From IMG/VR virus record IMGVR_UViG_3300037457_000038, positions 58,144 through 122,143 of that record: a stretch of DNA of 64,000 bases; one strand, written 5' to 3'. How positions within the stretch are numbered: position 1 is the first letter of the stretch; every line of letters starts with the position of its first letter. Below are positions 1 through 64,000 of this stretch, piece after piece. Below the pieces are notes generated by a model. The model was not told the origin of the DNA. It saw nothing but the letters and a program-made list of their open reading frames with translations, and ran no database searches. The position numbers and the translations under genes are program-made. This DNA comes from a virus.

Positions 1-37
1 ACGACTTCACCGACTACGACCGCGAACGAGGCTGGCT

Positions 38-229
38 GTGACCGGCGCTCCGCGGCCGGACAGTCTGCGCCTCACCGGTCCCCCCGCCCCGGAGTGGCAG
101 GTGCCATGCCCGCACTGCAAAGCCCCACCCGGCACCCGCTGCACCACACCACGCGGCCGGCCACTCCACACCCCGTACCACCCCGCACGACACCACGCCC
201 ACCAACAGCAGCAGGAGACCCAGCCGTGA
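38..229 (+). CDS. Small zinc-finger protein
   Basis: CPHC...C...H motif; GTGA overlaps with the upstream gene end (stop 39-41) and the next gene. Confidence 0.7.
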   Translation: MTGAPRPDSLRLTGPPAPEWQVPCPHCKAPPGTRCTTPRGRPLHTPYHPARHHAHQQQQETQP

Positions 230-771
230 CCCAGCAGCACGCCACCCGCCAGCCCCTCACTGACCACGACCTCGACCTCATCGCAGTCCGCGCCGCGCAC
301 CTGAACGAGACATCCGGCTACGCCCGGCTGCCCGACGATGCCGAAATCCTGACCGGAACCGACGTGCCCGCACTCCTCACCGAAATCCACCGCCTCCGCG
401 ACGAACTCGCCGAAGTCAAAGCCGGGCAAGACCCCCGACTCCGCTGCCTCATCGTCAAGCCCGACCGAGACAAGGACATGTACGTCGGCTGGTCCAACAC
501 CGTCGAAACACCCACCGGCGTCTGGTCCCGCGAAACCGCCCTCGAATACGGCTTCCCGCGATCCCGCCTCGACCGCGCCGACACCAACGGCAGCAGCGAC
601 CTCAGCCACGGCGACGGCCACTGGAACGACACCGGGTTCATCGCAGAACAACGCGGCTGGCTCCGTCGTGACCGCCTCGGCGACTACGCCATCGAGTACC
701 TCCACGGCGACCGGCAAGCCGCGTTCGACCTGCTGGAGCCATTCGAGGACGAGACCGAGGTGCGCCGCTGA
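226..771 (+). CDS. Hypothetical phage protein
   Basis: GGAG RBS, GTG overlapping previous stop, typical codon usage. Confidence 0.75.
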   Translation: MTQQHATRQPLTDHDLDLIAVRAAHLNETSGYARLPDDAEILTGTDVPALLTEIHRLRDELAEVKAGQDPRLRCLIVKPDRDKDMYVGWSNTVETPTGVWSRETALEYGFPRSRLDRADTNGSSDLSHGDGHWNDTGFIAEQRGWLRRDRLGDYAIEYLHGDRQAAFDLLEPFEDETEVRR

Positions 772-820
772 GACCGCCGTCATCCGGTTCCACCACCAGC
801 CGCGCACAGGACCAGCCGAC

Positions 821-1255
821 GTGACCCCGCGCTGTGCCGCCTGCCGCCGCCAGCTCCGTGACCCCGACAGCCGCACCCGCGGCTTCGGCCCGGTTTGCTG
901 GCGCGCCAGACACCCACCACCAGCACGCGGTGGCCCCGCCCCGCCACGACACCGGCCACAACCCGAACAGCAGCAACTCGCACTCGAACTGGAGACACCC
1001 GTGACCCTCGCCGAACTCCGCGCCCAACTCGACGCCCTCAACCTGCCCGACGACACCCCCGTGATCCTCGCCCGCGACGCCGAAGGCAACGGCTACAGCC
1101 CCATCGCCACCGTCGACGACGCGCTGTACGACGCCGAATCCCCGTACAGCGGCTCCATGTACGCCAGCCCCGCCATGCGGGCCGCCGAGCCGGACGAGTG
1201 GGACGAGGCGCCCTTCAGGGCGGTCACTGCGGTCTTCCTCCGGCCCACGAACTGA
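821..1255 (+). CDS. DUF6011-like Zn-binding protein
   Basis: CAACRRQLRDPDSRTRGFGPVC motif; possible second start at 1001. Confidence 0.6.
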   Translation: MTPRCAACRRQLRDPDSRTRGFGPVCWRARHPPPARGGPAPPRHRPQPEQQQLALELETPVTLAELRAQLDALNLPDDTPVILARDAEGNGYSPIATVDDALYDAESPYSGSMYASPAMRAAEPDEWDEAPFRAVTAVFLRPTN

Positions 1256-1312
1256 CCCCGCCGCCTGCTGCCCGGCCGTCATCGTGCGGCCGGGCCCGAC
1301 CCCGGAGACACC

Positions 1313-1909
1313 ATGACCCACCACCGCCCCAGCAAGGCCCCTGTGCGCCCGTCTGACGGCCCGAACCCCATCGGCGAGTCCCGCGCGGAGCCCGGCGCTC
1401 CCGCAGAGGCTCACACAGGCGCTCAGAAGCTCCGGCTCGACCAGATGAACGACGACCTGCTCGAAGCCCTCTACGACGAACGCGACCAGCTCCGAGCCTG
1501 GCTCGAACGCGGCATCGACCAGCACATGGCCTTCGGCCTCATCCGCCCCGACGGCACCGACGAACAGTTCCCCTGCGCGGACTGGTGCTACGCCTGCCGC
1601 CTCGACCGCGCCGAGGCCGAGCGGGACATGCTGGGCCGGGAGTCGGACCGGCTCCGCCGCGACTGGGTCGCGATGCGCGCCCGCGCCGAAACCGCCGAGG
1701 CCGCACGGGACCAGCACGCCGACATCCTCCGCGAGTACATCCAACTCGCCGACGTCACCCACGCCTACCGCATCCAAGGCGGCCACGACAGCCTCGGCGA
1801 GAACCTGTCCTGCGCCGGGTGCGCACTGCGCGACAAAGCCCGCACCGCCCTGGCCGCCCAACTCCAGGACGGGCCAACCAGCGGCGCCGACGACGCCACC
1901 GGAGCCTGA
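1313..1909 (+). CDS. Hypothetical protein (coiled coil, CxxC motifs)
   Basis: GGAG RBS; 198 aa ORF. Confidence 0.7.
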   Translation: MTHHRPSKAPVRPSDGPNPIGESRAEPGAPAEAHTGAQKLRLDQMNDDLLEALYDERDQLRAWLERGIDQHMAFGLIRPDGTDEQFPCADWCYACRLDRAEAERDMLGRESDRLRRDWVAMRARAETAEAARDQHADILREYIQLADVTHAYRIQGGHDSLGENLSCAGCALRDKARTALAAQLQDGPTSGADDATGA

Positions 1910-1910
1910 C

Positions 1911-2108
1911 ATGCACGACCGTCCCCTGAACGACTGCGGGTTCCCCTCCGAGACCATCGCCGCCGAGTACGAAACCGACCAAGCCCTCCGCGAGGCAGGC
2001 GACAACATGACCGACCCGTACTTCGCCGCCGCGTGGGCTGCCGAGTGCGAGCAGCGCGACCTCGACCGCGACAGCGTGCAGGCCGCCGCCGAGGAGAGCA
2101 GCCAGTGA
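1911..2108 (+). CDS. Hypothetical protein
   Basis: Coupled ORF, acidic, 65 aa. Confidence 0.65.
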   Translation: MHDRPLNDCGFPSETIAAEYETDQALREAGDNMTDPYFAAAWAAECEQRDLDRDSVQAAAEESSQ

Positions 2109-2281
2109 CCTACCCGACCTGCCCTCGCTGCCAATGCCACTCACAGACGCTCAGCAACGACGGCCGCACCATCCGATGTGTCCGGACATCCGGCCACCCA
2201 GGCGACCACGTAAACCTGCTCAAAGCAGGTCCCGAGCGGATCCGCTGGCCTGAACCCTCACCCGAGGGGAGCAGCCATTGA
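2105..2281 (+). CDS. Small Cys/His-rich hypothetical protein
   Basis: GTGA overlap; CPRCQC...C...H. Confidence 0.5.
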   Translation: MTYPTCPRCQCHSQTLSNDGRTIRCVRTSGHPGDHVNLLKAGPERIRWPEPSPEGSSH

Positions 2282-2384
2282 GCAGCGAGGAGCCAGAGCG
2301 TGCCCATATCGCTGAGGGCCGCGCGCTCGCCCGCGCTGACCGCGACGAAGCCCTCACCAAGGACACCCCCGAGGAGAACGACCG

Positions 2385-2645
2385 ATGAGCGACGCCCGGA
2401 TCTACCGCTACGAAGTACCCGTCGACGACCAATGGCACGCGATCACCGGATGCAGCACACCCCTCCACATCGACTCCCGTGACCCGCAGGTGGTCGAGTT
2501 CTGGGCCTGGCCCCGGCCCGACCTGCCCGCCCGGTTCTTCCGGGTCTTCGGCACCGGCCACCCCATCCCCGACGGAGCCGTCTACCGCGGCACAACCGTG
2601 GCGCCCGGGGGCGTCCTGGTCTGGCACCTCCTGGAGGACCGATGA
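2385..2645 (+). CDS. Hypothetical phage protein
   Basis: GAGGAG RBS; VFGTGHPIP...GT...LVWHL pattern common in phage proteins. Confidence 0.75.
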   Translation: MSDARIYRYEVPVDDQWHAITGCSTPLHIDSRDPQVVEFWAWPRPDLPARFFRVFGTGHPIPDGAVYRGTTVAPGGVLVWHLLEDR

Positions 2646-3421
2646 GCGACACCGCCAGCCCGGCCGACGAGCTGCACGCCGCCGCCACGAAGCTGTACGC
2701 CCTGCTCGCCGACCTGGGCGACTGCCGAGGCCCCTGGTACGTCGTGAACCGGAAGCAGCGCCCGTACCCGCAGCGCATCGACAACATCGGCGTGCCCTAC
2801 ATCGTCGCCAGCACCACCACCGACCCCAGCCATCCGCCGACGATCGCGGACTACATCGTCGTCATGCACCCCGGCGTAGGGCGCGCGGTCGCCGAATGGC
2901 TCACCGCCGCCGCCGACGAGGCCGAAACCATCGGCACCGACCCGGAAGCCCTCGCGGTGGCGCAGGCGATCCTCGGACAGCACGCCCCGGACGACGCGTC
3001 GGTGCGCATGCCGTGCGGCTGCGACCTCGAAGGCGGTGACTGCACCGACAAGGCCGCCCCGGATGACGGGCTGCGCGAGGAGTACGCGGCGCTCTTCCGC
3101 TGCCCGCCCGGAGAAACCCTCCTCGGCGACGAGCCGCCCGGAACCATCGCCGACGCGATCCTCACCGTCCGCGACCGCCACGTGGAGGAGCTGCGCGCCG
3201 ACTGCCAACAGCTCTCCGACCAGGCCGACGAATGGCACCACCGCGCCGAACACGCCGAAGCCGCCCTCACCCGTGTGCGCGACGTCGCCACAGTGGCCAC
3301 AGCCAACCCCGCTGCAGGCCTCAGCGACTACCGCATCGGCCGCCACGACCTCGCACAGGCCATCCTCACCACCCTCGGCCAGACCGGCCAGGAGCAGCCC
3401 GAACCCACCGAGGAGAGCTGA
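2642..3421 (+). CDS. Hypothetical phage protein (Ead/Ea22-like mosaic)
   Basis: GGAGG RBS; GPW...IADYIVVMHP motif; coiled coil. Confidence 0.7.
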   Translation: MSDTASPADELHAAATKLYALLADLGDCRGPWYVVNRKQRPYPQRIDNIGVPYIVASTTTDPSHPPTIADYIVVMHPGVGRAVAEWLTAAADEAETIGTDPEALAVAQAILGQHAPDDASVRMPCGCDLEGGDCTDKAAPDDGLREEYAALFRCPPGETLLGDEPPGTIADAILTVRDRHVEELRADCQQLSDQADEWHHRAEHAEAALTRVRDVATVATANPAAGLSDYRIGRHDLAQAILTTLGQTGQEQPEPTEES

Positions 3422-3723
3422 CCGTGGTTGTCGCATGCAGCAGCAAGGGACGCCCCGGCGCCGTCAAGGTCGTCAAAGGCGGCCAGTACGAATGCGTCCG
3501 GTGCGGGGTCCGCTGGCCGATGAGCCGGGGCAGCAGGCACCCGCAGCGCTAAACAGCAGGAGGCCCGCACTCCCGGGGGGTGGGGTGCGGGCCAACGCGG
3601 CCGGCGGTTACGCGCTGCACCACGCTACCGTCCGGCGCCGACAACGGTCACGCTTCCGCAACAGCCGTACGCCAGCAGCTGGTGTACGGCACCATGACCC
3701 CCACTCGAACACAAAGGGGGAAC

Positions 3724-4275
3724 ATGCGCACCCGCACCGCCGCATCCACAGCCGCCGTACTCACGGCCGGATTGCTACTCACCGGCTGCTCCAGCAACAA
3801 CACCAGCGACACCGGCCAGGACGGCAAACCAGACGACACCGTCACCGCAGCCACCGAAAAAGCCGAAGAGGAAACCGAAGAGACCGGGGACAAGGCCGTC
3901 GGCCTCACCCAAGCCGTCACCTACGACGACGGCGTCGAAGTCTCCCTCACCGGATTCACGCGCGGCGTATCAAGCGAGTTCGCGTCACCGGAGAACACGC
4001 CGTACATAAAGTTCACCATCAAGGTCAACAACGGCGGCAAGACGACCATCGACCTCAACGAGATGTACCTAAGCTGCCTCTACGGCGATGATGCCAAGCC
4101 GGGCGAGCAGATCTTCGACGAGGGCCTCGACATGCCGACGACACACGTCCGGCCGGGCCGGTCTATCAGCGTGACCACTGCGTGCGAGCTGCCGAAAGGT
4201 GAGGAGTACGCGCAGATCGAGCTGACGCCGACTGCGGAATCCGAGACAGCGATCTTCGCGGGCGACGTCAAATAG
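3724..4275 (+). CDS. Lipoprotein, DUF4352-like Ig fold; possible superinfection exclusion protein
   Basis: Signal peptide with lipobox LLTG-C, low-complexity linker, beta-rich C-terminal domain. Confidence 0.75.
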   Translation: MRTRTAASTAAVLTAGLLLTGCSSNNTSDTGQDGKPDDTVTAATEKAEEETEETGDKAVGLTQAVTYDDGVEVSLTGFTRGVSSEFASPENTPYIKFTIKVNNGGKTTIDLNEMYLSCLYGDDAKPGEQIFDEGLDMPTTHVRPGRSISVTTACELPKGEEYAQIELTPTAESETAIFAGDVK

Positions 4276-4296
4276 CCTGATCCCGGGCAGCGCAAC

Positions 4297-4323
4297 GCCC
4301 CGCCAACTACCTCTTGGCGGGGC
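4297..4323. terminator. Hairpin between convergent genes
   Basis: GCCCCGCCAA-ctacctc-TTGGCGGGGC. Confidence 0.7.
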
Positions 4324-4348
4324 CCCGTCGCGTGCGGCTACTCCTCCA

Positions 4349-4534
4349 TCAGCGATCCCACCCCGCACCCTCGTCGCCCTCAAGCCATGCGTAGTAGTCG
4401 CTGCCCTGCCACGCCGTATGCCTGCCGTGATAGCCGCGCTCTCCGCAGTACACGGTGTCCGGCATCGGCTCCTCCCGGTACGTGGCCGGGCACGGCGCGT
4501 CGTCCTCCTGCACGAACTCATCCACGCCGCTCAC
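4349..4534 (-). CDS. Hypothetical protein
   Basis: GTG overlapping the stop of the upstream minus-strand gene. Confidence 0.55.
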   Translation of the reverse strand: MSGVDEFVQEDDAPCPATYREEPMPDTVYCGERGYHGRHTAWQGSDYYAWLEGDEGAGWDR

Positions 4535-4968
4535 TCCTGCGTCTCCGGCGGCGGCCCGTAGCCCGCCTCCTCCAAGGCGTTCATCAGGTCGCCGACGTCC
4601 GAGCCGTACCCGTCGTTGGCGTCGGCGATCCACTTCCACACGATCCCGAGAATCGCTTGCGCGTCGCCGCTGAGCGGGCGCGCCTCTGTGTGCTGTTTCG
4701 TCACTTCTTCTCCTTGGTCGTCGGCGGGCGCGAGGTCGGTCTGGGGCCTGCGCTTCTTGCCTTGCTGCTTCGGGTTCGCCTCGAACCAGGCGGCCACCTC
4801 GTCAGCGTGATACCGGATCTTCGTGGAGCCCTCCACCGAGACCGGCTGAGGGAAGGTGCTGCTCCGCCGGTACGTGTGCACCGATGAGCGGCTCACCCCG
4901 TGCTCCTCCGCGATCTCATTGATGGTGATCAAGCGCGGGCTCCCCTCTCGTTCAGGGTTTTCGGGCAC
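4531..4968 (-). CDS. AlpA/excisionase-like HTH regulator, probably of the transfer operon
   Basis: LITINEIAEEHGVSRSSVHTYRRSSTFPQP winged HTH; divergent from the transfer genes. Confidence 0.75.
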   Translation of the reverse strand: MPENPEREGSPRLITINEIAEEHGVSRSSVHTYRRSSTFPQPVSVEGSTKIRYHADEVAAWFEANPKQQGKKRRPQTDLAPADDQGEEVTKQHTEARPLSGDAQAILGIVWKWIADANDGYGSDVGDLMNALEEAGYGPPPETQE

Positions 4969-4983
4969 GGCTACATCCTCCCC

Positions 4984-5010
4984 GAACTTCTGGACAATGT
5001 CCAGAAGTTC
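4984..5010. promoter_or_regulatory. Perfect 13-bp inverted repeat, probable operator
   Basis: GAACTTCTGGACA-A-TGTCCAGAAGTTC in the divergent promoter region. Confidence 0.75.
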
Positions 5011-5103
5011 TGTCACTGTGGAACTGCACCAACAGAAACGGCCCGGCAGGAGATCTCACCCTCCTGCCGGGCCAGCCACCGCCTGCCTACACAGGAGATG
5101 ACC

Positions 5104-5265
5104 ATGTCGAAGCGTAGCGATCAGCCCAGCCCCGCCGACAGCCCCCGCGCGCCGATCGACGACTACCGCGCCGCGCAGGCCCAGCGGGAACAGAACGCCG
5201 CCGACAAGCGCGAGCAGCTCGGCCAAGCCCGCACCCACGGCAACGCCCAGGGCGGTACGCGATGA
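5104..5265 (+). CDS. Small hypothetical protein, first gene of the transfer operon
   Basis: AGGAG RBS. Confidence 0.55.
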   Translation: MSKRSDQPSPADSPRAPIDDYRAAQAQREQNAADKREQLGQARTHGNAQGGTR

Positions 5266-5356
5266 CCACCGCTGCTCACCCCCGCGAAGGCGAACAGCCC
5301 CGACCCCACCCCGAACAGCCGCCGCCGCTGCCCCGACGCGAACCCGGAGGCTCACT

Positions 5357-5461
5357 GTGACCTGCTGCGGACGCCCCATGCAACGCCAAGGCAGCCAACT
5401 CGTCTGCACCAAATGCGGCGCCTGGTACCAGCCCGGAACCACTTCCGGGAGGCAGCAGTGA
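5357..5461 (+). CDS. 34-aa zinc-ribbon micro-protein
   Basis: MTCCGRPM...VCTKCGAW; GGAGG RBS; GTGA coupling. Confidence 0.55.
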   Translation: MTCCGRPMQRQGSQLVCTKCGAWYQPGTTSGRQQ

Positions 5462-5621
5462 CCAACTGCCCCCAATGCGGCGAAGCCACCGAAACCGGAG
5501 CCTGCCCACGCTGGGGATCACCCATCGGACACACCCCATAACCCACCACCGGCCCCGCACCTCACCGGGCGGGGACGGCAGGGAACCGGAACAGACCCGG
5601 GGCCACCACCAGGAGGACGAC

Positions 5622-5792
5622 ATGACCGACCACGAAAAGGCATACACCCGCGAGCTCAAAGCAGCAGAGGCGCAGCTGAACGAGCAGCTGAACAGCCAGA
5701 GCTCCCCGGACTACTCCCCCGCTGAACTGGCCCGCATCACAGAGAGCGCTGTGCTTGACGCCCAGTTCCGGGCCAGCGAGGGAGAACGGTGA
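5622..5792 (+). CDS. Hypothetical protein
   Basis: AGGAGG RBS. Confidence 0.65.
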   Translation: MTDHEKAYTRELKAAEAQLNEQLNSQSSPDYSPAELARITESAVLDAQFRASEGER

Positions 5793-5887
5793 CCTGCCCC
5801 AAGTGCGGCGCCCAGATGCGCCGCAAGGACGGGATCCCTTGGTGGATCTGCACCGACCGTAACTGCGCCTGGCGCCAACCCGACTGA
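5789..5887 (+). CDS. 32-aa zinc-ribbon micro-protein
   Basis: MTCPKCGAQM...WICTDRNC; GTGA coupling. Confidence 0.55.
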   Translation: MTCPKCGAQMRRKDGIPWWICTDRNCAWRQPD

Positions 5888-5957
5888 CCAGCTACCCGCG
5901 CCGGGCGCGCCCACCAGCACGCCCGGCCCCCAACCCGACCACCACCCAGGAGCACCC

Positions 5958-6248
5958 ATGGACACCACGAACACCACCACCGCCTGGCCCGAGGGCACCA
6001 TCGCCCGCTACCTGACCGTCGGCGGCGCCACCGTCGATATCAGCCACGACATGTACTACCTCGCCGACACCGAGCCGAACACGACGATCGCCCGGTGCGG
6101 AGGCGGAGGCTGCGCCGCCCACCACCAAGAGCGCTGGGGCCCCTACGCCGACCGCCTCAGCAACGGCAGCAGCGGTGCCGACGCCGAAGCCCGCGCATGG
6201 GCCCAAGCCCACGCCGAGACCTGCCGCGCCCTACCCCGCCCCGCCTGA
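5958..6248 (+). CDS. Hypothetical protein of the plasmid-like transfer region
   Basis: AGGAG RBS; WPEGTIARYLTVGGATVD...WAQAHAETCRALPRP. Confidence 0.75.
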   Translation: MDTTNTTTAWPEGTIARYLTVGGATVDISHDMYYLADTEPNTTIARCGGGGCAAHHQERWGPYADRLSNGSSGADAEARAWAQAHAETCRALPRPA

Positions 6249-6308
6249 CCCCCACCAACCGGCCGGGCCGTGACACCCACGGCCCGGCCCCAACCCGCCG
6301 GAGCCCCC

Positions 6309-6446
6309 ATGCGCCACCTCGACTCGCCGCTGGCCCGCTGGGCCTTCCCCGCCGTCGGCATCTTCGCCCTCACCCAAGGACTCCTGCTCCCCGCCCTCCT
6401 CTGCGGCATCGTCACCGCAGCCGCCTGGAAGGTCCACCGCCGATGA
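6309..6446 (+). CDS. Small membrane protein
   Basis: 45 aa, hydrophobic; ATGA overlap with the next gene. Confidence 0.55.
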   Translation: MRHLDSPLARWAFPAVGIFALTQGLLLPALLCGIVTAAAWKVHRR

Positions 6447-7384
6447 CCCGCCGCCGACTCCGTGTTCGCGTCCGCTCCCCGCTCCTCATCCCTGCGGTGC
6501 TTCTGTCCACCGCATCCCTCGCCTGGACCACCTGGTCCCTCGTCGACCTCCTCGGCACCGGCTGGATCGGCGTCACCGTCGCCGCCGGAGCTGACATCGT
6601 CTGGGCCGCCGTCATCGCCGCCGAAGCCCGCGGCCTCCACATCGCCGCACCCGCGTGGAAGAAGCGCGACAAGAGCGACAAGCGCCGCAACCCCGTCCCC
6701 GCCATCGGCTGGGCCGCGCTCCTCGCCGTCGCCGGACTCCTCGTCTGGCACGGCATCCGCGCAGACAGCCTCCCCATGGCAGTCGCAGGCCCCCTCCTGC
6801 CCCTCGGCGCCAAAGTCGTCTGGCTCCTCGCCCTCGCCGACATGCGCGACCCAGCCGCACTCACCGACGACGAACAGCACACCCTCGCCGCGATGGAACG
6901 CGGCATGGCCTTCGAGCGGGCCCGGCACCGCATCGAGATGGAGCGCCGCGCTATGAGCGCCGAGCTGCTCCTCTCCGAGGTGTCCACCGACTTCGACATC
7001 GAGGTAGCGCGCCAAGACCGCAGTAGGGAGCTTCACCGCCGCCGCCCCCTGGAACTGCCCGCATCCCCTGAAGCGCCACCCGGTGCGCCTCATGAGACGC
7101 CTGAAGCGGTTCCTGAAACGGCTGAGACGCACCATGAGGCGCACCACGAAACGCCCGATGAAGCAGCAGGTCACCCCACGCATGTCCTCCCGGATGAAAC
7201 GCCCAGCCTCGTCGGACTCAAGACCAACCAGGCAGTGCTGCGCATCCATGAAGCGGACCCCACCGCATCATCGCCTCAAATCGTGGAGCGGCTGAAGCGG
7301 CACGGCATCACCACCACGGACGGCTACGTCCGCACCGCGCTCAAGCGTGCCAAGGAGAAGCGGGGGGAGGGGTTCTACCCGTGA
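6443..7384 (+). CDS. SpdB-like plasmid spread membrane protein
   Basis: About 4 TM helices, coiled coil, repeat linker and C-terminal HTH-like segment; upstream of the FtsK/TraB gene. Confidence 0.65.
   Translation: MTRRRLRVRVRSPLLIPAVLLSTASLAWTTWSLVDLLGTGWIGVTVAAGADIVWAAVIAAEARGLHIAAPAWKKRDKSDKRRNPVPAIGWAALLAVAGLLVWHGIRADSLPMAVAGPLLPLGAKVVWLLALADMRDPAALTDDEQHTLAAMERGMAFERARHRIEMERRAMSAELLLSEVSTDFDIEVARQDRSRELHRRRPLELPASPEAPPGAPHETPEAVPETAETHHEAHHETPDEAAGHPTHVLPDETPSLVGLKTNQAVLRIHEADPTASSPQIVERLKRHGITTTDGYVRTALKRAKEKRGEGFYP
7069..7299 (+). repeat. Cluster of TGARRCG direct repeats (candidate clt/TraB recognition locus)
   Basis: Copies at 7069, 7093, 7102, 7114, 7123, 7135, 7195, 7249, 7293; near-copies at 7147, 7159. 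Confidence 0.55.
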
Positions 7385-7692
7385 AACCCCTCGACCGGTT
7401 CACTCTCGCCGCGATCACCACCGTCGCGGTCCTCGCCGCTTTCCTCACCGCGACCTGGATCCCCACCCACTACACCCCGGGCCCGCTCCTCACCTGGGCC
7501 TGCGTCTACACCGCCACCACCCTCACCCTCGCCCGAGCCACCCGCCTCCCCCCAGCCCGAACCCTCTACGCCGCCACCCTCCTCACCGCCACCGCACTCC
7601 GCATCCTCCTCACCGGCCTAGCCCGAGCCCTCGACCACGCCACCACCGCAGGCACCGCCCTCCTCACCGACCAGAAGGCCAGCACGCGATGA
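7381..7692 (+). CDS. Membrane protein (Spd-like)
   Basis: 3 hydrophobic segments; coupled to both neighbours. Confidence 0.65.
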   Translation: MKPLDRFTLAAITTVAVLAAFLTATWIPTHYTPGPLLTWACVYTATTLTLARATRLPPARTLYAATLLTATALRILLTGLARALDHATTAGTALLTDQKASTR

Positions 7693-9629
7693 CCAGCGAG
7701 CCGCCCGCGTACTACACCCCCCAGCCGATGACGACGACGGCCAGCACACCGTCCGCATACCGGCTGACCAGGCCCATCACCCCGTCGTCATCGTCGTCAT
7801 CGTCACGTGGCGGCCTGTGGGGGCGCTGCGCCCTGTGGCTCGCAACCAGCGCACGGTGGGTATCACGGCGCCGCTACGAACTCGCCCCAGCCGGGGCCAT
7901 CACCGCGCTCACCACACTCGGACTCGCCCAAGACGGGCTGACAGCAGCGCTCGCCTACGGCACGCTGGCCGCCGGATCCGGAGCCCTCGCCGTGGCCGGG
8001 CTGCGCCACAAGAACGAGGTCGTCACCCATGTCGGTGCGGGCGGTGCCCTGGCCCTGGCCGATGTCACTACCGCGGTCGCCGCCGGCCTGTCCTGGCCCA
8101 CTTTGACTGCGTGGACGTTGACGACGGGTGTGGCGTACGGGGTGTACGGGCCGTGGCTCGCCGGGCAGCGCAATGCCCGGCTCAAGCTGCACGTCGACAG
8201 TGTGAAAGCGAAGGGCGCGCTGCCGGACGTGCTCGGCCTGGAGGCCGCTGATCCCGGCCTGACCGGAGCATCACCGGAGGAGACGGCGCTGCGCCGTGCT
8301 CTGCACGCTCTGACCGGCCACACCCCCACGACCGTGGATGCGATGCACCGCACCGGCACCGGATGGTCCTGCATCGTCACCATGCCCCCCGGGAAAGCCA
8401 CCGCACCCGAGGCGCTGGTGAAACGGAAGGCGCAGCTGGCGGCGAACCTCGGCCTTCCCGGAACACTCACCCTCACACCCGGGCCCGACAGCAACCAGCT
8501 CGTCGTCCGCATGGCCACCGCCGACACCCTCGCCGACACCCTCAACGTCACCGACACCGGAGTCACCACCTGCCGCGAACCCGTCCTCCTCGGCCGCAAC
8601 GAAGACGGGCATCCGTTCCACCTCACGGTGCTGTACCGCCACACGTTGATCGCCGGTGCATCCGACTGGGGGAAGTCCGGCATCGTGAACCTGGTCCTCA
8701 AGCGCCTCAACCGGTGCGAGGACGCCGACCTGTACGGCATCGACATGAAGCCCGGCGCGCCCGAACTCGGCCCGTGGCGGGGCCGCATGAAGACTCTGGC
8801 CACCAACCCGGAGCAGGCGCGGGGGCTGCTGGAGTGGATCCGCGCAGAGTGCGACCGGCGCGGTCAGGTCCTCGCCGAACTGTCCCGCAAGGCCATGGCC
8901 GAAGGAGCGGGCCCGGTCCGCAAGTGGGTGCCCGGCGTTCACGGCAGCGCGGTGTTCGTGTTCACCGATGAGCTCGCCGAGCTGGTGCGGCAGGACAAGG
9001 AACTTGCGGAGCTGTACGAGAGCCTGCTGGCAATCGCCCGCTTCCTCGCCATCCACTTCGTGTCCGCCACCCAGCAGCCCTCCCGGAAAGTGTTCGGCGG
9101 GTCCACGGACGCCCGCGGGAACTACGCCAACCGCATCTGCACCCGCGCCGGCGAGGCAGGGCACGGCCCGCTGATCTTCGGGCAGGGCAGCCAGAGCCGC
9201 GGCTGGCGCCCCGAACTACTCGACCTGCCCGGCAAGTTTTTGGCGCAGACCCCGGAGCACGACACCCCGCGCACCTACCGGGCCGAGTACGTCTCGGATG
9301 CCGACATCGCCGACGAGGTCGGCTTCTACCACTCCGACATCCGCGACACCAAGGAGCAGCCCGCACTGACTGAAGAGCCGTGGGTCGAGGCATTCGCCCC
9401 GGCACGGCTCCCCGACGGCACCCCTGTCGGCGACGCCTGGCCGCACCTCTACCGGATCCTTACCGACCGCGGCTCGGTCACCAAAAAGGAGCTCGCCTCT
9501 ACCGCCGGGGTGTCCCGGGACACGGCCATGCGCGCCATCGAGACATGGGAGCGGCACGGCGTGCTCTCCCACCGGGACGGCCGCTCCACCCGCTACTACC
9601 TCCCCAAGGAGCAGACTGATGCTTCCTGA
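7689..9629 (+). CDS. traB: FtsK/SpoIIIE-family conjugative dsDNA translocase (TraB-like)
   Basis: N-terminal TM helices; Walker A GASDWGKS; Walker B FVFTDE; ATQQP; C-terminal winged HTH. Confidence 0.85.
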   Translation: MTSEPPAYYTPQPMTTTASTPSAYRLTRPITPSSSSSSSRGGLWGRCALWLATSARWVSRRRYELAPAGAITALTTLGLAQDGLTAALAYGTLAAGSGALAVAGLRHKNEVVTHVGAGGALALADVTTAVAAGLSWPTLTAWTLTTGVAYGVYGPWLAGQRNARLKLHVDSVKAKGALPDVLGLEAADPGLTGASPEETALRRALHALTGHTPTTVDAMHRTGTGWSCIVTMPPGKATAPEALVKRKAQLAANLGLPGTLTLTPGPDSNQLVVRMATADTLADTLNVTDTGVTTCREPVLLGRNEDGHPFHLTVLYRHTLIAGASDWGKSGIVNLVLKRLNRCEDADLYGIDMKPGAPELGPWRGRMKTLATNPEQARGLLEWIRAECDRRGQVLAELSRKAMAEGAGPVRKWVPGVHGSAVFVFTDELAELVRQDKELAELYESLLAIARFLAIHFVSATQQPSRKVFGGSTDARGNYANRICTRAGEAGHGPLIFGQGSQSRGWRPELLDLPGKFLAQTPEHDTPRTYRAEYVSDADIADEVGFYHSDIRDTKEQPALTEEPWVEAFAPARLPDGTPVGDAWPHLYRILTDRGSVTKKELASTAGVSRDTAMRAIETWERHGVLSHRDGRSTRYYLPKEQTDAS

Positions 9630-9927
9630 GCATCGGCATCACGCCGACTGTGACCACTACCGGCCCGGCGACCTGACCGGGCATCCGCCACAGATCGTGC
9701 ATGTGCACCAGGCCGCGGCGCCGGACAGGTCGTTGCAGCGCGCCGCGTTCGGTGCCGGGGTCGGTGCCGGGACAGTCGCCGCAGGCGTCTACTTCGGGCC
9801 GCTGCTGGTGGCCGCGCTGTCATCCATCGCCGTCACCCTCGCTGTCACCGCGCTGGCCGTCGCCGTCTGCGCGTGGGCTGTCGTCACCGTCGTGCGGGCC
9901 GTGTCCGGCACCAGCCGTAAGGGCTGA
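9619..9927 (+). CDS. SpdD-like small membrane protein
   Basis: Long Gly/Ala/Val hydrophobic C-terminus directly after traB. Confidence 0.65.
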   Translation: MLPEHRHHADCDHYRPGDLTGHPPQIVHVHQAAAPDRSLQRAAFGAGVGAGTVAAGVYFGPLLVAALSSIAVTLAVTALAVAVCAWAVVTVVRAVSGTSRKG

Positions 9928-10020
9928 CCCCGGGTTCTTCCGTGACCCCCGGAACCTGTGTCCGGGGTGCGCGGTGGGACCCGGGAACCGCCCCGGACCA
10001 CACCCGAAAGGAACCTCGTC

Positions 10021-10224
10021 ATGGGCCTGTTCAAGAAGACCCCCGAAGAGCGCGCCGCGATCGACCAGATGAAGGCCGCGGACGCCGCCCTCAACGACAA
10101 CTCCGACCGCGAGAAGGCCTCCGGCATCACCGAGGAGACACCCGAATACCAGCGCCTCAACCGCGCCGCGAACGATGCCGCAGCGAAGGTTTCGCGGTGG
10201 CACGGAGGCACCAAGCGCCGCTGA
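10021..10224 (+). CDS. Hypothetical protein
   Basis: AAAGGA RBS; N-terminus MGLFKK. Confidence 0.7.
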   Translation: MGLFKKTPEERAAIDQMKAADAALNDNSDREKASGITEETPEYQRLNRAANDAAAKVSRWHGGTKRR

Positions 10225-10265
10225 CCGGCCACCTGCCCGTAACTCAACCCACCAGAGGAGATGAC

Positions 10266-10427
10266 ATGCGCCTGAACCCCTACGTATGGGGCGCCGACAC
10301 CGTGAGCGGCGTCGCACGCAACATCCGCCGCCACGTGTCCGAAGACCCGGCCGACCACGAGGCCGCTGAGCGGGAGACCCGCGAGGCGGATCGCCGCTGG
10401 AACCAGCCCAAGAAGTCCAAGCGCTGA
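10266..10427 (+). CDS. Hypothetical protein
   Basis: GAGGAG RBS. Confidence 0.6.
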   Translation: MRLNPYVWGADTVSGVARNIRRHVSEDPADHEAAERETREADRRWNQPKKSKR

Positions 10428-10517
10428 CGGATGCCTGTCGCCCCCGCGCCACGCCGTGCGGGGACGGCAGGGAGCCGGGACAGCCCCGGTATCCACCAAC
10501 CAGAGAGGAGCCCAGCC

Positions 10518-10703
10518 ATGGGCCTGTTCACCCGCAAGACACACACCACCGAGCCCGGTATCGACCCCGAGTCCGGCGAACCCGTCATCAACATCCGCTC
10601 CCACAAGACCGGTGGGCACATCGTGACCTCCCGCCGCACCCAGGCCGAAGCCGACGCTGAAGCCAACCGCCTCGCCCGCGCCTGGAAGAACCTGGAGAAC
10701 TGA
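10518..10703 (+). CDS. Hypothetical protein
   Basis: GAGGAG RBS; N-terminus MGLFTRK. Confidence 0.65.
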   Translation: MGLFTRKTHTTEPGIDPESGEPVINIRSHKTGGHIVTSRRTQAEADAEANRLARAWKNLEN

Positions 10704-10704
10704 C

Positions 10705-11022
10705 ATGGCATCGCCCCGCTCGTACACGACCGCTGAGAAGCGGAAGAAGGCCGCTCTCGTTCTCAAGGGCGCCCGTGGTGCCTACGGAGACACCGGCCGT
10801 ATCGAGGCGCAGATCGACCGGATCAACCAGCGGGCGGAGCAGCGCGCCGTCCTGGAGCTGGACGCGCTGAGGACTGCCGAGGCCCAGGCCGAACGCGAGC
10901 TGGCCCAGGCGAAAGCTGCTGAACGTGGCGCGCCCCGCAGCGAACGCGCAGCAGCCAAGCAGGCCGTCAAGGACGCCCGCCAGGCCCTGGACCGCGCCGC
11001 CAGGGCCCGCCGCAAGCGCTGA
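10705..11022 (+). CDS. Basic coiled-coil hypothetical protein
   Basis: GGAG RBS; last gene of the transfer operon. Confidence 0.7.
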   Translation: MASPRSYTTAEKRKKAALVLKGARGAYGDTGRIEAQIDRINQRAEQRAVLELDALRTAEAQAERELAQAKAAERGAPRSERAAAKQAVKDARQALDRAARARRKR

Positions 11023-11125
11023 CCGCCCGGTACGGTGGGTGGGTCGCACGGGTGGGAGGTCACTGCCCGGGCGCGTCCCCCCAGAGGCCCCGCTGTCACG
11101 CCGTCAGCGGGGCCTCGCACGTACC

Positions 11126-11158
11126 CCGGACAGCCTGCGCCCCGGTCAACGGCACACT
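11126..11158 (+). promoter_or_regulatory. Late promoter motif copy (CCGGA-N22-CACACT)
   Basis: Same spacing as the other copies; upstream of the putative terS. Confidence 0.55.
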
Positions 11159-11179
11159 TGGCCCCAAGGAGGTGACCTC

Positions 11180-11752
11180 GTGGACTACAAGCAGCCCCGC
11201 AGCAACAGAGGCCAATTCATCCGCACCACCACCAGCGCCGAACGCGACGCCGATGCCGCCCGCCTCCGCGACACCGGCATGGGATACAAGGAAATCGCCG
11301 AACAACTCGGCTACTGCGACAAGGGCCAGGCATGGCGCGGCGTACAACGCACCCTCACCGAAATCGTCCGCGAACCAGCCGAGAAGCTCCGCCAGACCGA
11401 GGCCAACAGGCTCGACGACCTGTACGTCGACGCCCTCAACATCCTCGAACGCGACCACGTCATGGTGTCCCACGGCAAGATTGTTTACGGCGAAGACGGG
11501 CGTGCCCTGCTGGATGACGGGCCGAAGATCGCCGCGATCCGTGAGCTCCGGCAGATCCGCGAGTCCTACCGCAAGCTGTTCGGCGCTGACGCAGCCAAGC
11601 AGATCGACATCGCCCTCGAACAGCGCATCGACCTCGACGCGCAACTCGTCACCGACGCCCTCACCGCAGCACTCGACGCAATCGACCTGACGGATGAGCA
11701 GCGGGCGGTAGCGCTCGGTGCGGCTCAACAGCGGTTGCAGGAAGCGGATTGA
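11180..11752 (+). CDS. Putative terminase small subunit
   Basis: AAGGAGG RBS; N-terminal HTH (GMGYKEIAEQLGY), helical body; first late gene. Confidence 0.65.
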   Translation: MDYKQPRSNRGQFIRTTTSAERDADAARLRDTGMGYKEIAEQLGYCDKGQAWRGVQRTLTEIVREPAEKLRQTEANRLDDLYVDALNILERDHVMVSHGKIVYGEDGRALLDDGPKIAAIRELRQIRESYRKLFGADAAKQIDIALEQRIDLDAQLVTDALTAALDAIDLTDEQRAVALGAAQQRLQEAD

Positions 11753-11807
11753 CAGCATCCCGTGGAAAACTGGAAGCAACCATTCCGGCCCCACACGGGA
11801 GACCTCC

Positions 11808-12119
11808 ATGATCAAGGTTTGCACCACCCTCGAATCCGGCGCAGAAATCTGCACCACCATCGACCTCGCCAACGACGCCGCATCCCGCGCCTACACCACC
11901 ACCCTCGGCAACGGCAGCGACAGCACGTTCACCCTCACCCACAACCTTGACAGCCTCGACCTCGTGCCCGTCATCCGCGGCATCGCCAGCGGCAACCTCA
12001 CTAACACAAGCCCCACCGTGATCGCAGTCGACGCCAACACGGCGCGCCTCGTCTTCGAGAACGTGCCCACGCAGGGTCAGTTCCAGGTGACGCTCCTCGC
12101 TGTCGCCCCGACCGCCTGA
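11808..12119 (+). CDS. Small Thr-rich beta protein (virion decoration/fibre-like)
   Basis: TTLGNGSDSTFTLTHNL motif; GGGAG RBS. Confidence 0.65.
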   Translation: MIKVCTTLESGAEICTTIDLANDAASRAYTTTLGNGSDSTFTLTHNLDSLDLVPVIRGIASGNLTNTSPTVIAVDANTARLVFENVPTQGQFQVTLLAVAPTA

Positions 12120-12176
12120 CCGGCACCACACCAGCCCGGGGCGGCAGACCCCCACCTGCCGCCACCCTCCGGCAGT

Positions 12177-12209
12177 CCGGAATGATCTTGACGGGGTGCG
12201 GTGCATCCT
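12177..12209 (+). promoter_or_regulatory. Late promoter CCGGAATGATCTT-N14-CATCCT (leaderless)
   Basis: Exact 13-mer present 5 times in the window; ATG 7 nt after the -10. Confidence 0.75.
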
Positions 12210-12216
12210 CCCGCCC

Positions 12217-13227
12217 ATGAGACTGCTGCTCACCGGATCCGCGGGTTTCGTCGGCTCCCACGTACTCGCCCACCTGCTCGCGCACACGGACGCTCAGATC
12301 GTGTGCCCGTGGACCCTGCGCCACCACGGCAACACCCAACGCCTCGCCGACGCACTCGACCAATCCGGCGCCGACCAGTGGGAAGGCCGCGTAACCACCG
12401 TCATGCACGACCTCGCGTGTCCCATGCCGACGACGCTCGTCGACGAGATCGGCCCGGTGGACGCGATCCTCAACATCGCCTCCGAGTCCCACGTTGACCG
12501 CGCCATCGCCGACCCGACGCCGTTCGTACGGAACAACGTCGAGCTGATGCTGAACGTCCTCGAATACGCCCGCCAAGTCCGCCCGCGGATGCTGCTGCAC
12601 ATGGGCACCGACGAGGAGTACGGCCCGGCGTACGGCGACTACAAGCACCGCGAGTGGGACACCGTGCTGCCCTCGAACCCGTACTCGGCGTCGAAGGCCG
12701 CGCAGTCCGCGCTGGCGACTGCGTGGTGGCGCACTTTTGGGGTGCCTGTCGTTCTCACCAGGACCATGAATCTTGTGAGTCCGGCCCAGGACCCGGAGAA
12801 GTTCGTGCCCACGATCATCCGCAAGGTGCTCGCCGGGGAGACGGTGCAGATCCACTCCAGCCCCGAAGGTGTGCCCGGCTCCCGGCACTGGATCGACGCC
12901 CGTGAATTCGGCGCCGCGTGGCTGCACCTGCTGAACACGGTCGAACCGGAGATGTACCCGGACACCGACCGGCCGTCCATGTTCCACGTCGTCGGCGAGG
13001 AGCGGACGAACCTTCAGATCGCGCAGACGATCGCCGACCTCCTGGGCCGACCGCTGAAGTACGAACTCGTCTCCTTCCATTCCAGCCGGCCAGGCCACGA
13101 CCTCCGCTATGCGCTGGACGGCAGCAAGCTCGCCGAAGCGGGATGGACGCCGGGGCGCCCGATCGAGGAGACGCTCGCGGACATCGTGAAGTGGTACGCC
13201 GACAACCCGGCCTGGCTCGCCGCGTGA
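12217..13227 (+). CDS. dTDP-glucose 4,6-dehydratase-like NAD-dependent enzyme (RmlB family)
   Basis: TGSAGFVG, ASESHVDR, TDEEYG, YSASK, RPGHDLRYALD motifs. Confidence 0.9.
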   Translation: MRLLLTGSAGFVGSHVLAHLLAHTDAQIVCPWTLRHHGNTQRLADALDQSGADQWEGRVTTVMHDLACPMPTTLVDEIGPVDAILNIASESHVDRAIADPTPFVRNNVELMLNVLEYARQVRPRMLLHMGTDEEYGPAYGDYKHREWDTVLPSNPYSASKAAQSALATAWWRTFGVPVVLTRTMNLVSPAQDPEKFVPTIIRKVLAGETVQIHSSPEGVPGSRHWIDAREFGAAWLHLLNTVEPEMYPDTDRPSMFHVVGEERTNLQIAQTIADLLGRPLKYELVSFHSSRPGHDLRYALDGSKLAEAGWTPGRPIEETLADIVKWYADNPAWLAA

Positions 13228-14003
13228 CCGGGCCACCGACTGTGCACCTCGGCGACGCCCTTGCGTGGCTCCAGAGCCTCGACACCGCATCCGTCGACGC
13301 GGTCATCACCGACCCGCCATACAGCAGTGGCGGCATGGTCCGAGGCGACCGGGCCGGAACAACCACAAAGATCAAGTACACCGGCGACAAAGCGAACTCC
13401 GAGTACGCCGACTTCTCCGGCGACAACCGCGATCAACGCGGATGGGGCTACTGGATGACGCTCTGGCTCAGTGAAGCCCTCCGCGTCACCAAACCCGGAG
13501 GCGCCCTGGTCATGTTCTGTGACTGGCGCCAACTGCCCACCGCGACCGACGTAATCCAGTCCGGCGGCTGGGTGTGGCGCGGCCTCGTTCCGTGGATCAA
13601 GCCCGACTCCCGGCCTCAGCTCGGCCGCTTCACGCAGAACGCGGAGTTCGTCGCCTGGGGCAGCAACGGCCCTATGCCCAGCGAGGGCGACTGTCTTCCG
13701 GGCTACTACCTTGCTCGCGCGCCGCGCGCCAACGAGGGGCGCCAGCACATCACGCAAAAGCCCGTCGATGTCCTGCGGTCCCTCGTGCGTATCGCCCCCA
13801 TAGGCGGCCTCGTCGTCGACCCGTTCACAGGATCTGGGACTACGGGCGTGGCCTGCATCCACGAAGGCCGACACTTCGCCGGATGCGAGTCAGTCGCTGC
13901 CCACCACGCGACGGCTGTGTCCCGGCTCGCGGTAGCGGCAGGCCACGCAGTGCCGAACGGCATGCAGGGCGCCTTGGACTTCGCGGAGTTGTGTGATGGG
14001 TGA
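13224..14003 (+). CDS. N6-adenine/N4-cytosine DNA methyltransferase (beta class)
   Basis: DPPY; H.TQKP; DPFTGSGTT. Confidence 0.9.
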   Translation: MTGPPTVHLGDALAWLQSLDTASVDAVITDPPYSSGGMVRGDRAGTTTKIKYTGDKANSEYADFSGDNRDQRGWGYWMTLWLSEALRVTKPGGALVMFCDWRQLPTATDVIQSGGWVWRGLVPWIKPDSRPQLGRFTQNAEFVAWGSNGPMPSEGDCLPGYYLARAPRANEGRQHITQKPVDVLRSLVRIAPIGGLVVDPFTGSGTTGVACIHEGRHFAGCESVAAHHATAVSRLAVAAGHAVPNGMQGALDFAELCDG

Positions 14004-14673
14004 CCTCTTCAGGGCGGCCGTCATCCCGACCCGTGACCGGCACGACATGGTGGCCGACTGCATCGGCTCCGTCGTCGACCAGGTCGACCGCGTCATCGTC
14101 ATCGACAACCAGTCCGATCCGCCGATCGATCCCGAGCCGTGGCACGGCAAGGTCAGCGTTGTCGCCGTCCCTCTCGATCCGCCGAACATCTCCACCCTGT
14201 GGAACGTCGGCCTCGCCCTCGCCGACGCACAAGCCCACCAGCATCAAGCGGACCGGTGGGACATTGCCGTCCTCAACAGTGATGTGACCGTGCCCCCGGG
14301 CTGGATCGACGGCCTGTCCACGGCGATGCGCTCGACCACAGCGGTGCTCGCCTACCCCGACCAGCACGGCGGCAAGCAAGCCATCCTGCACACGAAGGCC
14401 GAGCCGATCGACCTACGGCAGCGGATCACCGGCTACGCGTTCATGATGCGTGGCGAGATCGGCCAGCGGTTCGACGAGGACCTCGCATGGTGGTACGGCG
14501 ACGATGCGGCCGACTGGACTGCGCGGGAGAACGGCGGGGCGCTCCTCGTGCCCGGCCTGGCAGTCGAACACCGCTGCCCCAACGGCTCCATCTACGAGCG
14601 CCCGGAACTCCGCGCCCAGACCGCCCGTGACCGCGAGACGTTCCACCGGAAATGGGGGCGCACCCCATGGTGA
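13996..14673 (+). CDS. Glycosyltransferase family 2
   Basis: VIPTRDR, VIVIDNQS, VLNSD, RFDE...WYGDD. Confidence 0.85.
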   Translation: MGDLFRAAVIPTRDRHDMVADCIGSVVDQVDRVIVIDNQSDPPIDPEPWHGKVSVVAVPLDPPNISTLWNVGLALADAQAHQHQADRWDIAVLNSDVTVPPGWIDGLSTAMRSTTAVLAYPDQHGGKQAILHTKAEPIDLRQRITGYAFMMRGEIGQRFDEDLAWWYGDDAADWTARENGGALLVPGLAVEHRCPNGSIYERPELRAQTARDRETFHRKWGRTPW

Positions 14674-14721
14674 ACCATGGCCGCGAAGCCACACGACCAA
14701 GCAACCGAAAGGATGATCAGC

Positions 14722-15024
14722 ATGGCGCAGAGGACTGACCTCGTCGCGGAGATCGAAACCACCCTGGACGGGTCCGGCGACTACACCGGCCCCTGGATCG
14801 ACTCGGCAGGCATCTTCAAGGTCCGTGTCGTCAACGTCGGATCCGGTATCCGGATCGAGCAGTCCAACGATCAGACGAACACAGTGCAGATCAGCACGGT
14901 CGATGTCGGGGTCGAGGGGCCCTATAGGCATGAGGAAATCGCGATCACCGCACGGTACTTCCGCGTCAGGGGGTATGGGGACGCGAACGCTCCACTGCAC
15001 GCGGCCGTCCGGGTTGTTGCGTGA
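14722..15024 (+). CDS. Hypothetical beta-rich protein (possible virion decoration)
   Basis: GAAAGGA RBS; YTGPWID...IEQSND...ARYFRV. Confidence 0.6.
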   Translation: MAQRTDLVAEIETTLDGSGDYTGPWIDSAGIFKVRVVNVGSGIRIEQSNDQTNTVQISTVDVGVEGPYRHEEIAITARYFRVRGYGDANAPLHAAVRVVA

Positions 15025-15842
15025 TGAGCCACATGAAAATCGCAGTCACCGGGGGCTCCGGCTTTCTCGGACAGGCCACCATCCGCGCCGCCGAGAACGC
15101 CGGACATGAGGCGTGGGCGTTCGACCGCACCCAAGACCTCGACATCCTCGGCAGCCTCGACGCACTCGACGGCGCCGACACAGTGATTCACCTGGCTGGG
15201 ATGCTCGGCACGTCCGAACTGTTCGACACCCCAGAGCAGGCGGTCGACGTCAACATCAAGGGCGCCTTGCGGATCCTGCAATGGTGCCGCGCCCATAACG
15301 CCGCCTACGTAGGCATCACGATGCCCGACGTGTACCCGTCCGTGTACACGGCGACGAAGATCTGTGCGCAACGCCTGGCTACGGCGTGGCATCTGGCGTA
15401 CGGGGTGCCCGTGAGCCATGTCCGTGCGTTCAACGCGTACGGGCCCGGGAGCAGCGTCAACGCGCCCGGATATCCGAAGAAGATCGTGCCGACGTTTGCG
15501 CGTGCGGCATGGTCTGGGAAGCCAATCCCGGTGATGGGTGATGGCAAGCAGATCGTTGACCTGATCCACACTGATGACATTGCCCGGATGCTGCTCGACG
15601 CCACCAGGCACGGCGACGACGCCATGTTCGAAGCCGGGACCGGGCAGTCCGTCACGGTCCATGAGGTGGCCGAACGGATCCTCGATGTCACGGGTAGTAC
15701 GGCCGGGATTGAGTACATGCCCATGCGTCGTGGTGAAACGTCCACGCAGGTCGTGGCGACTGGTGAGGGCTGGGAACGGTTGGACTGGCGGCCGCGCATG
15801 GATTGGGACCGGTTTGCGGAGGCCGTGAGGTCGTACCGGTGA
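15021..15842 (+). CDS. NAD-dependent epimerase/dehydratase
   Basis: VTGGSGFLG, HLAG, YTATK, FNAYGP. Confidence 0.9.
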   Translation: MMSHMKIAVTGGSGFLGQATIRAAENAGHEAWAFDRTQDLDILGSLDALDGADTVIHLAGMLGTSELFDTPEQAVDVNIKGALRILQWCRAHNAAYVGITMPDVYPSVYTATKICAQRLATAWHLAYGVPVSHVRAFNAYGPGSSVNAPGYPKKIVPTFARAAWSGKPIPVMGDGKQIVDLIHTDDIARMLLDATRHGDDAMFEAGTGQSVTVHEVAERILDVTGSTAGIEYMPMRRGETSTQVVATGEGWERLDWRPRMDWDRFAEAVRSYR

Positions 15843-16351
15843 CGGAGCGGATTTCGGCTGATGCGTGGGAGCAGCACAAGGGGCACGTAGCCCGCTACTA
15901 CTACGCTTCGCAGCACGTGCGTGCGGGCGAGACGGTGAACGACATCGCGTGCGGGGTCGGCTACGGCTCCGGGTTCTTTCTGCAAGGCCTGTACCGCGGT
16001 TACGACCGGCCCGGCGCGCCCGACCTGAGGTTCCCCGGTTCCTTCCACGCGGCGGACTTGGATGATCCGGGGTGGGATCCGGCAGCAGCTGATGTGACGG
16101 TGTGCTTCGAGACGCTGGAGCATGTGAAGGATCCGGCCCGGCTGGCGCGGGTGATTGCCCGTACGACACACAGGTTGATCGTGGTGTCGGTGCCGGTGGT
16201 GCCGACCAAGCACATCAACCCGTACCACTTGCACGACTTCACCGCCGAGGAGATCCCACCGCTGTTCGGCGGGTTCCGTGTGGCGGATGAGTGGCCGCAG
16301 CCAGAGGAGTTGGCTCACGTGTGGCTGTTCGAACGGAGTGGCGATGCCTGA
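15839..16351 (+). CDS. Class I SAM-dependent methyltransferase
   Basis: HVARY, DIACGVGYG, CFETLEH, NPYHLHDF. Confidence 0.85.
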   Translation: MTERISADAWEQHKGHVARYYYASQHVRAGETVNDIACGVGYGSGFFLQGLYRGYDRPGAPDLRFPGSFHAADLDDPGWDPAAADVTVCFETLEHVKDPARLARVIARTTHRLIVVSVPVVPTKHINPYHLHDFTAEEIPPLFGGFRVADEWPQPEELAHVWLFERSGDA

Positions 16352-17000
16352 CGTTGCGATCATCACTGCGGTCTATGACGCTTTCGACACGGTCAAGCCT
16401 GTCCTGCCGCAGACCGGCGCCGATGTGGAGTGGGTCCTCGTCACCGACACCGTGCCGGATGCGGAGGCCGCGCAAGGCTGGACGGTTGTGCATGAGCCAC
16501 GCCCCGATGTGCCGCCGGTGCGTGCGGCGAAGCGGCCGAAGTTCGAGCCGTGGAAGTACACGGACGCACCCGCGAGTATCTGGATCGACGCCTCGTTCCG
16601 TGTCGTCTCGCCTCGGTTCGCGGGCGAGGCCATGGAGTACGCGAAGCCGATCGCCCAGTTCGAGCATCCTTGGCGGTCGTGCCTGTACGACGAGGCGACC
16701 GAGATCGCTGCGCTCGGGAAAGACCCCGATGGCGCCGCCGCCTGGCAGGTGAAGCGTTACCGGGAGGCTGGTCACCCGGAGGGGTGGGGCCTGTGGGCGG
16801 CTGGCGTCATCGCGCGTCGGCATACGGCAGCCGTTCGGCGGATGGGTGCGGCGTGGGCGCGGGAGGTGGCGGGCGGTTCGGCGCGGGATCAGGTGTCGCA
16901 GCCGCACGTGCTGCGCAAGACACGGCTGCGCCCGGTCGACCTGCCTGGGACGCATCTGGCGAACCAGTGGCTGAAGTACGAGGGGAGCGGAAGGCATTGA
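16344..17000 (+). CDS. DUF616/TOD1-MUCI70-like glycosyltransferase
   Basis: ITAVYDAFD, SIWIDAS, HPWRSCLYDEA, RDQVS. Confidence 0.8.
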   Translation: MPDVAIITAVYDAFDTVKPVLPQTGADVEWVLVTDTVPDAEAAQGWTVVHEPRPDVPPVRAAKRPKFEPWKYTDAPASIWIDASFRVVSPRFAGEAMEYAKPIAQFEHPWRSCLYDEATEIAALGKDPDGAAAWQVKRYREAGHPEGWGLWAAGVIARRHTAAVRRMGAAWAREVAGGSARDQVSQPHVLRKTRLRPVDLPGTHLANQWLKYEGSGRH

Positions 17001-17170
17001 CCACACACGAGGCAGCGCAGCGGCTGGTGGCTCTCCTCAACGAACTGGGAGCCGCTGGCGTTGAGATCGAGGCCGCGATTGGCGGATTGAACCTGAGCAC
17101 GGACGCCGAACCGTACGGCGCACGCGTAGGCCGCGCGGACGACTCCGGTACCGCTTGGGAGGTCGAGTGA
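16997..17170 (+). CDS. Small hypothetical protein
   Basis: TTG start overlapping the previous stop; fills the gap exactly. Confidence 0.55.
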   Translation: MTTHEAAQRLVALLNELGAAGVEIEAAIGGLNLSTDAEPYGARVGRADDSGTAWEVE

Positions 17171-17607
17171 TGAGGCTGGAGATCGGCGGCGGGAAGCTCC
17201 TGCCAGCAGGCTGGACCAACCTCGACCCCAACCACGGCACCGGCCCATGGCGGCGCCTCGCACAAGACACGCCATGGCCCACCGGCGACCACACCGTAGA
17301 GGCGATGCGCGCCTCGCACGTCATGGAGCACATCCCCGCCGGAGACCCGCGCATCGCGGTCCTCAACGAAGCCCACCGCGTCCTCAAGCCCGGGGCCGTG
17401 TTCGAGATCCGCGTACCCAACGCCCTGTCCGGAACCTGGCACGCCTACGCCGACCCGACGCACGTCTCCTTCTGGTGCGTGGAGTCGTTCCACTACATCG
17501 ACGGGACGAAGGCCGCGCACGCCGACTACGGACTGAAGCCGTGGAAGACGAGGGAGCTCCGGATCCAGGGCGACAACGAAATCCTGTGGATAGGAAGCCC
17601 GCGGTGA
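17170..17607 (+). CDS. SAM-dependent methyltransferase (type 11-like)
   Basis: LEIGGG, ASHVMEH, RVLKPG, DPTH. Confidence 0.85.
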   Translation: MRLEIGGGKLLPAGWTNLDPNHGTGPWRRLAQDTPWPTGDHTVEAMRASHVMEHIPAGDPRIAVLNEAHRVLKPGAVFEIRVPNALSGTWHAYADPTHVSFWCVESFHYIDGTKAAHADYGLKPWKTRELRIQGDNEILWIGSPR

Positions 17608-17957
17608 AGCCGTGCCCCTTCTGTGAGATCGTCGCCGGACGCGCTCCCGCGACCGTCGTTCACGAGTGGTCCGACGTGATCGCGATCGTGCCGCTGAACC
17701 CCGTCGTTGACGGCCACACCCTGGTCATCCCGAAGCGGCACGTCCCCGACTTCGCCACCGACCCTGAGGTGTCCGCCGACGCGATGCTCCACGCCGCGCA
17801 GCTCATGCGCTGGACCGACCGACCCATGAACCTGATCACCAGCCGAGGACGCGAGGCCACACAGTCCGTGTTCCATCTCCACCTGCACCTCGTACCCCGC
17901 GCAGAGAACGACGGGCTCGCACTGCCCTGGCACAGCGGGAAGGGAACAGCGCGGTGA
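17604..17957 (+). CDS. HIT-family nucleotide hydrolase
   Basis: CPFC, GHTLVIPKRH, HLHLH triad. Confidence 0.9.
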   Translation: MKPCPFCEIVAGRAPATVVHEWSDVIAIVPLNPVVDGHTLVIPKRHVPDFATDPEVSADAMLHAAQLMRWTDRPMNLITSRGREATQSVFHLHLHLVPRAENDGLALPWHSGKGTAR

Positions 17958-18520
17958 CTGAGCCGCTCGTGTCCGTCGTGGTCCCGTACCACGCGGCCCG
18001 CAAGCGGAACGGCATGCTGCAACGCGCCGTGGTCTCCGTCCAGAACCAGACGGTGCCCCACCTGTTGATCACCGTCGAAGACACCCAGGGCCAGGGCGCC
18101 GCCGCGACCCGGCAACGCGGCCTCGACCAAGTCACCACACCCTGGGTCGCGTTCCTCGATTCCGATGACGAACTCGACCCCACCCACCTGGCGCAGCTCC
18201 TCGCCTGCGCCACCGAGACCGGCGCGGACTACGTCTACCCGTGGTTCCGCGTACGCGGCGGCCGCGACCCGTTCCCCATGTTCTTCGGCCGCCCGTGGGA
18301 CGACGCCCACCCCCACTCCACCACCATCACCATCCTCGTACGCACCACCCTCGCGCAGCAGGTCGGGTTCGACGGAGTGGGTGAGGATTTCCGGTTCACG
18401 AAGGCGTGCGTACGTGAGGGTGCGCGAATCGTGCACCACCCGGCGAGGACGTGGACGTGGCACCACGGTTCGCACAACTCCAGCGGCCGACCGAACCGAG
18501 GCGACGCCCGCCACCGCTGA
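17954..18520 (+). CDS. Glycosyltransferase family 2
   Basis: VSVVVP, WVAFLDSDD, GED. Confidence 0.85.
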   Translation: MTEPLVSVVVPYHAARKRNGMLQRAVVSVQNQTVPHLLITVEDTQGQGAAATRQRGLDQVTTPWVAFLDSDDELDPTHLAQLLACATETGADYVYPWFRVRGGRDPFPMFFGRPWDDAHPHSTTITILVRTTLAQQVGFDGVGEDFRFTKACVREGARIVHHPARTWTWHHGSHNSSGRPNRGDARHR

Positions 18521-18593
18521 CACCCGTATTCACCGGACCGGGCAACGTATCCTGAGGCCACACGCGGAGACGCCCACGGACCGGAGACAGCAC

Positions 18594-18815
18594 ATGAAGG
18601 TCAAACTGGCGGCCTACCTGGACGGACCCCGATCCCTGGAACGCGAGCTGCCAGACGACTGGTGGTCCCGCACCGAGGACCAGCGGAACGAGTGGATCAA
18701 CCAGTACAAATCAGATCTGGTCGACATGCTGCGCCAGAACACGCTGGCATACGAATGGGAACCCGGATGGGAAGGCCTGCTGTACGGAGAAGGCCCGGCC
18801 GACCTCGACGGCTGA
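18594..18815 (+). CDS. Hypothetical moron protein
   Basis: GGAG RBS, own -10 (TATCCT), downstream hairpin. Confidence 0.65.
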   Translation: MKVKLAAYLDGPRSLERELPDDWWSRTEDQRNEWINQYKSDLVDMLRQNTLAYEWEPGWEGLLYGEGPADLDG

Positions 18816-18932
18816 ACCCGCCGCCTCTGAGTGGCGCCCCTTCGCGCTTCTTCCCGGGGGCGCCCACGGGTCAATGAGGGAGTCAAAACCCTGGCGCACG
18901 GCCAGGATACGAGGCAACGCCCATACCCCGCT

Positions 18933-18965
18933 CCGGACAGCGCCACCACCCGCAGCAGCCACAAT
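18933..18965 (+). promoter_or_regulatory. Late promoter motif copy (CCGGA-N22-CACAAT), leaderless terL
   Basis: Same spacing; ATG 6 nt after the -10. Confidence 0.6.
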
Positions 18966-18971
18966 CCGGTC

Positions 18972-20336
18972 ATGGCATCGGACCGGGCACAGATCGCGCA
19001 CCGCGCAGCCGCCGCGCTCGCCGCCCGCGCCCAAACACCACACTGGCGCCCCCAGCCTCATCAGATCCCGCCACCGGGTGACTGGATGGGCTGGCTGCTG
19101 ATGGCCGGGCGTGGGGCCGGGAAATCGAAAGCGTGCTCCGAGTACGTGCGGCGGCACGTTGCAGGTCCGGCGTGTCTGCCTGGACCGGTGCCGCACTGGA
19201 TTGCCATCGTCGCCCCCACTCTCGGCGACGCTGTCACCTCCATGTACGAAGGACCCGGCGGCATCCGTAACGCCGACCCCGACGCGCGGCTGGTGCAGGC
19301 CCCCGGCGGCACGGTCATCCGCTGGCCCAACGGCTCGCAGGCCAAGATGTTCGGCGCCCACACCCCTGCGGATGTCGAGCGGCTACGGGCCGGTGGTAAC
19401 TCGTGCATGGCCGTCCTGGAGGAGTTCGCCGCGTGGCGGTACATGGATGCCACCTACGACCAGCTCCGGTTCGGCCTGCGCTCGGGTTCGAGGCCGCACT
19501 GGATCGCAGCGACCACACCTCGGCCTCGGCCGCTGCTGAAGCGCATGCTCGCAGGCGAGCTGCCGGGCATCGTCCACACGCACGCCACGATGTACGACAA
19601 CCCGCACCTTGAGGAGTCCGTCAAGGGCGCGCTGGAAGACGCGTACGCGGGAACCGACATCGGCGCGCAGGAGCTTCAAGGACGGCTGATCGACGAGGTT
19701 GCCGCAGCGCTCTGGACGCGGGCCATGCTCGAAGCCTCCCGCGTGCGGCCCGACGAGGTACCCGAGTTGAAGCGCATTTGTGTCGGCGTGGACCCGTCGG
19801 GCGGGGCTGGGGAACAGGGCATTGTCGTAGTGGGGAAGTCGGGTCTGGTGCTTCCCGGTGACGGCGGCCGCCCGCAGCACCACGGCTACGTCCTCGATGA
19901 CCGTTCATGCCGTCTGTCCCCGGATCAGTGGGGGCGGCGCGCGGTGCAGGCCGCGATCGACTGGGACGCAGACGAGTTGATCGCTGAGGTTAATTTCGGG
20001 GGGGCGATGTGTGTGGCGACGCTGCGCACGGCGTCCGAGGCCCTCGGAGTGGATATCCCGATCCGTACGACGACCTCTTCGCGGGGGAAGCAGGTGCGGG
20101 CGCAGCCGGTTGCTGCGCTGACGGCTCAGGGGCGTTGGCATATGGCGGGGGTGTTCCCGGAGCTGGAGGATCAGCTCGCGACTTGGTATGCAGAGCTCGG
20201 CTGGTCACCGGATCGTTTGGACGCCATGGTGTTCCCGGCCTGGCATATGAAGCTGGTAGGCGCGCTGGTGAAGGGTCAGGGTTCGTTGGGTGGGGAGTTG
20301 GCCAGAAAGCAGATCGCCGGTGGCCGCATACGCTGA
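18972..20336 (+). CDS. terL: Terminase large subunit
   Basis: AGRGAGKS Walker A, VLEE Walker B, ATTP, VGVDPS nuclease motif, SPDRLDA. Confidence 0.92.
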   Translation: MASDRAQIAHRAAAALAARAQTPHWRPQPHQIPPPGDWMGWLLMAGRGAGKSKACSEYVRRHVAGPACLPGPVPHWIAIVAPTLGDAVTSMYEGPGGIRNADPDARLVQAPGGTVIRWPNGSQAKMFGAHTPADVERLRAGGNSCMAVLEEFAAWRYMDATYDQLRFGLRSGSRPHWIAATTPRPRPLLKRMLAGELPGIVHTHATMYDNPHLEESVKGALEDAYAGTDIGAQELQGRLIDEVAAALWTRAMLEASRVRPDEVPELKRICVGVDPSGGAGEQGIVVVGKSGLVLPGDGGRPQHHGYVLDDRSCRLSPDQWGRRAVQAAIDWDADELIAEVNFGGAMCVATLRTASEALGVDIPIRTTTSSRGKQVRAQPVAALTAQGRWHMAGVFPELEDQLATWYAELGWSPDRLDAMVFPAWHMKLVGALVKGQGSLGGELARKQIAGGRIR

Positions 20337-20341
20337 CCGGC

Positions 20342-21019
20342 ATGAGTGGTGTCGTGATCAGCTATGTCCACCCCGGGTGGGTGACCCATACGTTCATGCA
20401 GTCGCTGCTCCTCGTGCTGGACCACGACCGCAAGTCCGAGCACCCCGCAGTAGGCGGTCTGATGCCGGTGCAGTTCCGGCCAGCCGGAATCACCGAGGCG
20501 CGCAACGACGCCGTGGACGCGTTCCTGGCGGGCGACGGTGAGTGGCTGTGGTTCGTGGACACCGACATGGGCTTCCGCCCGGACGCCCTGCAACGTCTAC
20601 TCGCGGCGGCTGACCCCAGCGAGCGGCCTGTGGTGGGCGCGTTGTGCTACGCGGCGCTGGCGGAAGCCCCGGACGGCATGGGCGGCTACGTGACGCGGGT
20701 GGTGCCGACGCTGTACGGCTGGGCGCAGGACGCGAAGGTGTTCACGGAGTGGGAGGGGCCGGTTCCTTCGGGGCTGTTGCGTGTGGCGGGTACGGGCGCG
20801 GCGTGTCTTCTGGTGCACCGTTCGGCGCTGGAACGCGTCGATGATGGGGCGTGGTTTGATCCGATCATCGACGGTACGGGGGCACGGGTGAGCGAGGACC
20901 TGTCGTTCTGTTGGCGCCTGATGGGCGCTGGAGTCCCTGTGCATGTGGACACCAGGGTTCCGACGAATCACCAAAAGCAGTTCTGGATCAACGGGAGTTC
21001 TCATGGCGTTTCCGACTAG
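20342..21019 (+). CDS. Glycosyltransferase (GT-A/GT2-like)
   Basis: EARN, WLWFVDTDM, GAACLLVHR, SEDLSFC. Confidence 0.8.
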   Translation: MSGVVISYVHPGWVTHTFMQSLLLVLDHDRKSEHPAVGGLMPVQFRPAGITEARNDAVDAFLAGDGEWLWFVDTDMGFRPDALQRLLAAADPSERPVVGALCYAALAEAPDGMGGYVTRVVPTLYGWAQDAKVFTEWEGPVPSGLLRVAGTGAACLLVHRSALERVDDGAWFDPIIDGTGARVSEDLSFCWRLMGAGVPVHVDTRVPTNHQKQFWINGSSHGVSD

Positions 21020-21248
21020 CGGCTACAACGTGCAGGCCGTCAAGTACTTCGTTCACAGCACGGCAGGGGTGTCGTTGACGATCAACGGCGCCGTCCTTAC
21101 CGGAGAGAACGACGCGGAGATGGAGGAGTTGGTGACGTACCTGGACAGTGCGCTGGCGTCGTTCAAGTCCTCGTACAACAGCGGCACCGCGTACACGGCG
21201 TCAGTGAACAAGTCGTTCCAGGGTGAGACGACTCCGGCGGCTCTGTGA
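21003..21248 (+). CDS. Hypothetical protein
   Basis: GGGAG RBS; Ser/Thr-rich. Confidence 0.6.
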   Translation: MAFPTSGYNVQAVKYFVHSTAGVSLTINGAVLTGENDAEMEELVTYLDSALASFKSSYNSGTAYTASVNKSFQGETTPAAL

Positions 21249-21679
21249 TGGACCTGTGGTTGCTGCTGGTTGTGATGTCGCTGGCCGTGTACCGGGGTAC
21301 GCGGCTCGTTGTCGAAGACACCTTCCCGCCGGTGCTGTGGCTGCGTGACCGGCTGGCTGGTGGGTGGCGGGAGCTCACACAGGGGGAGTTCAAGGACCAC
21401 CCAGTTCCGCCGCTCGATGATGACGCCGATCTGGTGGATGTTGCTGGGCTCGGCAGTGTGACGTCGATCGATGGTCGGATGCATCGGTACATCGAGCGTG
21501 CCCGGTGGTCGCCTCAGTGGCTGGGCGAGTTGGTGTCGTGCCCTTGGTGTGCGTCTGGCTGGGTGGCGGCCGGTGTGACGGCCGGAACCTGGGCGGTGGT
21601 GGGGTTGCCGGTGCCGCTGTTGGTGTGGGGCGCGGTGTGGGCGGTCGGGGCTCTGCTGGCTGCGCAGGACTGGGCGTAG
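21245..21679 (+). CDS. DUF1360-like membrane protein
   Basis: LAVYRGTRLVVED and ELVSCPWCASGW motifs, TM helices. Confidence 0.8.
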   Translation: MMDLWLLLVVMSLAVYRGTRLVVEDTFPPVLWLRDRLAGGWRELTQGEFKDHPVPPLDDDADLVDVAGLGSVTSIDGRMHRYIERARWSPQWLGELVSCPWCASGWVAAGVTAGTWAVVGLPVPLLVWGAVWAVGALLAAQDWA

Positions 21680-21709
21680 GTTCACCGGCCCGGTCAATAG
21701 AATGGCCGC

Positions 21710-22084
21710 ATGGAACCTGATGCCGTAGACCCCCTGACCGAAGCAGCGCAGTTGAACGACTACCGGTTCGGCAGAGATGGGGGATGCCCTGCGTGCTGGG
21801 AACACGAAGTACTGGAATCGGACGCTCAGATCATCGCGCATCTCATGGCGGATCACACGGCGGAGGAGTTGGCGTGGGCGCTGCTCTCGGAATCTGCTGT
21901 GGTGTTCCGGCTCCACGACTACATCATCTACCGGCACGATCTCGGGAAGAGCGGCCCGGTGCCGTACAACGTTTCCGAGGTGTCGCCCGAGGTGGATGCT
22001 GAGACTGATGCGGTGCAGGCGTCGGTGGCAGCGACAGCGAAGCGTCAGATGCCGCCGCATGTGACACGCAAGCTGGGCATGTGA
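21710..22084 (+). CDS. Hypothetical moron protein (leaderless)
   Basis: TAGAAT 6 nt before ATG; CPAC...H...H. Confidence 0.65.
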   Translation: MEPDAVDPLTEAAQLNDYRFGRDGGCPACWEHEVLESDAQIIAHLMADHTAEELAWALLSESAVVFRLHDYIIYRHDLGKSGPVPYNVSEVSPEVDAETDAVQASVAATAKRQMPPHVTRKLGM

Positions 22085-22097
22085 TCGTGGCGCAGGA

Positions 22098-22343
22098 GTG
22101 GGCATGATCGTACTAGGTGTCGCTCTCTGTGCCCTACTGGGTGCAGTATTTGCAAACCTGTTTGTGAAGCACTCAAACGTACCTATCTGGGTGCGGCTTC
22201 TCTACCCGCTTACACTAGCTGGGGCTGTGATTCTGGGAGATGTGTTCTTCCCATGGGATAGGCCTTTCGGTTCAGTAGCGGGAGCGGTTGTCGCTGTTGT
22301 TTCTGCATGTATCACGGGGGCGTGTCTCGAAAGGCGTTCCTAG
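22098..22343 (+). CDS. Low-GC small membrane protein (3 TM)
   Basis: Hydrophobic; markedly lower GC than the flanks. Confidence 0.55.
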   Translation: MGMIVLGVALCALLGAVFANLFVKHSNVPIWVRLLYPLTLAGAVILGDVFFPWDRPFGSVAGAVVAVVSACITGACLERRS

Positions 22344-22635
22344 GGGTGGCGGTGCCGCTGCTGGTGTGGGCGTAGCGTCGGCTGCGCGTCTACGATGGGT
22401 GTCACGGGTCGCTGGGTGTGGCTCTTGATGGTGCTGGCTCCAGCCGGTGTTGGGTTACGAGCGGTCCTCTGTTGGCGCAGGGGACCGCATCTCTTTGCCC
22501 ACATGCCGCCCGGAGTGGGCGTAGACTCTGCCGCGAGGTCATGCACCGTCCGGCCCATTCCGGTGCTGGTCAGCGAAGCCGCCCGCGTCTGTCGATCTAC
22601 GTCGATGGTGCGGGCGGCTTCCTCACGTCCGGGGT

Positions 22636-23205
22636 TCAAGCCACGGCACGAAGGGCCTGGCGCAGGCGCGAAGCCCCGAAGGTCTGATCGAAGCTGCGGC
22701 AGTACTCGGCGTTGATCGCGTAGTACGCGCCGCCCGAACCGACCGGGGAATGACCCTCCAACTTCCCCCGCTCGAAGACGTCGTGAGGGGTGGAGACCTC
22801 GAACCCGTCGAAGACGTAGTAGATCGGCAGGAGCCCGAGCGCGTGCAGGGTCATCTGGTAGCGAACGCAGTCTCGGTTGACGAAGCGCCTGCGCCTCTCG
22901 TAGTTGGCGGGTCCGGATTCCATGGCCGCCTTGGCATCGATGTAGACGACGTCCAGCCCGCGTACTGCGATGAAGTCGGGCATCCAGCGCAGGGGGCTCT
23001 CCGTGCGCCCGAGCGCTTCGGTGATCTCTGAACGGAAGGTCTCGATGCCGGTGCTGTCGACTGACCACCCATCCTTGGTGAGGCGGTCGGCTACGCGCTG
23101 CTCGTGCGGGGTGCTGACCGCCTTGCGCTGGGGGAAAGTGGTCCGCTTGGTCTTGGGTCGGCCATCCGTGACTACGAGCTTCAGTTGCTCGGGAGGTGTA
23201 CTCAT
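22636..23205 (-). CDS. Putative PD-(D/E)XK nuclease-fold protein
   Basis: E...MPDF...YIDAK spacing. Confidence 0.6.
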   Translation of the reverse strand: MSTPPEQLKLVVTDGRPKTKRTTFPQRKAVSTPHEQRVADRLTKDGWSVDSTGIETFRSEITEALGRTESPLRWMPDFIAVRGLDVVYIDAKAAMESGPANYERRRRFVNRDCVRYQMTLHALGLLPIYYVFDGFEVSTPHDVFERGKLEGHSPVGSGGAYYAINAEYCRSFDQTFGASRLRQALRAVA

Positions 23206-23346
23206 AGGCAGGAGTGTGCACGAAGCGGTGACGCGCGTTTTCCGGAGCGCGCGACGGAAGATCGATCCGCACCGTTGGTCTGCGTTGGTCTGCGTTGGTG
23301 GTGATCGACTGCGACCTTCTGCGTTGTCATCAGTCCACGCAAAGCT

Positions 23347-23553
23347 TTACTCGGTCTTTGCCTTCTCTGAGTCAGGACGCTGTTCAAGGAGCAAGAAGAT
23401 CTCATCGAAGTGAGCTCGTGTGAAGCGGTAGGCGCCCCCGACTTTCATGAACGGGAACACCCGCTCGCGGCATTGCTTCTTCACCCACCACGCGGAACAG
23501 CCGAGCGCGTGCGCGACGTCCTCAGGCGTGTAGACGGGCAGAGCGGGGTCCAT
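23347..23553 (-). CDS. Excisionase-like HTH protein
   Basis: YTPEDVAHALGCSAWWV...KVGGAYRF; AAGGAG RBS. Confidence 0.75.
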   Translation of the reverse strand: MDPALPVYTPEDVAHALGCSAWWVKKQCRERVFPFMKVGGAYRFTRAHFDEIFLLLEQRPDSEKAKTE

Positions 23554-23656
23554 GAGGCTCCTTATGGTGGTTGAGCTGGGGCAGCCCATGGTGCCTTCGG
23601 GGAACGCCGTACGCTTCCGGAGTTTTGGATGATCCCGGTCGGTCCTAGGAGGTCTG

Positions 23657-23863
23657 GTGATAGTCACCGTCAACGTTGCGGTCCTGCTGGCCGTCGTCAT
23701 CATTCTGCGGACGCGTCGGCGTACGCAGGCAAGGAGCCGGGGCGATGAGGTACTCACCGTGCTGCTCGTTCTGGTCTTCGGTGTGCTGATCGCCCCGACC
23801 GCGTTCGGTCAGGCAATCCTCGGCGCAGTGGTCCATGCGTTAGAGCAACTCACTCCGGAATGA
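23657..23863 (+). CDS. Small 2-TM membrane protein
   Basis: AGGAGG RBS; in-frame TTA codon at 23840. Confidence 0.65.
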   Translation: MIVTVNVAVLLAVVIILRTRRRTQARSRGDEVLTVLLVLVFGVLIAPTAFGQAILGAVVHALEQLTPE

Positions 23864-23887
23864 TCTTGCCGCCCCTGCTTTTAACCT
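23855..23887 (+). promoter_or_regulatory. Late promoter CCGGAATGATCTT-N14-TAACCT
   Basis: Exact motif upstream of the portal gene. Confidence 0.75.
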
Positions 23888-23921
23888 CCCCTCGCAGACC
23901 GCGAACAGGGAGCCGAAGCCC

Positions 23922-25745
23922 ATGGCCTGGTGGCACGCCTTCACCCGACGCACCACCCTGCCCACACCCACCACCAACACCGCACGCCAAAACCCGCCAC
24001 CACAGGCCGTCACCGCCGCCGCCACCACCGTCGCCAGCCCCCGCACCGAACTCGTACGCACCCCCGACGCCTGGCAAAACGAAGCCTGGGAGTTCTACGA
24101 CACCCTCGGCGAATTCCGGTACGCCGCCGACTGGGAAGCCAACATGCTCTCCCGCATCCGCTTCTACGCCGCCAAACTCGAACCCGGAGTCGACGAACCC
24201 GTACGCGCAGAAGCCGGAACCGCCGTCGAACTCATGACCCGCTTCGCAGGAGGCGTCGCCGGACAAGCCGAGATCATGAACGGCCTCGGCACCCAAATCG
24301 CCGTCCCCGGCGAAGGCTATTTGATCGTCGAGAACATGGGCGGCATCGAACAGTGGTCCGTCCGCTCCATCGACGAAGTCCGCGCCGGACGAGGCCACTA
24401 CGAAGTCATCGACGAAAACAACCCCCGCGACGGCTACAACTGGCGCCCCCTCGCCCCCGACTCCATGGCCCCCATCCGGGTGTGGCGGCCGAACAAACGC
24501 TTCCACCACGTCGCCGACTCCCCAGCGCGTGCGGCCCGGTCGACGATGCGGGAACTGGAACTGGTCAACCGGCACATCCAAGCCCAGTACCTCTCCCGCC
24601 TCGCAAGCGCCGGGGTGGTCATCTTCCCCGACGAGATCACCTTCCCCATCAAGGAGGAGTTCGCCGACGCCAACGACCCGTTCATGGAGGAGTGGATCGA
24701 GAACGCGAAGGCCGCGATCTCCACTCCTGGCACGGCCGCCGCGGTGGTGCCGATGCCGATCCGGGTGCCGGGTGAATACGTCGACAAGATCGCGCACATT
24801 GATTTCACCCTGCGCACCGACGAAAAGATCATCGAGAAGCGCGACTCGGCGATCAAACGCCTCGCCTCACAGCTCAACGTGCCGCCCGAAGTCCTCCTCG
24901 GCATGGGCGACCTCAACCACTGGAACGCGTGGGCCGTCGACGAAACCAGCCTCAAAGTCAACGTCGCCCCCGACGCCGAACTGATCTGCCATGCCCTCAC
25001 CACCGGCTACGTCCAGCCCCGCCTGAAAGCCTCCGGCGTAGACGACTGGGCCAGCTGGGTCGTCTGGTACGACATGTCGGAGCTGACCCTCAAGCCAGAC
25101 CGCTCCGGCGACGCACTCCAGCTGTACGACCGGCTGGAAGTCAACGGCGACGCACTCCGCCGCGAAACCGGCTTCGACGAGGCCGACAAACCCACCGATG
25201 ACGAGCTGGAGGAGCAGGCGCTCAAAATCATCATCAAAACCCTGCCGTCCGGCGCCGGGTCGGCACTGTCCACCCTTCTCGGTAAACAGATCGACATCAC
25301 ACCCGTTGCTGCCACGCCGCCAGACGAAGCGCCGAAAACTTCATCCGACGCGCCGCAGCCAGAGGAACGCGCCGCCCCGGCCACCCGCGATGAGCCGCCC
25401 CCGGAACAGGCCAGCACAGCAGCAGCGGCAGCCCGGCGTGCCGAGCGGATGGTGCGGCAGTCCAAAGCACTCCACGCCGTCCGGTTCCACGGCGGACGCG
25501 CCCCAGACCTGCTCCACCCCGCCGAGTGCAGCGCCCACGCCTACTCGTGCCCGTTCACCCACGCCGCGGTGAAACTCCCGACGCTGCCGAGACCGGGCAC
25601 ATCGGGCGTGTACGAGTGCCGCCTCGACTCGTTCGGCCGGCTGTCGATCGGCAAACTCTCGCCGCACCTGGACACCACAGGGTTCCTGACCACCACGACC
25701 GCTACCACCCGGAGCCGTAATGGCCACGCCTACAGCCGTAACTGA
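23922..25745 (+). CDS. Portal protein
   Basis: WQNEAWEFYD...GE, PPEVLLG...NHWNAW actinophage portal motifs; position after terL. Confidence 0.85.
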   Translation: MAWWHAFTRRTTLPTPTTNTARQNPPPQAVTAAATTVASPRTELVRTPDAWQNEAWEFYDTLGEFRYAADWEANMLSRIRFYAAKLEPGVDEPVRAEAGTAVELMTRFAGGVAGQAEIMNGLGTQIAVPGEGYLIVENMGGIEQWSVRSIDEVRAGRGHYEVIDENNPRDGYNWRPLAPDSMAPIRVWRPNKRFHHVADSPARAARSTMRELELVNRHIQAQYLSRLASAGVVIFPDEITFPIKEEFADANDPFMEEWIENAKAAISTPGTAAAVVPMPIRVPGEYVDKIAHIDFTLRTDEKIIEKRDSAIKRLASQLNVPPEVLLGMGDLNHWNAWAVDETSLKVNVAPDAELICHALTTGYVQPRLKASGVDDWASWVVWYDMSELTLKPDRSGDALQLYDRLEVNGDALRRETGFDEADKPTDDELEEQALKIIIKTLPSGAGSALSTLLGKQIDITPVAATPPDEAPKTSSDAPQPEERAAPATRDEPPPEQASTAAAAARRAERMVRQSKALHAVRFHGGRAPDLLHPAECSAHAYSCPFTHAAVKLPTLPRPGTSGVYECRLDSFGRLSIGKLSPHLDTTGFLTTTTATTRSRNGHAYSRN

Positions 25746-28482
25746 TGAGGCGGCAACGGCTGCGGCCGGTCCGCTGCGTCGTCAGCCCACCGAACTCGAA
25801 ACCCGCAGCCGCGTCGACTTCGCGCAGATGGACCAGGCATGGCACGAAACCGTCGATGCCACCGTGAACGCGTGGGCGGACATCGAAGAAGCGCAGCGCA
25901 AGGAGATCCAAACAGCCGTCCAGAGCGCCGCCGACGCCGACGACCTTGACGCGCTGGACACGCTCACAGTGGGCACCGACGCCGGGGCCGAACTGCTCGC
26001 CGCCCGCATGCTCGCCTACGCCCAACGCGCAGCCGAGGCACAGCAGGCCGAGGCTGAGGCGCAGGGCGTCACCGTGCCGGAGTGGTCGCTGGACGATGAG
26101 GCGCTGACCGCAGCAGCGTTCCGGGACCGGCTGCGGCAACTCGCCCGCACCACGGCCCGCGTCCTCGGCGTGGGCCTAGTGCAGTCCGCTGTACGGCAGG
26201 CGATGCGCCTGTGGGGCTCCGGCACACCCATGCAGGTAGCCGGGCAGGTGGACGAGCACCTCGCGGGACTGTCCGGCGCAGCGGTGGAGGAGCAGATCGG
26301 TGCGGCTATGTCGGCGGCGCAGAACGCCGGCCGGGTGGCGGTACTCCAGGTGGCGCCGGTTGCCCGGTATGTGGCGACGGAGATCCTCGAACCGGGTCGG
26401 ACGTGTGCCCCTTGCCGCGAGGTGGACGGTACCGAGTACACGACGCTGGCTGCCGCGCAGGCGGCGTATCCGATGGGCGGCTACACGGGCTGCCTGGGCG
26501 GTTCGCGGTGCAGGGGCACGCTCGTCACGGTGTGGCCGGAGGACGAGGACGGGGAGCAGGCAGCGGCCGGAATGATCTTGGCTGCGAGTGCGGCCACAAT
26601 GCCACCGACCATCGACGAAGGAGGCGGCAGCGTGCCGTACAGCATCGTGCAAGACCACCCGGACTGCGGTGCCGAAAAGCCGTGGGCCGTCACCAAAGAC
26701 GCCGACAACACTCTTCAGGGCTGCCACGCCACGGAGGCTGAGGCGGAGGAGCAGCGGCGGGCGTTGTATGCCGAGGACGGCGACGACATGCCCAAGGAGA
26801 AGACCGAGAAGCCTGACGGCGATGACATGGACTACGCCGGACAGACCGCCCCGTGGGAAGGCGTCCTCGCCGTCGAAGGCCAGGTGACCGGCGACGGCAG
26901 AGAGTTCGCCCCCGAAGCGCTGACGTGGGCTGAACTGCCTGTGCCGCTGCGCTGGAACAAGGAAGACAGTCATGGTGGGGAGCCGCACACCGTGGCGGTC
27001 AACGTCGGCCGCATAGACAAGGTGTGGCGCGACGGCGACAAGATCATGGGTTCCGGTGTGCTCAACCTCGCCGAGCCAGACGGACAGCGCGTCCACGACA
27101 TGATCAAAGGCCAGTTCATCCGTGGTGTGTCCATCGACGCCGACTCCATCGACGATGAGGAGGTCGAGTTCGTGTGGCCCGACGACGTCAACACCGGGAC
27201 CGGCGACAGCGATGAAGAGGGCGACCTGCTGGAGATGCTGTTTGCCCAGCCAGAGAAAGTTATCTTCCACGGCGGCCGAATCAGGGCCGCCACGCTGGTG
27301 GACATCCCTGCGTTCGCCGAGGCGTACATCGCACTCCTCGACGATCAGGGCGCAATCGTGGCCGGTGGGCAGCCCGTCGGCGAGGCAGCGCTCCAACTGG
27401 TGCAGGAGTTGGGTGCGGTCGGCACCCACGACACCGCCACCTCCGACGGCGACTGGGACGAGGGCCCGAACTCCAAGCGTCTGGACTCGCCGCTCACGCT
27501 GGCGAAGGTGCGCGCCGCATACGCCTGGTTCGATGGCGGCCGCGTAGAGGAGGACGAACTCCCCAAGGACGCGGCGAAGTTCCTGCACCACGAGATCAAC
27601 GCCGACGGCACCGTAGGCCCGGCGAACCTGACCGCATGCTCTGCCACCATCGGCGCCCTGCACGGCGCCCGCGGCGGCACGACGATCCCGGAGGCGGACC
27701 GGCGCGGGGTGTATGACCATGTCGCCAAGCATCTTCGGGATGCGGGGCAGGATCCGGAGCCGTTCCGCTCTCTGCCCGCCGTGACCGCGAGCGCCCCTGG
27801 GGCTCATCCGGCGATGACCTCACTGTGGAAGCCGCCCGTCGAGTGGTTCAGCAACCCGGAGCTGCCGTTCCACTGCGGCATCGTCGTCACCGACCAGGGG
27901 CGCCTGTACGGGCACGCGGCACCGTGGGGGGCATGCCACATCGGGTTCGACGGCGAGTGCGTCACCGTCCCGAGAGAGACCGAGCACTCGCACTACATGA
28001 CCGGCGAAACGGTCTGCGCCGACGGGTCGCGGGTGGCGGTCGGTCAGATCACCGTGGGTACCGGGCACGCGCCGCTGCACCTCGGGGCGTCGCCTGCGGC
28101 GGAGCACTACGACAACACCGGTACGGCGGTCGCGGATGTGGCGGTCGGCAACGACAAGCACGGCATCTGGGTCGCGGGAGCGGTACGCCCGGACGCCGAC
28201 CCGCTGAGCGTGTACGAACTGCGCGCCTCGGGTCGGGTGTCGGGTGACTGGCGGCGGATCGGTGGCCAGTTGCGGATGGTGGGCCTGCTGGGTGTCAACG
28301 TCGCTGGGTTCCTGGAGGAGGCGAAGATGCGGACGCTGGTCTCGGCGGGGCAGCCTCAGGCGCTGGTGTCTGCGGGGGTTCCGCGCCAGCAGTGGAGCCT
28401 GTCGCAGGAGGAGAGGGAGCGTCAGGCGGTGCGGATTGTGATGGGGATGCTACGCCGCAAGGTCCACACGGGAGGTGAATGA
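25720..28482 (+). CDS. MuF-like head morphogenesis and capsid maturation protease fusion
   Basis: TCAPC...C.GG.RCRG MuF end; TGDGR, GVSID, RAATLV.IPAF protease motifs; internal restart at 26632. Confidence 0.8.
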   Translation: MATPTAVTDEAATAAAGPLRRQPTELETRSRVDFAQMDQAWHETVDATVNAWADIEEAQRKEIQTAVQSAADADDLDALDTLTVGTDAGAELLAARMLAYAQRAAEAQQAEAEAQGVTVPEWSLDDEALTAAAFRDRLRQLARTTARVLGVGLVQSAVRQAMRLWGSGTPMQVAGQVDEHLAGLSGAAVEEQIGAAMSAAQNAGRVAVLQVAPVARYVATEILEPGRTCAPCREVDGTEYTTLAAAQAAYPMGGYTGCLGGSRCRGTLVTVWPEDEDGEQAAAGMILAASAATMPPTIDEGGGSVPYSIVQDHPDCGAEKPWAVTKDADNTLQGCHATEAEAEEQRRALYAEDGDDMPKEKTEKPDGDDMDYAGQTAPWEGVLAVEGQVTGDGREFAPEALTWAELPVPLRWNKEDSHGGEPHTVAVNVGRIDKVWRDGDKIMGSGVLNLAEPDGQRVHDMIKGQFIRGVSIDADSIDDEEVEFVWPDDVNTGTGDSDEEGDLLEMLFAQPEKVIFHGGRIRAATLVDIPAFAEAYIALLDDQGAIVAGGQPVGEAALQLVQELGAVGTHDTATSDGDWDEGPNSKRLDSPLTLAKVRAAYAWFDGGRVEEDELPKDAAKFLHHEINADGTVGPANLTACSATIGALHGARGGTTIPEADRRGVYDHVAKHLRDAGQDPEPFRSLPAVTASAPGAHPAMTSLWKPPVEWFSNPELPFHCGIVVTDQGRLYGHAAPWGACHIGFDGECVTVPRETEHSHYMTGETVCADGSRVAVGQITVGTGHAPLHLGASPAAEHYDNTGTAVADVAVGNDKHGIWVAGAVRPDADPLSVYELRASGRVSGDWRRIGGQLRMVGLLGVNVAGFLEEAKMRTLVSAGQPQALVSAGVPRQQWSLSQEERERQAVRIVMGMLRRKVHTGGE
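26567..26600 (+). promoter_or_regulatory. Internal late promoter CCGGAATGATCTT-N15-CACAAT
   Basis: Exact motif inside the CDS, followed by GAAGGAGG and in-frame GTG at 26632. Confidence 0.7.
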
Positions 28483-28547
28483 GCATGTGCAACTGCAACA
28501 AACGGAAGCGTCCGGCGACGCCTCCGCCACCCCCTCCGAGCGCCTGA
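28479..28547 (+). CDS. 22-aa CxC/basic/Pro-rich micro-protein
   Basis: MSMCNCNKRKRPATPPPPPPSA; GGAGG RBS; ATGA overlap. Confidence 0.5.
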   Translation: MSMCNCNKRKRPATPPPPPPSA

Positions 28548-28667
28548 CCTTTAAGTTTACCGATCCGGCGAAGGTATTGACCTTTGCCGGATTGTTTGCT
28601 AACGGGTACTCTGGCGCTGAAATGGCGTCGATAGGGGCGCACACAGACCCGTCACATGGAGGTCGCA

Positions 28668-30416
28668 GTGCCGGCCGAAGAACTCTTCAGCGCCCCGTCA
28701 GATCTCACCCTCGTCGGCGACGACGAACTCGCCGCCCTCGAAACCCAGGGCACCTCCGAGTTCGACCGCGTCTCCGCGATCGACGACGTAGACCCCGAAA
28801 CCCTCACCTACGCGATGCGCCTCACCGAGGACCTCGACAAAATCCGCGCCGAACTGAGGGTGCGTGAAGTCCGAGCCCAGACCAACGCCGACATCCAGCG
28901 CACCCGAGTCGGCGAACAACTCGCCGCACTCAAGGAACGCGTCCACGGCATGCCGCAGCCCGGCACAGACGCGCCAGCCACGGTGGACCCCGAGGCCATC
29001 GCCGCAGCAGCAGCCCGCGGCGTCACCGCAGGCATGGTCGCCCTCATGGGCGAACGCCGCGGCGGCATCGACACCGAGGCCCTCGCCCGCCGCGCGACCG
29101 CCAGCCTGGCCGAGACCGCGCAGCACGCCCCGAAGCCGAAGGTGTCGGAGAAGCGGCTCTCGGTGACCGCGTCCGTGGACATTCCCGGTGTCGCCCACGG
29201 CGGCCAGCTGACCACGCTCAACTCACTGTCCGACGTGGTGTCCCGCAAGGCCAAGTCCATGCCGGTCACCCGCGGCAACCCCAACCACCAGCTCGTCGCC
29301 AGCATCCGCAACGATTTCGAACACACCCTGGACGACAGGACGAGCCCGGCGCAGGTCAAGGAACTGATCCAGTACCTGACGGCGCCTGACAAACAGGCCG
29401 CACTGGTCGCGGGCGGCGGCTGGTGCGCCCCCAGCGAGATCCGCTACGACTTCTTCAACATCGCCTGCATGTCCGGAATGATCGACCTGCCGACGTTCGG
29501 CGTGACCCGCGGCGGCATCCAGTTCCCCGTCTCCCCGTCGCTCGCAGACACCGTCAACGAGATCGCGTTCGGCGGGTTCGCCGTCGAGTTCTCCAACGCC
29601 TCGGTGCCGTGGCTGTGGACCGAAGCCGACGACCAGGCCACCGTCACCGGCACCCCCAACAAGCCCTGCGTCCGCGTACCCTGCCCCACCTTCTCCGAGG
29701 AGCGGCTGGACTGCTACGGCATCTGCCTCACCGCAGGCAACCTCGCCGACGACGCATACCCCGAGGCGACGCAGCACATGCTGCAGCTGCTGATGGCCGC
29801 ACACCAGCACGCCATCAACGCCCGGTTGATCGCGCTGATGGTCACCGACTCCACCGCCGCCATCACCATCACCGGCGGCGCCGACACAGACGCCGCAGCG
29901 CCCCGCATCTTCAACGCAGTCGGCCTCGCCGCGACCGACTACCGCGAACGCTTCGGCATGTGCATCGACGACGTCCTCGAAGTCGTCCTGCCCGCCTGGG
30001 TCCGCGAAGTCATCCGCGCCGACCTCGCCTGGAAGGCCGGCGTTGAGCTGATGGAGGTCGGCAACTCTCAGGTGGACATGTTCTTCACCGCCCGCAACGT
30101 GCGCGTGCAGTGGGTGGACGACTGGCAGGTCCGAGGGGCCTCGCAGTTCGGCAACGCCACCGCACTGACGGCGTGGCCGACCACCGTCGATTTCCTCCTC
30201 TACGCGGCCGGCACATTCCTTCACGGGAACGGGATGAGCCTGGATCTCGGCGTGATCCGCGACAGCGTGCTGAACGCGGAGAACGACCACACCGCCGCCT
30301 GGTCCGAGGAGTGCCACCTCATCGCCCGCGTCGGCCACGAGTCGCGCCGGTACACGGTGCCGTTCAACGTCAACGGCTCCACGTCGGCGCTGCTGACCGG
30401 CACAGAGAGGGTCTGA
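28668..30416 (+). CDS. Major capsid protein with N-terminal scaffold-like domain
   Basis: GGAGG RBS; AGGGWCAPSEIRYD, DLP...RGG, LDLGVIRDS.LN..ND. Confidence 0.85.
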   Translation: MPAEELFSAPSDLTLVGDDELAALETQGTSEFDRVSAIDDVDPETLTYAMRLTEDLDKIRAELRVREVRAQTNADIQRTRVGEQLAALKERVHGMPQPGTDAPATVDPEAIAAAAARGVTAGMVALMGERRGGIDTEALARRATASLAETAQHAPKPKVSEKRLSVTASVDIPGVAHGGQLTTLNSLSDVVSRKAKSMPVTRGNPNHQLVASIRNDFEHTLDDRTSPAQVKELIQYLTAPDKQAALVAGGGWCAPSEIRYDFFNIACMSGMIDLPTFGVTRGGIQFPVSPSLADTVNEIAFGGFAVEFSNASVPWLWTEADDQATVTGTPNKPCVRVPCPTFSEERLDCYGICLTAGNLADDAYPEATQHMLQLLMAAHQHAINARLIALMVTDSTAAITITGGADTDAAAPRIFNAVGLAATDYRERFGMCIDDVLEVVLPAWVREVIRADLAWKAGVELMEVGNSQVDMFFTARNVRVQWVDDWQVRGASQFGNATALTAWPTTVDFLLYAAGTFLHGNGMSLDLGVIRDSVLNAENDHTAAWSEECHLIARVGHESRRYTVPFNVNGSTSALLTGTERV

Positions 30417-30456
30417 CCCGTACCCGCAGCAGCAGTAGGAGAGGTGGTGAGCGCCG

Positions 30457-31362
30457 GTGGCCGGAGCACGCCAGATCGTCGACCCGCCAGCGTTCACCAC
30501 GCTCCCGTATGGGCTGTGGGACGCCGTACAAAAACCGTCCATCGCCAACCCGCACTGGCAGCAGGGCATCACCTGGATCGAGCGCTGCCCGACCGGCGGC
30601 ACGACCTACGACGAGTGCCTCGCCGTCACCGGCACCGGCGAAACCGTGCCCGAACCTCCGGCAAAAGCCGACAACGTCCCCCAGACGGTACGCGGGGCGA
30701 CACCGTTCACCGTGTACGCGGAGTTCGACTGCTCACCGGTCGGCCTGGCCGATGCGGCGACGGTCGCACGTGAGGCGCTCGCCCGGGTGGAGCAGCAGCA
30801 GGTCGAGCGCGCCTTCTTCTCAGGTGTAGCGGGCGGGCAGACCATCGCCTACCCGCACCTCGCCGCCGACACCGAACTCACCGACGACCAGGGCATCGTG
30901 CTGCAGCCCGCCGCGTCCCCGATCGTCACCGGGGTAGACGTCGATATCACCGACGGCCTCGGCCGACTCGAATCAGCGTTGTCTGACTGCTACGGCGGGC
31001 AGGGCTTCATCCACGTCCCGCACCGGGTGCTGCCGATGCTGGCGGCGTGGAACCTGGCGATCGAGCGTGATGGCGGCCTGTACACCCCGGCCGGTAACCG
31101 CATCGTCGTCGGGTCAGGTTTCGACAATCACGCGCCAGACGGCACACCGGCGGAGCCCCGCACAGCGTGGGTCTACGCCACTGGCCAGGTGTTCGGCTAC
31201 CGCTCCGATGTGTTCTTCACCCAGGCGAGGGAGTCCATCGACCGGGCTGAAAACACGTACCGGATGCTCGCCGAGCGGACCTATGTCCTCGGGTTCGAGT
31301 GCTGCCTGATTGCCACGCAATTCGCCCTTGGTGTCATCCCCGCCGGATCAGTTACCTCGTAG
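30457..31362 (+). CDS. Capsid-associated structural protein
   Basis: Follows the MCP; PFTVYA..C, TPAGNRIVVGSG, AERTYV. Confidence 0.7.
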   Translation: MAGARQIVDPPAFTTLPYGLWDAVQKPSIANPHWQQGITWIERCPTGGTTYDECLAVTGTGETVPEPPAKADNVPQTVRGATPFTVYAEFDCSPVGLADAATVAREALARVEQQQVERAFFSGVAGGQTIAYPHLAADTELTDDQGIVLQPAASPIVTGVDVDITDGLGRLESALSDCYGGQGFIHVPHRVLPMLAAWNLAIERDGGLYTPAGNRIVVGSGFDNHAPDGTPAEPRTAWVYATGQVFGYRSDVFFTQARESIDRAENTYRMLAERTYVLGFECCLIATQFALGVIPAGSVTS

Positions 31363-31371
31363 GAGATCGTC

Positions 31372-32049
31372 ATGGCAGTTACCTCTACGTGCGCGGTGCC
31401 GATCAAGGGCACGAGCATGCGGATCGTCGCGCTGGACGTCTGCGGCGTGCCGGTCACCGGTTCGTCCGGGCTGGTCGTCGTGCATAACTCTTTTGTGCAG
31501 GTCGGGCAGGAGTTCCAGTACGAGGAGGGCGAGGAGTTCTTCGACCGCACCGCTGATGGTGTGGCGTGTGTGAACCAGAAGGACGACCCCACGTTGAAGC
31601 GCATCAACTTGACCACGCAGCTGTGTGCGGTCAACGTGTCCGGCGCCTCCTACGTCATCTCTGCCCGCGAGCTGGTCACCGGCAGCCCGACTACCGGAAC
31701 GGGTTTCGCCGTGTCCGAGGGCGAGCCGACCAACCGGTACAGCATGGAGGTGTGGCAGCGCGTGGCCGGGTCCGGGGCGTGTGATGCGTCCGGTAACCAG
31801 CGGTACATCTACAACGCGTGGCCGAACGTGGGCGCAACGCAGATCGGTGCCTACACGATCGAGAACGCCAAGAGCATGCTGGAGTACACCTCGGAGACGC
31901 GTGGCGCTGCGGAGGCGTGGTTCGCCCTGGTGGGCTCGGATTGGTTGCCTGCCGGGGAGACGGTGCTGACCAGTGAGCATTGGCTGTGGAATGTGACCAC
32001 TGTGGCTCCGCCGGAAGCGGCGTGTGATCCGACCGAGCTCGCCGCCTAA
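31372..32049 (+). CDS. Major tail protein
   Basis: RIVALDVCGVP, YEEGEE...ADG.C; size and position. Confidence 0.7.
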   Translation: MAVTSTCAVPIKGTSMRIVALDVCGVPVTGSSGLVVVHNSFVQVGQEFQYEEGEEFFDRTADGVACVNQKDDPTLKRINLTTQLCAVNVSGASYVISARELVTGSPTTGTGFAVSEGEPTNRYSMEVWQRVAGSGACDASGNQRYIYNAWPNVGATQIGAYTIENAKSMLEYTSETRGAAEAWFALVGSDWLPAGETVLTSEHWLWNVTTVAPPEAACDPTELAA

Positions 32050-32058
32050 GGCTCTGGG

Positions 32059-32856
32059 GTGGTTGCGGCCTTCGGTCCTTGCGCGGATTGGCCAGTCCAC
32101 TGGACCTGTGATCTGGACACGCTGAACCCGGCCGTCACCGGGCTTGCGGTGTCCATGGCCACGGAAACCCTGTGGGCGCTGACGGGCATGCGGTTCGGTA
32201 CGTGCGAGGTCACACTCAGGCCGTGCCGCCGCGACTGCTACGACGGGCGGTTCTTCGACGACTTCGGGCCGCCGTGGACCGGGGGCCGGTGGTATCCGCA
32301 GCCTGCGCTGATCGGTGGGCAGTGGTTCAACCTGACGTGCGGCTCGTGCCATGGCGGGTGCTCGTGTACGACGGTGTCGGAGGTGCTGCTCCCCGCACCG
32401 GTCAACCGCATCGTCGAAGTCCTCATCGACGGGACACCTCTCGTGACCGGGGCCTATCGGGTGGACAACAACCGGCTGCTGGTGCGCACCGACGGCGGGG
32501 TGTGGCCGCGCTGCAACGATCTGGCGCTGGACGATACCGAGCCGGGCACGTGGTCGGTGACGGCGATGTACGGCGAGGATCTGCCGGACGGTGCGGCGCT
32601 CGCGGTGGGCGAGCTGGCGTGTGAGATCGCCAAAGCTGCGGCGGGTGGTGACTGCCGGCTGCCTGCGGGGGTGCAGCAGCTCGTACGGCAAGGCGTGACC
32701 ATCTCCTATCCGGACGTGGGGGAGCTGTTCGCAAAGGGCCGCACGGGCTTGTATCTGGTCGATATGTTCGTGTCGACGTGGAATCCGTATGGGCTGCGGC
32801 AACGCTCGCGGGTGTACTCCGTGGACCGGCCGAGCGTACGGAGGGCGGGGACGTGA
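32059..32856 (+). CDS. Head-to-tail adaptor
   Basis: LWALTG..FG.C, CRLP...RQGV. Confidence 0.7.
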   Translation: MVAAFGPCADWPVHWTCDLDTLNPAVTGLAVSMATETLWALTGMRFGTCEVTLRPCRRDCYDGRFFDDFGPPWTGGRWYPQPALIGGQWFNLTCGSCHGGCSCTTVSEVLLPAPVNRIVEVLIDGTPLVTGAYRVDNNRLLVRTDGGVWPRCNDLALDDTEPGTWSVTAMYGEDLPDGAALAVGELACEIAKAAAGGDCRLPAGVQQLVRQGVTISYPDVGELFAKGRTGLYLVDMFVSTWNPYGLRQRSRVYSVDRPSVRRAGT

Positions 32857-33353
32857 TCAGCGGTGAGCTGAAGTGGTACACGGTCGTGGAGACCTTGCGT
32901 GCCGCGATCCACGCCGAGCTGACCGACACCCCCGACCGGTCCGGCGTCGTCCCCGGCGCCGTCGCCTGGGACGCATGCGACTGTGGCATCCTCGCCGTCA
33001 GCGTGGGCCAGGTCTTCATGTCCGACGTGTTCCCCGAGGAGATCACCACCCGCGTCAGCGCCGAATGTGACCCGGTGTGGGAGGTCGGTGAGATCCTCAT
33101 CCAGATCATCCGCTGCGCCCCCAACCCCGACGGGCAAGCCCTGTACCCGACGGTGGCCGAGCTCGACGCATCCGCCCGCGAAGTCGCCCGGGATGCGTAC
33201 GAGACGCTGCGCGCCACCTCCCACACGCTGTGCGCCATGCGCGACGCCGACGACATCGTCGATTTCCTCATCCGCCCCCAAACCCCGCAAGGCCCCGCAG
33301 GCGGATGTGTCGGCACGGAGCTGCGCGTCCTGGTCGGGCTGGAGCGGAACTAG
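32853..33353 (+). CDS. Head-tail/tail terminator-like protein
   Basis: WDACDCG, GPAGGCVG; position. Confidence 0.6.
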   Translation: MISGELKWYTVVETLRAAIHAELTDTPDRSGVVPGAVAWDACDCGILAVSVGQVFMSDVFPEEITTRVSAECDPVWEVGEILIQIIRCAPNPDGQALYPTVAELDASAREVARDAYETLRATSHTLCAMRDADDIVDFLIRPQTPQGPAGGCVGTELRVLVGLERN

Positions 33354-33355
33354 CG

Positions 33356-33745
33356 GTGGCGGAGATCCGGATCGACTGGGGTGCGGTGAACCGGATGCTG
33401 CGCTCCCCGAACGGCATGGTCGGCCGGGATTTGCGGCGTCGCGGGGACCGGGTGGTGAACCGGGCGAGGCAACTTGCACCCGGCAGCATGCCGTCGCTGA
33501 TCACGCCGCCGCAGATCGGGCACCGGGCCGGTGACCTGTCAGCCAAGATCGAATCACGGCATCACGCGTCCCTCTGGGTGCTGCGAGGGACCGGGCTGTA
33601 CGGCCCGAACGCGCGCAGGATCACCCCGGTCCGGGCCAAGGCGCTGCGGTTCGTACTGAACGGCCGCGTCGTCTACGCCAAGTCAGTCAGCGGCCAAAGA
33701 CCGAACGATTTCCTGGGCAAAGCGCTGCGTCAAGCGGTTCTCTGA
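33356..33745 (+). CDS. Neck/head-tail joining protein (HK97 gp10-like)
   Basis: Basic; GT...KALRF...PNDFL.KAL. Confidence 0.65.
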   Translation: MAEIRIDWGAVNRMLRSPNGMVGRDLRRRGDRVVNRARQLAPGSMPSLITPPQIGHRAGDLSAKIESRHHASLWVLRGTGLYGPNARRITPVRAKALRFVLNGRVVYAKSVSGQRPNDFLGKALRQAVL

Positions 33746-33759
33746 GCTGCCACAACCGC

Positions 33760-33792
33760 CCGGAATGATCTTCTCGGGATCGGGCCTACCGT
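33760..33792 (+). promoter_or_regulatory. Late promoter CCGGAATGATCTT-N14-TACCGT (leaderless)
   Basis: Exact motif; ATG 7 nt after the -10. Confidence 0.75.
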
Positions 33793-33799
33793 CAGCGCC

Positions 33800-34258
33800 A
33801 TGACCGAGACCACCAGCGCCGCGCCGCCCACCGGGCCCAAGGACTTCAGCCGCCGACGCGACGCGAAGACCTTCGTCATCGACGGCGACACCTTCGAGGC
33901 CACATCCGCCCTCCCCGGCGAGGTCTTCGTACAGTTCACCGAACACTTCGCCGAGTTCGAGGAATCGGACAGCTGGCGGAACAACTTCGACGCGCTCGCC
34001 GCCGCGCTCGAACTCGTGCTGCTACCCGAGTCCTACAAACTACTCCGCTCCCGACTCGCAGACCTGACGAACCCGGTCGACATGGAGCAGATGGCCGACA
34101 TCGTGCTGTGGCTGATGGACGAGTACGGGCTACGCCCTACACAGCCTCCCTCGGACTCGTCGGATGGGTCACCCGACCCGGAATCTGGCACCAGCTCGAC
34201 GGAGAATACGCCGCCCGAGGAGCCGACTTCGGCGCCCTCCGAACCGATCGCTTCCTGA
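33800..34258 (+). CDS. Tail assembly chaperone
   Basis: Upstream of the tape measure; YGLRPT followed by a low-complexity tail. Confidence 0.8.
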   Translation: MTETTSAAPPTGPKDFSRRRDAKTFVIDGDTFEATSALPGEVFVQFTEHFAEFEESDSWRNNFDALAAALELVLLPESYKLLRSRLADLTNPVDMEQMADIVLWLMDEYGLRPTQPPSDSSDGSPDPESGTSSTENTPPEEPTSAPSEPIAS

Positions 34259-34488
34259 ACGCGGTCTACGCCGAAATGCTGCAGCGGCTGGACGTGCGCG
34301 AGGGACAGACCGAGGAGCAGGCGCGACAAGCGTTCGACGCTGACCTCGGTGTGTCGCTGTGGCGCGCCCCCGGCCACACGCCCGTAGCCCCCGAGCCGCG
34401 CGACCCGGGCGCGCCCTACTGGTGGCACGGAGAAGAAGAGGCAAGCAGCACCTTCCTGACGGCGATGGGGGTGGTCCTCGATGGCTGA
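34108..34488 (+). CDS. Tail assembly chaperone, -1 frameshift extension
   Basis: Overlapping -1 frame with good codon usage ending at the tape measure start. Confidence 0.6.
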   Translation: MADGRVRATPYTASLGLVGWVTRPGIWHQLDGEYAARGADFGALRTDRFLNAVYAEMLQRLDVREGQTEEQARQAFDADLGVSLWRAPGHTPVAPEPRDPGAPYWWHGEEEASSTFLTAMGVVLDG

Positions 34489-37400
34489 GCTGGTGGGCAC
34501 CGCGGAGATCCGCGTCGATATGGCCACCCAGGCTGCGGTGCGGTCGTTGCAGCGGATGGTGGCCCGCACCGACGGACCACTACGGCAGCTCAAGCAGCGC
34601 ATCTCCGATGTGCGTAGTGAGCTGCGGCAGCTGCGCGGAACGAGCGTCGCGGTCACGGTCGATGACCGCACCGGTCCGGGTATCGCTGCGGTCAGGGCTG
34701 CGGTACGGGATATCGAATCTCTGGGTCCGGTGCGGATCCGTGCCATGGTCGATGACCAGACGGGGCCGGGTGTCGCAGCGGTCAGGGCATCCGTGCGGGA
34801 CCTGGAACGCCTCGGGCCCGCACGGATCCGTGCCATGGTCGATGACGAGACCGGACCCGGCGCGGCAGCGGTCAGGACAGCGGTACGGGACCTGGAACGC
34901 CTCGGCCCTGTCAATATCACCGCCCGCATCGACGTGCACGCGACTGACATCGCAGCCGCCACCACCGCACTGCGCAACCTCAAGGACGCTGCCGACGACG
35001 CCTCCCGCGCACTGCGCACCCTGAGCATGCGCGCCGCCGCAGCAGCCGCAGCACTCGGGGTCCTGTCCGTGCAGGCCCGCGCTCTACGCATCCAACTCCA
35101 CGACCTGGACGGGGCTCTGCGCAACGTCGGCTCCGGGATGGGCGGCCTACGCGGAAGGCTCGGCACCCTCTCCACCTCAGCCGGGAACGCTGAGAGCAGC
35201 ACCAGCAGCCTGGTTGCGGCTCTGATCGGGCTGGCGTCGGCTGCTATCCCGGTCGCGGCCGCGGTGGTGCCGATCGCCGCATCGCTGGGCGCAGCAACCA
35301 TCGCGCTGGGCGCGTTCGGTGGGGCGGTGGCCGGGCAGATCGTCAGCCTCGCCGAGCTGAAGGAAGCAGAGGACAAGGCAGCCGATGCCGCCGCCAACCA
35401 CGGCGCGGGGTCAAAACAGGCAGCGGAGGCGCAGCGCGGGTATCAGGGGGTACTGGATAGTCTGCCGCCGGCGACGCGGAGGGCAGCGATCGCGTTCGGT
35501 CTCCTGACCGAGCAGTATCAGGACTGGTCGGACGCACTGGCCAAGGACACTATGCCGGTCGTCACCAAGAGCATGGCGGTGTTCGGGGCGCTGTTGCCGC
35601 GACTGACCCCTTTGGTGCGGGGCACGTCGACTGAGCTGGACCGGATGATGTCCGTCCTGGGTGGGATCGTGCAGTCCGATGCGGTCGGCCGGCTCTCCCA
35701 GAGCTTCGCTGAGTTCGCGTCGGGCGCGATCTCGCGGGCGACCACGAGGCTGGCCAATTTCGCGCAGACCGCGAACACCGGGCAGATCGGGGACAACTAC
35801 CGCGAGTTCATGGCCTACGTGAGGGCGAACGGTCCGCTGGTCTCCTCCACGCTGCGCGAGCTGGGGCAGGCCGCGGTACGGATCGTGGTCGGGTTCTCCG
35901 ACCTGGGCGTGTCGGTGCTGACGGTAGTCAACGCGTTGGCGAGCCTGGTCAACACCATCCCCTCCGGCGCCCTGTCCACGTTTATTCAGATGTATGCGGC
36001 GCTGAAGTTGTTGCGGCTGGGCATGGCTGGGGTGGCTGCGGTCCTCGCCTCGGGGCTCGTCGCGAATATGCGCGCGTTCACCCGGGCTGCGGTCTCCGGC
36101 GGTGTGGCGTCGGCGTTGCAGGGTGTGGCGCAGCGTATGACGATGATGCAGAAGGCCGCGCTCGGCCTGGGTGTGCTGGCTGTGGCGGCGGTGGGGATTG
36201 GCGAGCTGGCGAAACGCGCTAGGGGCGCGCCGCCGGATGTGGACCGTCTCAACACGTCGCTGAAGGAACTCGTCAACACGGGCAAGTCCACGGGCGAGTT
36301 CCGTCAAACGTTCGGGGATGTCGACGGCCTAGTCAAGAAGATCAAACAGCTCGGGGTGGAGACGAAAAAAGCGCAGGACGCTGCAGGCGCGGGCACTGGA
36401 TTTCATATCCCCGGGCTCGATGACCTGGCGGGAAAAATCAGTGGCGCGGTCAACGACATGGTCAAGGGCAAAGACTCCCTCAACGCGCTGAAAGACGATT
36501 TCAAGAGCTTGGACGCGGCGCTGGCCGGGCTCGCTACCTCGGGGCATGCGGATACCGCCGCCGATGCGTTCAACCAGATCAAGACGGCTGCCCGCCAGCA
36601 GGGCGTCTCTGTCAAGGAGCTCAACAGGCTGTTTCCTGAGTATCGGGAAGCGGTGGCTGCGCTGAAGGCGGAGCAGGCGCTGGTGGCTGCGTCGATGGGC
36701 TTGTTCGGTCAGCAGGCGCAGGACACCAGCGCCAAGCTGAAGGAGCAGAAAGCGTCGGCGGATGGTCTGCGGCAGGCGATCGTCGCGCTGAACGACGTCA
36801 ACCGCAGCGCGCTCGGCGGCATGATCGGGTTCGAGGCCAGTATCGACGCGGCGTCGAAGGCAGCAAGGGAGAACGCCGGCAGTCTGCGCATGGTCAATGG
36901 GCAGCTCGATGTGAACTCGCCGAAGGCGCAGGCTGCCGCTACAGCTCTGAATGATCTGGCGGCGAAGACCGACGACGCGGCGGGGGCTGCGCGGGACAAC
37001 GGCCGCTCATGGGCGACCGTCAACGGGATCTACGACCGGGGCCGTCAGAAACTGATCGAGTCCGCGATGCAGATGGGCCTCACCCGCAAAGAGGCGCAGG
37101 CCCTGGCGGCACAGATCCTCAAGACGCCGGACAAGACCGCCCGCCTCAAGGGCAACATGGAAGACCTCCAGCAGAAGGTCGACAAAGCCAAGCGCGAGAT
37201 CAAGTCGGTGCCGCCGTCGAAGCGGTCCCGGTTCTGGGGCAGGATCGCCGACCTGGAGAAGAAAGTCCGGGACGCGAAAGCGCGCATCAAGTCGGTGCCG
37301 CCGTCGAAGCGGTCGGAACTGCGCGCCACGATCTCGCAGCTGGAGGCGCAGGTCCGCAAGGCGAAGGCATCCATCGGCTCGGTGCGGGGCAAGACTGTTT

Positions 37401-38620
37401 TCATCACCGCGATCCGGCGCGGCTTCGACATGTCTTCCGGCCCGCTGCGGGTAGGCCGCCCGCGCGCTCAGGGCGGCCCGATCGGCTACGCGGGCGGCGG
37501 GGGTATCCGCGGCTACCCGCACGGCGGCCCGGTCCGCGGCCCTGGTACCGAAACGTCAGACTCGATCCCGATCATGGCTAGCCGTGGCGAGTTCATGATC
37601 CGGGCCGCCGCAGTACGCCGCTACGGCAGCGGCCTGTTCGAGGCGCTCAACTCCATGCGCGTCCCGGCCCACATGGGCCCGGGAGGCGCCACGTCTAGTG
37701 GCACAACTGCGGGTCGCCAGATGGTGCAGGGCCTCATCGACGGCATGCAATCGCAGCTTGGTGCGCTGCGGTCTGCGGTCCGTGACGTCGGCCAGGAGAT
37801 GGCCGACGGGCTGGTGGCATCGCGGCCTAAGGTCGCGGCTGCGGCGAAGAGCGTAGCGTCCAGCGCGGCTGCGAGTGCATCCGCTGGCGCCGCGAGGTCG
37901 GGGGCCGGTGGCACAGCCAGGAGCACCGGTGGCGGCGGGGCGAAGGCCCGTACGGCGCAGCCCAAGGGCGGGATGGAAGCCGCAGTCGCAGAGCTGCGGA
38001 GCCTCGTCCTCTCCGGGCGGTGGCTGAAGAAGAAGTCGATGCTCTTCGAGGACATGCACTTCTTGGGTATGTCCAGGAACTATGAGAAGCACGGGCAGAC
38101 GGTCGCGGACCGTTTCTGGTCGGCTGTACAGCAGGTCAAGAAGGCCACTGCGGCGGGGAAGCCGGTGTCCTCGGGCATGACCTTCCGGGGGATGTCGGGG
38201 AACGTCAAGAAGTTCGCTGACATCATCGCGGCGATCTGGCCGCGAGGCCCGCGGGGCGTGAACTTCGGCGACTTCGGGCGCTTCGCCCGTGGTGGCCTCA
38301 TCCGCGGGGGCGGCACCGGCAGTTCCGACTCGGTGCCGATCCTGGCTTCCCGTGGCGAGTACATGGTGCGCCAGGCGGCGGTGCGCCAGTACGGGCCGGA
38401 GTTCTTCGACCAGCTCAATTCGATGCGCGTGCGGCCCGGGGCCGTGGGGTCTACGGTGCCCCGCGCCCGGTCCGCAGTGTCTCCGACCGTGACGTACAAC
38501 GTGACCGTCGAGAACCACGGGGTGCTCGGCTCCCAGATGGAGGTACAGAACTGGCTGGCTAAATCCCTCGACACGATGGCACGCACAGGGCGTCTGCCCG
38601 CCGCCGTGGGGGGCCGCTGA
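34481..38620 (+). CDS. Tape measure protein
   Basis: 1379 aa, Ala-rich helical; GPGTETSDSIP...GEF motif present twice. Confidence 0.92.
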   Translation: MAELVGTAEIRVDMATQAAVRSLQRMVARTDGPLRQLKQRISDVRSELRQLRGTSVAVTVDDRTGPGIAAVRAAVRDIESLGPVRIRAMVDDQTGPGVAAVRASVRDLERLGPARIRAMVDDETGPGAAAVRTAVRDLERLGPVNITARIDVHATDIAAATTALRNLKDAADDASRALRTLSMRAAAAAAALGVLSVQARALRIQLHDLDGALRNVGSGMGGLRGRLGTLSTSAGNAESSTSSLVAALIGLASAAIPVAAAVVPIAASLGAATIALGAFGGAVAGQIVSLAELKEAEDKAADAAANHGAGSKQAAEAQRGYQGVLDSLPPATRRAAIAFGLLTEQYQDWSDALAKDTMPVVTKSMAVFGALLPRLTPLVRGTSTELDRMMSVLGGIVQSDAVGRLSQSFAEFASGAISRATTRLANFAQTANTGQIGDNYREFMAYVRANGPLVSSTLRELGQAAVRIVVGFSDLGVSVLTVVNALASLVNTIPSGALSTFIQMYAALKLLRLGMAGVAAVLASGLVANMRAFTRAAVSGGVASALQGVAQRMTMMQKAALGLGVLAVAAVGIGELAKRARGAPPDVDRLNTSLKELVNTGKSTGEFRQTFGDVDGLVKKIKQLGVETKKAQDAAGAGTGFHIPGLDDLAGKISGAVNDMVKGKDSLNALKDDFKSLDAALAGLATSGHADTAADAFNQIKTAARQQGVSVKELNRLFPEYREAVAALKAEQALVAASMGLFGQQAQDTSAKLKEQKASADGLRQAIVALNDVNRSALGGMIGFEASIDAASKAARENAGSLRMVNGQLDVNSPKAQAAATALNDLAAKTDDAAGAARDNGRSWATVNGIYDRGRQKLIESAMQMGLTRKEAQALAAQILKTPDKTARLKGNMEDLQQKVDKAKREIKSVPPSKRSRFWGRIADLEKKVRDAKARIKSVPPSKRSELRATISQLEAQVRKAKASIGSVRGKTVFITAIRRGFDMSSGPLRVGRPRAQGGPIGYAGGGGIRGYPHGGPVRGPGTETSDSIPIMASRGEFMIRAAAVRRYGSGLFEALNSMRVPAHMGPGGATSSGTTAGRQMVQGLIDGMQSQLGALRSAVRDVGQEMADGLVASRPKVAAAAKSVASSAAASASAGAARSGAGGTARSTGGGGAKARTAQPKGGMEAAVAELRSLVLSGRWLKKKSMLFEDMHFLGMSRNYEKHGQTVADRFWSAVQQVKKATAAGKPVSSGMTFRGMSGNVKKFADIIAAIWPRGPRGVNFGDFGRFARGGLIRGGGTGSSDSVPILASRGEYMVRQAAVRQYGPEFFDQLNSMRVRPGAVGSTVPRARSAVSPTVTYNVTVENHGVLGSQMEVQNWLAKSLDTMARTGRLPAAVGGR
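34655..34920 (+). repeat. Three ~90-bp tandem repeats within the tape measure gene
   Basis: VDDxTGPGxAAVRxxVRDxExLGP repeated three times. Confidence 0.8.
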
Positions 38621-41394
38621 TGCCGCTGACGCAGGAACTCCGCGACTCTTTCAACGACAACACAGTCGATCCGGTCAAGTGGCCCAATAACTACAACACC
38701 GGGTCGGGCGGCCTGCCGACCGAGACCGGTGGCCGGGCCCGGGTCGACTGCGACACCGGGTTCTCCGGCTACGCATCCGCGCCCATCTACACCCTTGAGG
38801 GCAGTGAGGCCCGATGCCGTGTGTTTCCTCCTGCCGCGGGCGGGGGCACGGAGGTGTGGGCGCAGCTGCTGGTGACCTCGTCCACGGCGGGTACGGACGC
38901 GGTGATGGAGGTCGACGTCGCCTCCGGGAACCTGACGATGGCGAACCGGGCGGGTTTTTCCGATCCGGGTGCGGAGGTCATCACCTATGCTCCGGTGGAT
39001 CATGCGTGGGTGCGGATCCGGGAGGACTCCGGGACGCTGTTCTTCGACACCTCGGCGGATGGCATCACCTGGACCAACCGCCACAGCGATACGTCTCCGG
39101 CGTGGGTGTCGGATACCGATATTGAGATGCAGATGCTCGCCCACCGGGACGCGGGCACCGCCGACTTCGCCGAGTTCGATGATTTCAACATCACCCCCTC
39201 CACCGCGGTGTTCGCGGACCTGACCGACACCTTCGACGACAACACCGTCAACACCACGAAATGGCCGGACAACTACAACACCGGCCCAGGCGGGTTGCCG
39301 ACGGAGACGGGAGGCCGTGCCCGTGTCCCGTGCGACACCGGGTTCGCGGCGTACGCCTCCGCGCCGATCTACCGGCTTGAGGGCTCGCACGCGTTCGTGC
39401 AGTCCTTCCCGCCGTCCGGTACGGGCATGGTGGAGGCGTACTCCCAGCTCCTCATCCTCTCCAATGTGGCCGGCACGCAGATCGTGTTCGAGGTCGACGC
39501 GGCCACCAACATCCTGCTCATGACCGTGCACGTCGGTTTCGCCGACGAGGGCGGGCAGACCATCCCGTACGACCCCGTCGAGCACGCGTGGCTCGGCATC
39601 CGGGAAGAGGCGGGCGTCCTGTTCTGGGAGACCGCCCCGGACGGACGCGAGTGGACGGTGCGGCATACGGATACGGCGCCGGCGTGGGTCGCCGACAACG
39701 ACCTTCAGGCGCAGCTGCTGGCGCACTGCTCCCCCGCAGTCACAGGCGGCGGACCGACCGACGCCTTCGCCGAATTCGACGACTTCAACATCATCCCGGT
39801 ATTGCCCGACGGGTACACGGTGGCCATCGACTGGAACGGCGACGGCGACTTCGACGACCCGGACGATGACGTCACCCTCGCCGTACTGCAAGGCGGGCCC
39901 GTCCACTTCCAGTACGGCCGTGACCAGGCCAGAGCTCTGTCTCCACCCAGAGTGGGTTCACTCGGCTTCACCCTGTGCAATCCTGACGGACTCTACTCGC
40001 CGGAGAATCCGGACAGCCCGATCAGCCAGGACATCGAGCCTGCCGCACCCATCAAGGTCGAGGAGGTCATCGACGACACCCTCTACCCACTGATCATGGG
40101 GCGTATCGACGACTTCAGCGTGGAGACCAGCCGAGGCAACCGGTCGGCTGCCATCACCGGCCTGGACAATCTCGCGCTGCTGCGCGGGAAGAAGATCTCC
40201 ACCAGCCTGTACCAGGCGCAGCGCACCGGCACGTTGATCGGCGTCATCCTCGACGAGGTCGGCTGGACCGCGCCACGCGACCTCGATCTTGGGGCTACGC
40301 ATGTGCCGTGGTGGTGGGCCAGCGAGCAGGACGCCTTCGACGCGCTCGTCGAGCTCCTGGCATCCGAAGGACCACCCAGCGTCGCCTACGTCGCGCCGGA
40401 CGGGACATTCATCTACCGGGACCGTCACCACCGGATTCTCGACAGTGCATCGCTGACCTCCCAGGCGACATTCGCCACAGCTGGTGTGGCCTGCGACAGC
40501 CCGGCTGTCACCGGCTTCTCCTACATCGACCCGTTCGAGTACAGCCACGGCTGGAAAGACATCGTCAACGACATCACTTTCCAGGTCGATGAGCGGCGCC
40601 CTGATCCTCTCCTGTCGCCGGTGTGGGAGTCCAAAGACACCATCGCGCTGTCTATCGGCGAGTCCGTCACCATCGACGTGAAGGCCAGCGATCCTTTCCG
40701 GGACGCCCAGGACATCACCGAAGCCGACGGGGACATCGTCTTCGCCGGGGCCGGCGTACCGAGTGTGATGCTGTCCCAGAGGTCGGGGCAGTCGGTCCGG
40801 GTCACCATCCTCGCCGTGGGCGGGTCGGTCACGATCACTTTCCTGAGGCTGCGGGCCCGTGCTATCCCGGTGGCCAGGGAAGTGAAGGTCACCGCCACAG
40901 ATTCCACATCCATCGCCCGGCATGGCGCCCGGACGTATCCCGATGACGCGCCGTGGACGAACAGGCATGATGCGGCTGCTGTGACGCAGATCCTGCTGGC
41001 TGCGTATGCGGAGCGGCGGCCGGTGGTGGGGCTGCGGCTCGTGTCCAGCGATCTGGCGCACCATCTCCAGGTCGCGACCCGTCAGATCTCGGACCGGATC
41101 ACCATCCGCAATGGGCAGCTGGGGCTGGATGCTGACTTCTTCATCGAGAACGTCGAGCACACGCTCGCCCGCATGGTTGGTGAGGACGTCTGCCCCGGGC
41201 CGGTGCATTACGCGACGTTCGGGTGTGAGCGCTCGGGTGTGGTGGTGCCGGATAATCCGTTCACGTTCGACAAGGTGGGTGCCGGGTTTGACGACGGGGT
41301 GTTTGACCCTGCGAGCTTCGACGATCCCGACGCGGTGTTCATCTTCGACCACGCCACGCAGGGCCAGTTCGGGACGGGCCAGTTCGGCACCTGA
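38620..41394 (+). CDS. Minor tail/baseplate protein with a duplicated N-terminal beta domain
   Basis: Two ~190-aa repeats (KWPxNYNTGxGGLPTETGGRARV) followed by a tail-hub-like region. Confidence 0.8.
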   Translation: MPLTQELRDSFNDNTVDPVKWPNNYNTGSGGLPTETGGRARVDCDTGFSGYASAPIYTLEGSEARCRVFPPAAGGGTEVWAQLLVTSSTAGTDAVMEVDVASGNLTMANRAGFSDPGAEVITYAPVDHAWVRIREDSGTLFFDTSADGITWTNRHSDTSPAWVSDTDIEMQMLAHRDAGTADFAEFDDFNITPSTAVFADLTDTFDDNTVNTTKWPDNYNTGPGGLPTETGGRARVPCDTGFAAYASAPIYRLEGSHAFVQSFPPSGTGMVEAYSQLLILSNVAGTQIVFEVDAATNILLMTVHVGFADEGGQTIPYDPVEHAWLGIREEAGVLFWETAPDGREWTVRHTDTAPAWVADNDLQAQLLAHCSPAVTGGGPTDAFAEFDDFNIIPVLPDGYTVAIDWNGDGDFDDPDDDVTLAVLQGGPVHFQYGRDQARALSPPRVGSLGFTLCNPDGLYSPENPDSPISQDIEPAAPIKVEEVIDDTLYPLIMGRIDDFSVETSRGNRSAAITGLDNLALLRGKKISTSLYQAQRTGTLIGVILDEVGWTAPRDLDLGATHVPWWWASEQDAFDALVELLASEGPPSVAYVAPDGTFIYRDRHHRILDSASLTSQATFATAGVACDSPAVTGFSYIDPFEYSHGWKDIVNDITFQVDERRPDPLLSPVWESKDTIALSIGESVTIDVKASDPFRDAQDITEADGDIVFAGAGVPSVMLSQRSGQSVRVTILAVGGSVTITFLRLRARAIPVAREVKVTATDSTSIARHGARTYPDDAPWTNRHDAAAVTQILLAAYAERRPVVGLRLVSSDLAHHLQVATRQISDRITIRNGQLGLDADFFIENVEHTLARMVGEDVCPGPVHYATFGCERSGVVVPDNPFTFDKVGAGFDDGVFDPASFDDPDAVFIFDHATQGQFGTGQFGT

Positions 41395-41399
41395 ACCGG

Positions 41400-41432
41400 C
41401 CGGAATGATCTTCGCTGGGTGGGCTCTACCGT
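41400..41432 (+). promoter_or_regulatory. Late promoter CCGGAATGATCTT-N14-TACCGT (leaderless)
   Basis: Exact motif; ATG 7 nt after the -10. Confidence 0.75.
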
Positions 41433-41439
41433 CGCGCGT

Positions 41440-41832
41440 ATGGTCCAGCTGATCGCGCACCGAGCACGAGCGTACGTCTACTCCGGGGACTGGGTAGCCG
41501 ACTGTCCGCGCGGATGCGGCAACGTCGAGCACTGCTACGGCCGGCTGAATCCGCGCGACGCGAACAGCCCACGCATGCGGCAGCTGCCGGGCTTCTACTG
41601 CTCGTACTGCAAGCTCGGCGACACGGACACCGTGCCGATCGACTGGCCGCCGGACATGGCCGACATCATGGCCGTCCTCGCGCTGCGGCCGATCCCGCAC
41701 ACCCGCAACTGGTATCCGGAAGGCCACGACACGGCGCTGAAGTTCCATGTCCCGCACGGGCAGACGGTGGACGACCTCCGCGCGGAGAACGCCGAACACG
41801 GGGTGCCCGCGACACCTGAGGGAGGGCAGTAG
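41440..41832 (+). CDS. Zn-binding tail-region protein
   Basis: CPRGCGN, CSYC, RNW..G.TVDDL..EN. Confidence 0.7.
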   Translation: MVQLIAHRARAYVYSGDWVADCPRGCGNVEHCYGRLNPRDANSPRMRQLPGFYCSYCKLGDTDTVPIDWPPDMADIMAVLALRPIPHTRNWYPEGHDTALKFHVPHGQTVDDLRAENAEHGVPATPEGGQ

Positions 41833-41834
41833 CC

Positions 41835-42377
41835 ATCGCCTGGTCAGCGCCCATGACAGCGGTCGCAAACACCACATTCACGGCCGCGCAATTCAACCAG
41901 CACGTCCGGGACAACCTGAACGAGACTGCGCCCGCGAAAGCCACCACGGCCGGATCGCATTTCGTCGCCTCGGGCGTCAACGCGATCAGCGAGCGGTTCA
42001 CGGACGGCCAGATCGTCCTCACCTCGGAGACGACAATGTCGTCCGCGTTCACGGATCTCGCGACGGTGGGGCCACTCGTGACGGTCGACACCGGACCGAG
42101 CGCGCTGGTCCTCACTCACTCCCAGGTATCGAACTCGGGTGCCGGGGCGTCCAACGCGGGCGTCGAAGTCAGTGGCGCTTCGTCTATCGCCGCCGCACTG
42201 AACCGGTCCATCAACGTCGTCAACTCTGCGGACACAGTGGTCGGCGCGGGCACCGCGGTCTGGTACGCGGGCGGCCTGACCCTCACCCCCGGCTCGAACA
42301 CCTTCACGATGAAATACCGGGCCAGCTCGGGCACGGGCACGTTCGCTGACCGTCGCATCATCGTCGTCCCGTTCTGA
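41835..42377 (+). CDS. Minor tail/fibre protein paralogue 1 (probable ATC start; first ATG at 41853)
   Basis: AWSAPMTAVA...FNQHVRDNL; Thr/Ser-rich beta C-terminus. Confidence 0.75.
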   Translation: MAWSAPMTAVANTTFTAAQFNQHVRDNLNETAPAKATTAGSHFVASGVNAISERFTDGQIVLTSETTMSSAFTDLATVGPLVTVDTGPSALVLTHSQVSNSGAGASNAGVEVSGASSIAAALNRSINVVNSADTVVGAGTAVWYAGGLTLTPGSNTFTMKYRASSGTGTFADRRIIVVPF

Positions 42378-42392
42378 AAGGAGGTGGTCCAA

Positions 42393-42932
42393 ATCGCCTG
42401 GTCAGCGCCCATGACAGCGGTCGCGGGAAGCGTCTACACCGCCGCACAATTCAACACTTTCGTGCGCGACAACCTGAACGAGACCGCACCCGCGAAAGCG
42501 ACGACGCTGGGCGGCTACTTCGTGACGACGTCGCTGAACGAGATCGCCGAGCGGATCGGTCAGAGGCAGACGATCGTCACCTCGGAGACAACGTCCTCGA
42601 CGTCGTTCACGGACTTGGCCACGGTCGGCCCGGAGGTGACGGTGACGACGGGCGAGTTGGCTCTGGTCCTGTGGGGTGCGCAGATGGTTAATGACACGAC
42701 GGATACGACAGTCCGCGCGTCTGTCGACGTGACAGGCGCGAGCACGATCGCAGCAAGTGACGTGCGCGCGTTGTCATACCAGACCTCGTCCGCAGGTTCA
42801 CTATTCCAGGGGTCGCACACCGTGTTCTACGACGACCTCACCCCGGGGTCCAACACGTTCACCATGAAATACCGGGTGGGCGCGGGCACAGGCACTTTCC
42901 TGCGGCGCCGTCTGATCGTGCTGCCCTACTGA
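42393..42932 (+). CDS. Minor tail/fibre protein paralogue 2 (probable ATC start)
   Basis: Clear paralogue of the preceding gene. Confidence 0.75.
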   Translation: MAWSAPMTAVAGSVYTAAQFNTFVRDNLNETAPAKATTLGGYFVTTSLNEIAERIGQRQTIVTSETTSSTSFTDLATVGPEVTVTTGELALVLWGAQMVNDTTDTTVRASVDVTGASTIAASDVRALSYQTSSAGSLFQGSHTVFYDDLTPGSNTFTMKYRVGAGTGTFLRRRLIVLPY

Positions 42933-42945
42933 AAGGAGACGTGTG

Positions 42946-43929
42946 ATGGCCATACCGCTGACTGCTTCGCGTCTGCTGGCTGCGCTGCGCGCGGAGGGCT
43001 GCCGTGTGGTGGAGGTCGCCGGGTGGCGCACTCACAACCGCAACACCATCGGTGCCTGGGGTCCGGTGCACGGGACGATGATCCACCACACCGTCACGTC
43101 CGGCGCGGCGACCACGGTGCGGATCCTTCGGGACGGCTACTCCGGTCTGCCGGGTCCGCTGTCTCTGGGTGGAATCACGAAGGACGGCACGGTCCATCTG
43201 ATCGGCTACGGGCGGGCGAATCATGCTGGTGGCGGAGACCCGGCCGTACTTCAGCGGGTGATCGCGGAGGACTACGGCGACCGGCCCCCGAAACCGACGG
43301 TCGGCAACCGCCACGGGGTCGACGGCAACGCACGCTTCTACGGCTTCGAGTGCGAGAACCTCGGCGACGGCGACGATCCGTGGCCGGCCGTCCAGTTGGA
43401 TGCGATCGAGCGGGCCAACGCCGCGCTGCTGCGTGCGCACGGCTGGTCCGCGACGTCAGCGATCGGGCACCTCGAATGGAGCTCGGACAAGATCGACCCG
43501 CGCGGCTTCTCCATGGTCGAGATGCGTGCCCGGATCGCCGACCGGCTTACACACCCTGCGGGGTGGACACGAGGCACGGCCAGCACGCCACCGAAGGAGA
43601 CGACCATGGCCATCAGCGAAGCCGACGCCAAGAAGATCGCACGATCGGTGCTGACGCTCGACTGGGAGATCGACGCCCCGTGGGGCAGCCCGACAAACCA
43701 GCACTGGATGCTCAAGTCCTGCGTCACACACCTGATGAAAGCGGTGCTGCGCACGGAGAAGGCTGTGCAGGAGCTGGCCGCACAGGGTGCTGCCCGTGAC
43801 GCGGTCCTCGCCCGGCTGGCCGAGGGCGAAGGCATGTCGGCGGCTGAGATCGAGCGGGCCGCGCAGGCGGCCGCCACCGCCGCATTGGACCGGCTGGCGA
43901 TCGCGCTGGCCGCAGAAGAAGAAGGCTGA
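42946..43929 (+). CDS. Endolysin, N-acetylmuramoyl-L-alanine amidase
   Basis: IHHT, LPGPL, RANHAG, GFECEN, IGHLEW..KIDP. Confidence 0.9.
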   Translation: MAIPLTASRLLAALRAEGCRVVEVAGWRTHNRNTIGAWGPVHGTMIHHTVTSGAATTVRILRDGYSGLPGPLSLGGITKDGTVHLIGYGRANHAGGGDPAVLQRVIAEDYGDRPPKPTVGNRHGVDGNARFYGFECENLGDGDDPWPAVQLDAIERANAALLRAHGWSATSAIGHLEWSSDKIDPRGFSMVEMRARIADRLTHPAGWTRGTASTPPKETTMAISEADAKKIARSVLTLDWEIDAPWGSPTNQHWMLKSCVTHLMKAVLRTEKAVQELAAQGAARDAVLARLAEGEGMSAAEIERAAQAAATAALDRLAIALAAEEEG

Positions 43930-43934
43930 ACACC

Positions 43935-44204
43935 ATGACTGTTTACGACTGGCTGGCGTCGCTGTGGCGCACCGTAGTGCCCTACATCGTCGGGTTCGCG
44001 GCCGTGCAGCTCGCCCGGCTGGGCATCGACCTCGACAACGCATCGGTCACGGCCGCGCTGGTGACTGGCTTCGGCGCCGTGTACTACGCCCTGTTCCGCC
44101 GCCTGGAGCAGGTGGCTGGCAGTGGCTGGGGTTGGCTGCTGGGTCTGGCCCGGCCGCCGGAGTATCCGCGCGGTGACGGAAGCGAGGGGGCTGCGGGGCG
44201 GTGA
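43935..44204 (+). CDS. Holin
   Basis: 2 TM; RTVVP..VG, YYALFR.LE...WLLG; follows the endolysin. Confidence 0.75.
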   Translation: MTVYDWLASLWRTVVPYIVGFAAVQLARLGIDLDNASVTAALVTGFGAVYYALFRRLEQVAGSGWGWLLGLARPPEYPRGDGSEGAAGR

Positions 44205-44250
44205 GGGACTGACCCGTAGTCCATCCGAACACAGCAAGAGGAGACAGCAG

Positions 44251-44541
44251 ATGTCGTTGGATGCACGTATCCGGCAACTCGCCCGGGAAGAGGCGGCCAC
44301 CGTCGCAGGTGGCGGTGATGGCGGCGCGATGGCCGCTCGTTGCGCCGAGCTGGAACAGCAGCTCGCCGACCAGCAGGCGCAGTTGAAGGATCTGCACGAC
44401 CACCAGCATCGGGTGCTTACCCGCATGGAGCAGCTCGCCGCGCGGGTGAAGACCCTCGAAGCCGCCGCCGCTGCGCTGCCTGGCGAGTCGGAGCCCGCGC
44501 CTCAGCGGCGTACCAGCAGTCGGAGGCGGTCCGAGTCGTGA
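44251..44541 (+). CDS. Coiled-coil hypothetical protein
   Basis: GAGGAG RBS. Confidence 0.65.
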   Translation: MSLDARIRQLAREEAATVAGGGDGGAMAARCAELEQQLADQQAQLKDLHDHQHRVLTRMEQLAARVKTLEAAAAALPGESEPAPQRRTSSRRRSES

Positions 44542-45611
44542 GAGTGGTCGTATTTCCTGCGGATCGGTGGGGATGTGGCAGTTTCCGCATGATTTGGCCT
44601 GGTGAGGCGCTGGCTGCGGCTGGGCACGATGTGCAGGTGGCGCGGCAGGGTGAGCGGCTGCGGCTGGTCATGGAACGCGACACGGTCAAGGACGTCCTCG
44701 TCGATGCCGACGTGGTGGTGTTGCAGCGGGTGACGCATGCGTGGATGGCGCAGGCTGTCGCGGTGATGCGGGCGAAGGGCGTCACGGTGGTTGTCGATGT
44801 GGACGACGACCTGAACTCCATTCATCCGCATAATGCGGCGTGGGGTCAGATGCACCCGTCCAATGAGGGCAGGCGTGGGACGGATGGGCAGGTGCACCGG
44901 CATTCGTGGCGGAACCTCAGCGCGGCGTGCCGTGCTGCGTCGTTGGTGACGGTGTCTGCGCCGGCGCTGCTGCCGGTGTATGCGGCGCACGGGCGGGGGC
45001 AGGTGTTGCACAACTATCTGCCGGATATGTACTACGGGCTGCCGCGCGAGGACAGCGATGTGATCGGCTGGCCGGGGTCGTTCCATTCGCATCCGGATGA
45101 TCCGCAGGTGGTGGGCGGTGCTGTCGCGCGTCTGGTGGGTGAGGGCGCCCAGTTCCGGATGATCGGTGACGCGTCGGGGGCTGGGGCTGCGTTTGGGTTG
45201 GGTGAGGATCCGCCGGGTGGTCCGGTGCCGATCGCAGAGTGGCCTCGCGCGGTCGCCTCGTTGGGGGTGGGGATGGCGCCGCTTGCTGACACGAAGTTCA
45301 ATAGGAGCAAGAGCTTTTTGAAGCCGATGGAGATGTGTGCGGCTGGTGTGCCATGGGTGGCGTCGCCGCGGGCGGAGTACGTGCGGCTGCACAAGATGGG
45401 CGCTGGGGTGCTCGCGGACCGGCCGCGCACGTGGTACCGGGAGCTGAAGCGGCTCCACGAGTCGGCTGCGTTGCGGCAGGAGATGACCGAGGCGGGGCGC
45501 GCGGTCGCCGAGCAGCTCAGGTTGTCGCAGCATGCGTGGCGCTGGCATGAGGCTTGGAGTCGGGCGTACGAGGTGCAGCAGGCTACGCCGCGCACGGCGG
45601 TCCCGGCGTAG
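44538..45611 (+). CDS. Glycosyltransferase (GT-B/GT4-like)
   Basis: GCGSFRM..P, VVLQR, DVDDD, IGW.GS..H..D, APL..T.FN.SKS.LK.E. Confidence 0.85.
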   Translation: MRVVVFPADRWGCGSFRMIWPGEALAAAGHDVQVARQGERLRLVMERDTVKDVLVDADVVVLQRVTHAWMAQAVAVMRAKGVTVVVDVDDDLNSIHPHNAAWGQMHPSNEGRRGTDGQVHRHSWRNLSAACRAASLVTVSAPALLPVYAAHGRGQVLHNYLPDMYYGLPREDSDVIGWPGSFHSHPDDPQVVGGAVARLVGEGAQFRMIGDASGAGAAFGLGEDPPGGPVPIAEWPRAVASLGVGMAPLADTKFNRSKSFLKPMEMCAAGVPWVASPRAEYVRLHKMGAGVLADRPRTWYRELKRLHESAALRQEMTEAGRAVAEQLRLSQHAWRWHEAWSRAYEVQQATPRTAVPA

Positions 45612-45617
45612 GGCTGC

Positions 45618-45902
45618 TCACCACAAGTTATAGAACCGGATCACCTTGACACGCTCCGGGATGTCCTCGGTCTTGACATCGATGACCTGGCGGTGATCGT
45701 CCTGCCAGTTCTGGTGCGGGATCTCGACTTCCTGTCCTTGCGGGTCGGGTTCCTCGCCGCCGAAGAACTCGTCAACCTCGTTGGGCACCTCAATCCCGGC
45801 GGCAGTGCACGCGTCGAGCACTGCCTTCATCTTCTGCCAGTGTTCGTCTGGCGGGACGAAGCCTTTGACGTGCGTGGACATACCCAATCGTTGCCGAGCC
45901 AT
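45618..45902 (-). CDS. Hypothetical protein
   Basis: ORF with typical codon usage; start uncertain. Confidence 0.65.
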   Translation of the reverse strand: MARQRLGMSTHVKGFVPPDEHWQKMKAVLDACTAAGIEVPNEVDEFFGGEEPDPQGQEVEIPHQNWQDDHRQVIDVKTEDIPERVKVIRFYNLW

Positions 45903-45942
45903 GGCGGCATCCTCGCACAGCGGTCCCGGCGTAGGGCTGGGC

Positions 45943-46488
45943 CTACTGAAAGTCCCTCGTCTTGATCTTCGCCATCGGCCCGTCAGGGTGGTGGTAGACC
46001 AGCCCCTCCCACTCGTGGCGCGCAAGGAAGTTCGCGATCTCGTCGTAGGTACGGATGTCGAGGCCGGGGGCGACGGTCTCTGCGGTCGCATGCCGGATGA
46101 GCGTGTGCCGGTCGAGGCCCTCCGGGTTGCCGTTTACCTTCGGGCCGCATAGTTCGTAGGTACCGTGCGGCCAGTCGCGCAGGATCTCGGCAGCTTCGGC
46201 GTGGTACTTCGCGAACGAGGACTGCTCGATGGGCTCCCAGCCCACTGTCTTGCCGGTGACCTCGTCGCGCTCGACGGGTGCATAGTTCGGAGGGGGCGTC
46301 TTCCCAGGCTTGACCTCACGGCGCGCCCACCACTCTCCGGACTCGTCGAGCAGCACGCATGTCCCGTCGTACTTGCGGGTCGCTACGCCGTACCCGTCCA
46401 TGACCCATTCGCAGCCGGGCGTGACCTCGGGCAGCACGTGGCGGCGGTCGTCAGGGTTACGGACGAAGAGGGTCGGGATCTTCTGCAT
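45943..46488 (-). CDS. RNA-ligase-like nucleotidyltransferase (DUF5565-like)
   Basis: ATRKYDGT (motif I), GTYELCG, EGLV, AKIK. Confidence 0.75.
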   Translation of the reverse strand: MQKIPTLFVRNPDDRRHVLPEVTPGCEWVMDGYGVATRKYDGTCVLLDESGEWWARREVKPGKTPPPNYAPVERDEVTGKTVGWEPIEQSSFAKYHAEAAEILRDWPHGTYELCGPKVNGNPEGLDRHTLIRHATAETVAPGLDIRTYDEIANFLARHEWEGLVYHHPDGPMAKIKTRDFQ

Positions 46489-46509
46489 CGGGCGATGCTC
46501 CTTCGCGGT

Positions 46510-46911
46510 TCAGGCTGCGGCCGATGGTAGCGGTGTAGCGGCGATCGGCTCCTCACGCACGTCGCGCACCCAGGAGATGCCGCAGGCGAGGCACAGTTCG
46601 TGCGGGTCGGTGTAGACCAGCGACGTGCCCAGGCACAGGGGGCATTTGGCGCGGGTACGGACGCGGCGCAGCTGGCTCCGCTGATACGTCGTGGTCCCGC
46701 CCCAGTAGCCTTCGGCGCGGTGGAGGGTGGCCCACAGCAGGCACTCCTGCCGCACGGGACATGCGCGGCACCACCGCTGCACCTCAGCGAGACTGGCCTC
46801 GGTCTCCTCATCGGGGACGAAGTCGAAATCGGCGGTGGCGCACGGCGCGTCTGCCTGCCATTCGGTGCCTTCGGCGCTGACCGCGTCGAGGATGCGCTTC
46901 TCGAAGTCCAC
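46510..46911 (-). CDS. WhiB-family transcription factor with C-terminal Zn ribbon
   Basis: WQADAPC...CRACPVRQEC...GYWGG. Confidence 0.85.
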   Translation of the reverse strand: MDFEKRILDAVSAEGTEWQADAPCATADFDFVPDEETEASLAEVQRWCRACPVRQECLLWATLHRAEGYWGGTTTYQRSQLRRVRTRAKCPLCLGTSLVYTDPHELCLACGISWVRDVREEPIAATPLPSAAA

Positions 46912-46915
46912 CTGC

Positions 46916-47170
46916 TTAGGGGCAGGGGGTGCCGTCGGCGATGGCCCACACGATGGCGGAGTCCTGGATGCACTGGCGGATGCGTCCGGTGTGGCGGAGC
47001 CGGTCGAGGGCGAGGTAGACGAGGCTTTTCTCCAGCCCCAGTTGGGTGGCGATGCTGTTGCGGGAGCGGGGCCCGTCAGCCAGGAGTGCGTAGATTTCTT
47101 CGTCGCGGGCGATGGTGTTGGCGGGCCGGGGCCTTCCTCGGCGTGGTGTGGGGGCGGTGGTGGTGGTCAT
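46916..47170 (-). CDS. Small winged-HTH protein
   Basis: SRNSIATQLGLEKSLVYLALDRLR..G. Confidence 0.7.
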   Translation of the reverse strand: MTTTTAPTPRRGRPRPANTIARDEEIYALLADGPRSRNSIATQLGLEKSLVYLALDRLRHTGRIRQCIQDSAIVWAIADGTPCP

Positions 47171-47232
47171 CGGCTCACCTCATTCGTGCAATCGTGTCAA
47201 CGTTGTCATGGTATCGGGGTGCACGAAAGACG

Positions 47233-47261
47233 GGCCTGCTCCGATGGTCCGGAGCAGGCCC
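47233..47261. terminator. Hairpin, copy 1 of a direct repeat flanking the NUDIX gene
   Basis: GGCCTGCTCC-gatggtcc-GGAGCAGGCC. Confidence 0.7.
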
Positions 47262-47293
47262 GAGGCGGTGTTGGGCGTAGCTGTCAACCAGGG

Positions 47294-47893
47294 TCACAGC
47301 AGCCCGGACAGCCGGGCCCGGTACAAGGCGGCCAGCGTGAACCCGTCGTTCATCAGACCGTCACGTACATGCTGCTCGGCCTGCTCCACAGTCCAGTACT
47401 CAGCCCTGCGGATCCCTTCGTGGTCACACAGAGTGCCGATGCTGTCGATCCTGGCCGCGTACAGCCACACGGCACCGGCCAGGATCCCTGTGTCGGGGTG
47501 GACCTCGCCCAGGTAGTGGAGCTGGGTGACGGTCGCGCAGATCTCCTCGGAGAGCTCGTCGGCGGCTGTCTGCTCAGCGCTCATGCCTACGGTGCCGAAA
47601 CCTCGGGGGATTTCCCAGTGCCAGGTGCGGGTGGAGTGCCGGAAATGGTCGACGACGACAATGCGGCCGTCGGGGAGGATCGGCAGGACGGCGCAGCCTT
47701 GGGTGAGGTCTGTGGTGATGATCCTGGTGTAGGTGCCTGCCCGGCCGTCGGGGAATCGGACAGGCTCGGCGAGGAGGGTGAAGTAGGGGTCTTGGTAGGC
47801 GACCCCGGTGTCGGTGGGGAGGAGGGTGATGCCGCCGGTCTCGTTGCGGAACATTTCGGGGTGCTGTTGCTGGTACTGGCTGTATGAGGTCAT
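47294..47893 (-). CDS. NUDIX hydrolase (ADP-ribose pyrophosphatase-like)
   Basis: WEIPRGFG...AADELSEEI (degenerate Nudix box), HPDTG. Confidence 0.8.
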   Translation of the reverse strand: MTSYSQYQQQHPEMFRNETGGITLLPTDTGVAYQDPYFTLLAEPVRFPDGRAGTYTRIITTDLTQGCAVLPILPDGRIVVVDHFRHSTRTWHWEIPRGFGTVGMSAEQTAADELSEEICATVTQLHYLGEVHPDTGILAGAVWLYAARIDSIGTLCDHEGIRRAEYWTVEQAEQHVRDGLMNDGFTLAALYRARLSGLL

Positions 47894-47954
47894 GGGGGAT
47901 CCTTTCCCGGTTGGGTGGTGGTGTGTGGGGGTGTGGCGGGGGCGTATGGGAGCT

Positions 47955-47983
47955 GGCCTGTTCTGATGGTCCGGAGCAGGCCC
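47955..47983. terminator. Hairpin, copy 2
   Basis: 27/29 identical to 47233-47261. Confidence 0.7.
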
Positions 47984-48006
47984 AAGAGGCGGCGGCGCGG
48001 GTGGGG

Positions 48007-48213
48007 TCAGTCGTCTTCCGGGCCTCGGAGCGAGGATTCCCTCACGAGTCGCAGCGTGCCGCCCCAGATCTCGTCAGTGAGGCTGTACAGCGGCTCGCCG
48101 TGGACGAGCTGCACGCCGGTGACGCGTTTGAAGCCGTGGCGGCGCCATTGGGTGCCGACGTAGTCGACGAGGTCGCCGTGCTGGAAGCGGGGGGCACGGG
48201 CGGTGGTGTCCAT
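48007..48213 (-). CDS. Hypothetical protein
   Basis: GAGGAG RBS; SH3-like pattern. Confidence 0.65.
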   Translation of the reverse strand: MDTTARAPRFQHGDLVDYVGTQWRRHGFKRVTGVQLVHGEPLYSLTDEIWGGTLRLVRESSLRGPEDD

Positions 48214-48269
48214 GTCGGGGCTCCTCGGTGGTGGGGGCCCGGCTGCGTGGCCGGGCCCCGGGGTGGTGG

Positions 48270-48464
48270 TCAGATGGCGCGCATGCCGTGCAGGCGGGGC
48301 GTGTTGGGTGCGTGGGTGCAGGTCTCACAGGCCCACTCATCGTTGTCGGCGTCGTAGATCCAGCCGAGTTCGGTGGTCTCGTCGGCGATCGCGGCGGCGG
48401 GGCAGTGGTCGCAGGTGACCAGTTCGATGGGGTCTGCGGCCAGGGTGGTGAGGGTGAGGGTCAT
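48270..48464 (-). CDS. Small Zn-ribbon protein
   Basis: CDHC...CETC; AGGAG RBS. Confidence 0.65.
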   Translation of the reverse strand: MTLTLTTLAADPIELVTCDHCPAAAIADETTELGWIYDADNDEWACETCTHAPNTPRLHGMRAI

Positions 48465-48553
48465 GATGGGTGCTCCTGTTCCGTGTGCGGGATAGGTAGG
48501 CCCGGGGCGGTGTCTGCTTGGCGGTAGGGGCCGCCCCGGGCGGCGGTTGATGG

Positions 48554-49039
48554 TCAGGACTGGCGCAGGCGCTTGCACTCGTCGCAGGTGACGTAGGCGA
48601 GGTTCTTGGCGTAACGGGTCTCGCCCCAGGCCATGTCCCACCCGGCCGGTGCACCGCACAGCGTGCGGCTGCCGTTCTCGCTGGGCCCGTATTGGACGCG
48701 GTAGAAGCTGTTACCCCACTTGCGGGCGATGCGCTGACGGATGTGGACGGGCGTGTCGTCGGGCTGTGGGGCGGGGTCCGTGGCGGCCTTGCGCTTGAAG
48801 AACGTCAGCGGGTCGGCACTGTCGCCGTTGTCGTCGAGGGCCACGAGCCACTCGTCGAACAGGTCGTCGCCGAGGCGGTTGTGGAGTTCGTGCATGATCC
48901 AGCCGCGTGTGATGGCGAGTTCCTGGGTGACGGTCGCGGCTTCGGTGATCATCCATGCGGTGCACAGTGCCTCGTCGTTGAGCTTGGCCACCATCGCCAG
49001 GCCCTCGGCGTCTGCCTGCTCTCGCGTCTTGTCGTCCAT
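48554..49039 (-). CDS. Hypothetical protein
   Basis: GGAG RBS; TLCG...VTCDEC. Confidence 0.7.
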   Translation of the reverse strand: MDDKTREQADAEGLAMVAKLNDEALCTAWMITEAATVTQELAITRGWIMHELHNRLGDDLFDEWLVALDDNGDSADPLTFFKRKAATDPAPQPDDTPVHIRQRIARKWGNSFYRVQYGPSENGSRTLCGAPAGWDMAWGETRYAKNLAYVTCDECKRLRQS

Positions 49040-49051
49040 GTCGTTCTCCGT

Positions 49052-49399
49052 TCAGGCGGCGAGCAGCAAGCGGGCTGCGAGCTGGTGGTAGCAGGTGCGG
49101 CCCTTGAGTCCGCCGGGGCAGTTGCAGTTGGTGGGGTGGGCGAGGTAGGTCTCGGTGCCGTCGGAGGAGACTGCGGCGAAGACGGTGGAGCGGAGGGGGA
49201 TGATCGCGCCGTCCTCGATGAGTTCGCGGGCGCTGTCGACCTGGTGGGTCTTGAAGTCGGTGAGGTCGGCGGCGGCGTTGCGGATCTTGGCGGCGCAGCC
49301 CTTGCCGTAGCCCCGGCGGATGCTGGCGGACGAGGTGAGGGTGCGACCGCAGCGAGCGCAAGTACCGGTGGTGGGTGCGGTGGTGGCTGCGGCGTTCAT
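49052..49399 (-). CDS. DUF6011-like plus SWIM zinc-finger protein
   Basis: CARCGRTLT..SI..GYG..C; CNC...CYH. Confidence 0.75.
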   Translation of the reverse strand: MNAAATTAPTTGTCARCGRTLTSSASIRRGYGKGCAAKIRNAAADLTDFKTHQVDSARELIEDGAIIPLRSTVFAAVSSDGTETYLAHPTNCNCPGGLKGRTCYHQLAARLLLAA

Positions 49400-49507
49400 G
49401 GTGTCCCCCTCGTTCGCTTCCTTGTGAGACCAATGTATGCCTACGCCGTTCCCATGTCAACACTGTAGGCACATTGCGTCCGCCTACATTGGTGGCATAC
49501 TGAGGTC

Positions 49508-49741
49508 ATGGCAGACAGCTACCAAGAGCAGCTCGAAGAGGTCCGCGCCATCGCGCGCCGGATCAAAGAGCGCGAACGCAAGAACGACGAGGACCGCGAC
49601 CGCATCCGCGCCCTCATCCCGCAGCTCTTCCCCGAGCCCAAGCCGTACCCGCGCGGCCGACTCAGCGAAGTCGTCGAAGCCACGGGCTACACGCGGGAGT
49701 ACGTTGCCCGTATCCGGGACGGGAAGGTGACGCCCTCATGA
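49508..49741 (+). CDS. Small DNA-binding regulator (leaderless)
   Basis: CATACT 6 nt before ATG; EVVEATGYTREYVARIR HTH. Confidence 0.75.
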   Translation: MADSYQEQLEEVRAIARRIKERERKNDEDRDRIRALIPQLFPEPKPYPRGRLSEVVEATGYTREYVARIRDGKVTPS

Positions 49742-50280
49742 CCACAGCGACCACCGAGCGCACCGCCCTCTACCGCTTCTACGACGCGGAGGGCTCGCTG
49801 CTGTACGTCGGGATCACCAAGAACTTCGGCCAGCGGTGGAGCAACCACGCCCAGAGCAAGCCATGGTGGCCTGAGTCGCAGAGCCACACCGCCGAGTGGT
49901 TCGAAACGCGGCGCGAAGCGGAGGTCGCCGAGAAGGAGGCCGTCATCTCGGAGGGCCCGAGGCACAACGTGGTCCACAAACCCAAGGCGCCCCGAGTGCC
50001 CGTACCGAGGCCAGCCCCGCGAGTGAAAACGTTGGTCGACCCGAACGCCGACTACTGGACCGTTGCCGACGTCGCCGACTACTGGGGCGTCACAGCGCAG
50101 ACCGTCCGTAGCTACCGATCCCGCAAGCGCGGCGAGCTCCCTGAGCCGGACAACGTCTTCGGCCGTTCTCCCGTCTGGAGACCTGCGACCATCATCAACT
50201 TCAAGCGGCCAGGCCAGGGCGCGCGAACTGACTTGGGGAAGCCGACCGCCGCTGAGCCCGGCGAGGGGAACAGCCGGTGA
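49738..50280 (+). CDS. GIY-YIG domain plus HTH protein
   Basis: ALYRFYD...LLYVGIT...R; WTVADVADYWGV..TVRSY. Confidence 0.8.
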   Translation: MTTATTERTALYRFYDAEGSLLYVGITKNFGQRWSNHAQSKPWWPESQSHTAEWFETRREAEVAEKEAVISEGPRHNVVHKPKAPRVPVPRPAPRVKTLVDPNADYWTVADVADYWGVTAQTVRSYRSRKRGELPEPDNVFGRSPVWRPATIINFKRPGQGARTDLGKPTAAEPGEGNSR

Positions 50281-50364
50281 GCGTCGCCGAGGTGGCGTCT
50301 GTGGCAGGCTGATGGTGGTGGAAGCGGAGCGGGGCGTCCCGGTGGGGGCGCCCCGCAGTCGTGT

Positions 50365-50397
50365 CCGGAGCTTTGGCCAACGATCCCGTGTGACACT
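50365..50397 (+). promoter_or_regulatory. Late promoter motif copy (CCGGA-N22-GACACT)
   Basis: Same spacing as the other copies. Confidence 0.45.
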
Positions 50398-50446
50398 GCC
50401 CGCGAGCCCCGCCACCCGCGCAGAACGGGGCCGGAGGGAGGACCCC

Positions 50447-50791
50447 ATGACCACCGCAGATACCACCGGAGTGGCCGCAGTCGACAGCCTCGTCGTGTGG
50501 TCCGTCGCCGCAGTGGCCATCGCTGCCGGGTTGGCGTTGCTGTGGCAGATCGCCCGCGCGGTGCTGCGCGGGCTGCGACGCCTGGACGACATGGCGGATG
50601 ACTGGTCGGGCACGCCGGCACGCCCGGGGGTGCCCGCCAGGCCGGGGGTGTTGGAGCGGTTGGACGGGATTGACCGGCGGGTGCAGCGGATTGAGTACGA
50701 GGTGTTGCCGAATGGTTCGTCGTCGATGCGGGATGCGGTTGACCGGACGGACAGGCGGACGGCGCGGTTGACGCCGGAGGGTGAGGAGTAG
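50447..50791 (+). CDS. Lysis-associated 1-TM coiled-coil membrane protein
   Basis: TM helix then RPGVLERL...PNGSSSMRDAVDR, typical of actinophage lysis cassettes. Confidence 0.7.
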   Translation: MTTADTTGVAAVDSLVVWSVAAVAIAAGLALLWQIARAVLRGLRRLDDMADDWSGTPARPGVPARPGVLERLDGIDRRVQRIEYEVLPNGSSSMRDAVDRTDRRTARLTPEGEE

Positions 50792-51004
50792 GCGGCTGAA
50801 CTACTAGTAGTACTAGTCGAGCTACCAGTTGATGCAGGTCTAGCAGATGCGCGCCCCGCTCGGCTTGGCCGGGCGGGGCGCTTCGTCGTGCCCGCCACCC
50901 GCACGCACGACGGCCCCCACCGTGTGATGGGGGCCGTACGGCTGTCGCTCCCGGGGCCGCCGGGGCTACGGTTCTGAGTGTCGAGTTCAGAACATGGAGC
51001 CAGT

Positions 51005-52249
51005 ATGCCCGAGCAGACCGACATGCACATCGGCGCACGCGTGCGGATCGCACGTAACGCCGCCGGACTCACCCAGCTGGAGATGGCCGGTCACCTGGGC
51101 CGCTCCGAGCACTGGGTACAAGACGTCGAGCGCGGACGCCTCCCGCTCGACCGCTACTCCCTGATCACCGCCATCGCCGAACTCACAGACGTCGACGTGG
51201 TGTGGCTGCTGGGCCAGCCGTACCGGCTTCAGCGGGGCGGCGGTGCCCACGCTCACGCCCACATCCCCGCGTTGCGTAACGGGTTGCGGCGCGCGGGGCT
51301 GATCCTCTCCGGGCATCCCGGTCTGACCCCGCAGGCGGTGGCCGCCGATGCCCGGCCGCTGGCTGCACGCGCGGAGAAAGCGAACCGGGCGCGGCAGGCC
51401 GCGAACCTGCCGAAGGTCGCGGATCTGCTGCCTGCGCTGATCGAAGACCTGAATACGGCGCTGCTCCTCGAGGTGGACGCTGGCCGGGAGGCCGCGCTGC
51501 GGCTGATGGCGGATGTGGCGCGTACGAGCCGGATGTGCCTCAACCAGCTCGGCTACCCGGATCTTGCGTGGGTGGCTGCTGAGGTCGCGGCGGGTGCTGC
51601 GACCGCGTTGGATGATCCGCTGGTGAAGGCTGCGGTGGCGTGGGACCGGTGCGGTGCGCTGCTGCACCAGGCGTCGCTGCCCGAGACGCTGGCGGTCGCT
51701 GATGCGGCGCTGCGCGACCTCGAGCCTCTGGCGACGGCGCGGCGCCCGGAGGATGCTGCGCTGTCGCTGCGGGGCGCGCTGATGCTGCGCGGGGCGATCG
51801 CCGCGGCGCGCGGATCCCGGTCCAAGGATGCCTGGGCGCGGATCGACGGGGCACTCGAGGATGCCGACCGGCTCGGCCCCGACTGGCATGACCTCGAGTG
51901 GCAGACAGTGTTCGGGCGGGGCACGGTGGCGGTGCACGCGGCCGAGGTGGGTGTTGAGGTGCAACAGCCGGACACGGGGCTGAAGAGGGTGCCCGATGTG
52001 AATGTCGGGGCGGTGCCGTCGAAGGAGCGGCGTACGCATTACGAGATCGATAAGGCGCGTGCGTTCCGGACGATGGGGAAGTTGCCGCAGGCGGTGACGA
52101 CGTTGCGGGCGGCAGCGCAGGGCGCGCCATACTACGTGTACGCCGATCCGATGTCGCGTGCGCTGGTGTCGGATTTGCTGCGGGTGGGGGTTCCCTCGCA
52201 GGCTGCGGCGTTGTCGTCGCTGGTCAGGAACATGGAGTTGGTGCAGTGA
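51005..52249 (+). CDS. XRE-family HTH regulator with helical (TPR-like) C-terminal domain
   Basis: GARVRIARNAAGLTQLEMAGHLGRSEHWVQDVERG. Confidence 0.85.
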   Translation: MPEQTDMHIGARVRIARNAAGLTQLEMAGHLGRSEHWVQDVERGRLPLDRYSLITAIAELTDVDVVWLLGQPYRLQRGGGAHAHAHIPALRNGLRRAGLILSGHPGLTPQAVAADARPLAARAEKANRARQAANLPKVADLLPALIEDLNTALLLEVDAGREAALRLMADVARTSRMCLNQLGYPDLAWVAAEVAAGAATALDDPLVKAAVAWDRCGALLHQASLPETLAVADAALRDLEPLATARRPEDAALSLRGALMLRGAIAAARGSRSKDAWARIDGALEDADRLGPDWHDLEWQTVFGRGTVAVHAAEVGVEVQQPDTGLKRVPDVNVGAVPSKERRTHYEIDKARAFRTMGKLPQAVTTLRAAAQGAPYYVYADPMSRALVSDLLRVGVPSQAAALSSLVRNMELVQ

Positions 52250-52360
52250 TGCGCCGGGTGTAGGTACCCCCAGGAATTCTGGGGGTCGTGGTCGTGGGTG
52301 TGCGTCAGGGTTCTGAGCACTATGACGCACAGCACACGCATAATCACGATGGGGGACGGC

Positions 52361-52942
52361 ATGCCGCTGCTGCCCGCACGCGACGCCGCAGCCTACGCCC
52401 GCGCCTACGCCTCGAGACTTAGTTGGCCAGTTGCTCCGGGGCACCGTCACCGGCCCCGGAGCGGATGCACCTGCCTCGACAGCGCCACGGCCAGAGACTG
52501 CCCGGCTTCGGGCGCGCACCCGCTGGCGACCTGGGCTGTAGGGGCTCGTGCGGACCGTATCGGGGAGGAGTTCGGGGCGCCCGGCGTGTCGGTGATCGCC
52601 CCGACGCAGGGATTCGACGCGGTGGTGTTGCCCCGGCAGATCGGCATGGCCGTCATGGTCACCCTCGACCGGCGGCGGACAGTGCCGTGCCTGACCCAGG
52701 GCGAAGATGCGGTGCTGTTGGTGCAGCCGGGCACGGGCGGCGTGTTGGAGATGTGCGACTCGAGCGTGTCGGTGCGGTCCGGCGCGGATCAGTGGACGGC
52801 TCTGCCGCCGTCTCATGGGGTGCGGTGGGATACCCCGCCGTGGCATGAGGTGACTGGGGTGCCGGTCCCTTTGGTGCACGGGCATGCGGTCAAGCCTGCT
52901 GTGTCTCAGGCGTTTCATCTTGCTGCGGGAGCGGCACGGTGA
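52361..52942 (+). CDS. Bifunctional primase/polymerase N-terminal-like protein (probably degenerate)
   Basis: WPVAPG...CTC...CP..GAHP...FDAV...LPPS. Confidence 0.7.
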   Translation: MPLLPARDAAAYARAYASRLSWPVAPGHRHRPRSGCTCLDSATARDCPASGAHPLATWAVGARADRIGEEFGAPGVSVIAPTQGFDAVVLPRQIGMAVMVTLDRRRTVPCLTQGEDAVLLVQPGTGGVLEMCDSSVSVRSGADQWTALPPSHGVRWDTPPWHEVTGVPVPLVHGHAVKPAVSQAFHLAAGAAR

Positions 52943-53124
52943 CGAGCCTGTACGTGCGGCGCACCGCCCGCATCCACCCACTACGGCCCCACATCGCCGA
53001 CGCGGAGCACATCGACGGCGACGCGACCGCCATCATCCGCCCCTACCTCGCCGAACAGGAGGCCGCCGACCCGGACGACACGCCCTGCTGGATCGGCGAC
53101 ATGCCCACAGGGAGCGCGCCATGA
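52939..53124 (+). CDS. Hypothetical protein
   Basis: IDGDATAIIRPYL; coupled to neighbours. Confidence 0.65.
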   Translation: MTSLYVRRTARIHPLRPHIADAEHIDGDATAIIRPYLAEQEAADPDDTPCWIGDMPTGSAP

Positions 53125-53288
53125 CCGAGGCATGCTTCTCGTGTCAGGAAGACATCCAGGACCCGGAGCCGGTAGGAGTTCAGGTCACCGCGGAGTCCGG
53201 GCCCGAAGGGCGGCCGCTGTACCGGTGCGCCGCCTGCACATCACAGGTCCACGCGATCACCGCCTCACTCCAGGGGTCTGTCCGGTGA
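53121..53288 (+). CDS. Small Zn-finger protein
   Basis: CFSC...SGP...LYRCAAC. Confidence 0.65.
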   Translation: MTEACFSCQEDIQDPEPVGVQVTAESGPEGRPLYRCAACTSQVHAITASLQGSVR

Positions 53289-53458
53289 GCGCTGACACGC
53301 AGCTGGCGGCGAACTGCCGCCTCGCCACCGAACACCCGGAGTACGCGGACGAGCATGAGCGGTGCCGGGGCACCACGACGGTGCAGGTTCCCGGCGGCTC
53401 GTTCACTGGGCAGCGCTGCGACTGCCCATGCCACCAGCGGCAGGCGTCGCCACCCTGA
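53285..53458 (+). CDS. Small Cys/His protein
   Basis: C...H..C...CDCPCH. Confidence 0.6.
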   Translation: MSADTQLAANCRLATEHPEYADEHERCRGTTTVQVPGGSFTGQRCDCPCHQRQASPP

Positions 53459-53500
53459 GACCGGCCCCGGCCGTCTGCGTCCCCCGCGCGGCGGCCGGGG

Positions 53501-53743
53501 TCACCCGTCGGGCATCAGGCTGCCCGACGGGACACCAAGCGCGCGGGCGATGGCGAGAATCCGGTCGAGCGGGGGGCTGGTGATGCCAAGCTCGATGCGG
53601 ACGATGGTGCGCCGCTCGACCCCCACCCGCTCGGCCAGTGCCTCTTGGGTGAGGTTGGCCTGTATGCGGGCGTCTCGTATGCGGGCGCCGACCTGCCGAC
53701 GCTGAGCGAGGAGCCAGTCGGGGAGTGGATCACGGGGCGGCAC
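53501..53743 (-). CDS. Small XRE-family HTH regulator
   Basis: GARIRDARIQANLTQEALAERVGVERRTIVRIELG. Confidence 0.85.
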   Translation of the reverse strand: MPPRDPLPDWLLAQRRQVGARIRDARIQANLTQEALAERVGVERRTIVRIELGITSPPLDRILAIARALGVPSGSLMPDG

Positions 53744-53924
53744 CCGACGACCGTGGTGTGATCACTGCCGAATGTCTGTGCCACAGCATGTGACAGTTTT
53801 GGATCAAGCCGGGCGGGTAACTGCTCCACTACCCCCCCAGTTGAAACACCCGTCCTGGGCCGGGGTGCGGTCCTCAATCCCAGGACGGGCCCAGCCCGGC
53901 CACCAGCCACTGGCGGCCGGGCTT

Positions 53925-55349
53925 TCAGCCCTTCCAGTCAATCTGTATCGCGTCGGTGTCGAAATACCGGTCCGCACCGGGGATACGGCCCCTGCGCGCG
54001 GGAAGCACCGTGACCGTCATCAGATACGCCAGAGCCGCCCGCTTACGCGACAGGTCGAACCGCGCCCAGGCCTCCTCTGGATTAGAGGACCCCACGAGCT
54101 CTCCCACGGGGTTGGCCTCCACCGCGCGGGACATGGCGTCCTGGCCACGTTTCAGCCGTGCGCGTGCGCTCTGGGACGCGATCCGCCACTCCTGCATGTC
54201 CATCTCCCCCGCACCGCGCGCCGCCGCCAGCTCATCGAGTGTCTGCCGGGCCTCCCGCATGTCCCTCTGCGCGCCCCGGACATCCACGGGGTCTTTGCGC
54301 TGGGCGAGGAGATCGGCGGCGTCTTCGGCTGAGACGCGGTCGAGGATCATGATCTGGATGTAGTCGTCGAGGAGATCGCAGCGCCGGGTGAGGTGCTTGC
54401 TGGCGCGGCAGCTGTAGGAGGGGACCAGCAGCCCGCCCCGGGTTTTGTTGCCGGTGGAGCAGCGCATCGTGGTGCCGTCCGCGCACACCCCGCACAGGTA
54501 CAGGTTGGAGCCCAGGTATTTGCGTTCGTTGCCGGGGGCGACGCGCCGGCCGGGGTCGTCGAGGAGGGCGCAGACGCTGCGCCACAGTGGCTCGTCGAGG
54601 ACCGCGGGCCAACTGGCGGTCCCGGCTTCCTCCCCTCGGTGTTTCAAAATGCCGGCGTTGCGGGGGCGGCGGAGCATGCCGCCGACCTCTGGACCTTCCC
54701 AGTCGCTGCCGGTGCTGGTGCGGATGCCGCGCTCATTCCAGTCGGCGGCGATGGAGCGCAGGGAGGTTCCGGCGAGGACGGTATCGGCGGCTTCACGGAT
54801 GAGGGTGGCTTCGGTTTCGCGGATGGTGACGCCGTCGCTCTCGTATCCGAAGGGGCGTCTGCCGCCGAAGTACTGGCCGGACTGGGCCATCTCGTCGCGT
54901 TTACGCCGCTGTCGTTCGACCATGCGTTCGACTTCGTAGCGGGCTTGCACGCCGAGCTGGCGGGCGATCATTCGTCCGGTAGCGGTGGACAGGTCGAGGT
55001 GCCCGGCTTTGACCGTGCGGGTTTCGATCCGGCGGGGCTCACACACGTCGATGTATTCCTCCAGCTCTGCCGGAGAGCGGTGGAGACGGTCGGTGTGCCA
55101 GGCGAGGACCACGTCGATACGGCCGTTGCGGATGTCGTTGAGGAGCCGTTTGTAGCGGGGTCGGGGCTTCCCGCTGTAGGCGGACAGGTCATTGTCGGGG
55201 TAGATGCCGATGACGTCGAATCCGAACTGGGCGGCGAGGGCTTGGCAGTCCTCGGTTTGTCTGGTGACGCCGAGTCCGGCGCCTTCACGGTCACGGCTGA
55301 TTCTGCAGTAGATGGCGGCGCGGGTGCCGGTTGGTGGCTGGTTGGGCAT
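53925..55349 (-). CDS. int: Large serine recombinase (integrase)
   Basis: YCRIS catalytic Ser, DNDLSA, DRLHR, PFGY recombinase domain, CGVC zinc ribbon. Confidence 0.92.
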   Translation of the reverse strand: MPNQPPTGTRAAIYCRISRDREGAGLGVTRQTEDCQALAAQFGFDVIGIYPDNDLSAYSGKPRPRYKRLLNDIRNGRIDVVLAWHTDRLHRSPAELEEYIDVCEPRRIETRTVKAGHLDLSTATGRMIARQLGVQARYEVERMVERQRRKRDEMAQSGQYFGGRRPFGYESDGVTIRETEATLIREAADTVLAGTSLRSIAADWNERGIRTSTGSDWEGPEVGGMLRRPRNAGILKHRGEEAGTASWPAVLDEPLWRSVCALLDDPGRRVAPGNERKYLGSNLYLCGVCADGTTMRCSTGNKTRGGLLVPSYSCRASKHLTRRCDLLDDYIQIMILDRVSAEDAADLLAQRKDPVDVRGAQRDMREARQTLDELAAARGAGEMDMQEWRIASQSARARLKRGQDAMSRAVEANPVGELVGSSNPEEAWARFDLSRKRAALAYLMTVTVLPARRGRIPGADRYFDTDAIQIDWKG

Positions 55350-55419
55350 GGTTGAGCATGGCACATCAGGTGGGTGGTTGGTGTTGTTTCGCTAGTGCGG
55401 AAGGGTGGGGAGAGCTGTT

Positions 55420-55704
55420 TTAAGAGTGCTGGTCAGCGGCTCGGGGTGCGGATGCCGTCGGTGGCGAGGTGGGTGCTGCTGTGGGTGCGGGGGTGGTGCT
55501 GGCGCCTCCGTGGTGGAGGCTGAGGTGTTTTTTGCGGCGGACGGGTTCAGGGAGCTCGGTGTCGATGAGGTGCTGGATTCGTTCGCGTTCACGGGTGAGG
55601 CGCAGTGCCGTGTGCTTCCGGGTGAGTGTGGTGTTCTGGCGGTGTTGCGCTATGACGGTGATGGCGAGGGTGGCGCTGATGGCTATCGGGGCGATTGGGT
55701 GCAT
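55420..55704 (-). CDS. Hypothetical protein with N-terminal TM segment
   Basis: GGAG RBS; between repressor and integrase. Confidence 0.45.
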   Translation of the reverse strand: MHPIAPIAISATLAITVIAQHRQNTTLTRKHTALRLTRERERIQHLIDTELPEPVRRKKHLSLHHGGASTTPAPTAAPTSPPTASAPRAADQHS

Positions 55705-55833
55705 GCGCTTCTCCGTCGACAGTGGGTGGTGCCGCTGTCGGGGTGCGGTGTCCGTGCACCGTGCGCCTGCTACGGAAGGCATGCAAGGGGTTACTGTGGG
55801 GTAGTGCTTGTTCGTATGTCCCGAACAGCTTTC

Positions 55834-56277
55834 CTAGCCCGTCTCACGCCGCTGCTCCTCACGCTCCAGTCGCTCTTGCAAGCGCCGCAGATCCGCATCG
55901 ATCAGATCCCGGACGCCCTGGACCCGCTCGGCCAGGGGGACATCCGCAGCCAGGATTGCGCGGGCGCGCGGGTCGCTGAGAATCCACCCCTGCTCACTGG
56001 CCTCCACGGCCTGGATGGCGGCTCGCTCTTCAGGCAGAGGCGTGGGGTCTCCGCCTTCGAGGACTGCCTGGAGCGAGCCGGCATCCCAGCGGAGGGCGGC
56101 GTCGATTCGGCGTTTGGTAAGGCGTCGGGGGTTCGTCTTGCCCTGCCGGAAGTCGAGCAGGGACTGGTAGGACATTTTCGCCGTAGCTGCTACGTCTTTC
56201 CACATCATGTCGAGCTGCTGGCGACGCTCGTCCATGAGCTTGTCAGCGCGTTGAAAGTCGGGCTCGTGGGAGGTCAT
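55834..56277 (-). CDS. Immunity repressor-like HTH protein
   Basis: WKDVAATAKMSYQSLLDFRQG...IDAALRWDAGS. Confidence 0.75.
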   Translation of the reverse strand: MTSHEPDFQRADKLMDERRQQLDMMWKDVAATAKMSYQSLLDFRQGKTNPRRLTKRRIDAALRWDAGSLQAVLEGGDPTPLPEERAAIQAVEASEQGWILSDPRARAILAADVPLAERVQGVRDLIDADLRRLQERLEREEQRRETG

Positions 56278-56381
56278 GTCGGCAGGCTACCCGAATTGGC
56301 CCACATTTGATCTAACTGTGGCCTACTTTACTCACTCGGCGCTAACTTTTGGCCAAACCTTCACAGCCACCAAACCCCACA

Positions 56382-57704
56382 TCACACCAAGATCCACCCG
56401 CCATCTGCGCCCCGGAGCAACCCAGCAATCACCTCCCCGGTCACCGGATCGACAGCCTCACCACCTGCATTGACATATCGCACATCCACCCGCCGCGGAT
56501 CCGGCTCCGGACTGCCAGTCCGACGCCGCTCGGCGAGGCGGGCGCGCTCACGCTCCCAGTGCTCCCGCTGTGCTTCATGACGCTTCCGACGACGCTCACC
56601 CATCCCGTGCGTGCCCAGCCGGAAGGCCGCGTCCTCCCAGCTTTCCACCGGGCCAGGGCAGTCCGCGCTCGCCTCGCCGACACCTTCGAGGGCATGCTCG
56701 GACAGGTGGTACAGCTCCCCGACGTGGACGACCAGGCCGAGGCCCGCAAGCTTCTTCAACTGCCGGTACACGGTCGGACGGGAGACCGACGCAGCGCCCT
56801 GGATCTGCTGCACCGTCTGCCCGTCGTTCTCCGCGAGCGCAGCAGTGATGGCCAGTCCGCTACCGCCCAGCCCGAAGTGAGCGAAAGCGTCCTGTGCCAT
56901 GAGTCTTGCCGCGGCCCGGGAGTCGATGTCGGCGTCCGTACTGTCCTGTCTCACCGATGACCCACCCGCTAGGGGCCGCAGGCTGGGGGGGCCATGGGTG
57001 GCCAAACCGTGAGACTGACCCTCCCCGGAAGGGCTGATCAGCATCCACCTCGCAGCGTCGGTCGCCGTCCCCTGGTCGAGCTGCCTCAGCAACTTCGCTT
57101 CCTTCAACCGCCGGTTGGAGGTGCGTGCGGTCTGCTGACTGCATCCCATCCGCTCGGCGAGATCCCGCTCGGAGACGGTGTGGTCCCAGCTACCGGCCTG
57201 CTCGCAGATCGCCAGGCGGGCGATGAGGTTGCGCAGGTCGGTCTTCCCGGCGATGCCCTTCCAGGGGGTGCGTTCGATGCGGGCGCGGAGGTGGGCAAGG
57301 GATGCGTGGAAGTCGAGCCGGGTGGCGATGCGGTCGGTGGAGTTGACGTGCTGCTGGGCGCCGTCCCATGCGCGTGCGAGCCACGCGTGGGCGCGGTCGT
57401 AGCCGTGGCGGTGCTGGATTTGGCGGGCGTGGGCTCCGGCTTTGTGGGGGCCGTTGAGGAGGGTGTGGGTGAAGGCGGAGCGGGTCCATCCGTTACGGGC
57501 GGCGTCGGCGGCGATGGCGCGGGTGATGGCCCAGGCGTGGTTGGAGTCCGCACTGTTGGTACCGCCGCGTTGGCGGTTCCAGGTGGCGTATGCGCTGTGG
57601 GTGTCGCCGTCGGTGAGGAGTTTGTGCATGCGGGGCGACAGAGGTGGGGTGCTCTGGCCTGCGTAGTTGCGGGCTTTTGTGTAGTTCTGGCTATGCTGTG
57701 GCAC
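56382..57704 (-). CDS. Putative plasmid-type replication initiator (two winged HTH domains)
   Basis: SERDLAERMGCSQQTA and SVSRPTVYRQLKKL HTHs; 440 aa; structured leader; function inferred. Confidence 0.55.
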   Translation of the reverse strand: MPQHSQNYTKARNYAGQSTPPLSPRMHKLLTDGDTHSAYATWNRQRGGTNSADSNHAWAITRAIAADAARNGWTRSAFTHTLLNGPHKAGAHARQIQHRHGYDRAHAWLARAWDGAQQHVNSTDRIATRLDFHASLAHLRARIERTPWKGIAGKTDLRNLIARLAICEQAGSWDHTVSERDLAERMGCSQQTARTSNRRLKEAKLLRQLDQGTATDAARWMLISPSGEGQSHGLATHGPPSLRPLAGGSSVRQDSTDADIDSRAAARLMAQDAFAHFGLGGSGLAITAALAENDGQTVQQIQGAASVSRPTVYRQLKKLAGLGLVVHVGELYHLSEHALEGVGEASADCPGPVESWEDAAFRLGTHGMGERRRKRHEAQREHWERERARLAERRRTGSPEPDPRRVDVRYVNAGGEAVDPVTGEVIAGLLRGADGGWILV

Positions 57705-57806
57705 AGCGAATCTCGTCTCTGTTGCGTTCGCTCACGCCGTCGGGTGACTTGCGATCACCGCGTTCGGCCTTAGACCCCCCGGGAGGTGACCGGGGGGTCT
57801 TTTCTT
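57704..57806 (+). ncRNA. Candidate antisense (counter-transcript) RNA over the rep leader
   Basis: TATGCT -10 at 57692, three stem-loops, + strand hairpin with T tail. Confidence 0.45.
57772..57806 (+). terminator. Intrinsic terminator
   Basis: AGACCCCCCGG-gaggtga-CCGGGGGGTCT-TTTCTT. Confidence 0.75.
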
Positions 57807-57908
57807 GTGCCAGCCTACAGCTAAGGTCATGTCTTACCAGGTGTGGCTAGAGTTGTTACCCGTGAGTACCGGTTGTAACTTGACCTAACTTGAGTCTATG
57901 TTTGGCCC

Positions 57909-58163
57909 ATGGCAGATATCCGACTTGATCGGGACAAGCTGAAACGCCGCCGCGAGACCAGAGGCTTCAACGTGCCCGCCCTGGCACGCGCTGTAGGCGT
58001 CAGCTCCGAGCACATCTACCGAATCGAATGGGGCACGCGCCGCCCGTCGCCCCGCCTCTACGCCAGGCTCCGCGAAGTCCTCGACGTCAACGAAGAAGAA
58101 CTACTCACCGATGCCCCGGTCGGGTCGGAGGAGTCCGCCGAGTCCCCGGCAGGTGCGGTGTGA
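57909..58163 (+). CDS. Cro-like HTH regulator
   Basis: LARAVGVSSEHIYRIEWGTRRPS; divergent from the repressor operon. Confidence 0.85.
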   Translation: MADIRLDRDKLKRRRETRGFNVPALARAVGVSSEHIYRIEWGTRRPSPRLYARLREVLDVNEEELLTDAPVGSEESAESPAGAV

Positions 58164-58342
58164 GCCCCCGGCCCGAGTCGTGGTCGCGTGCCGCCGCCGA
58201 GAAGCGTCTCGGCCCTACCGCCGTCGCAGCAGCCCGCCGCCACGTAGCCGCCGCACCCCCGCTGAGCCCCGAACAACGCGCCCAACTCCGCGCCCTGTTC
58301 CAGTCCGCCCCACCCCGCCATGCGGCCACTGACGCCGCCTGA
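58160..58342 (+). CDS. Hypothetical protein
   Basis: APPLSPEQRAQLRALF; coupled to cro. Confidence 0.65.
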   Translation: MSPRPESWSRAAAEKRLGPTAVAAARRHVAAAPPLSPEQRAQLRALFQSAPPRHAATDAA

Positions 58343-58427
58343 CCCACAGATGTGGGCCCGCCCCTAACTCCGCAGTCCGGGACGGACCCCTCAGTTCACC
58401 TCACCACTGATGAAAGCGAGGCTCACT

Positions 58428-58823
58428 GTGAGCATCCAGAATACCGACTCGATGTCCATGGCGGTCGCCGCCCTGGACGCGATGGACAACCACACCACCC
58501 GCGTCCGCGAGGTGGCGGAGCGGCTGCTCAGCGTCCACGCCGACGGCCTGCCGAAACTGCTCACCGTCCGTACCGACGCGGGGGCCTCTGGTCCCCGTCT
58601 GGAGCTCCAGCCGCGTACGAACGAGGCCGCTACGCAGTGGGCGCAGGCGCTCGGGGTGACGCTGACGGAGTCGTTCGCGGGTGACCGTGACGGCTGGCGG
58701 CGGTGGCACACGAGCGGCTCTGTCGATGTCGACGGGGTGCGGGTGCATGTGGGCGCCTGCGAGTGGGTGCTTTCGGCGGTGGAGGCCGGGGCGGCTGCGG
58801 ACTCCATGGCGGTGGCCCGGTGA
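58428..58823 (+). CDS. Hypothetical protein
   Basis: GAGG RBS; early operon. Confidence 0.65.
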   Translation: MSIQNTDSMSMAVAALDAMDNHTTRVREVAERLLSVHADGLPKLLTVRTDAGASGPRLELQPRTNEAATQWAQALGVTLTESFAGDRDGWRRWHTSGSVDVDGVRVHVGACEWVLSAVEAGAAADSMAVAR

Positions 58824-59674
58824 GCGCGGCGGGCCGTCTTCAGACGCGTGAGGGCACGGCGTGGACACTGCGCGGCCTGAGCTTTGCTGGTGAGGGCTTG
58901 TACGCGCCGGAGGCTGTGCGTTGCTGCCCGCAGCAGTTGTTGGTGACGGCGGGCGAGTTGGCGGAGCACGGTGTGCGGACGCTGGTGGGCCAGGAGGACG
59001 TGGCCGAGCTGGACGTCGCCGTCCAGGTGGCCGTGCTGAAAGGGCTGCTGGCCCCGGCAGAGGCTGCCGCTCCGCTGTCGGCCGTGCCGGAGTCGAGGTG
59101 TGTCGAGGACGAGCTGACCGGCGCGCGGCTGTCGCTGTGGGAGGAGGAGCAGGAGAACGCGCGGCTGCGGGCTCGGGTTGCCGAGTTGGAGGACGTGGAG
59201 CGTCGTCTCCTCGACCTGCTACCCACCGAGCCCCTGCCCGCAGTGATGCTCGCCGAGGACATCCCGGCCGCCCGCTCGGAGTGGGCGGTGTGGCAGCAGG
59301 TCGCCGAAGCGCTGGACGTGCAGCTGCCGTACGTGCGGCCGGTGGATGAGGACCCGATCCCGTACCAGCAGACCGAGGCGGCGGACGCTGCCGGGCCGGA
59401 GGTGACGGTGTACCGGGCGTCGCACGACTCGATCGTCATGGGCCTGTACACCGCACGCGAGGCCGCGATGGACCACGTGCACGCCGTCCTCGCGAACGAA
59501 GAGGGCTGTGACGTGACTGCCCGGGTGATCTGGCGTGCGGACGACCCGGAGGCTGACGAGCCCGTGTGGGAGTGCTGGCTCTTCGACTCCGACATGGCCG
59601 ACGACGAGCCGACCGGCTATGTGGTGACGCCGCTGGAGGTCGCCTCCGCCTACGACGAGGAGGCGGACGAATGA
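58820..59674 (+). CDS. Hypothetical mosaic protein
   Basis: GTGA coupling; coiled coil. Confidence 0.7.
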   Translation: MSAAGRLQTREGTAWTLRGLSFAGEGLYAPEAVRCCPQQLLVTAGELAEHGVRTLVGQEDVAELDVAVQVAVLKGLLAPAEAAAPLSAVPESRCVEDELTGARLSLWEEEQENARLRARVAELEDVERRLLDLLPTEPLPAVMLAEDIPAARSEWAVWQQVAEALDVQLPYVRPVDEDPIPYQQTEAADAAGPEVTVYRASHDSIVMGLYTAREAAMDHVHAVLANEEGCDVTARVIWRADDPEADEPVWECWLFDSDMADDEPTGYVVTPLEVASAYDEEADE

Positions 59675-59898
59675 TCCGGCTGTTGGTCGTGTGCGTGTGG
59701 CTGTTCGTGGCCGCGTTCGCGTGGCTGGGGGTTGGTGCTGCTGTCGAGTGGTGGCAGCAGCCGATGCCTGCGGTGGAGCCTGCCAGCCCCGCCCCGTCCG
59801 CCCGTGAGCGTGCGGTGCCGGGTGGGGAGTTGGCGCCGTGCAGTCATGAGCTGCCGGATGTGCCGCGCTGCGCCCTGGACGGGGGCGAGGGCCGGTGA
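59671..59898 (+). CDS. Small membrane protein
   Basis: N-terminal TM; ATGA coupling. Confidence 0.6.
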   Translation: MIRLLVVCVWLFVAAFAWLGVGAAVEWWQQPMPAVEPASPAPSARERAVPGGELAPCSHELPDVPRCALDGGEGR

Positions 59899-60077
59899 CT
59901 GAGCTGCTGATCCTCGCCTCCTCGATCGCCACCTACGGCGGGCTCGCCACCGTGGCGAAGTACGCCATCGACCACGACGGGCACGTCCGCGAGGACCTGC
60001 GTCACGCCGCAGCGTTCCTCCTCGCACTCGCCGCCGCACTCGCCGCCGCACTCGCACACCTCAGGAGCCACCGATGA
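59895..60077 (+). CDS. Small membrane protein
   Basis: 2 hydrophobic segments; coupled. Confidence 0.6.
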   Translation: MTELLILASSIATYGGLATVAKYAIDHDGHVREDLRHAAAFLLALAAALAAALAHLRSHR

Positions 60078-60457
60078 ATGAGAGCTGCAAACCGCAACTG
60101 TCCGTCTCGCTCGACTCGACGTGGCTGCGTGCGGTGCTGCGGGTCGACGGCATCCGCTCCGACACCCTGTACCAGCTGGGTGCCACGTGGGCGGAGGACG
60201 ACGGCCGCGAGGACATCACCGAGGCGCTTGACCGGCTGGCCGAGCTGGCTGTTGGGAGCCCGACAGCGGCGGAGCTGGACGCCGGGATCGACGCGTTGGA
60301 CGACGCGGGCTGTTCGGAGCTCGCCGATCTGCGCATCGGCCTGGATGACGCGGAGCGGCTGCGGGACGAGTTGAACGCGGCGATCGCCAAGCTGTCCCGC
60401 TTCGGGACGGCCGCCGCGAAGGTTGTGCCGCACCAGCGTGAGCGGGGTGCAGCCTGA
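60074..60457 (+). CDS. Hypothetical protein
   Basis: AGGAG RBS; coupled. Confidence 0.7.
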   Translation: MNESCKPQLSVSLDSTWLRAVLRVDGIRSDTLYQLGATWAEDDGREDITEALDRLAELAVGSPTAAELDAGIDALDDAGCSELADLRIGLDDAERLRDELNAAIAKLSRFGTAAAKVVPHQRERGAA

Positions 60458-60723
60458 TGAGCGCCCGGTCTCGTCTGCACGCGATGGTGCGGCACGACAG
60501 CGACACAGACACCGCCGAGTACGAGGCACGACTCGACGCCTATCGGGCCGAGGTGCTGGCCGAGGCAGCCGACGCGATCGAGCAGGCACAGTCCCGCGAG
60601 GAGACCGAAGAGATCGACCGGTTCGGGCAACTCGATTACGAGACCGAGCTCATAGGCGAAGCCGTCCGCATCAAGGCCGCACTACTGCGCCGCATGGCCA
60701 CCGAGGCGGGTGGTTCCCGGTGA
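60457..60723 (+). CDS. Hypothetical protein
   Basis: LDAYRAEVLAEAAD motif; coupled. Confidence 0.7.
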   Translation: MSARSRLHAMVRHDSDTDTAEYEARLDAYRAEVLAEAADAIEQAQSREETEEIDRFGQLDYETELIGEAVRIKAALLRRMATEAGGSR

Positions 60724-60980
60724 GCCGCTGCGCTGTCCGGCCCATGGCGAATCACGCCCAGATCGCTGCCGCATGCCGTGCCAACCCGGGCCGGTGGCAG
60801 TACGTCAGCACCCACCGGTCCAGCCAAAACGCGGGGAACCAGGTCCGCGCTATCCAGATCGGGCGGGGCACCAAGCGGGCCTCCTCCTACGAGCCGCCCG
60901 GCGCGTACGAGGCCTGCATCCACACGTGCGGCGATGACTACGGGGTGTGGGCCCGCTACATCGGCCCCCCGCTGACCTGA
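60720..60980 (+). CDS. Hypothetical protein
   Basis: RANPGRW...VWARYIG. Confidence 0.6.
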   Translation: MSRCAVRPMANHAQIAAACRANPGRWQYVSTHRSSQNAGNQVRAIQIGRGTKRASSYEPPGAYEACIHTCGDDYGVWARYIGPPLT

Positions 60981-61051
60981 CCGAACCGCAGCGCTGCCCC
61001 GCCCGACCCAACCAGGCGGGGCAGCACCCCGACACCCAAGGAGAACACGCC

Positions 61052-61993
61052 TTGAGCACCACCACCGTGCAGACCGGGGCTTCGGCCCCGGCCGCCGGCC
61101 CGACCATCCTCGGACGGTTCGAGCCCGGCTCTGAGCCGTGGCACGCTGCCCGCGCGAACGGGATCGGAGGCTCGGAGATCGCCGCAGTCCTCGGCCTCAG
61201 CCCGTACGAGTCCCGCTTCTCCCTCTGGCACCGCAAGAAGGGACTCATCGGCCCCGTCGATGAGTCGGAGGAAATGTACTGGGGGAAGGTCCACGAGCGC
61301 GGCATCTGCCGCCGGTTCGCCAAGGAACACCCCGAGTGGTTCGTCCGCGGCGCCTACACCTACGCCGCCGCTGAGCGTCCCTGGCAGATCGCCAACCCTG
61401 ACCGCAACCTGTGGCCCACCGACAGCCACATCGATGACCGCGTCCCCGCCGCCGTACTGGAGGCCAAGACCTCCCGCGACGACACTGGATGGGGCAAGGA
61501 AGGCACCGACGATATCCCGGTCCACTACCGCGCCCAGGGCCTCTGGTACATGGACGTGACCGGCGCCCGCCGCTGCTACGTCGCCGTGCTGATCGCTGGC
61601 TCGGAGTACCGCGAGTACGTCATCGAGTACGACCCCGCCGACGCCCTGAAGATGCGGCAGGCCGCCGCCGAGTTCATGCGCACCCTCGCTGCCGATGAGC
61701 GCCCGGACATCGACGGGCACTCCGCGACCTACCAGGCGATCCGCGAGATCCCCGAGGGCCTCGACCCGGTCGACGTCGAGATCCCGACCCTGCTGCGCGA
61801 CCGCTTCCACGCCGCCCAAAACGCCTTCTGGGCTGCCGAGGACGAGCTCACCGCCTGCAAGGGCGAGTTGCTCGACGCGATCGGTACCGGCCAGCGCGCC
61901 GTCTGCGAACGCCAGCGCGTCGCCACCCGCACCGTCCGCGACGGCCACACCTACTCCCTGATGCCCGCACGCACTCGAAGGAACGCCCGATGA
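61052..61993 (+). CDS. YqaJ-like viral recombination exonuclease
   Basis: W...R..GIGGSEIAAVLGLSPY, ANPD, LEAKT, Y.AQ..WY. Confidence 0.9.
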   Translation: MSTTTVQTGASAPAAGPTILGRFEPGSEPWHAARANGIGGSEIAAVLGLSPYESRFSLWHRKKGLIGPVDESEEMYWGKVHERGICRRFAKEHPEWFVRGAYTYAAAERPWQIANPDRNLWPTDSHIDDRVPAAVLEAKTSRDDTGWGKEGTDDIPVHYRAQGLWYMDVTGARRCYVAVLIAGSEYREYVIEYDPADALKMRQAAAEFMRTLAADERPDIDGHSATYQAIREIPEGLDPVDVEIPTLLRDRFHAAQNAFWAAEDELTACKGELLDAIGTGQRAVCERQRVATRTVRDGHTYSLMPARTRRNAR

Positions 61994-62859
61994 CTGAGAA
62001 CACCGTTTCCAACGCCGTCGCCGTCCGCGACACCGGGCCCGGCGCCATGGTCGAGCAGTACAGCCAGGAATACGCGGCGCTCGTTCCCTCCCACGTCAAC
62101 GCCGACCAGTGGATCCGCCTCGCGGTCGGCGCCATCCGCGGCAACCCAGACCTGGAGACGGCCGCCAAAAACGACGTCGGCGTGTTCCTGCGGGAGCTGA
62201 AGACAGCAGCCCGTCTCGGTCTGGAGCCCGGCACAGAGCAGTTCTACCTCACTCCGCGCAAGTCGAAGGCCCACCGCGGCCAGAAGATCATCAAGGGGAT
62301 CGTCGGCTATCAGGGCATTGTCGAACTGATCTATCGCGCTGGGGCCGTGTCGTCCGTCGTCGTCGAAACGGTCCGCGCGAACGACACCTTCCGCTACGTC
62401 ATCGGCCGCGACGAGCGCCCCGTACATGACGTCGACTGGTTCGGCGGGGGCCGTGGCGATCTGGTCGGCGTGTACGCGTACGCGGTGATGAAGGACGGCG
62501 CCACTTCGAAGGTGGTCATCCTCAACCGCGATCAGGTGATGGATGCCAAGGCCAAGTCTGACGGCCGGAACTCCGACTACTCGCCGTGGAACACCAACGA
62601 GGAAGCGATGTGGCTGAAGACGGCCGCGCGGCGCCTCGCGAAGTGGGTACCGACGTCCGCCGAGTACATGCGCGAGCAGCTGCGGGCGCAGGCCGAGGTA
62701 GCCGCTGAACTTCCTGCGGGTGACGGGCCGGTGATGCCGCCGTCGTCTGCGGGGCTGCCCGACGACGAGGACGACGGCCCGATCGAGGCCGAGTTCGTCG
62801 ACGAGCCTGGTCCCGTCGAGTGGCCTGAGGCCGCGCAGCCGGGATCGGGGGCACGCTGA
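61990..62859 (+). CDS. recT: RecT-family single-strand annealing protein
   Basis: LGLEPG...YL.P...GYQG..ELIYR, PW...EAMWLKT. Confidence 0.9.
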   Translation: MTENTVSNAVAVRDTGPGAMVEQYSQEYAALVPSHVNADQWIRLAVGAIRGNPDLETAAKNDVGVFLRELKTAARLGLEPGTEQFYLTPRKSKAHRGQKIIKGIVGYQGIVELIYRAGAVSSVVVETVRANDTFRYVIGRDERPVHDVDWFGGGRGDLVGVYAYAVMKDGATSKVVILNRDQVMDAKAKSDGRNSDYSPWNTNEEAMWLKTAARRLAKWVPTSAEYMREQLRAQAEVAAELPAGDGPVMPPSSAGLPDDEDDGPIEAEFVDEPGPVEWPEAAQPGSGAR

Positions 62860-63212
62860 TGCGCGTCAGCCGCCGCACGCTCGTCGCGGAGAACCGCGAG
62901 CTGCGGGCCAGGATCGAGCGGCTGACCGAGCAGCGCCACGACGACCGCGATGACACGGAGACAGAACGCGGCGCCCGGAAGGAGGCAGAGCGGCTGGTGG
63001 CCGAGCTGCGCGGCAAGCTCCGCACACTCACCGCCCGACACGAGGCGCTTCAGCGGCGGTACGACGCGGCGGTCGGGATGGACGATCCGCAGGTCGCAGC
63101 GGGCCGTGACTGGCAGTCCCGCCGTGCGGACCGGCCCGGCCCCGGGAAGACCGCCCCGTCGACGCCGTCGGCGCCGCTGCCGGTACGCGAGCCGGGCGAG
63201 GTGGCGTCGTGA
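62859..63212 (+). CDS. Coiled-coil hypothetical protein
   Basis: TGATG coupling to recT. Confidence 0.65.
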   Translation: MRVSRRTLVAENRELRARIERLTEQRHDDRDDTETERGARKEAERLVAELRGKLRTLTARHEALQRRYDAAVGMDDPQVAAGRDWQSRRADRPGPGKTAPSTPSAPLPVREPGEVAS

Positions 63213-63448
63213 CCGGCCTCGATCTGGCAATCACCATCGCCGTCACCACCGTGGCCGTGCTGCTGCTGTGGACCGCGATGGTCCGGGTCCAGACCCGTAT
63301 CGCCCCCACCGTGCCGGAGGGGATGACGACGCGGCTGTGTGACTCGGTGACCTGCCGCCGTCCGGTGCCGCATGTGGTGATGCCGTGCGGCGCCGCCCTG
63401 TGCACCCGGTGCGGCACTGAAAGCCCCACCCCCTACCAGACGCCCTGA
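63209..63448 (+). CDS. Membrane-anchored Zn-ribbon protein
   Basis: TM then C...C...H...CTRCG. Confidence 0.6.
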   Translation: MTGLDLAITIAVTTVAVLLLWTAMVRVQTRIAPTVPEGMTTRLCDSVTCRRPVPHVVMPCGAALCTRCGTESPTPYQTP

Positions 63449-63531
63449 AACCGGTGTTGCCGGGCCGGTCGAGCCCTCCCCCACGGTCCCGGCCCGGCAG
63501 CGCCCCAAACCCACCTCCCCGGGAGGCACCA

Positions 63532-63876
63532 ATGCCCCGCACTCGCCCCGGCAGACACCGCGCCGTCGATGAGGTCGCACGCCTGGAACGCGAACTGGCC
63601 GGAGCCCAGCTCCTCATCGACGGCCTCCGCATAAAGGTGGCCGACGCCAACGATGCCCGCGACAAGGCCAACGAACGCGCCAACCTCCTCACCGAAGCAG
63701 ACACCCGCGCCGGACGGCTGGAGGCAGAGGTCACCGTGCTGCGCGCCGCGCTGGCCAACGCGCGGCGCATATCGGTGCCGTCTGGAGAGCGCGATGTGGA
63801 CGACGACGACCAGCCCACCGAGCCGATAGACGTCCGCCCGCTGTGGGCCGTGACCCAGCTGAGCCTGGAGGCATGA
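63532..63876 (+). CDS. Coiled-coil hypothetical protein
   Basis: GGAGG RBS. Confidence 0.7.
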   Translation: MPRTRPGRHRAVDEVARLERELAGAQLLIDGLRIKVADANDARDKANERANLLTEADTRAGRLEAEVTVLRAALANARRISVPSGERDVDDDDQPTEPIDVRPLWAVTQLSLEA

Positions 63877-63879
63877 CGC

Positions 63880-64000
63880 ATGGGCCTGTTCGAGTTTTTT
63901 GACTGGCTGTGGGTCGTGGCCACGGTCGCCTGGGCTGGGGCTCCCGTCGCGTTGATCGCCCTCGCTGTGTGGGCGGCCCGGGTCGCTCGCCGGAAGGCGC
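63880..64000 (+). CDS. Membrane protein, truncated by the window end
   Basis: GGAGG RBS; hydrophobic open frame to the end. Confidence 0.5.
   Translation, partial: MGLFEFFDWLWVVATVAWAGAPVALIALAVWAARVARRKA

Follow-up and report, generated by a model that had tools for sequence, protein, structure and literature searches.

A protein homologous to the non-catalytic part of actinobacterial Prim-Pol proteins is encoded between the cro-like and repressor-like genes of a phage

To our knowledge, most large Streptomyces plasmids have no known replication initiator. Among the phage-plasmids, pZL12 has a repA-iteron locus. The cited part of the study of pSLE1 describes two integrase genes on that element, and ParA and ParB on both pSLE1 and pZL12 (PMC4487206). 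In cluster A mycobacteriophages, a parABS cassette replaces the integration cassette, and RepA is both necessary and sufficient for prophage replication, as stated in the section cited (PMC7157519). Prim-Pol proteins are encoded by a number of actinomycete elements, and their role in replication is regarded as not proven in the relevant passages of two reviews (PMC2440964, PMC3218068). In primases, primer initiation requires the helix-bundle domain, and a helix bundle mixed with a separate catalytic domain had low activity, according to the portion of the work cited here (PMC8567376).

The window analyzed here is a stretch of 64,000 nucleotides from a 122-kb metagenomic virus record (IMGVR_UViG_3300037457_000038), which is made of two phage-like units arranged head to tail and could be either a cointegrate or the product of chimeric assembly. 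The record is phage-like throughout, with no host genes seen in it, and phage genes do flank the integrase on both sides, as the initial annotation had stated: portal, terminase, MuF/protease and lysin genes lie to the left, and RecE and RecT, in a rightward early row, lie to the right. Virion genes (terminase, portal, MuF/protease) and the transfer gene TraB occur together in the unit that carries the gene described below, a combination shared with the pZL12-type phage-plasmids. The wider proposal of the same annotation, namely an element that is virion, integrative, plasmid and conjugative at once, rests on this two-unit and possibly chimeric contig.

Between the cro-like and repressor-like genes there is indeed a minus-strand open reading frame of 440 codons, with coding-type composition (GC3 = 0.81), and it heads a leftward row that continues through the repressor-like gene and a small ORF to the serine integrase gene, so that the arrangement first described was recovered (Table 1). 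The cro-like protein matched HTH_31 (5.6e-11) and HTH_3 (1.2e-7) in Pfam and 17 PHROG regulator families. The 147-residue protein matched phrog_37057, ‘transcriptional regulator’ (1.1e-11), and by tblastn had weak matches in 94 phage records (E 6e-6 to 1e-3, 32-38% identity), 11 of the 12 listed matches overlying genes annotated as immunity repressors in Gordonia and Mycobacterium phages; since a separate repressor-like gene exists, the role of immunity repressor need not fall to the 440-residue protein. The small ORF had no Pfam, PHROG or NCBIfam match. The integrase showed Resolvase (4.2e-27) and Recombinase (1.8e-12) domains in Pfam, matched phrog_95 integrase (9.8e-90), and is 34-36% identical to serine integrases of Mycobacterium and Streptomyces phages; this combination of a Resolvase catalytic domain with a Recombinase domain identifies it, by sequence, as a phage large serine integrase module. 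The inverted repeat downstream of its gene is a candidate attP core, and a Logan contig of one run (X1) spans 53183-54474 without differences, i.e., in the attP-contiguous form, although such metagenome contigs are silent on copy number, circles and integrated copies. The divergent control region contains, at 57772-57806 on the plus strand, an 11-bp G+C-rich hairpin with a T tail that is terminator-like, and no sigma-70-like promoter was found in this region by consensus scan.

Table 1 Features of the integrase-cro region, in window coordinates
Feature	Position	Strand	Basis
Candidate attP core: 11-nt perfect inverted repeat CCCGTCCTGGG / CCCAGGACGGG, 19-nt spacer	53849..53889	.	181-bp gap downstream of integrase gene
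Large serine integrase, 479 aa	53925..55364	-	Pfam, PHROG, phage similarity
Small ORF, 120 aa, uncertain gene	55420..55782	-	Coding score low, 18.2
Immunity-repressor-like HTH protein, 147 aa	55834..56277	-	phrog_37057, tblastn
Rep-like protein, 440 aa	56382..57704	-	Helix bundle, two winged helices, C-terminal helix, small beta domain
Second winged helix (ArsR/MarR/IclR-like), codons 262-340	56685..56921	-	Pfam HTH_20, model, VIA Z at most 9.6
First winged helix (GntR/Crp-like), codons 150-227	57024..57257	-	Pfam GntR, model, VIA Z 8-9.3
Helix-bundle domain, codons 20-125	57330..57647	-	Domain model, pLDDT 92.7
Divergent control region between Rep-like gene and cro, 56% G+C	57705..57908	.	Sequence, gap list
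Cro-like XRE-family HTH protein, 84 aa, first gene of rightward early row	57909..58163	+	Pfam, PHROG

The 440-codon frame starts with GTG, and the public gene call begins at Met26 to give a protein of 415 residues; the longer start is favored, because a PPLSxR motif upstream of Met26 is conserved in the alignment of homologues. At E ≤ 0.01, 15 Pfam families matched the protein, all of them generic HTH or wHTH, including HTH_20 at residues 284-328 (2.3e-9) and GntR at residues 178-211 (6e-6, just under the family cut-off). The AlphaFold model (pLDDT 87.3) placed wHTH folds at about residues 150-225 and at 262-340, many solved wHTH proteins matched both in the VIA structure search (Z 8-9.6), and a conserved basic helix was seen at the C terminus. 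Pfam, model and structure search thereby agree on the double winged-helix make-up that had been proposed for this protein, with both domains in one chain.

The N-terminal part pointed elsewhere. When the domain model of residues 20-124 was used in the structure search, primase helix-bundle domains accounted for three of the six best VIA matches, namely those of RepB' (3h20_A, Z 7.0, 79 residues aligned) and of ORF904 of pRN1 (3m1m_A, Z 6.0, and 6gt7, Z 5.9, with 80 residues aligned in each), although scores of Z 6-7 are modest and under the level that VIA calls safe for helical domains. Primase/polymerase and AEP-TOTE clusters were also among the Atlas structure-search matches of the protein. 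At E ≤ 1e-3, 421 representative clusters matched, and 43 longer actinobacterial relatives were chosen by eye from the 150 listed, on the basis that the match started at residue 148 or later; the Pfam Prim-Pol N-terminal domain was found in 16 of these 43 (best 1.2e-47), and the consensus of the Prim-Pol-bearing relatives has the DxD and SGxxGxxH motifs. The 440-residue protein itself had no match to the AEP catalytic domain (PF09250) in Pfam, and the alignment revealed that its homologues begin at the helix-bundle domain. Alignment of the primase-less and Prim-Pol-bearing sets by hhalign gave a probability of 100% and E 3.6e-75 over 319 columns, spanning 18-361 of the former and 163-485 of the latter. 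These results document, at the level of sequence, that the body of the protein is homologous over its full length to longer actinobacterial Prim-Pol proteins outside their catalytic domain, with which it appears to share both the helix-bundle accessory domain and the C-terminal winged helices.

The distribution of the relatives was then considered. By tblastn, homologues were found in 24 plasmid records (22 from Streptomyces and 2 from Kitasatospora, 154 kb to 1 Mb in size, at most 62% identical), none of them a pZL12-like plasmid, and in 0 of 50,697 phage records. Besides the window's own, 92 clusters matched at E ≤ 1e-5, nearly all with 50-63% identity over 73-99% of the query (one was 49% identical and one covered 52%), and the longest contig measured 85-510 kb in 50 of the 93 database clusters of the family and more than 5 Mb in four. 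Plasmid homologues usually lie between ParA-type genes: among 19 genome and plasmid loci, a ParA gene was found within 10 kb of the homologue in 12, a MinD/ParA-like gene in 8 and an IclR-like gene just upstream in 11, and two of three metagenome loci showed like surroundings. The primase-less branch is thus widespread and is placed by its gene neighborhoods in the core of large Streptomyces plasmids that holds replication and partition genes, and the phage-borne protein, with similarity of at least 50% over the full length, is assigned by sequence to this helix-bundle/double-wHTH family. The literature yielded no experimental role for any member of the branch, and the public names across the family are all ‘HTH/MarR transcriptional regulator’. 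It is to be noted that the plasmid relatives mostly have ParA nearby, unlike the 122-kb record, in which ParA (PF13614) and ParB_N (PF02195) were not found by searches that gave matches for both in control genomes; the partner genes of the plasmid relatives (neighbor clusters c1, c2 and c3) likewise had no member in the record.

Because of the Prim-Pol-protein homology and the relatives on plasmids, a replication-related origin of the gene is well supported. The likeness to actinobacterial plasmid initiators originally proposed for it was therefore borne out as regards homology to the non-catalytic Prim-Pol part and the location of relatives in plasmid replication/partition cores, but not in the sense of a classical iteron initiator, nor of a protein with the Prim-Pol catalytic domain. 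A Rep_3/iteron-type initiator was rejected, since neither Rep_3 (PF01051) nor any other Rep family matched the protein (Pfam at E ≤ 0.01; NCBIfam) and iterons were lacking: no iteron array was found by repeat scan of 53400-58500, where degenerate or distant sites are possible, no repeat array by a targeted scan of 57600-58450, and no tandem repeats within 3 kb of the gene by a scan of the whole window. The sole solved plasmid initiator among the VIA rows was 4pta_D, a multiresistance-plasmid initiator, which ranked 25th (Z 8.1) amid many generic wHTH rows.

The explanation that we prefer, with confidence about evenly divided for and against, is that the 440-residue protein corresponds to that half of an actinobacterial Prim-Pol-type plasmid replication protein which binds the origin and is not catalytic, and that it has been recruited into the phage immunity region. 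It would bind a putative site on the phage DNA and start theta-type replication through a priming enzyme recruited in trans, either the primase of the host or a catalytic Prim-Pol subunit provided by another source. Its gene would be the only recognizable replication function of the phage unit, in which Prim-Pol, DnaB, PolA and helicase had no match and no scanned protein matched a replication PHROG; replication genes of the unit could nonetheless lie beyond the record, which breaks off within an ORF and is continued for 227 nt by a Logan contig. If expressed with the repressor, the gene could allow the prophage to replicate without integration. Whereas the domain make-up, the homology and the distribution on plasmids are shown by these data, origin binding and initiation by the protein, its expression in lysogeny and a plasmid state of the prophage are inferred. 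The prophage might replicate as a plasmid besides integrating, but its plasmid maintenance is not supported, because no catalytic domain, ParA/ParB or iterons were found. An extended scheme, which we hold to be doubtful, has a tailed temperate phage that could adopt either of two prophage states, integrated by the serine integrase or kept as a plasmid by a primase-less initiator that contributes origin recognition and the helix-bundle domain of primases and borrows the catalytic Prim-Pol subunit in trans; with TraB the phage would also be mobile as naked DNA, and its replication would depend on a partner element. The only Prim-Pol of the record is 70 kb from the 440-codon gene, in the neighboring phage unit, as a 1105-residue Prim-Pol-helicase, and this might be the donor of the catalytic subunit.

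Other roles can be envisaged for such a protein. Two winged helices are typical of MarR, ArsR and GntR regulators, every source name reads ‘transcriptional regulator’, the gene is divergent from cro at the switch, and there is neither a catalytic domain in the protein nor iterons or par genes nearby; it could thus be a former replication protein that has lost its primase and become a second regulator, acting at the lysis-lysogeny switch or on integrase expression through operators in the cro-side intergenic region. We find this rather unlikely, as a separate repressor-like gene follows, the relatives adjoin par loci and not phage switches (with none in the phage records searched), and the primase-specific helix bundle, together with whole-length homology to Prim-Pol proteins, has been kept at 50-63% identity on many plasmids; the conservation of the bundle and of the Prim-Pol-type body is more than a plain operator-binding repressor would be expected to need.

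A role in initiation would also be served if the protein, like lambda O, acted only after induction or infection, the prophage being kept solely by integration. The apparently intact integrase and candidate attP, the want of partition genes in the 122-kb record and the standing of the gene as the sole replication-like gene of the unit all agree with such lytic use, but the gene runs leftward with the repressor and integrase genes, away from the rightward early row of RecE and RecT, and its family is typical of plasmids and absent from phage records, which makes this reading unlikely. Finally, a catalytically empty Rep copy might occupy the origins of same-family elements, whether resident plasmids or rival phage-plasmids, and block them, acting as an exclusion or incompatibility factor. 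Retention of the DNA-binding body in the absence of the catalytic domain, the abundance of close relatives on Streptomyces plasmids and, from position alone, possible co-expression with immunity functions would fit; however, the primase-less form is the common one on plasmids, even those with no other recognizable Rep such as pSTRVI02, which has no Prim-Pol, and this argues for a functional form and not a decoy, so that we consider exclusion very improbable.

Overall, the conserved primase-less family, located beside par genes and misnamed ‘MarR regulator’, offers a concrete initiator candidate for large Streptomyces plasmids, and its make-up, in which primase accessory and origin-binding domains are present but the enzyme is missing, hints at an initiation mechanism that is split in an unusual manner. 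If the preferred origin-binding role is true, it would explain how the phage unit is copied without a polymerase, primase or helicase gene, and some Streptomyces prophages might be maintained in either an integrated or a free state. Were the protein only a regulator, it would illustrate the conversion of a replication protein into part of a switch.

Among known systems, the Prim-Pol proteins of actinomycete plasmids and ICEs (pSE211/pMEA100 type; SLP1 SCO4617/4618 region) are the closest, being homologous over the full length of the helix-bundle and double winged-helix body, and their elements, like the present phage, are actinomycete mobile elements with integrases and TraB-type transfer genes; unlike them, the 440-residue protein and its close relatives are without the Prim-Pol catalytic domain. 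RepB' of RSF1010 and ORF904 of pRN1, the best structural matches of residues 20-124, have the helix bundle after an AEP catalytic domain, as do the longer relatives of the phage protein, but identity to the latter is only 5-6%, the catalytic domain is in the same chain and there is no winged-helix pair. The phage unit resembles pZL12 and, in the part of its description cited (PMC4487206), pSLE1 in being a Streptomyces-type tailed-phage genome with a transfer gene, and pSLE1 in carrying integrase genes as well; in contrast to both, the present record had no ParA or ParB match, and, unlike in pZL12, iterons were not found near the 440-codon gene. Cluster A mycobacteriophages, with their RepA/parABS extrachromosomal prophages, likewise have a phage-borne plasmid-type initiator, although RepA belongs to a different protein family and the present unit has an integrase and lacks par genes. 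The circular 191-kb plasmid pSTRVI02 of Streptomyces violaceusniger Tu 4113 (NC_015952), for which no study of replication was found in the literature, differs in being three times larger and in having no integrase within 8 kb of its homologue. Nonetheless, this homologue is 53% identical and lies among small early-type genes, no ParA-type gene was found on the plasmid, and its phage portal and MuF head genes are related to those of the unit described here.

Re-examination of the open reading frames of the window bore out the initial annotation in its placement of the Rep-like gene and its neighbors, and phage genes (terminase, portal, MuF/protease, lysin and RecE/RecT) were indeed found to flank this row on both sides. 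The Rep-like ORF has codon-position G+C of the coding type, and the product of the 147-aa HTH gene to its left weakly matches proteins annotated as immunity repressor in phages of Gordonia and Mycobacterium. The inverted repeat downstream of the integrase gene is a plausible candidate for the attP core. No match was obtained in an Atlas search with the 323-aa early protein encoded at 58703-59674.

Features of the two units, the immunity/integration row and the Rep-like protein (window coordinates unless marked as genome or residues; protein domains from the AlphaFold model)
Feature	Coordinates	Strand	Details
Unit A	genome 1-64419		tyrosine integrase, XRE regulator, Cas4-like exonuclease, 1105-aa Prim-Pol-helicase, HNH endonuclease
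Unit B	6277-64000		TraB, terminase, portal, serine integrase, Rep-like gene, RecE/RecT
Repeat unit CGTTGGTCTG (10 bp)	23270-23326		~3 copies and one degenerate, in 439-bp gap upstream of portal gene
Tandem repeats, 87-90 bp	34657-34905; 37190-37365		within 1379-aa tape-measure-sized gene
RNA ligase-like and WhiB-like genes	45943-46911	-	ligase-like: phrog_14301, 6e-52; between lysis and regulator regions
Perfect inverted repeat	53849-53889		11 nt, 19-nt spacer; downstream of integrase gene
Large serine integrase	53925-55364	-	479 aa; Resolvase 4e-27, Recombinase 2e-12, phrog_95 1e-89
Doubtful ORF	55420-55782	-	120 aa; no match in Pfam, PHROG or NCBIfam
HTH gene	55834-56277	-	147 aa; regulator per PHROG (1e-11); left of Rep-like gene
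Rep-like gene	56382-57704	-	440 aa
Divergent gap, Rep-like to cro-like gene			204 bp, 56% G+C; right flank of Rep-like gene
Terminator-like hairpin	57772-57806	+	strong; 11 bp, 9 G-C pairs, T tail; between Rep-like gene and cro
Cro-like XRE gene	57909-58163	+	84 aa, divergent from Rep-like gene; HTH_31 5.6e-11
All-helical N-terminal domain	residues 24-170
First winged helix	residues about 150-225
Disordered linker			between first and second winged helices
Second winged helix	residues about 262-340
Long helix, then small beta domain	residues 368-395 (helix)

No plus-strand gene terminates at the hairpin in the divergent gap, which is consistent with a separate earlier proposal that an antisense RNA covers the rep leader. 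Conservation of such an antisense terminator across the family was considered and dropped, since the sequence upstream of the plasmid homologues has no counterpart and, in contrast to the phage leader, is rich in G+C and resembles coding sequence; the hairpin is thus specific to the phage. Elsewhere in the window, the CGTTGGTCTG repeats may constitute a protein-binding array.

An exhaustive HMMER search with the Rep-like protein retrieved 421 representative clusters at E<=1e-3, and from the 150 matches listed, 43 longer relatives, in which the match begins at residue 148 at the earliest, were picked by eye. Pfam Prim-Pol was detected in 16 of these 43 (best 1.2e-47), and the N-terminal consensus of the picked relatives carries the AEP motifs DxD and SGxxGxxH. 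When homologues that lack the Prim-Pol (AEP) catalytic domain, designated the primase-less set, were compared profile to profile with the longer set, residues 18-361 were aligned to positions 163-485 over 319 columns (probability 100%, E 3.6e-75); because the two sets were gathered with one common query, this comparison measures the extent of the homology and is not an independent discovery of it. In these alignments, the homology to the longer relatives spans the whole body of the protein, beyond the HTH alone. The AEP catalytic domain itself is absent from the Rep-like protein, and the only Prim-Pol of the record is found in unit A, the first of the two phage-like units that lie head to tail on it.

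Searches of Pfam, PHROG and NCBIfam matched the Rep-like protein to generic winged-helix families only, and to no Rep family. Against PDB sequences, phmmer gave 0 matches and a profile search returned only generic wHTH regulators. The AlphaFold model was built on an alignment of 55 sequences (pLDDT 87.3, pTM 0.73), and Foldseek against the PDB at E<=1e-3 found no match for the whole model or for the N-domain model. By VIA, in which the whole model yielded wHTH rows only, many solved regulators matched both winged helices with Z of 8-9.6, and a plasmid initiator (4pta_D, Z 8.1) was not distinct from these regulator matches. Residues 20-170 folded alone attained a pLDDT of 92.7, and the best VIA matches of residues 20-124 in this isolated N-domain model were helix-bundle domains of plasmid primases, namely those of RepB' of RSF1010 (3h20_A; Z 7.0, rmsd 3.4, 79 aligned) and pRN1 ORF904 (3m1m_A, Z 6.0, and 6gt7, Z 5.9; 80 aligned in each). 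It is to be noted that Z values of 5.9-7.0 are modest and would be unconvincing alone; they agree with the sequence result, in that the same region follows the Prim-Pol domain in the relatives. Primase/polymerase and AEP-TOTE clusters were also among the Atlas structure matches. According to excerpts of a published study, separate catalytic and helix-bundle domains, when combined, support low primer synthesis (PMC8567376).

By tblastn, the Rep-like protein matched 24 plasmid records (22 of Streptomyces and 2 of Kitasatospora, ranging in size from 154 kb to 1 Mb), with query coverage of at least 80% in 17 and identity up to 62%; the accession numbers tried for pSLA2-L and SCP1 were not in the collection searched, and the absence of these plasmids from the matches is therefore uninformative. 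The same query gave 0 matches in 50,697 phage records, and no relatives were found in viral contigs in a search with this single protein. Among 93 clusters at E<=1e-5, the window's own included, the longest contig measured 85-510 kb in 50 and exceeded 5 Mb in 4, the remaining 39 being on shorter contigs that are uninformative. Nineteen loci, 14 from species genomes and 5 from plasmid records, were then compared by clustering of ORFs that we called ourselves, and three neighbors recur. In 12 of the loci, ParA is encoded no more than 10 kb from the homologue, and 8 contain a MinD/ParA-like gene. Directly upstream of the homologue, 11 of the 19 loci have a conserved gene of ~275 aa (cluster c1; 8403-9305 in locus L010), the product of which carries a winged helix at the N-terminal end and gave no match in Pfam. 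Two of three metagenome loci have a similar context. The notion that this gene is a split-off Prim-Pol was dropped, as by eye its sequence resembles an IclR-type regulator. On plasmid contigs, long direct repeats of 96-117 bp occur in the 1-4 kb between the homologue and parA (L011 14266-14646 and L016 12387-14170); they lack conservation from one plasmid to another and are candidates for a centromere or an origin.

Another, phage-early-like context surrounds the homologue on one metagenome contig and on pSTRVI02 (NC_015952), a 191-kb circular Streptomyces plasmid whose portal and MuF head genes have relatives in unit B. A ParA-type gene and Prim-Pol were looked for on pSTRVI02 and neither was found. 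From its gene content, this plasmid looks like an unrecognised phage-plasmid. Relatives of the unit B portal occur on 7 plasmid records of 58-191 kb, one of which, pS1D4-14.2 (98.8 kb), carries ParA, a ParB-family gene, a P4-type primase and a tyrosine integrase.

The record of 122,143 bp, of which the window forms the last 64 kb, is marked 'linear' in IMG/VR with 100% completeness by CheckV, and no terminal repeats were found on it. Each unit carries Tra/Spd-like and structural genes of its own as well as its own integrase (tyrosine in unit A, serine in unit B), gene sharing between the two is mosaic only, and a homologous small membrane ORF opens each (167 bp, 90% identity, exact core ~51 nt). 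Since the source is a sediment metagenome, the record may represent a genuine cointegrate or tandem, or else a join made in assembly via the shared stretch. A 24-mer taken from the beginning of unit B had no exact match in viral or metagenome contigs. The right end of the record cuts an ORF (63880-64000), which is in frame, with no intervening stop, with the ORF that opens the contig (genome 1-215), such that in a circular record the two would fuse to a 111-aa ORF, which is weak evidence either way. One Logan contig of the probable source run extends 227 nt past this end, and the right-hand part of unit B may thus be missing in part. No replication gene other than the Rep-like one was found in unit B on the record, a statement weakened by the cut ORF and this extension.

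In Logan contigs of the probable source run, the attP-contiguous form is unbroken, as is the row of genes that stretches from the integrase to cro; this speaks to contiguity only and not to the number of copies or to any that are integrated. A second study also contains identical pieces, at low depth. These contigs are short, and the numerous joints and loose ends seen at 90% likeness belong to other organisms and are unreadable as attL/attR. Neither iterons nor tandem repeats were found within the Rep-like gene or close to it. ParA (PF13614) and ParB_N (PF02195) were absent from the whole 122-kb record, while control genomes gave matches in both searches, and none of the partner genes from the plasmid context of the relatives is in the record. 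Together with the missing catalytic domain, these absences argue against a working plasmid replicon in the phage unit.

Overall, the best-supported reading of the sequences is that the Rep-like gene belongs to the Prim-Pol replication-protein family as a primase-less member, of a kind kept in the rep/par core of large Streptomyces plasmids, and that in the phage it has come to lead the leftward immunity/integration row. Whether its product acts as replication initiator or origin-binding factor for the phage element is about evenly balanced, and that it gives a stable plasmid prophage is unlikely. A regulator derived from a Rep would sit with the regulator matches of both winged helices and the position between cro-like and repressor-like genes, and the whole-body homology to replication proteins is to be set against it; we consider it unlikely. 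Use as an initiator in the lytic cycle only, to be read beside the lack of a second replication gene in unit B and, on the other side, the place of the gene in the immunity row, is rather improbable, and an exclusion factor highly improbable.

With regard to known systems, the likeness to plasmid initiators stands as kinship to Prim-Pol replication proteins and falls for the Rep_3 type, as iteron initiators of that type have a family match and iterons and the Rep-like protein has neither. Prim-Pol enzymes differ in having the catalytic domain. Over its full length, the protein belongs to a primase-less branch that is uncharacterised; literature searches returned no study of this branch and nothing relevant on pFRL4 or pSTRVI02. 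Streptomyces phage-plasmids with transfer genes, namely pZL12 and pSLE1, are already known (PMC4487206), as are integrative-replicative-conjugative elements (PMC2440964 and PMC3218068). In mycobacteriophages, integrases and par cassettes are alternatives, according to sections of PMC7157519, whereas unit B combines an integrase with a plasmid-type initiator and is without par. In light of that alternation, this combination is a variant and not a new kind of element, and it is a variant that deserves to be tested.

Follow-up and report, generated by a model that had tools for sequence, protein, structure and literature searches.

The locus raises the question whether a strong intrinsic terminator, located in the gap between two divergent regulatory genes of a temperate phage and lacking a gene of its own, ends an RNA that is antisense to one of these genes. 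An earlier note on this DNA proposed such an RNA, about 100 nt long, as a copy-number control of a plasmid-like prophage. The record is a single IMG/VR virus genome of 122,143 bp, and the window, i.e. the whole stretch of DNA that was analysed, is its final 64 kb. The genome has a CheckV completeness of 100, no terminal repeats and a G+C content of 68%, and its source is sediment metagenomes. Eight sequencing runs and no RNA runs were matched to this DNA. Contigs from run X1 and parts of runs X3 and X4 (over 57651-57855) are identical to the window and therefore carry no information on variation of the hairpin and none on expression. One contig from run X2 shows 27 differences from the XRE gene over 57919-58064, indicating that relatives of the phage exist.

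The gap separates a leftward unit of genes from a divergent gene on the plus strand, and is organized as follows:

56382-57704, minus strand: target gene heading the leftward unit (gene 1), encoding a double winged-helix protein of 440 aa
55834-56277, minus strand: gene 2, a regulator of 147 aa with a match to a PHROG 'transcriptional regulator' family
55420-55782, minus strand: gene 3, a 120-aa ORF
53925-55364, minus strand: gene 4, a large serine recombinase (serine integrase)
57772-57806, plus strand: orphan intrinsic terminator with an 11-bp perfect stem (9 G-C pairs), a 7-nt loop (GAGGTGA) and a U-tract to 57806
57852-57893: candidate operator repeats, consisting of GTTGTTAC and GTTGTAAC 20 bp apart and two copies of TAACTTGA 10 bp apart
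57873-57902, plus strand: promoter-like hexamers of the XRE gene, TTGTAA (57873), an 18-nt spacer and TATGTT (57897-57902), with the ATG 7 nt past the hexamer
57909-58163, plus strand: XRE/Cro-like HTH gene of 84 aa, divergent from the winged-helix gene and starting at ATG 57909

The gap between the winged-helix and XRE genes measures 204 bp and holds the terminator hairpin. The XRE/Cro-like gene is probably leaderless, and the repeat TAACTTGA is found nowhere else in the 122 kb. Further right on the plus strand, beyond the XRE gene, RecE- and RecT-like genes are located. A search of the whole genome for ParA (PF13614) and ParB_N (PF02195), the two partition families tried, gave no matches.

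The target gene was examined for its start codon and its identity. The gene caller chose ATG 57629, which yields a protein of 415 aa, whereas the earlier note had placed the start at 57704. The sequence PPLSPR encoded before Met 57629 is conserved in homologues of several clades, with coding-like third-position variation of the equivalent codons in the plasmid clade, and GTG 57704 is the only in-frame ATG, GTG or TTG start upstream of 57629. Based on this conservation and the sole upstream start, GTG 57704 was accepted as the likely start. GC3 is 0.68 over the first 25 codons, compared to 0.81 for the whole gene. The earlier note had called the gene rep-like. The protein contains two winged-helix regions and matches generic HTH/wHTH families only; searches of Pfam, PHROGs, NCBIfam and PDB by sequence, and of an AF2 model with Foldseek, returned nothing specific for a Rep identity. 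The AF2 model (pLDDT 75, pTM 0.35) gave no Foldseek matches at E ≤0.001, and RepA_N initiators scored weakly (E 0.04-0.09 over 82-85 columns) amid many other winged-helix proteins. With generic matches and weak RepA_N fold scores, a Rep function is a reasonable guess that is drawn from the context of the gene. The protein has 93 homologues. In PLSDB, 24 records (22 Streptomyces, 2 Kitasatospora), mostly large linear plasmids, contain the gene at one place each, and it lies near ParA genes in those PLSDB plasmid records that were inspected. Distant relatives (34-37% identity) are present on nine IMG/VR contigs, including the 154-kb circular plasmid pRLB1-9.1, and blastn and tblastn searches of the phage collection found no relative of the gene.

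The 11-bp hairpin with a T tail that had been noticed at 57772-57806 was confirmed. Its arms, AGACCCCCCGG (57772-57782) and CCGGGGGGTCT (57790-57800), are followed by TTTCTTGTG, and the RNA hairpin has a folding energy of -25.4 kcal/mol (z -4.03), which was reached by none of 200 dinucleotide shuffles. It combines the characteristics of an intrinsic terminator, namely a G+C-rich stem, a short loop and a U-tract that abuts the stem on the plus strand. On the minus strand an A-run precedes the stem and no U-run follows it, so that the hairpin is a terminator for the plus strand only. It is situated 68-102 nt upstream of GTG 57704, i.e. within the leader of the target gene. Rfam 15 covariance models run over 50000-64000 returned only a chance miRNA hit (E 0.86) outside the locus, and seven homologue loci gave no Rfam matches.

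No plus strand gene ends at this terminator, in agreement with the earlier note. The plus strand ORF at 56994-57773 has a GC3 of 0.62 and a GC1 of 0.84, versus a GC3 of 0.81 for the minus strand gene, which is the G+C pattern of an antisense frame. A strong plus strand terminator that has no gene of its own is an orphan, and would serve transcripts that are antisense to the 5' end of the winged-helix gene. Another perfect hairpin, at 53504-53531, separates the plus strand late genes from the integrase gene's 3' end. If this hairpin blocks read-through from the late operon, plus strand transcripts that reach 57772 would have to begin somewhere from 53.5 to 57.8 kb and would be antisense to the leftward unit. 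With a real and correctly oriented terminator and no plus strand gene, an antisense transcript over the winged-helix 5' end would be the simplest reading. We consider a cis-antisense RNA that is ended by the terminator and opposes the winged-helix gene to be plausible from the sequence, with a confidence that is about even.

The beginning of such an RNA was sought among the following elements:

57656-57683, plus strand: second, weaker terminator-like hairpin in codons 10-17 of the target, overlapping the -35-like hexamer
57667-57672, plus strand: -35-like TTGCGG (3/6), separated from TATGCT by a 19-nt spacer, at chance level
57692-57697, plus strand: -10-like TATGCT, the sole TANNNT in the scanned stretch from 57571 to the terminator
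57705-57732, plus strand: stem of AGCGAA (57705-57710) and TTCGCT (57727-57732) with a 16-nt loop
57736-57768, plus strand: imperfect hairpin that includes GGTGA (57743-57747) and TCACC (57755-57759)
57704-57806, plus strand: predicted body of the antisense RNA, with a putative 5' end about 7 nt past TATGCT

Both hexamers of the proposed promoter, TTGCGG (57667) and TATGCT (57692), are present with a spacer of 19 nt, and their quality is that of a chance match: the two strands of the genome together contain 227 sites as good or better, corresponding to 0.93 per strand-kb. From the base composition, about one TANNNT hexamer is expected by chance between 57571 and the terminator. A stricter promoter scan over 56000-59000 found no promoter-like sites. 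The two small stems are likewise where they had been described, and are no better than shuffled sequences, as 39 of 200 shuffles were equally stable for the AGCGAA/TTCGCT stem (-6.5 kcal/mol) and 19 of 200 for the GGTGA/TCACC hairpin (-14.8 kcal/mol). For the whole 110-nt plus strand stretch a z of -1.84 was obtained (12/200 shuffles as good), and for the 57656-57683 hairpin a folding energy of -12.5 kcal/mol (3/200). With promoter and small stems at chance level, the length of about 100 nt is a guess. A 26-codon plus strand ORF that starts from the ATG within TATGCT was rejected as a gene; its GC3 is ~54% and it shares its frame with a spurious 259-aa ORF.

Related loci were examined for terminators at equivalent positions. 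We gathered 17 genome, 9 viral and 18 metagenome loci together with several plasmid regions, and scanned 39 loci (38 homologue loci and the window) on both strands over 600 nt upstream of the gene and 1.1 kb within it. This count leaves out L019, of which the 5' end is cut; L027 and L028, which equal L026 in sequence here; L030, which has the same record as L024; L038, which is the same as L037; and L040, L043 and L046-L049, which are partial or distant matches. At a lenient threshold, 29 antisense versus 19 sense terminators were found upstream and 26 antisense versus 4 sense terminators within the genes, indicating a background bias of T-runs toward the antisense strand. With a cut-off for compact and strong terminators (≤32 nt and ≤-20 kcal/mol), which was set after the output had been inspected, seven loci have an antisense terminator upstream (the window, L012, L017, L034, L035, L036 and L042), and none was found on the sense strand upstream or on either strand within the genes. 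The seven represent five lineages including the window, with L042 as a borderline case, and all are located in non-coding DNA ~40-230 nt ahead of likely start codons.

Substitutions within two families of these hairpins bear on which strand is folded. L034-L036 share the terminator together with a neighbouring stem-loop of 9 bp, and three base pairs of these structures have changed in a compensatory manner. At two more positions a single change keeps the pair only as G.U and only on the antisense strand, and the loops differ by indels of 1-2 nt, which shows that the region is non-coding. The best promoter candidate of these loci, a symmetric -10, lies about 25 nt ahead of the ATG and reads TACTCT on the sense strand and TAGAGT on the antisense strand (TACAGT in L034); from this position an outward RNA would diverge from the mRNA without overlapping the ribosome site. 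In the conserved hairpin of the second family (L039, L041, L042, L044, L045 and L046), the pairs that vary form G.U when read on the antisense strand and C.A when read on the sense strand. Stability is higher for the antisense fold in L041, L042 and L046 and equal for both folds in L045; in L039 and L044 the sense fold has a slight advantage, for which reason L044 was discounted as a strand-informative wobble. The four substitution events in the two families all favour the antisense fold, which has a probability of about 1 in 16 if the strands are equivalent. The terminators of the relatives thus lend indirect support to folding on the antisense strand. Their hairpins cannot be aligned to that of the window and are regarded as analogues, and homology is not claimed.

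This arrangement does not extend to the 15 closest relatives (59-63% identity), the Streptomyces plasmid clade, which have no such terminator. They contain a different conserved upstream element of ~300 nt in which G.U pairs favour the sense strand. It includes an ORF of 16 codons preceded by GGAGG, and several hairpins that covary, with double changes at 12 of 67 predicted pairs. The lack of the terminator in this clade counts against it as a rule for the whole family. Among the viral loci, an apparent antisense terminator ~540-580 nt upstream in L023, L024, L026 and L029 lies inside a small sense ORF with GGAGG-N8-ATG at its start; Gln-Lys codons, read on the opposite strand, account for the T-run, and this lineage was dropped. 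For covariation of the window hairpin itself, no close relative was obtained by blastn and tblastn against the phage collection, by searches of viral contigs with the hairpin pattern or the XRE protein, or by searches of genome contigs with single-protein patterns. blastn against plasmids matched the coding part only (query 257-1348, 7 records). A DNA search of 401 Streptomycetaceae genomes gave a match in 171 (E ≤0.001), and none was intergenic among the matches listed; two long ones correspond to query 7-348 (coding) and the others span 24 to ~110 bases.

The terminator could also act as an insulator that stops pervasive or read-through antisense transcription on the plus strand from entering the XRE gene and the early genes, in which case no dedicated RNA would be made. 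The location ~65 nt before the XRE promoter-like hexamers and ~100 nt before the XRE ATG fits this explanation, as do the lack of a better-than-chance promoter upstream of the terminator and the weaker terminator-like hairpin 100 nt upstream on the same strand, which is expected if antisense transcription is a general nuisance. However, read-through from the late operon could already be halted at 53504-53531, and outward terminators recur upstream of homologues that have differing neighbours. This recurrence ties the terminator to the winged-helix gene and not to its XRE neighbour, and we regard insulation as the sole function as unlikely.

The palindrome might alternatively work on the minus strand, as a stem-loop in the mRNA leader (a stabiliser, a processing site or a protein site), or as DNA to which the integrase or any of the three HTH proteins binds; the T-run would then be incidental. 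The leader of 110 nt folds better on the minus strand (z -3.65, 0/200 shuffles) than the same stretch does on the plus strand, and a minus strand -10-like TAGACT at 57898-57893 would place the hairpin in a leader of ~180 nt. The structured element upstream of the plasmid-clade genes favours the sense strand, and the stem in the window is entirely Watson-Crick and thus gives no strand information by itself. Against these points, the T-run abuts the stem on one side only, the non-Watson-Crick changes in the relatives favour the antisense strand, and the integrase gene is 2.4 kb and three genes away. The half-site AGACCCCCCGG occurs once in the 122 kb, and the palindrome is thus neither an iteron nor a repeated operator. 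A role on the minus strand or as a DNA site appears improbable to us. That the hairpin arose by chance and is functionless is highly improbable: the G+C-rich genome does contain 139 looser hairpins (stem ≥8, ≥6 G-C pairs), but a T-rich tail or an A-rich head accompanies only 7 of these 139, 12 distinct hairpins with a perfect stem of at least 11 bp occur in the 122 kb versus a mean of 0.8 in 20 Markov-1 simulations, and this one is positioned exactly in the regulatory gap.

According to the antisense reading, a short non-coding plus strand transcript would begin in or just inside the 5' end of the winged-helix gene, cross the leader and end at the hairpin. If TATGCT acts as the -10, the RNA would have a length of ~100 nt, and its complement would span the start codon, the ribosome-binding region and the remaining leader. 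Overlap with the ribosome-binding site or the start codon is predicted only if the RNA starts around 57704 or further into the gene. Pairing with the mRNA would lead to a block of translation or to cleavage, converging transcription may add interference as a by-product, and the net effect would be a lower expression of the winged-helix gene at the head of the leftward unit. What the sequence shows is the terminator, its orientation and the lack of a plus strand gene, whereas the promoter, the length of the RNA, the pairing and the effect are parts that we infer.

The predicted arrangement can be compared to antisense RNAs of plasmids and phages. The plasmid countertranscripts RNAII of pMV158 and RNAI of ColE2 block translation of the initiator. 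The locus resembles these systems in having a short RNA, here predicted, opposite the leader of the gene with its own intrinsic terminator within that leader. It differs from countertranscript plasmids in that the target does not belong to a recognised Rep family, that the RNA is a prediction, and that the element is a 122-kb integrase-bearing phage in which the target heads an operon with a regulator and an integrase. RNAI/II of pT181 and RNAIII of pIP501 are countertranscripts of the attenuation type, which depend on an attenuator, i.e. a terminator on the sense strand of the leader. The predicted antisense RNA over the target leader is again a likeness, but three scans found no sense-strand terminator upstream of the winged-helix start and attenuation of the pT181/pIP501 type is thus not supported. 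OOP of lambda, sar of P22 and c4 of P1/P7 are phage antisense RNAs of the lysis-lysogeny region. The likeness to these RNAs lies in a compact unit from putative promoter to terminator that would oppose a lysogeny or immunity gene, with divergent repressor or Cro-type genes next to it; unlike them, the expression and target of the RNA are predicted here, and there is no sequence or family relation. By analogy, the arrangement would belong to a kind that is already known from plasmid countertranscript systems and phage antisense RNAs.

An actinobacterial precedent for an antisense RNA at an initiator gene is CgrI of the pCG1 family in Corynebacterium. Mutation of the cgrI promoter raised the copy number, which its authors describe as consistent with their proposed mechanism, in which less cgrI transcription results in more repA translation (PMC13088423). 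Extrachromosomal prophages of actinobacteriophages are reported to carry plasmid-type replication modules, with either RepA-like proteins or a non-coding RNA on which replication depends; mycobacteriophage prophages without an integration cassette are among their carriers (Wetzel et al., 2020; PMC7157519). In cluster A, ~20% of the phages have parABS instead of an integration cassette, and the RNA of the RNA-based replication modules is a proposed initiator and not an antisense brake (PMC7157519). These prophages share with the present element that they are actinobacterial temperate phages with plasmid-type functions, and those with parABS differ from it, as it encodes a serine integrase and has no ParA/ParB matches. 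In the literature searched, no paper was found on this winged-helix protein family or on antisense control in linear plasmids or phages of Streptomyces.

As a countertranscript, the proposal thus stands in part: the terminator is real, faces right and has analogues upstream of homologues, while the promoter and the small stems are at chance level. The idea of a plasmid-prophage under copy-number control gained nothing from the locus, since a serine integrase is present and ParA/ParB_N matches are lacking, and copy-number control by the predicted RNA is speculative. As the target heads a unit that also encodes a regulator and the integrase, a role in controlling this leftward lysogeny or maintenance operon is at least as likely as copy-number control, and we rate it as the likelier of the two. 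It is a quite doubtful, far-reaching extension that the plus strand RNA takes part in the lysis-lysogeny decision in the lytic direction by silencing the whole leftward unit, that a structured outward RNA with a double winged-helix protein is the ancestral control module of large Streptomyces linear plasmids, integrated elements and phages, and that the two form a new actinobacterial RNA-plus-protein maintenance cassette. At present, the sequence points to a plausible and ordinary regulatory feature. If the antisense RNA exists, it would provide a first candidate case in which the genetic switch of a large temperate phage of the Streptomyces type, with plasmid-derived genes, is controlled at the RNA level, and a unit of terminator and antisense RNA such as this one may be usable as a part of Streptomyces vectors. 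A hitherto unstudied winged-helix family, present in single copy on 24 large plasmids of Streptomyces and Kitasatospora, would then be regulated by RNA.

The start assigned to the winged-helix gene by the gene caller (ATG 57629, 415 aa) probably cuts the protein short; a conserved PPLSPR peptide is encoded upstream of it, and the sole earlier in-frame start is GTG 57704. Upstream of this gene, the loop of the plus-strand terminator (window 57783-57789) reads GAGGTGA and resembles a Shine-Dalgarno sequence, and its complement in the minus-strand leader resembles the 3' end of 16S rRNA. No start codon follows the loop at a suitable distance, and the Shine-Dalgarno-like appearance is therefore probably due to chance.

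Features of the window:
53504-53531: perfect hairpin of 11 bp, lacking a T-run, flanked on one side by the end of the plus-strand late genes and on the other by the 3' end of the serine integrase gene
57852-57911: region at the start of the XRE/Cro-like gene, containing the promoter-like hexamers TTGTAA and TATGTT separated by 18 nt, with the ATG 7 nt past the second hexamer

Judged by this arrangement, the XRE/Cro-like gene looks leaderless. Its -10 hexamer TATGTT shares 2 bp with a minus-strand TAGACT. The same region contains two copies of TAACTTGA, 10 bp apart and found nowhere else in the 122 kb, as well as GTTGTTAC and GTTGTAAC, which are 20 bp apart; both the TAACTTGA pair and the GTTGTTAC/GTTGTAAC pair are candidate operators. 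The hairpin at 53504-53531 could be a terminator acting in both directions or an attachment site.

Features of loci with homologues of the winged-helix gene:
L034:1491-1605, L035:2118-2232 and L036:2150-2262, antisense strand: conserved stem-loop and intrinsic terminator, opposite the winged-helix gene
L021-L029, about 540-600 nt upstream of that gene, sense strand: conserved small ORF with GGAGG-N8-ATG
L001, L002, L003, L004-L011, L014-L016 and L032 (plasmid clade), about 250-700 nt upstream of that gene: conserved element of ~300 nt

The stem-loop and terminator of L034-L036 show three compensatory pairs and two G.U pairs that can form on the antisense strand only. About 25 nt before the ATG of the winged-helix gene these loci carry a symmetric -10 sequence (sense TACTCT; antisense TAGAGT, L034: TACAGT), which suggests a bidirectional promoter and a divergent RNA of ~200 nt.

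The small ORF, conserved in the phage-plasmid-like IMG/VR clade, looks like an antisense terminator to simple scans. The element shared by the plasmid-clade homologues is strongly conserved and non-coding; it starts with a 16-codon ORF preceded by a GGAGG site, followed by several covarying hairpins with double changes in 12 of the 67 predicted pairs, and the G.U pairs in it are biased towards the sense strand. The element had no match in Rfam; it may be a structured leader or an RNA associated with an origin.

A 169-nt contig in sequencing run X2 matches 146 nt of the XRE gene (window 57919-58064) with 27 differences, indicating that diverged relatives of the phage exist in sediment metagenomes. 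Neither ParA (PF13614) nor ParB_N (PF02195) had a match in the whole 122-kb record, and the record carries a serine integrase; this combination bears on the idea, raised in the earlier note, that the phage is a plasmid prophage.
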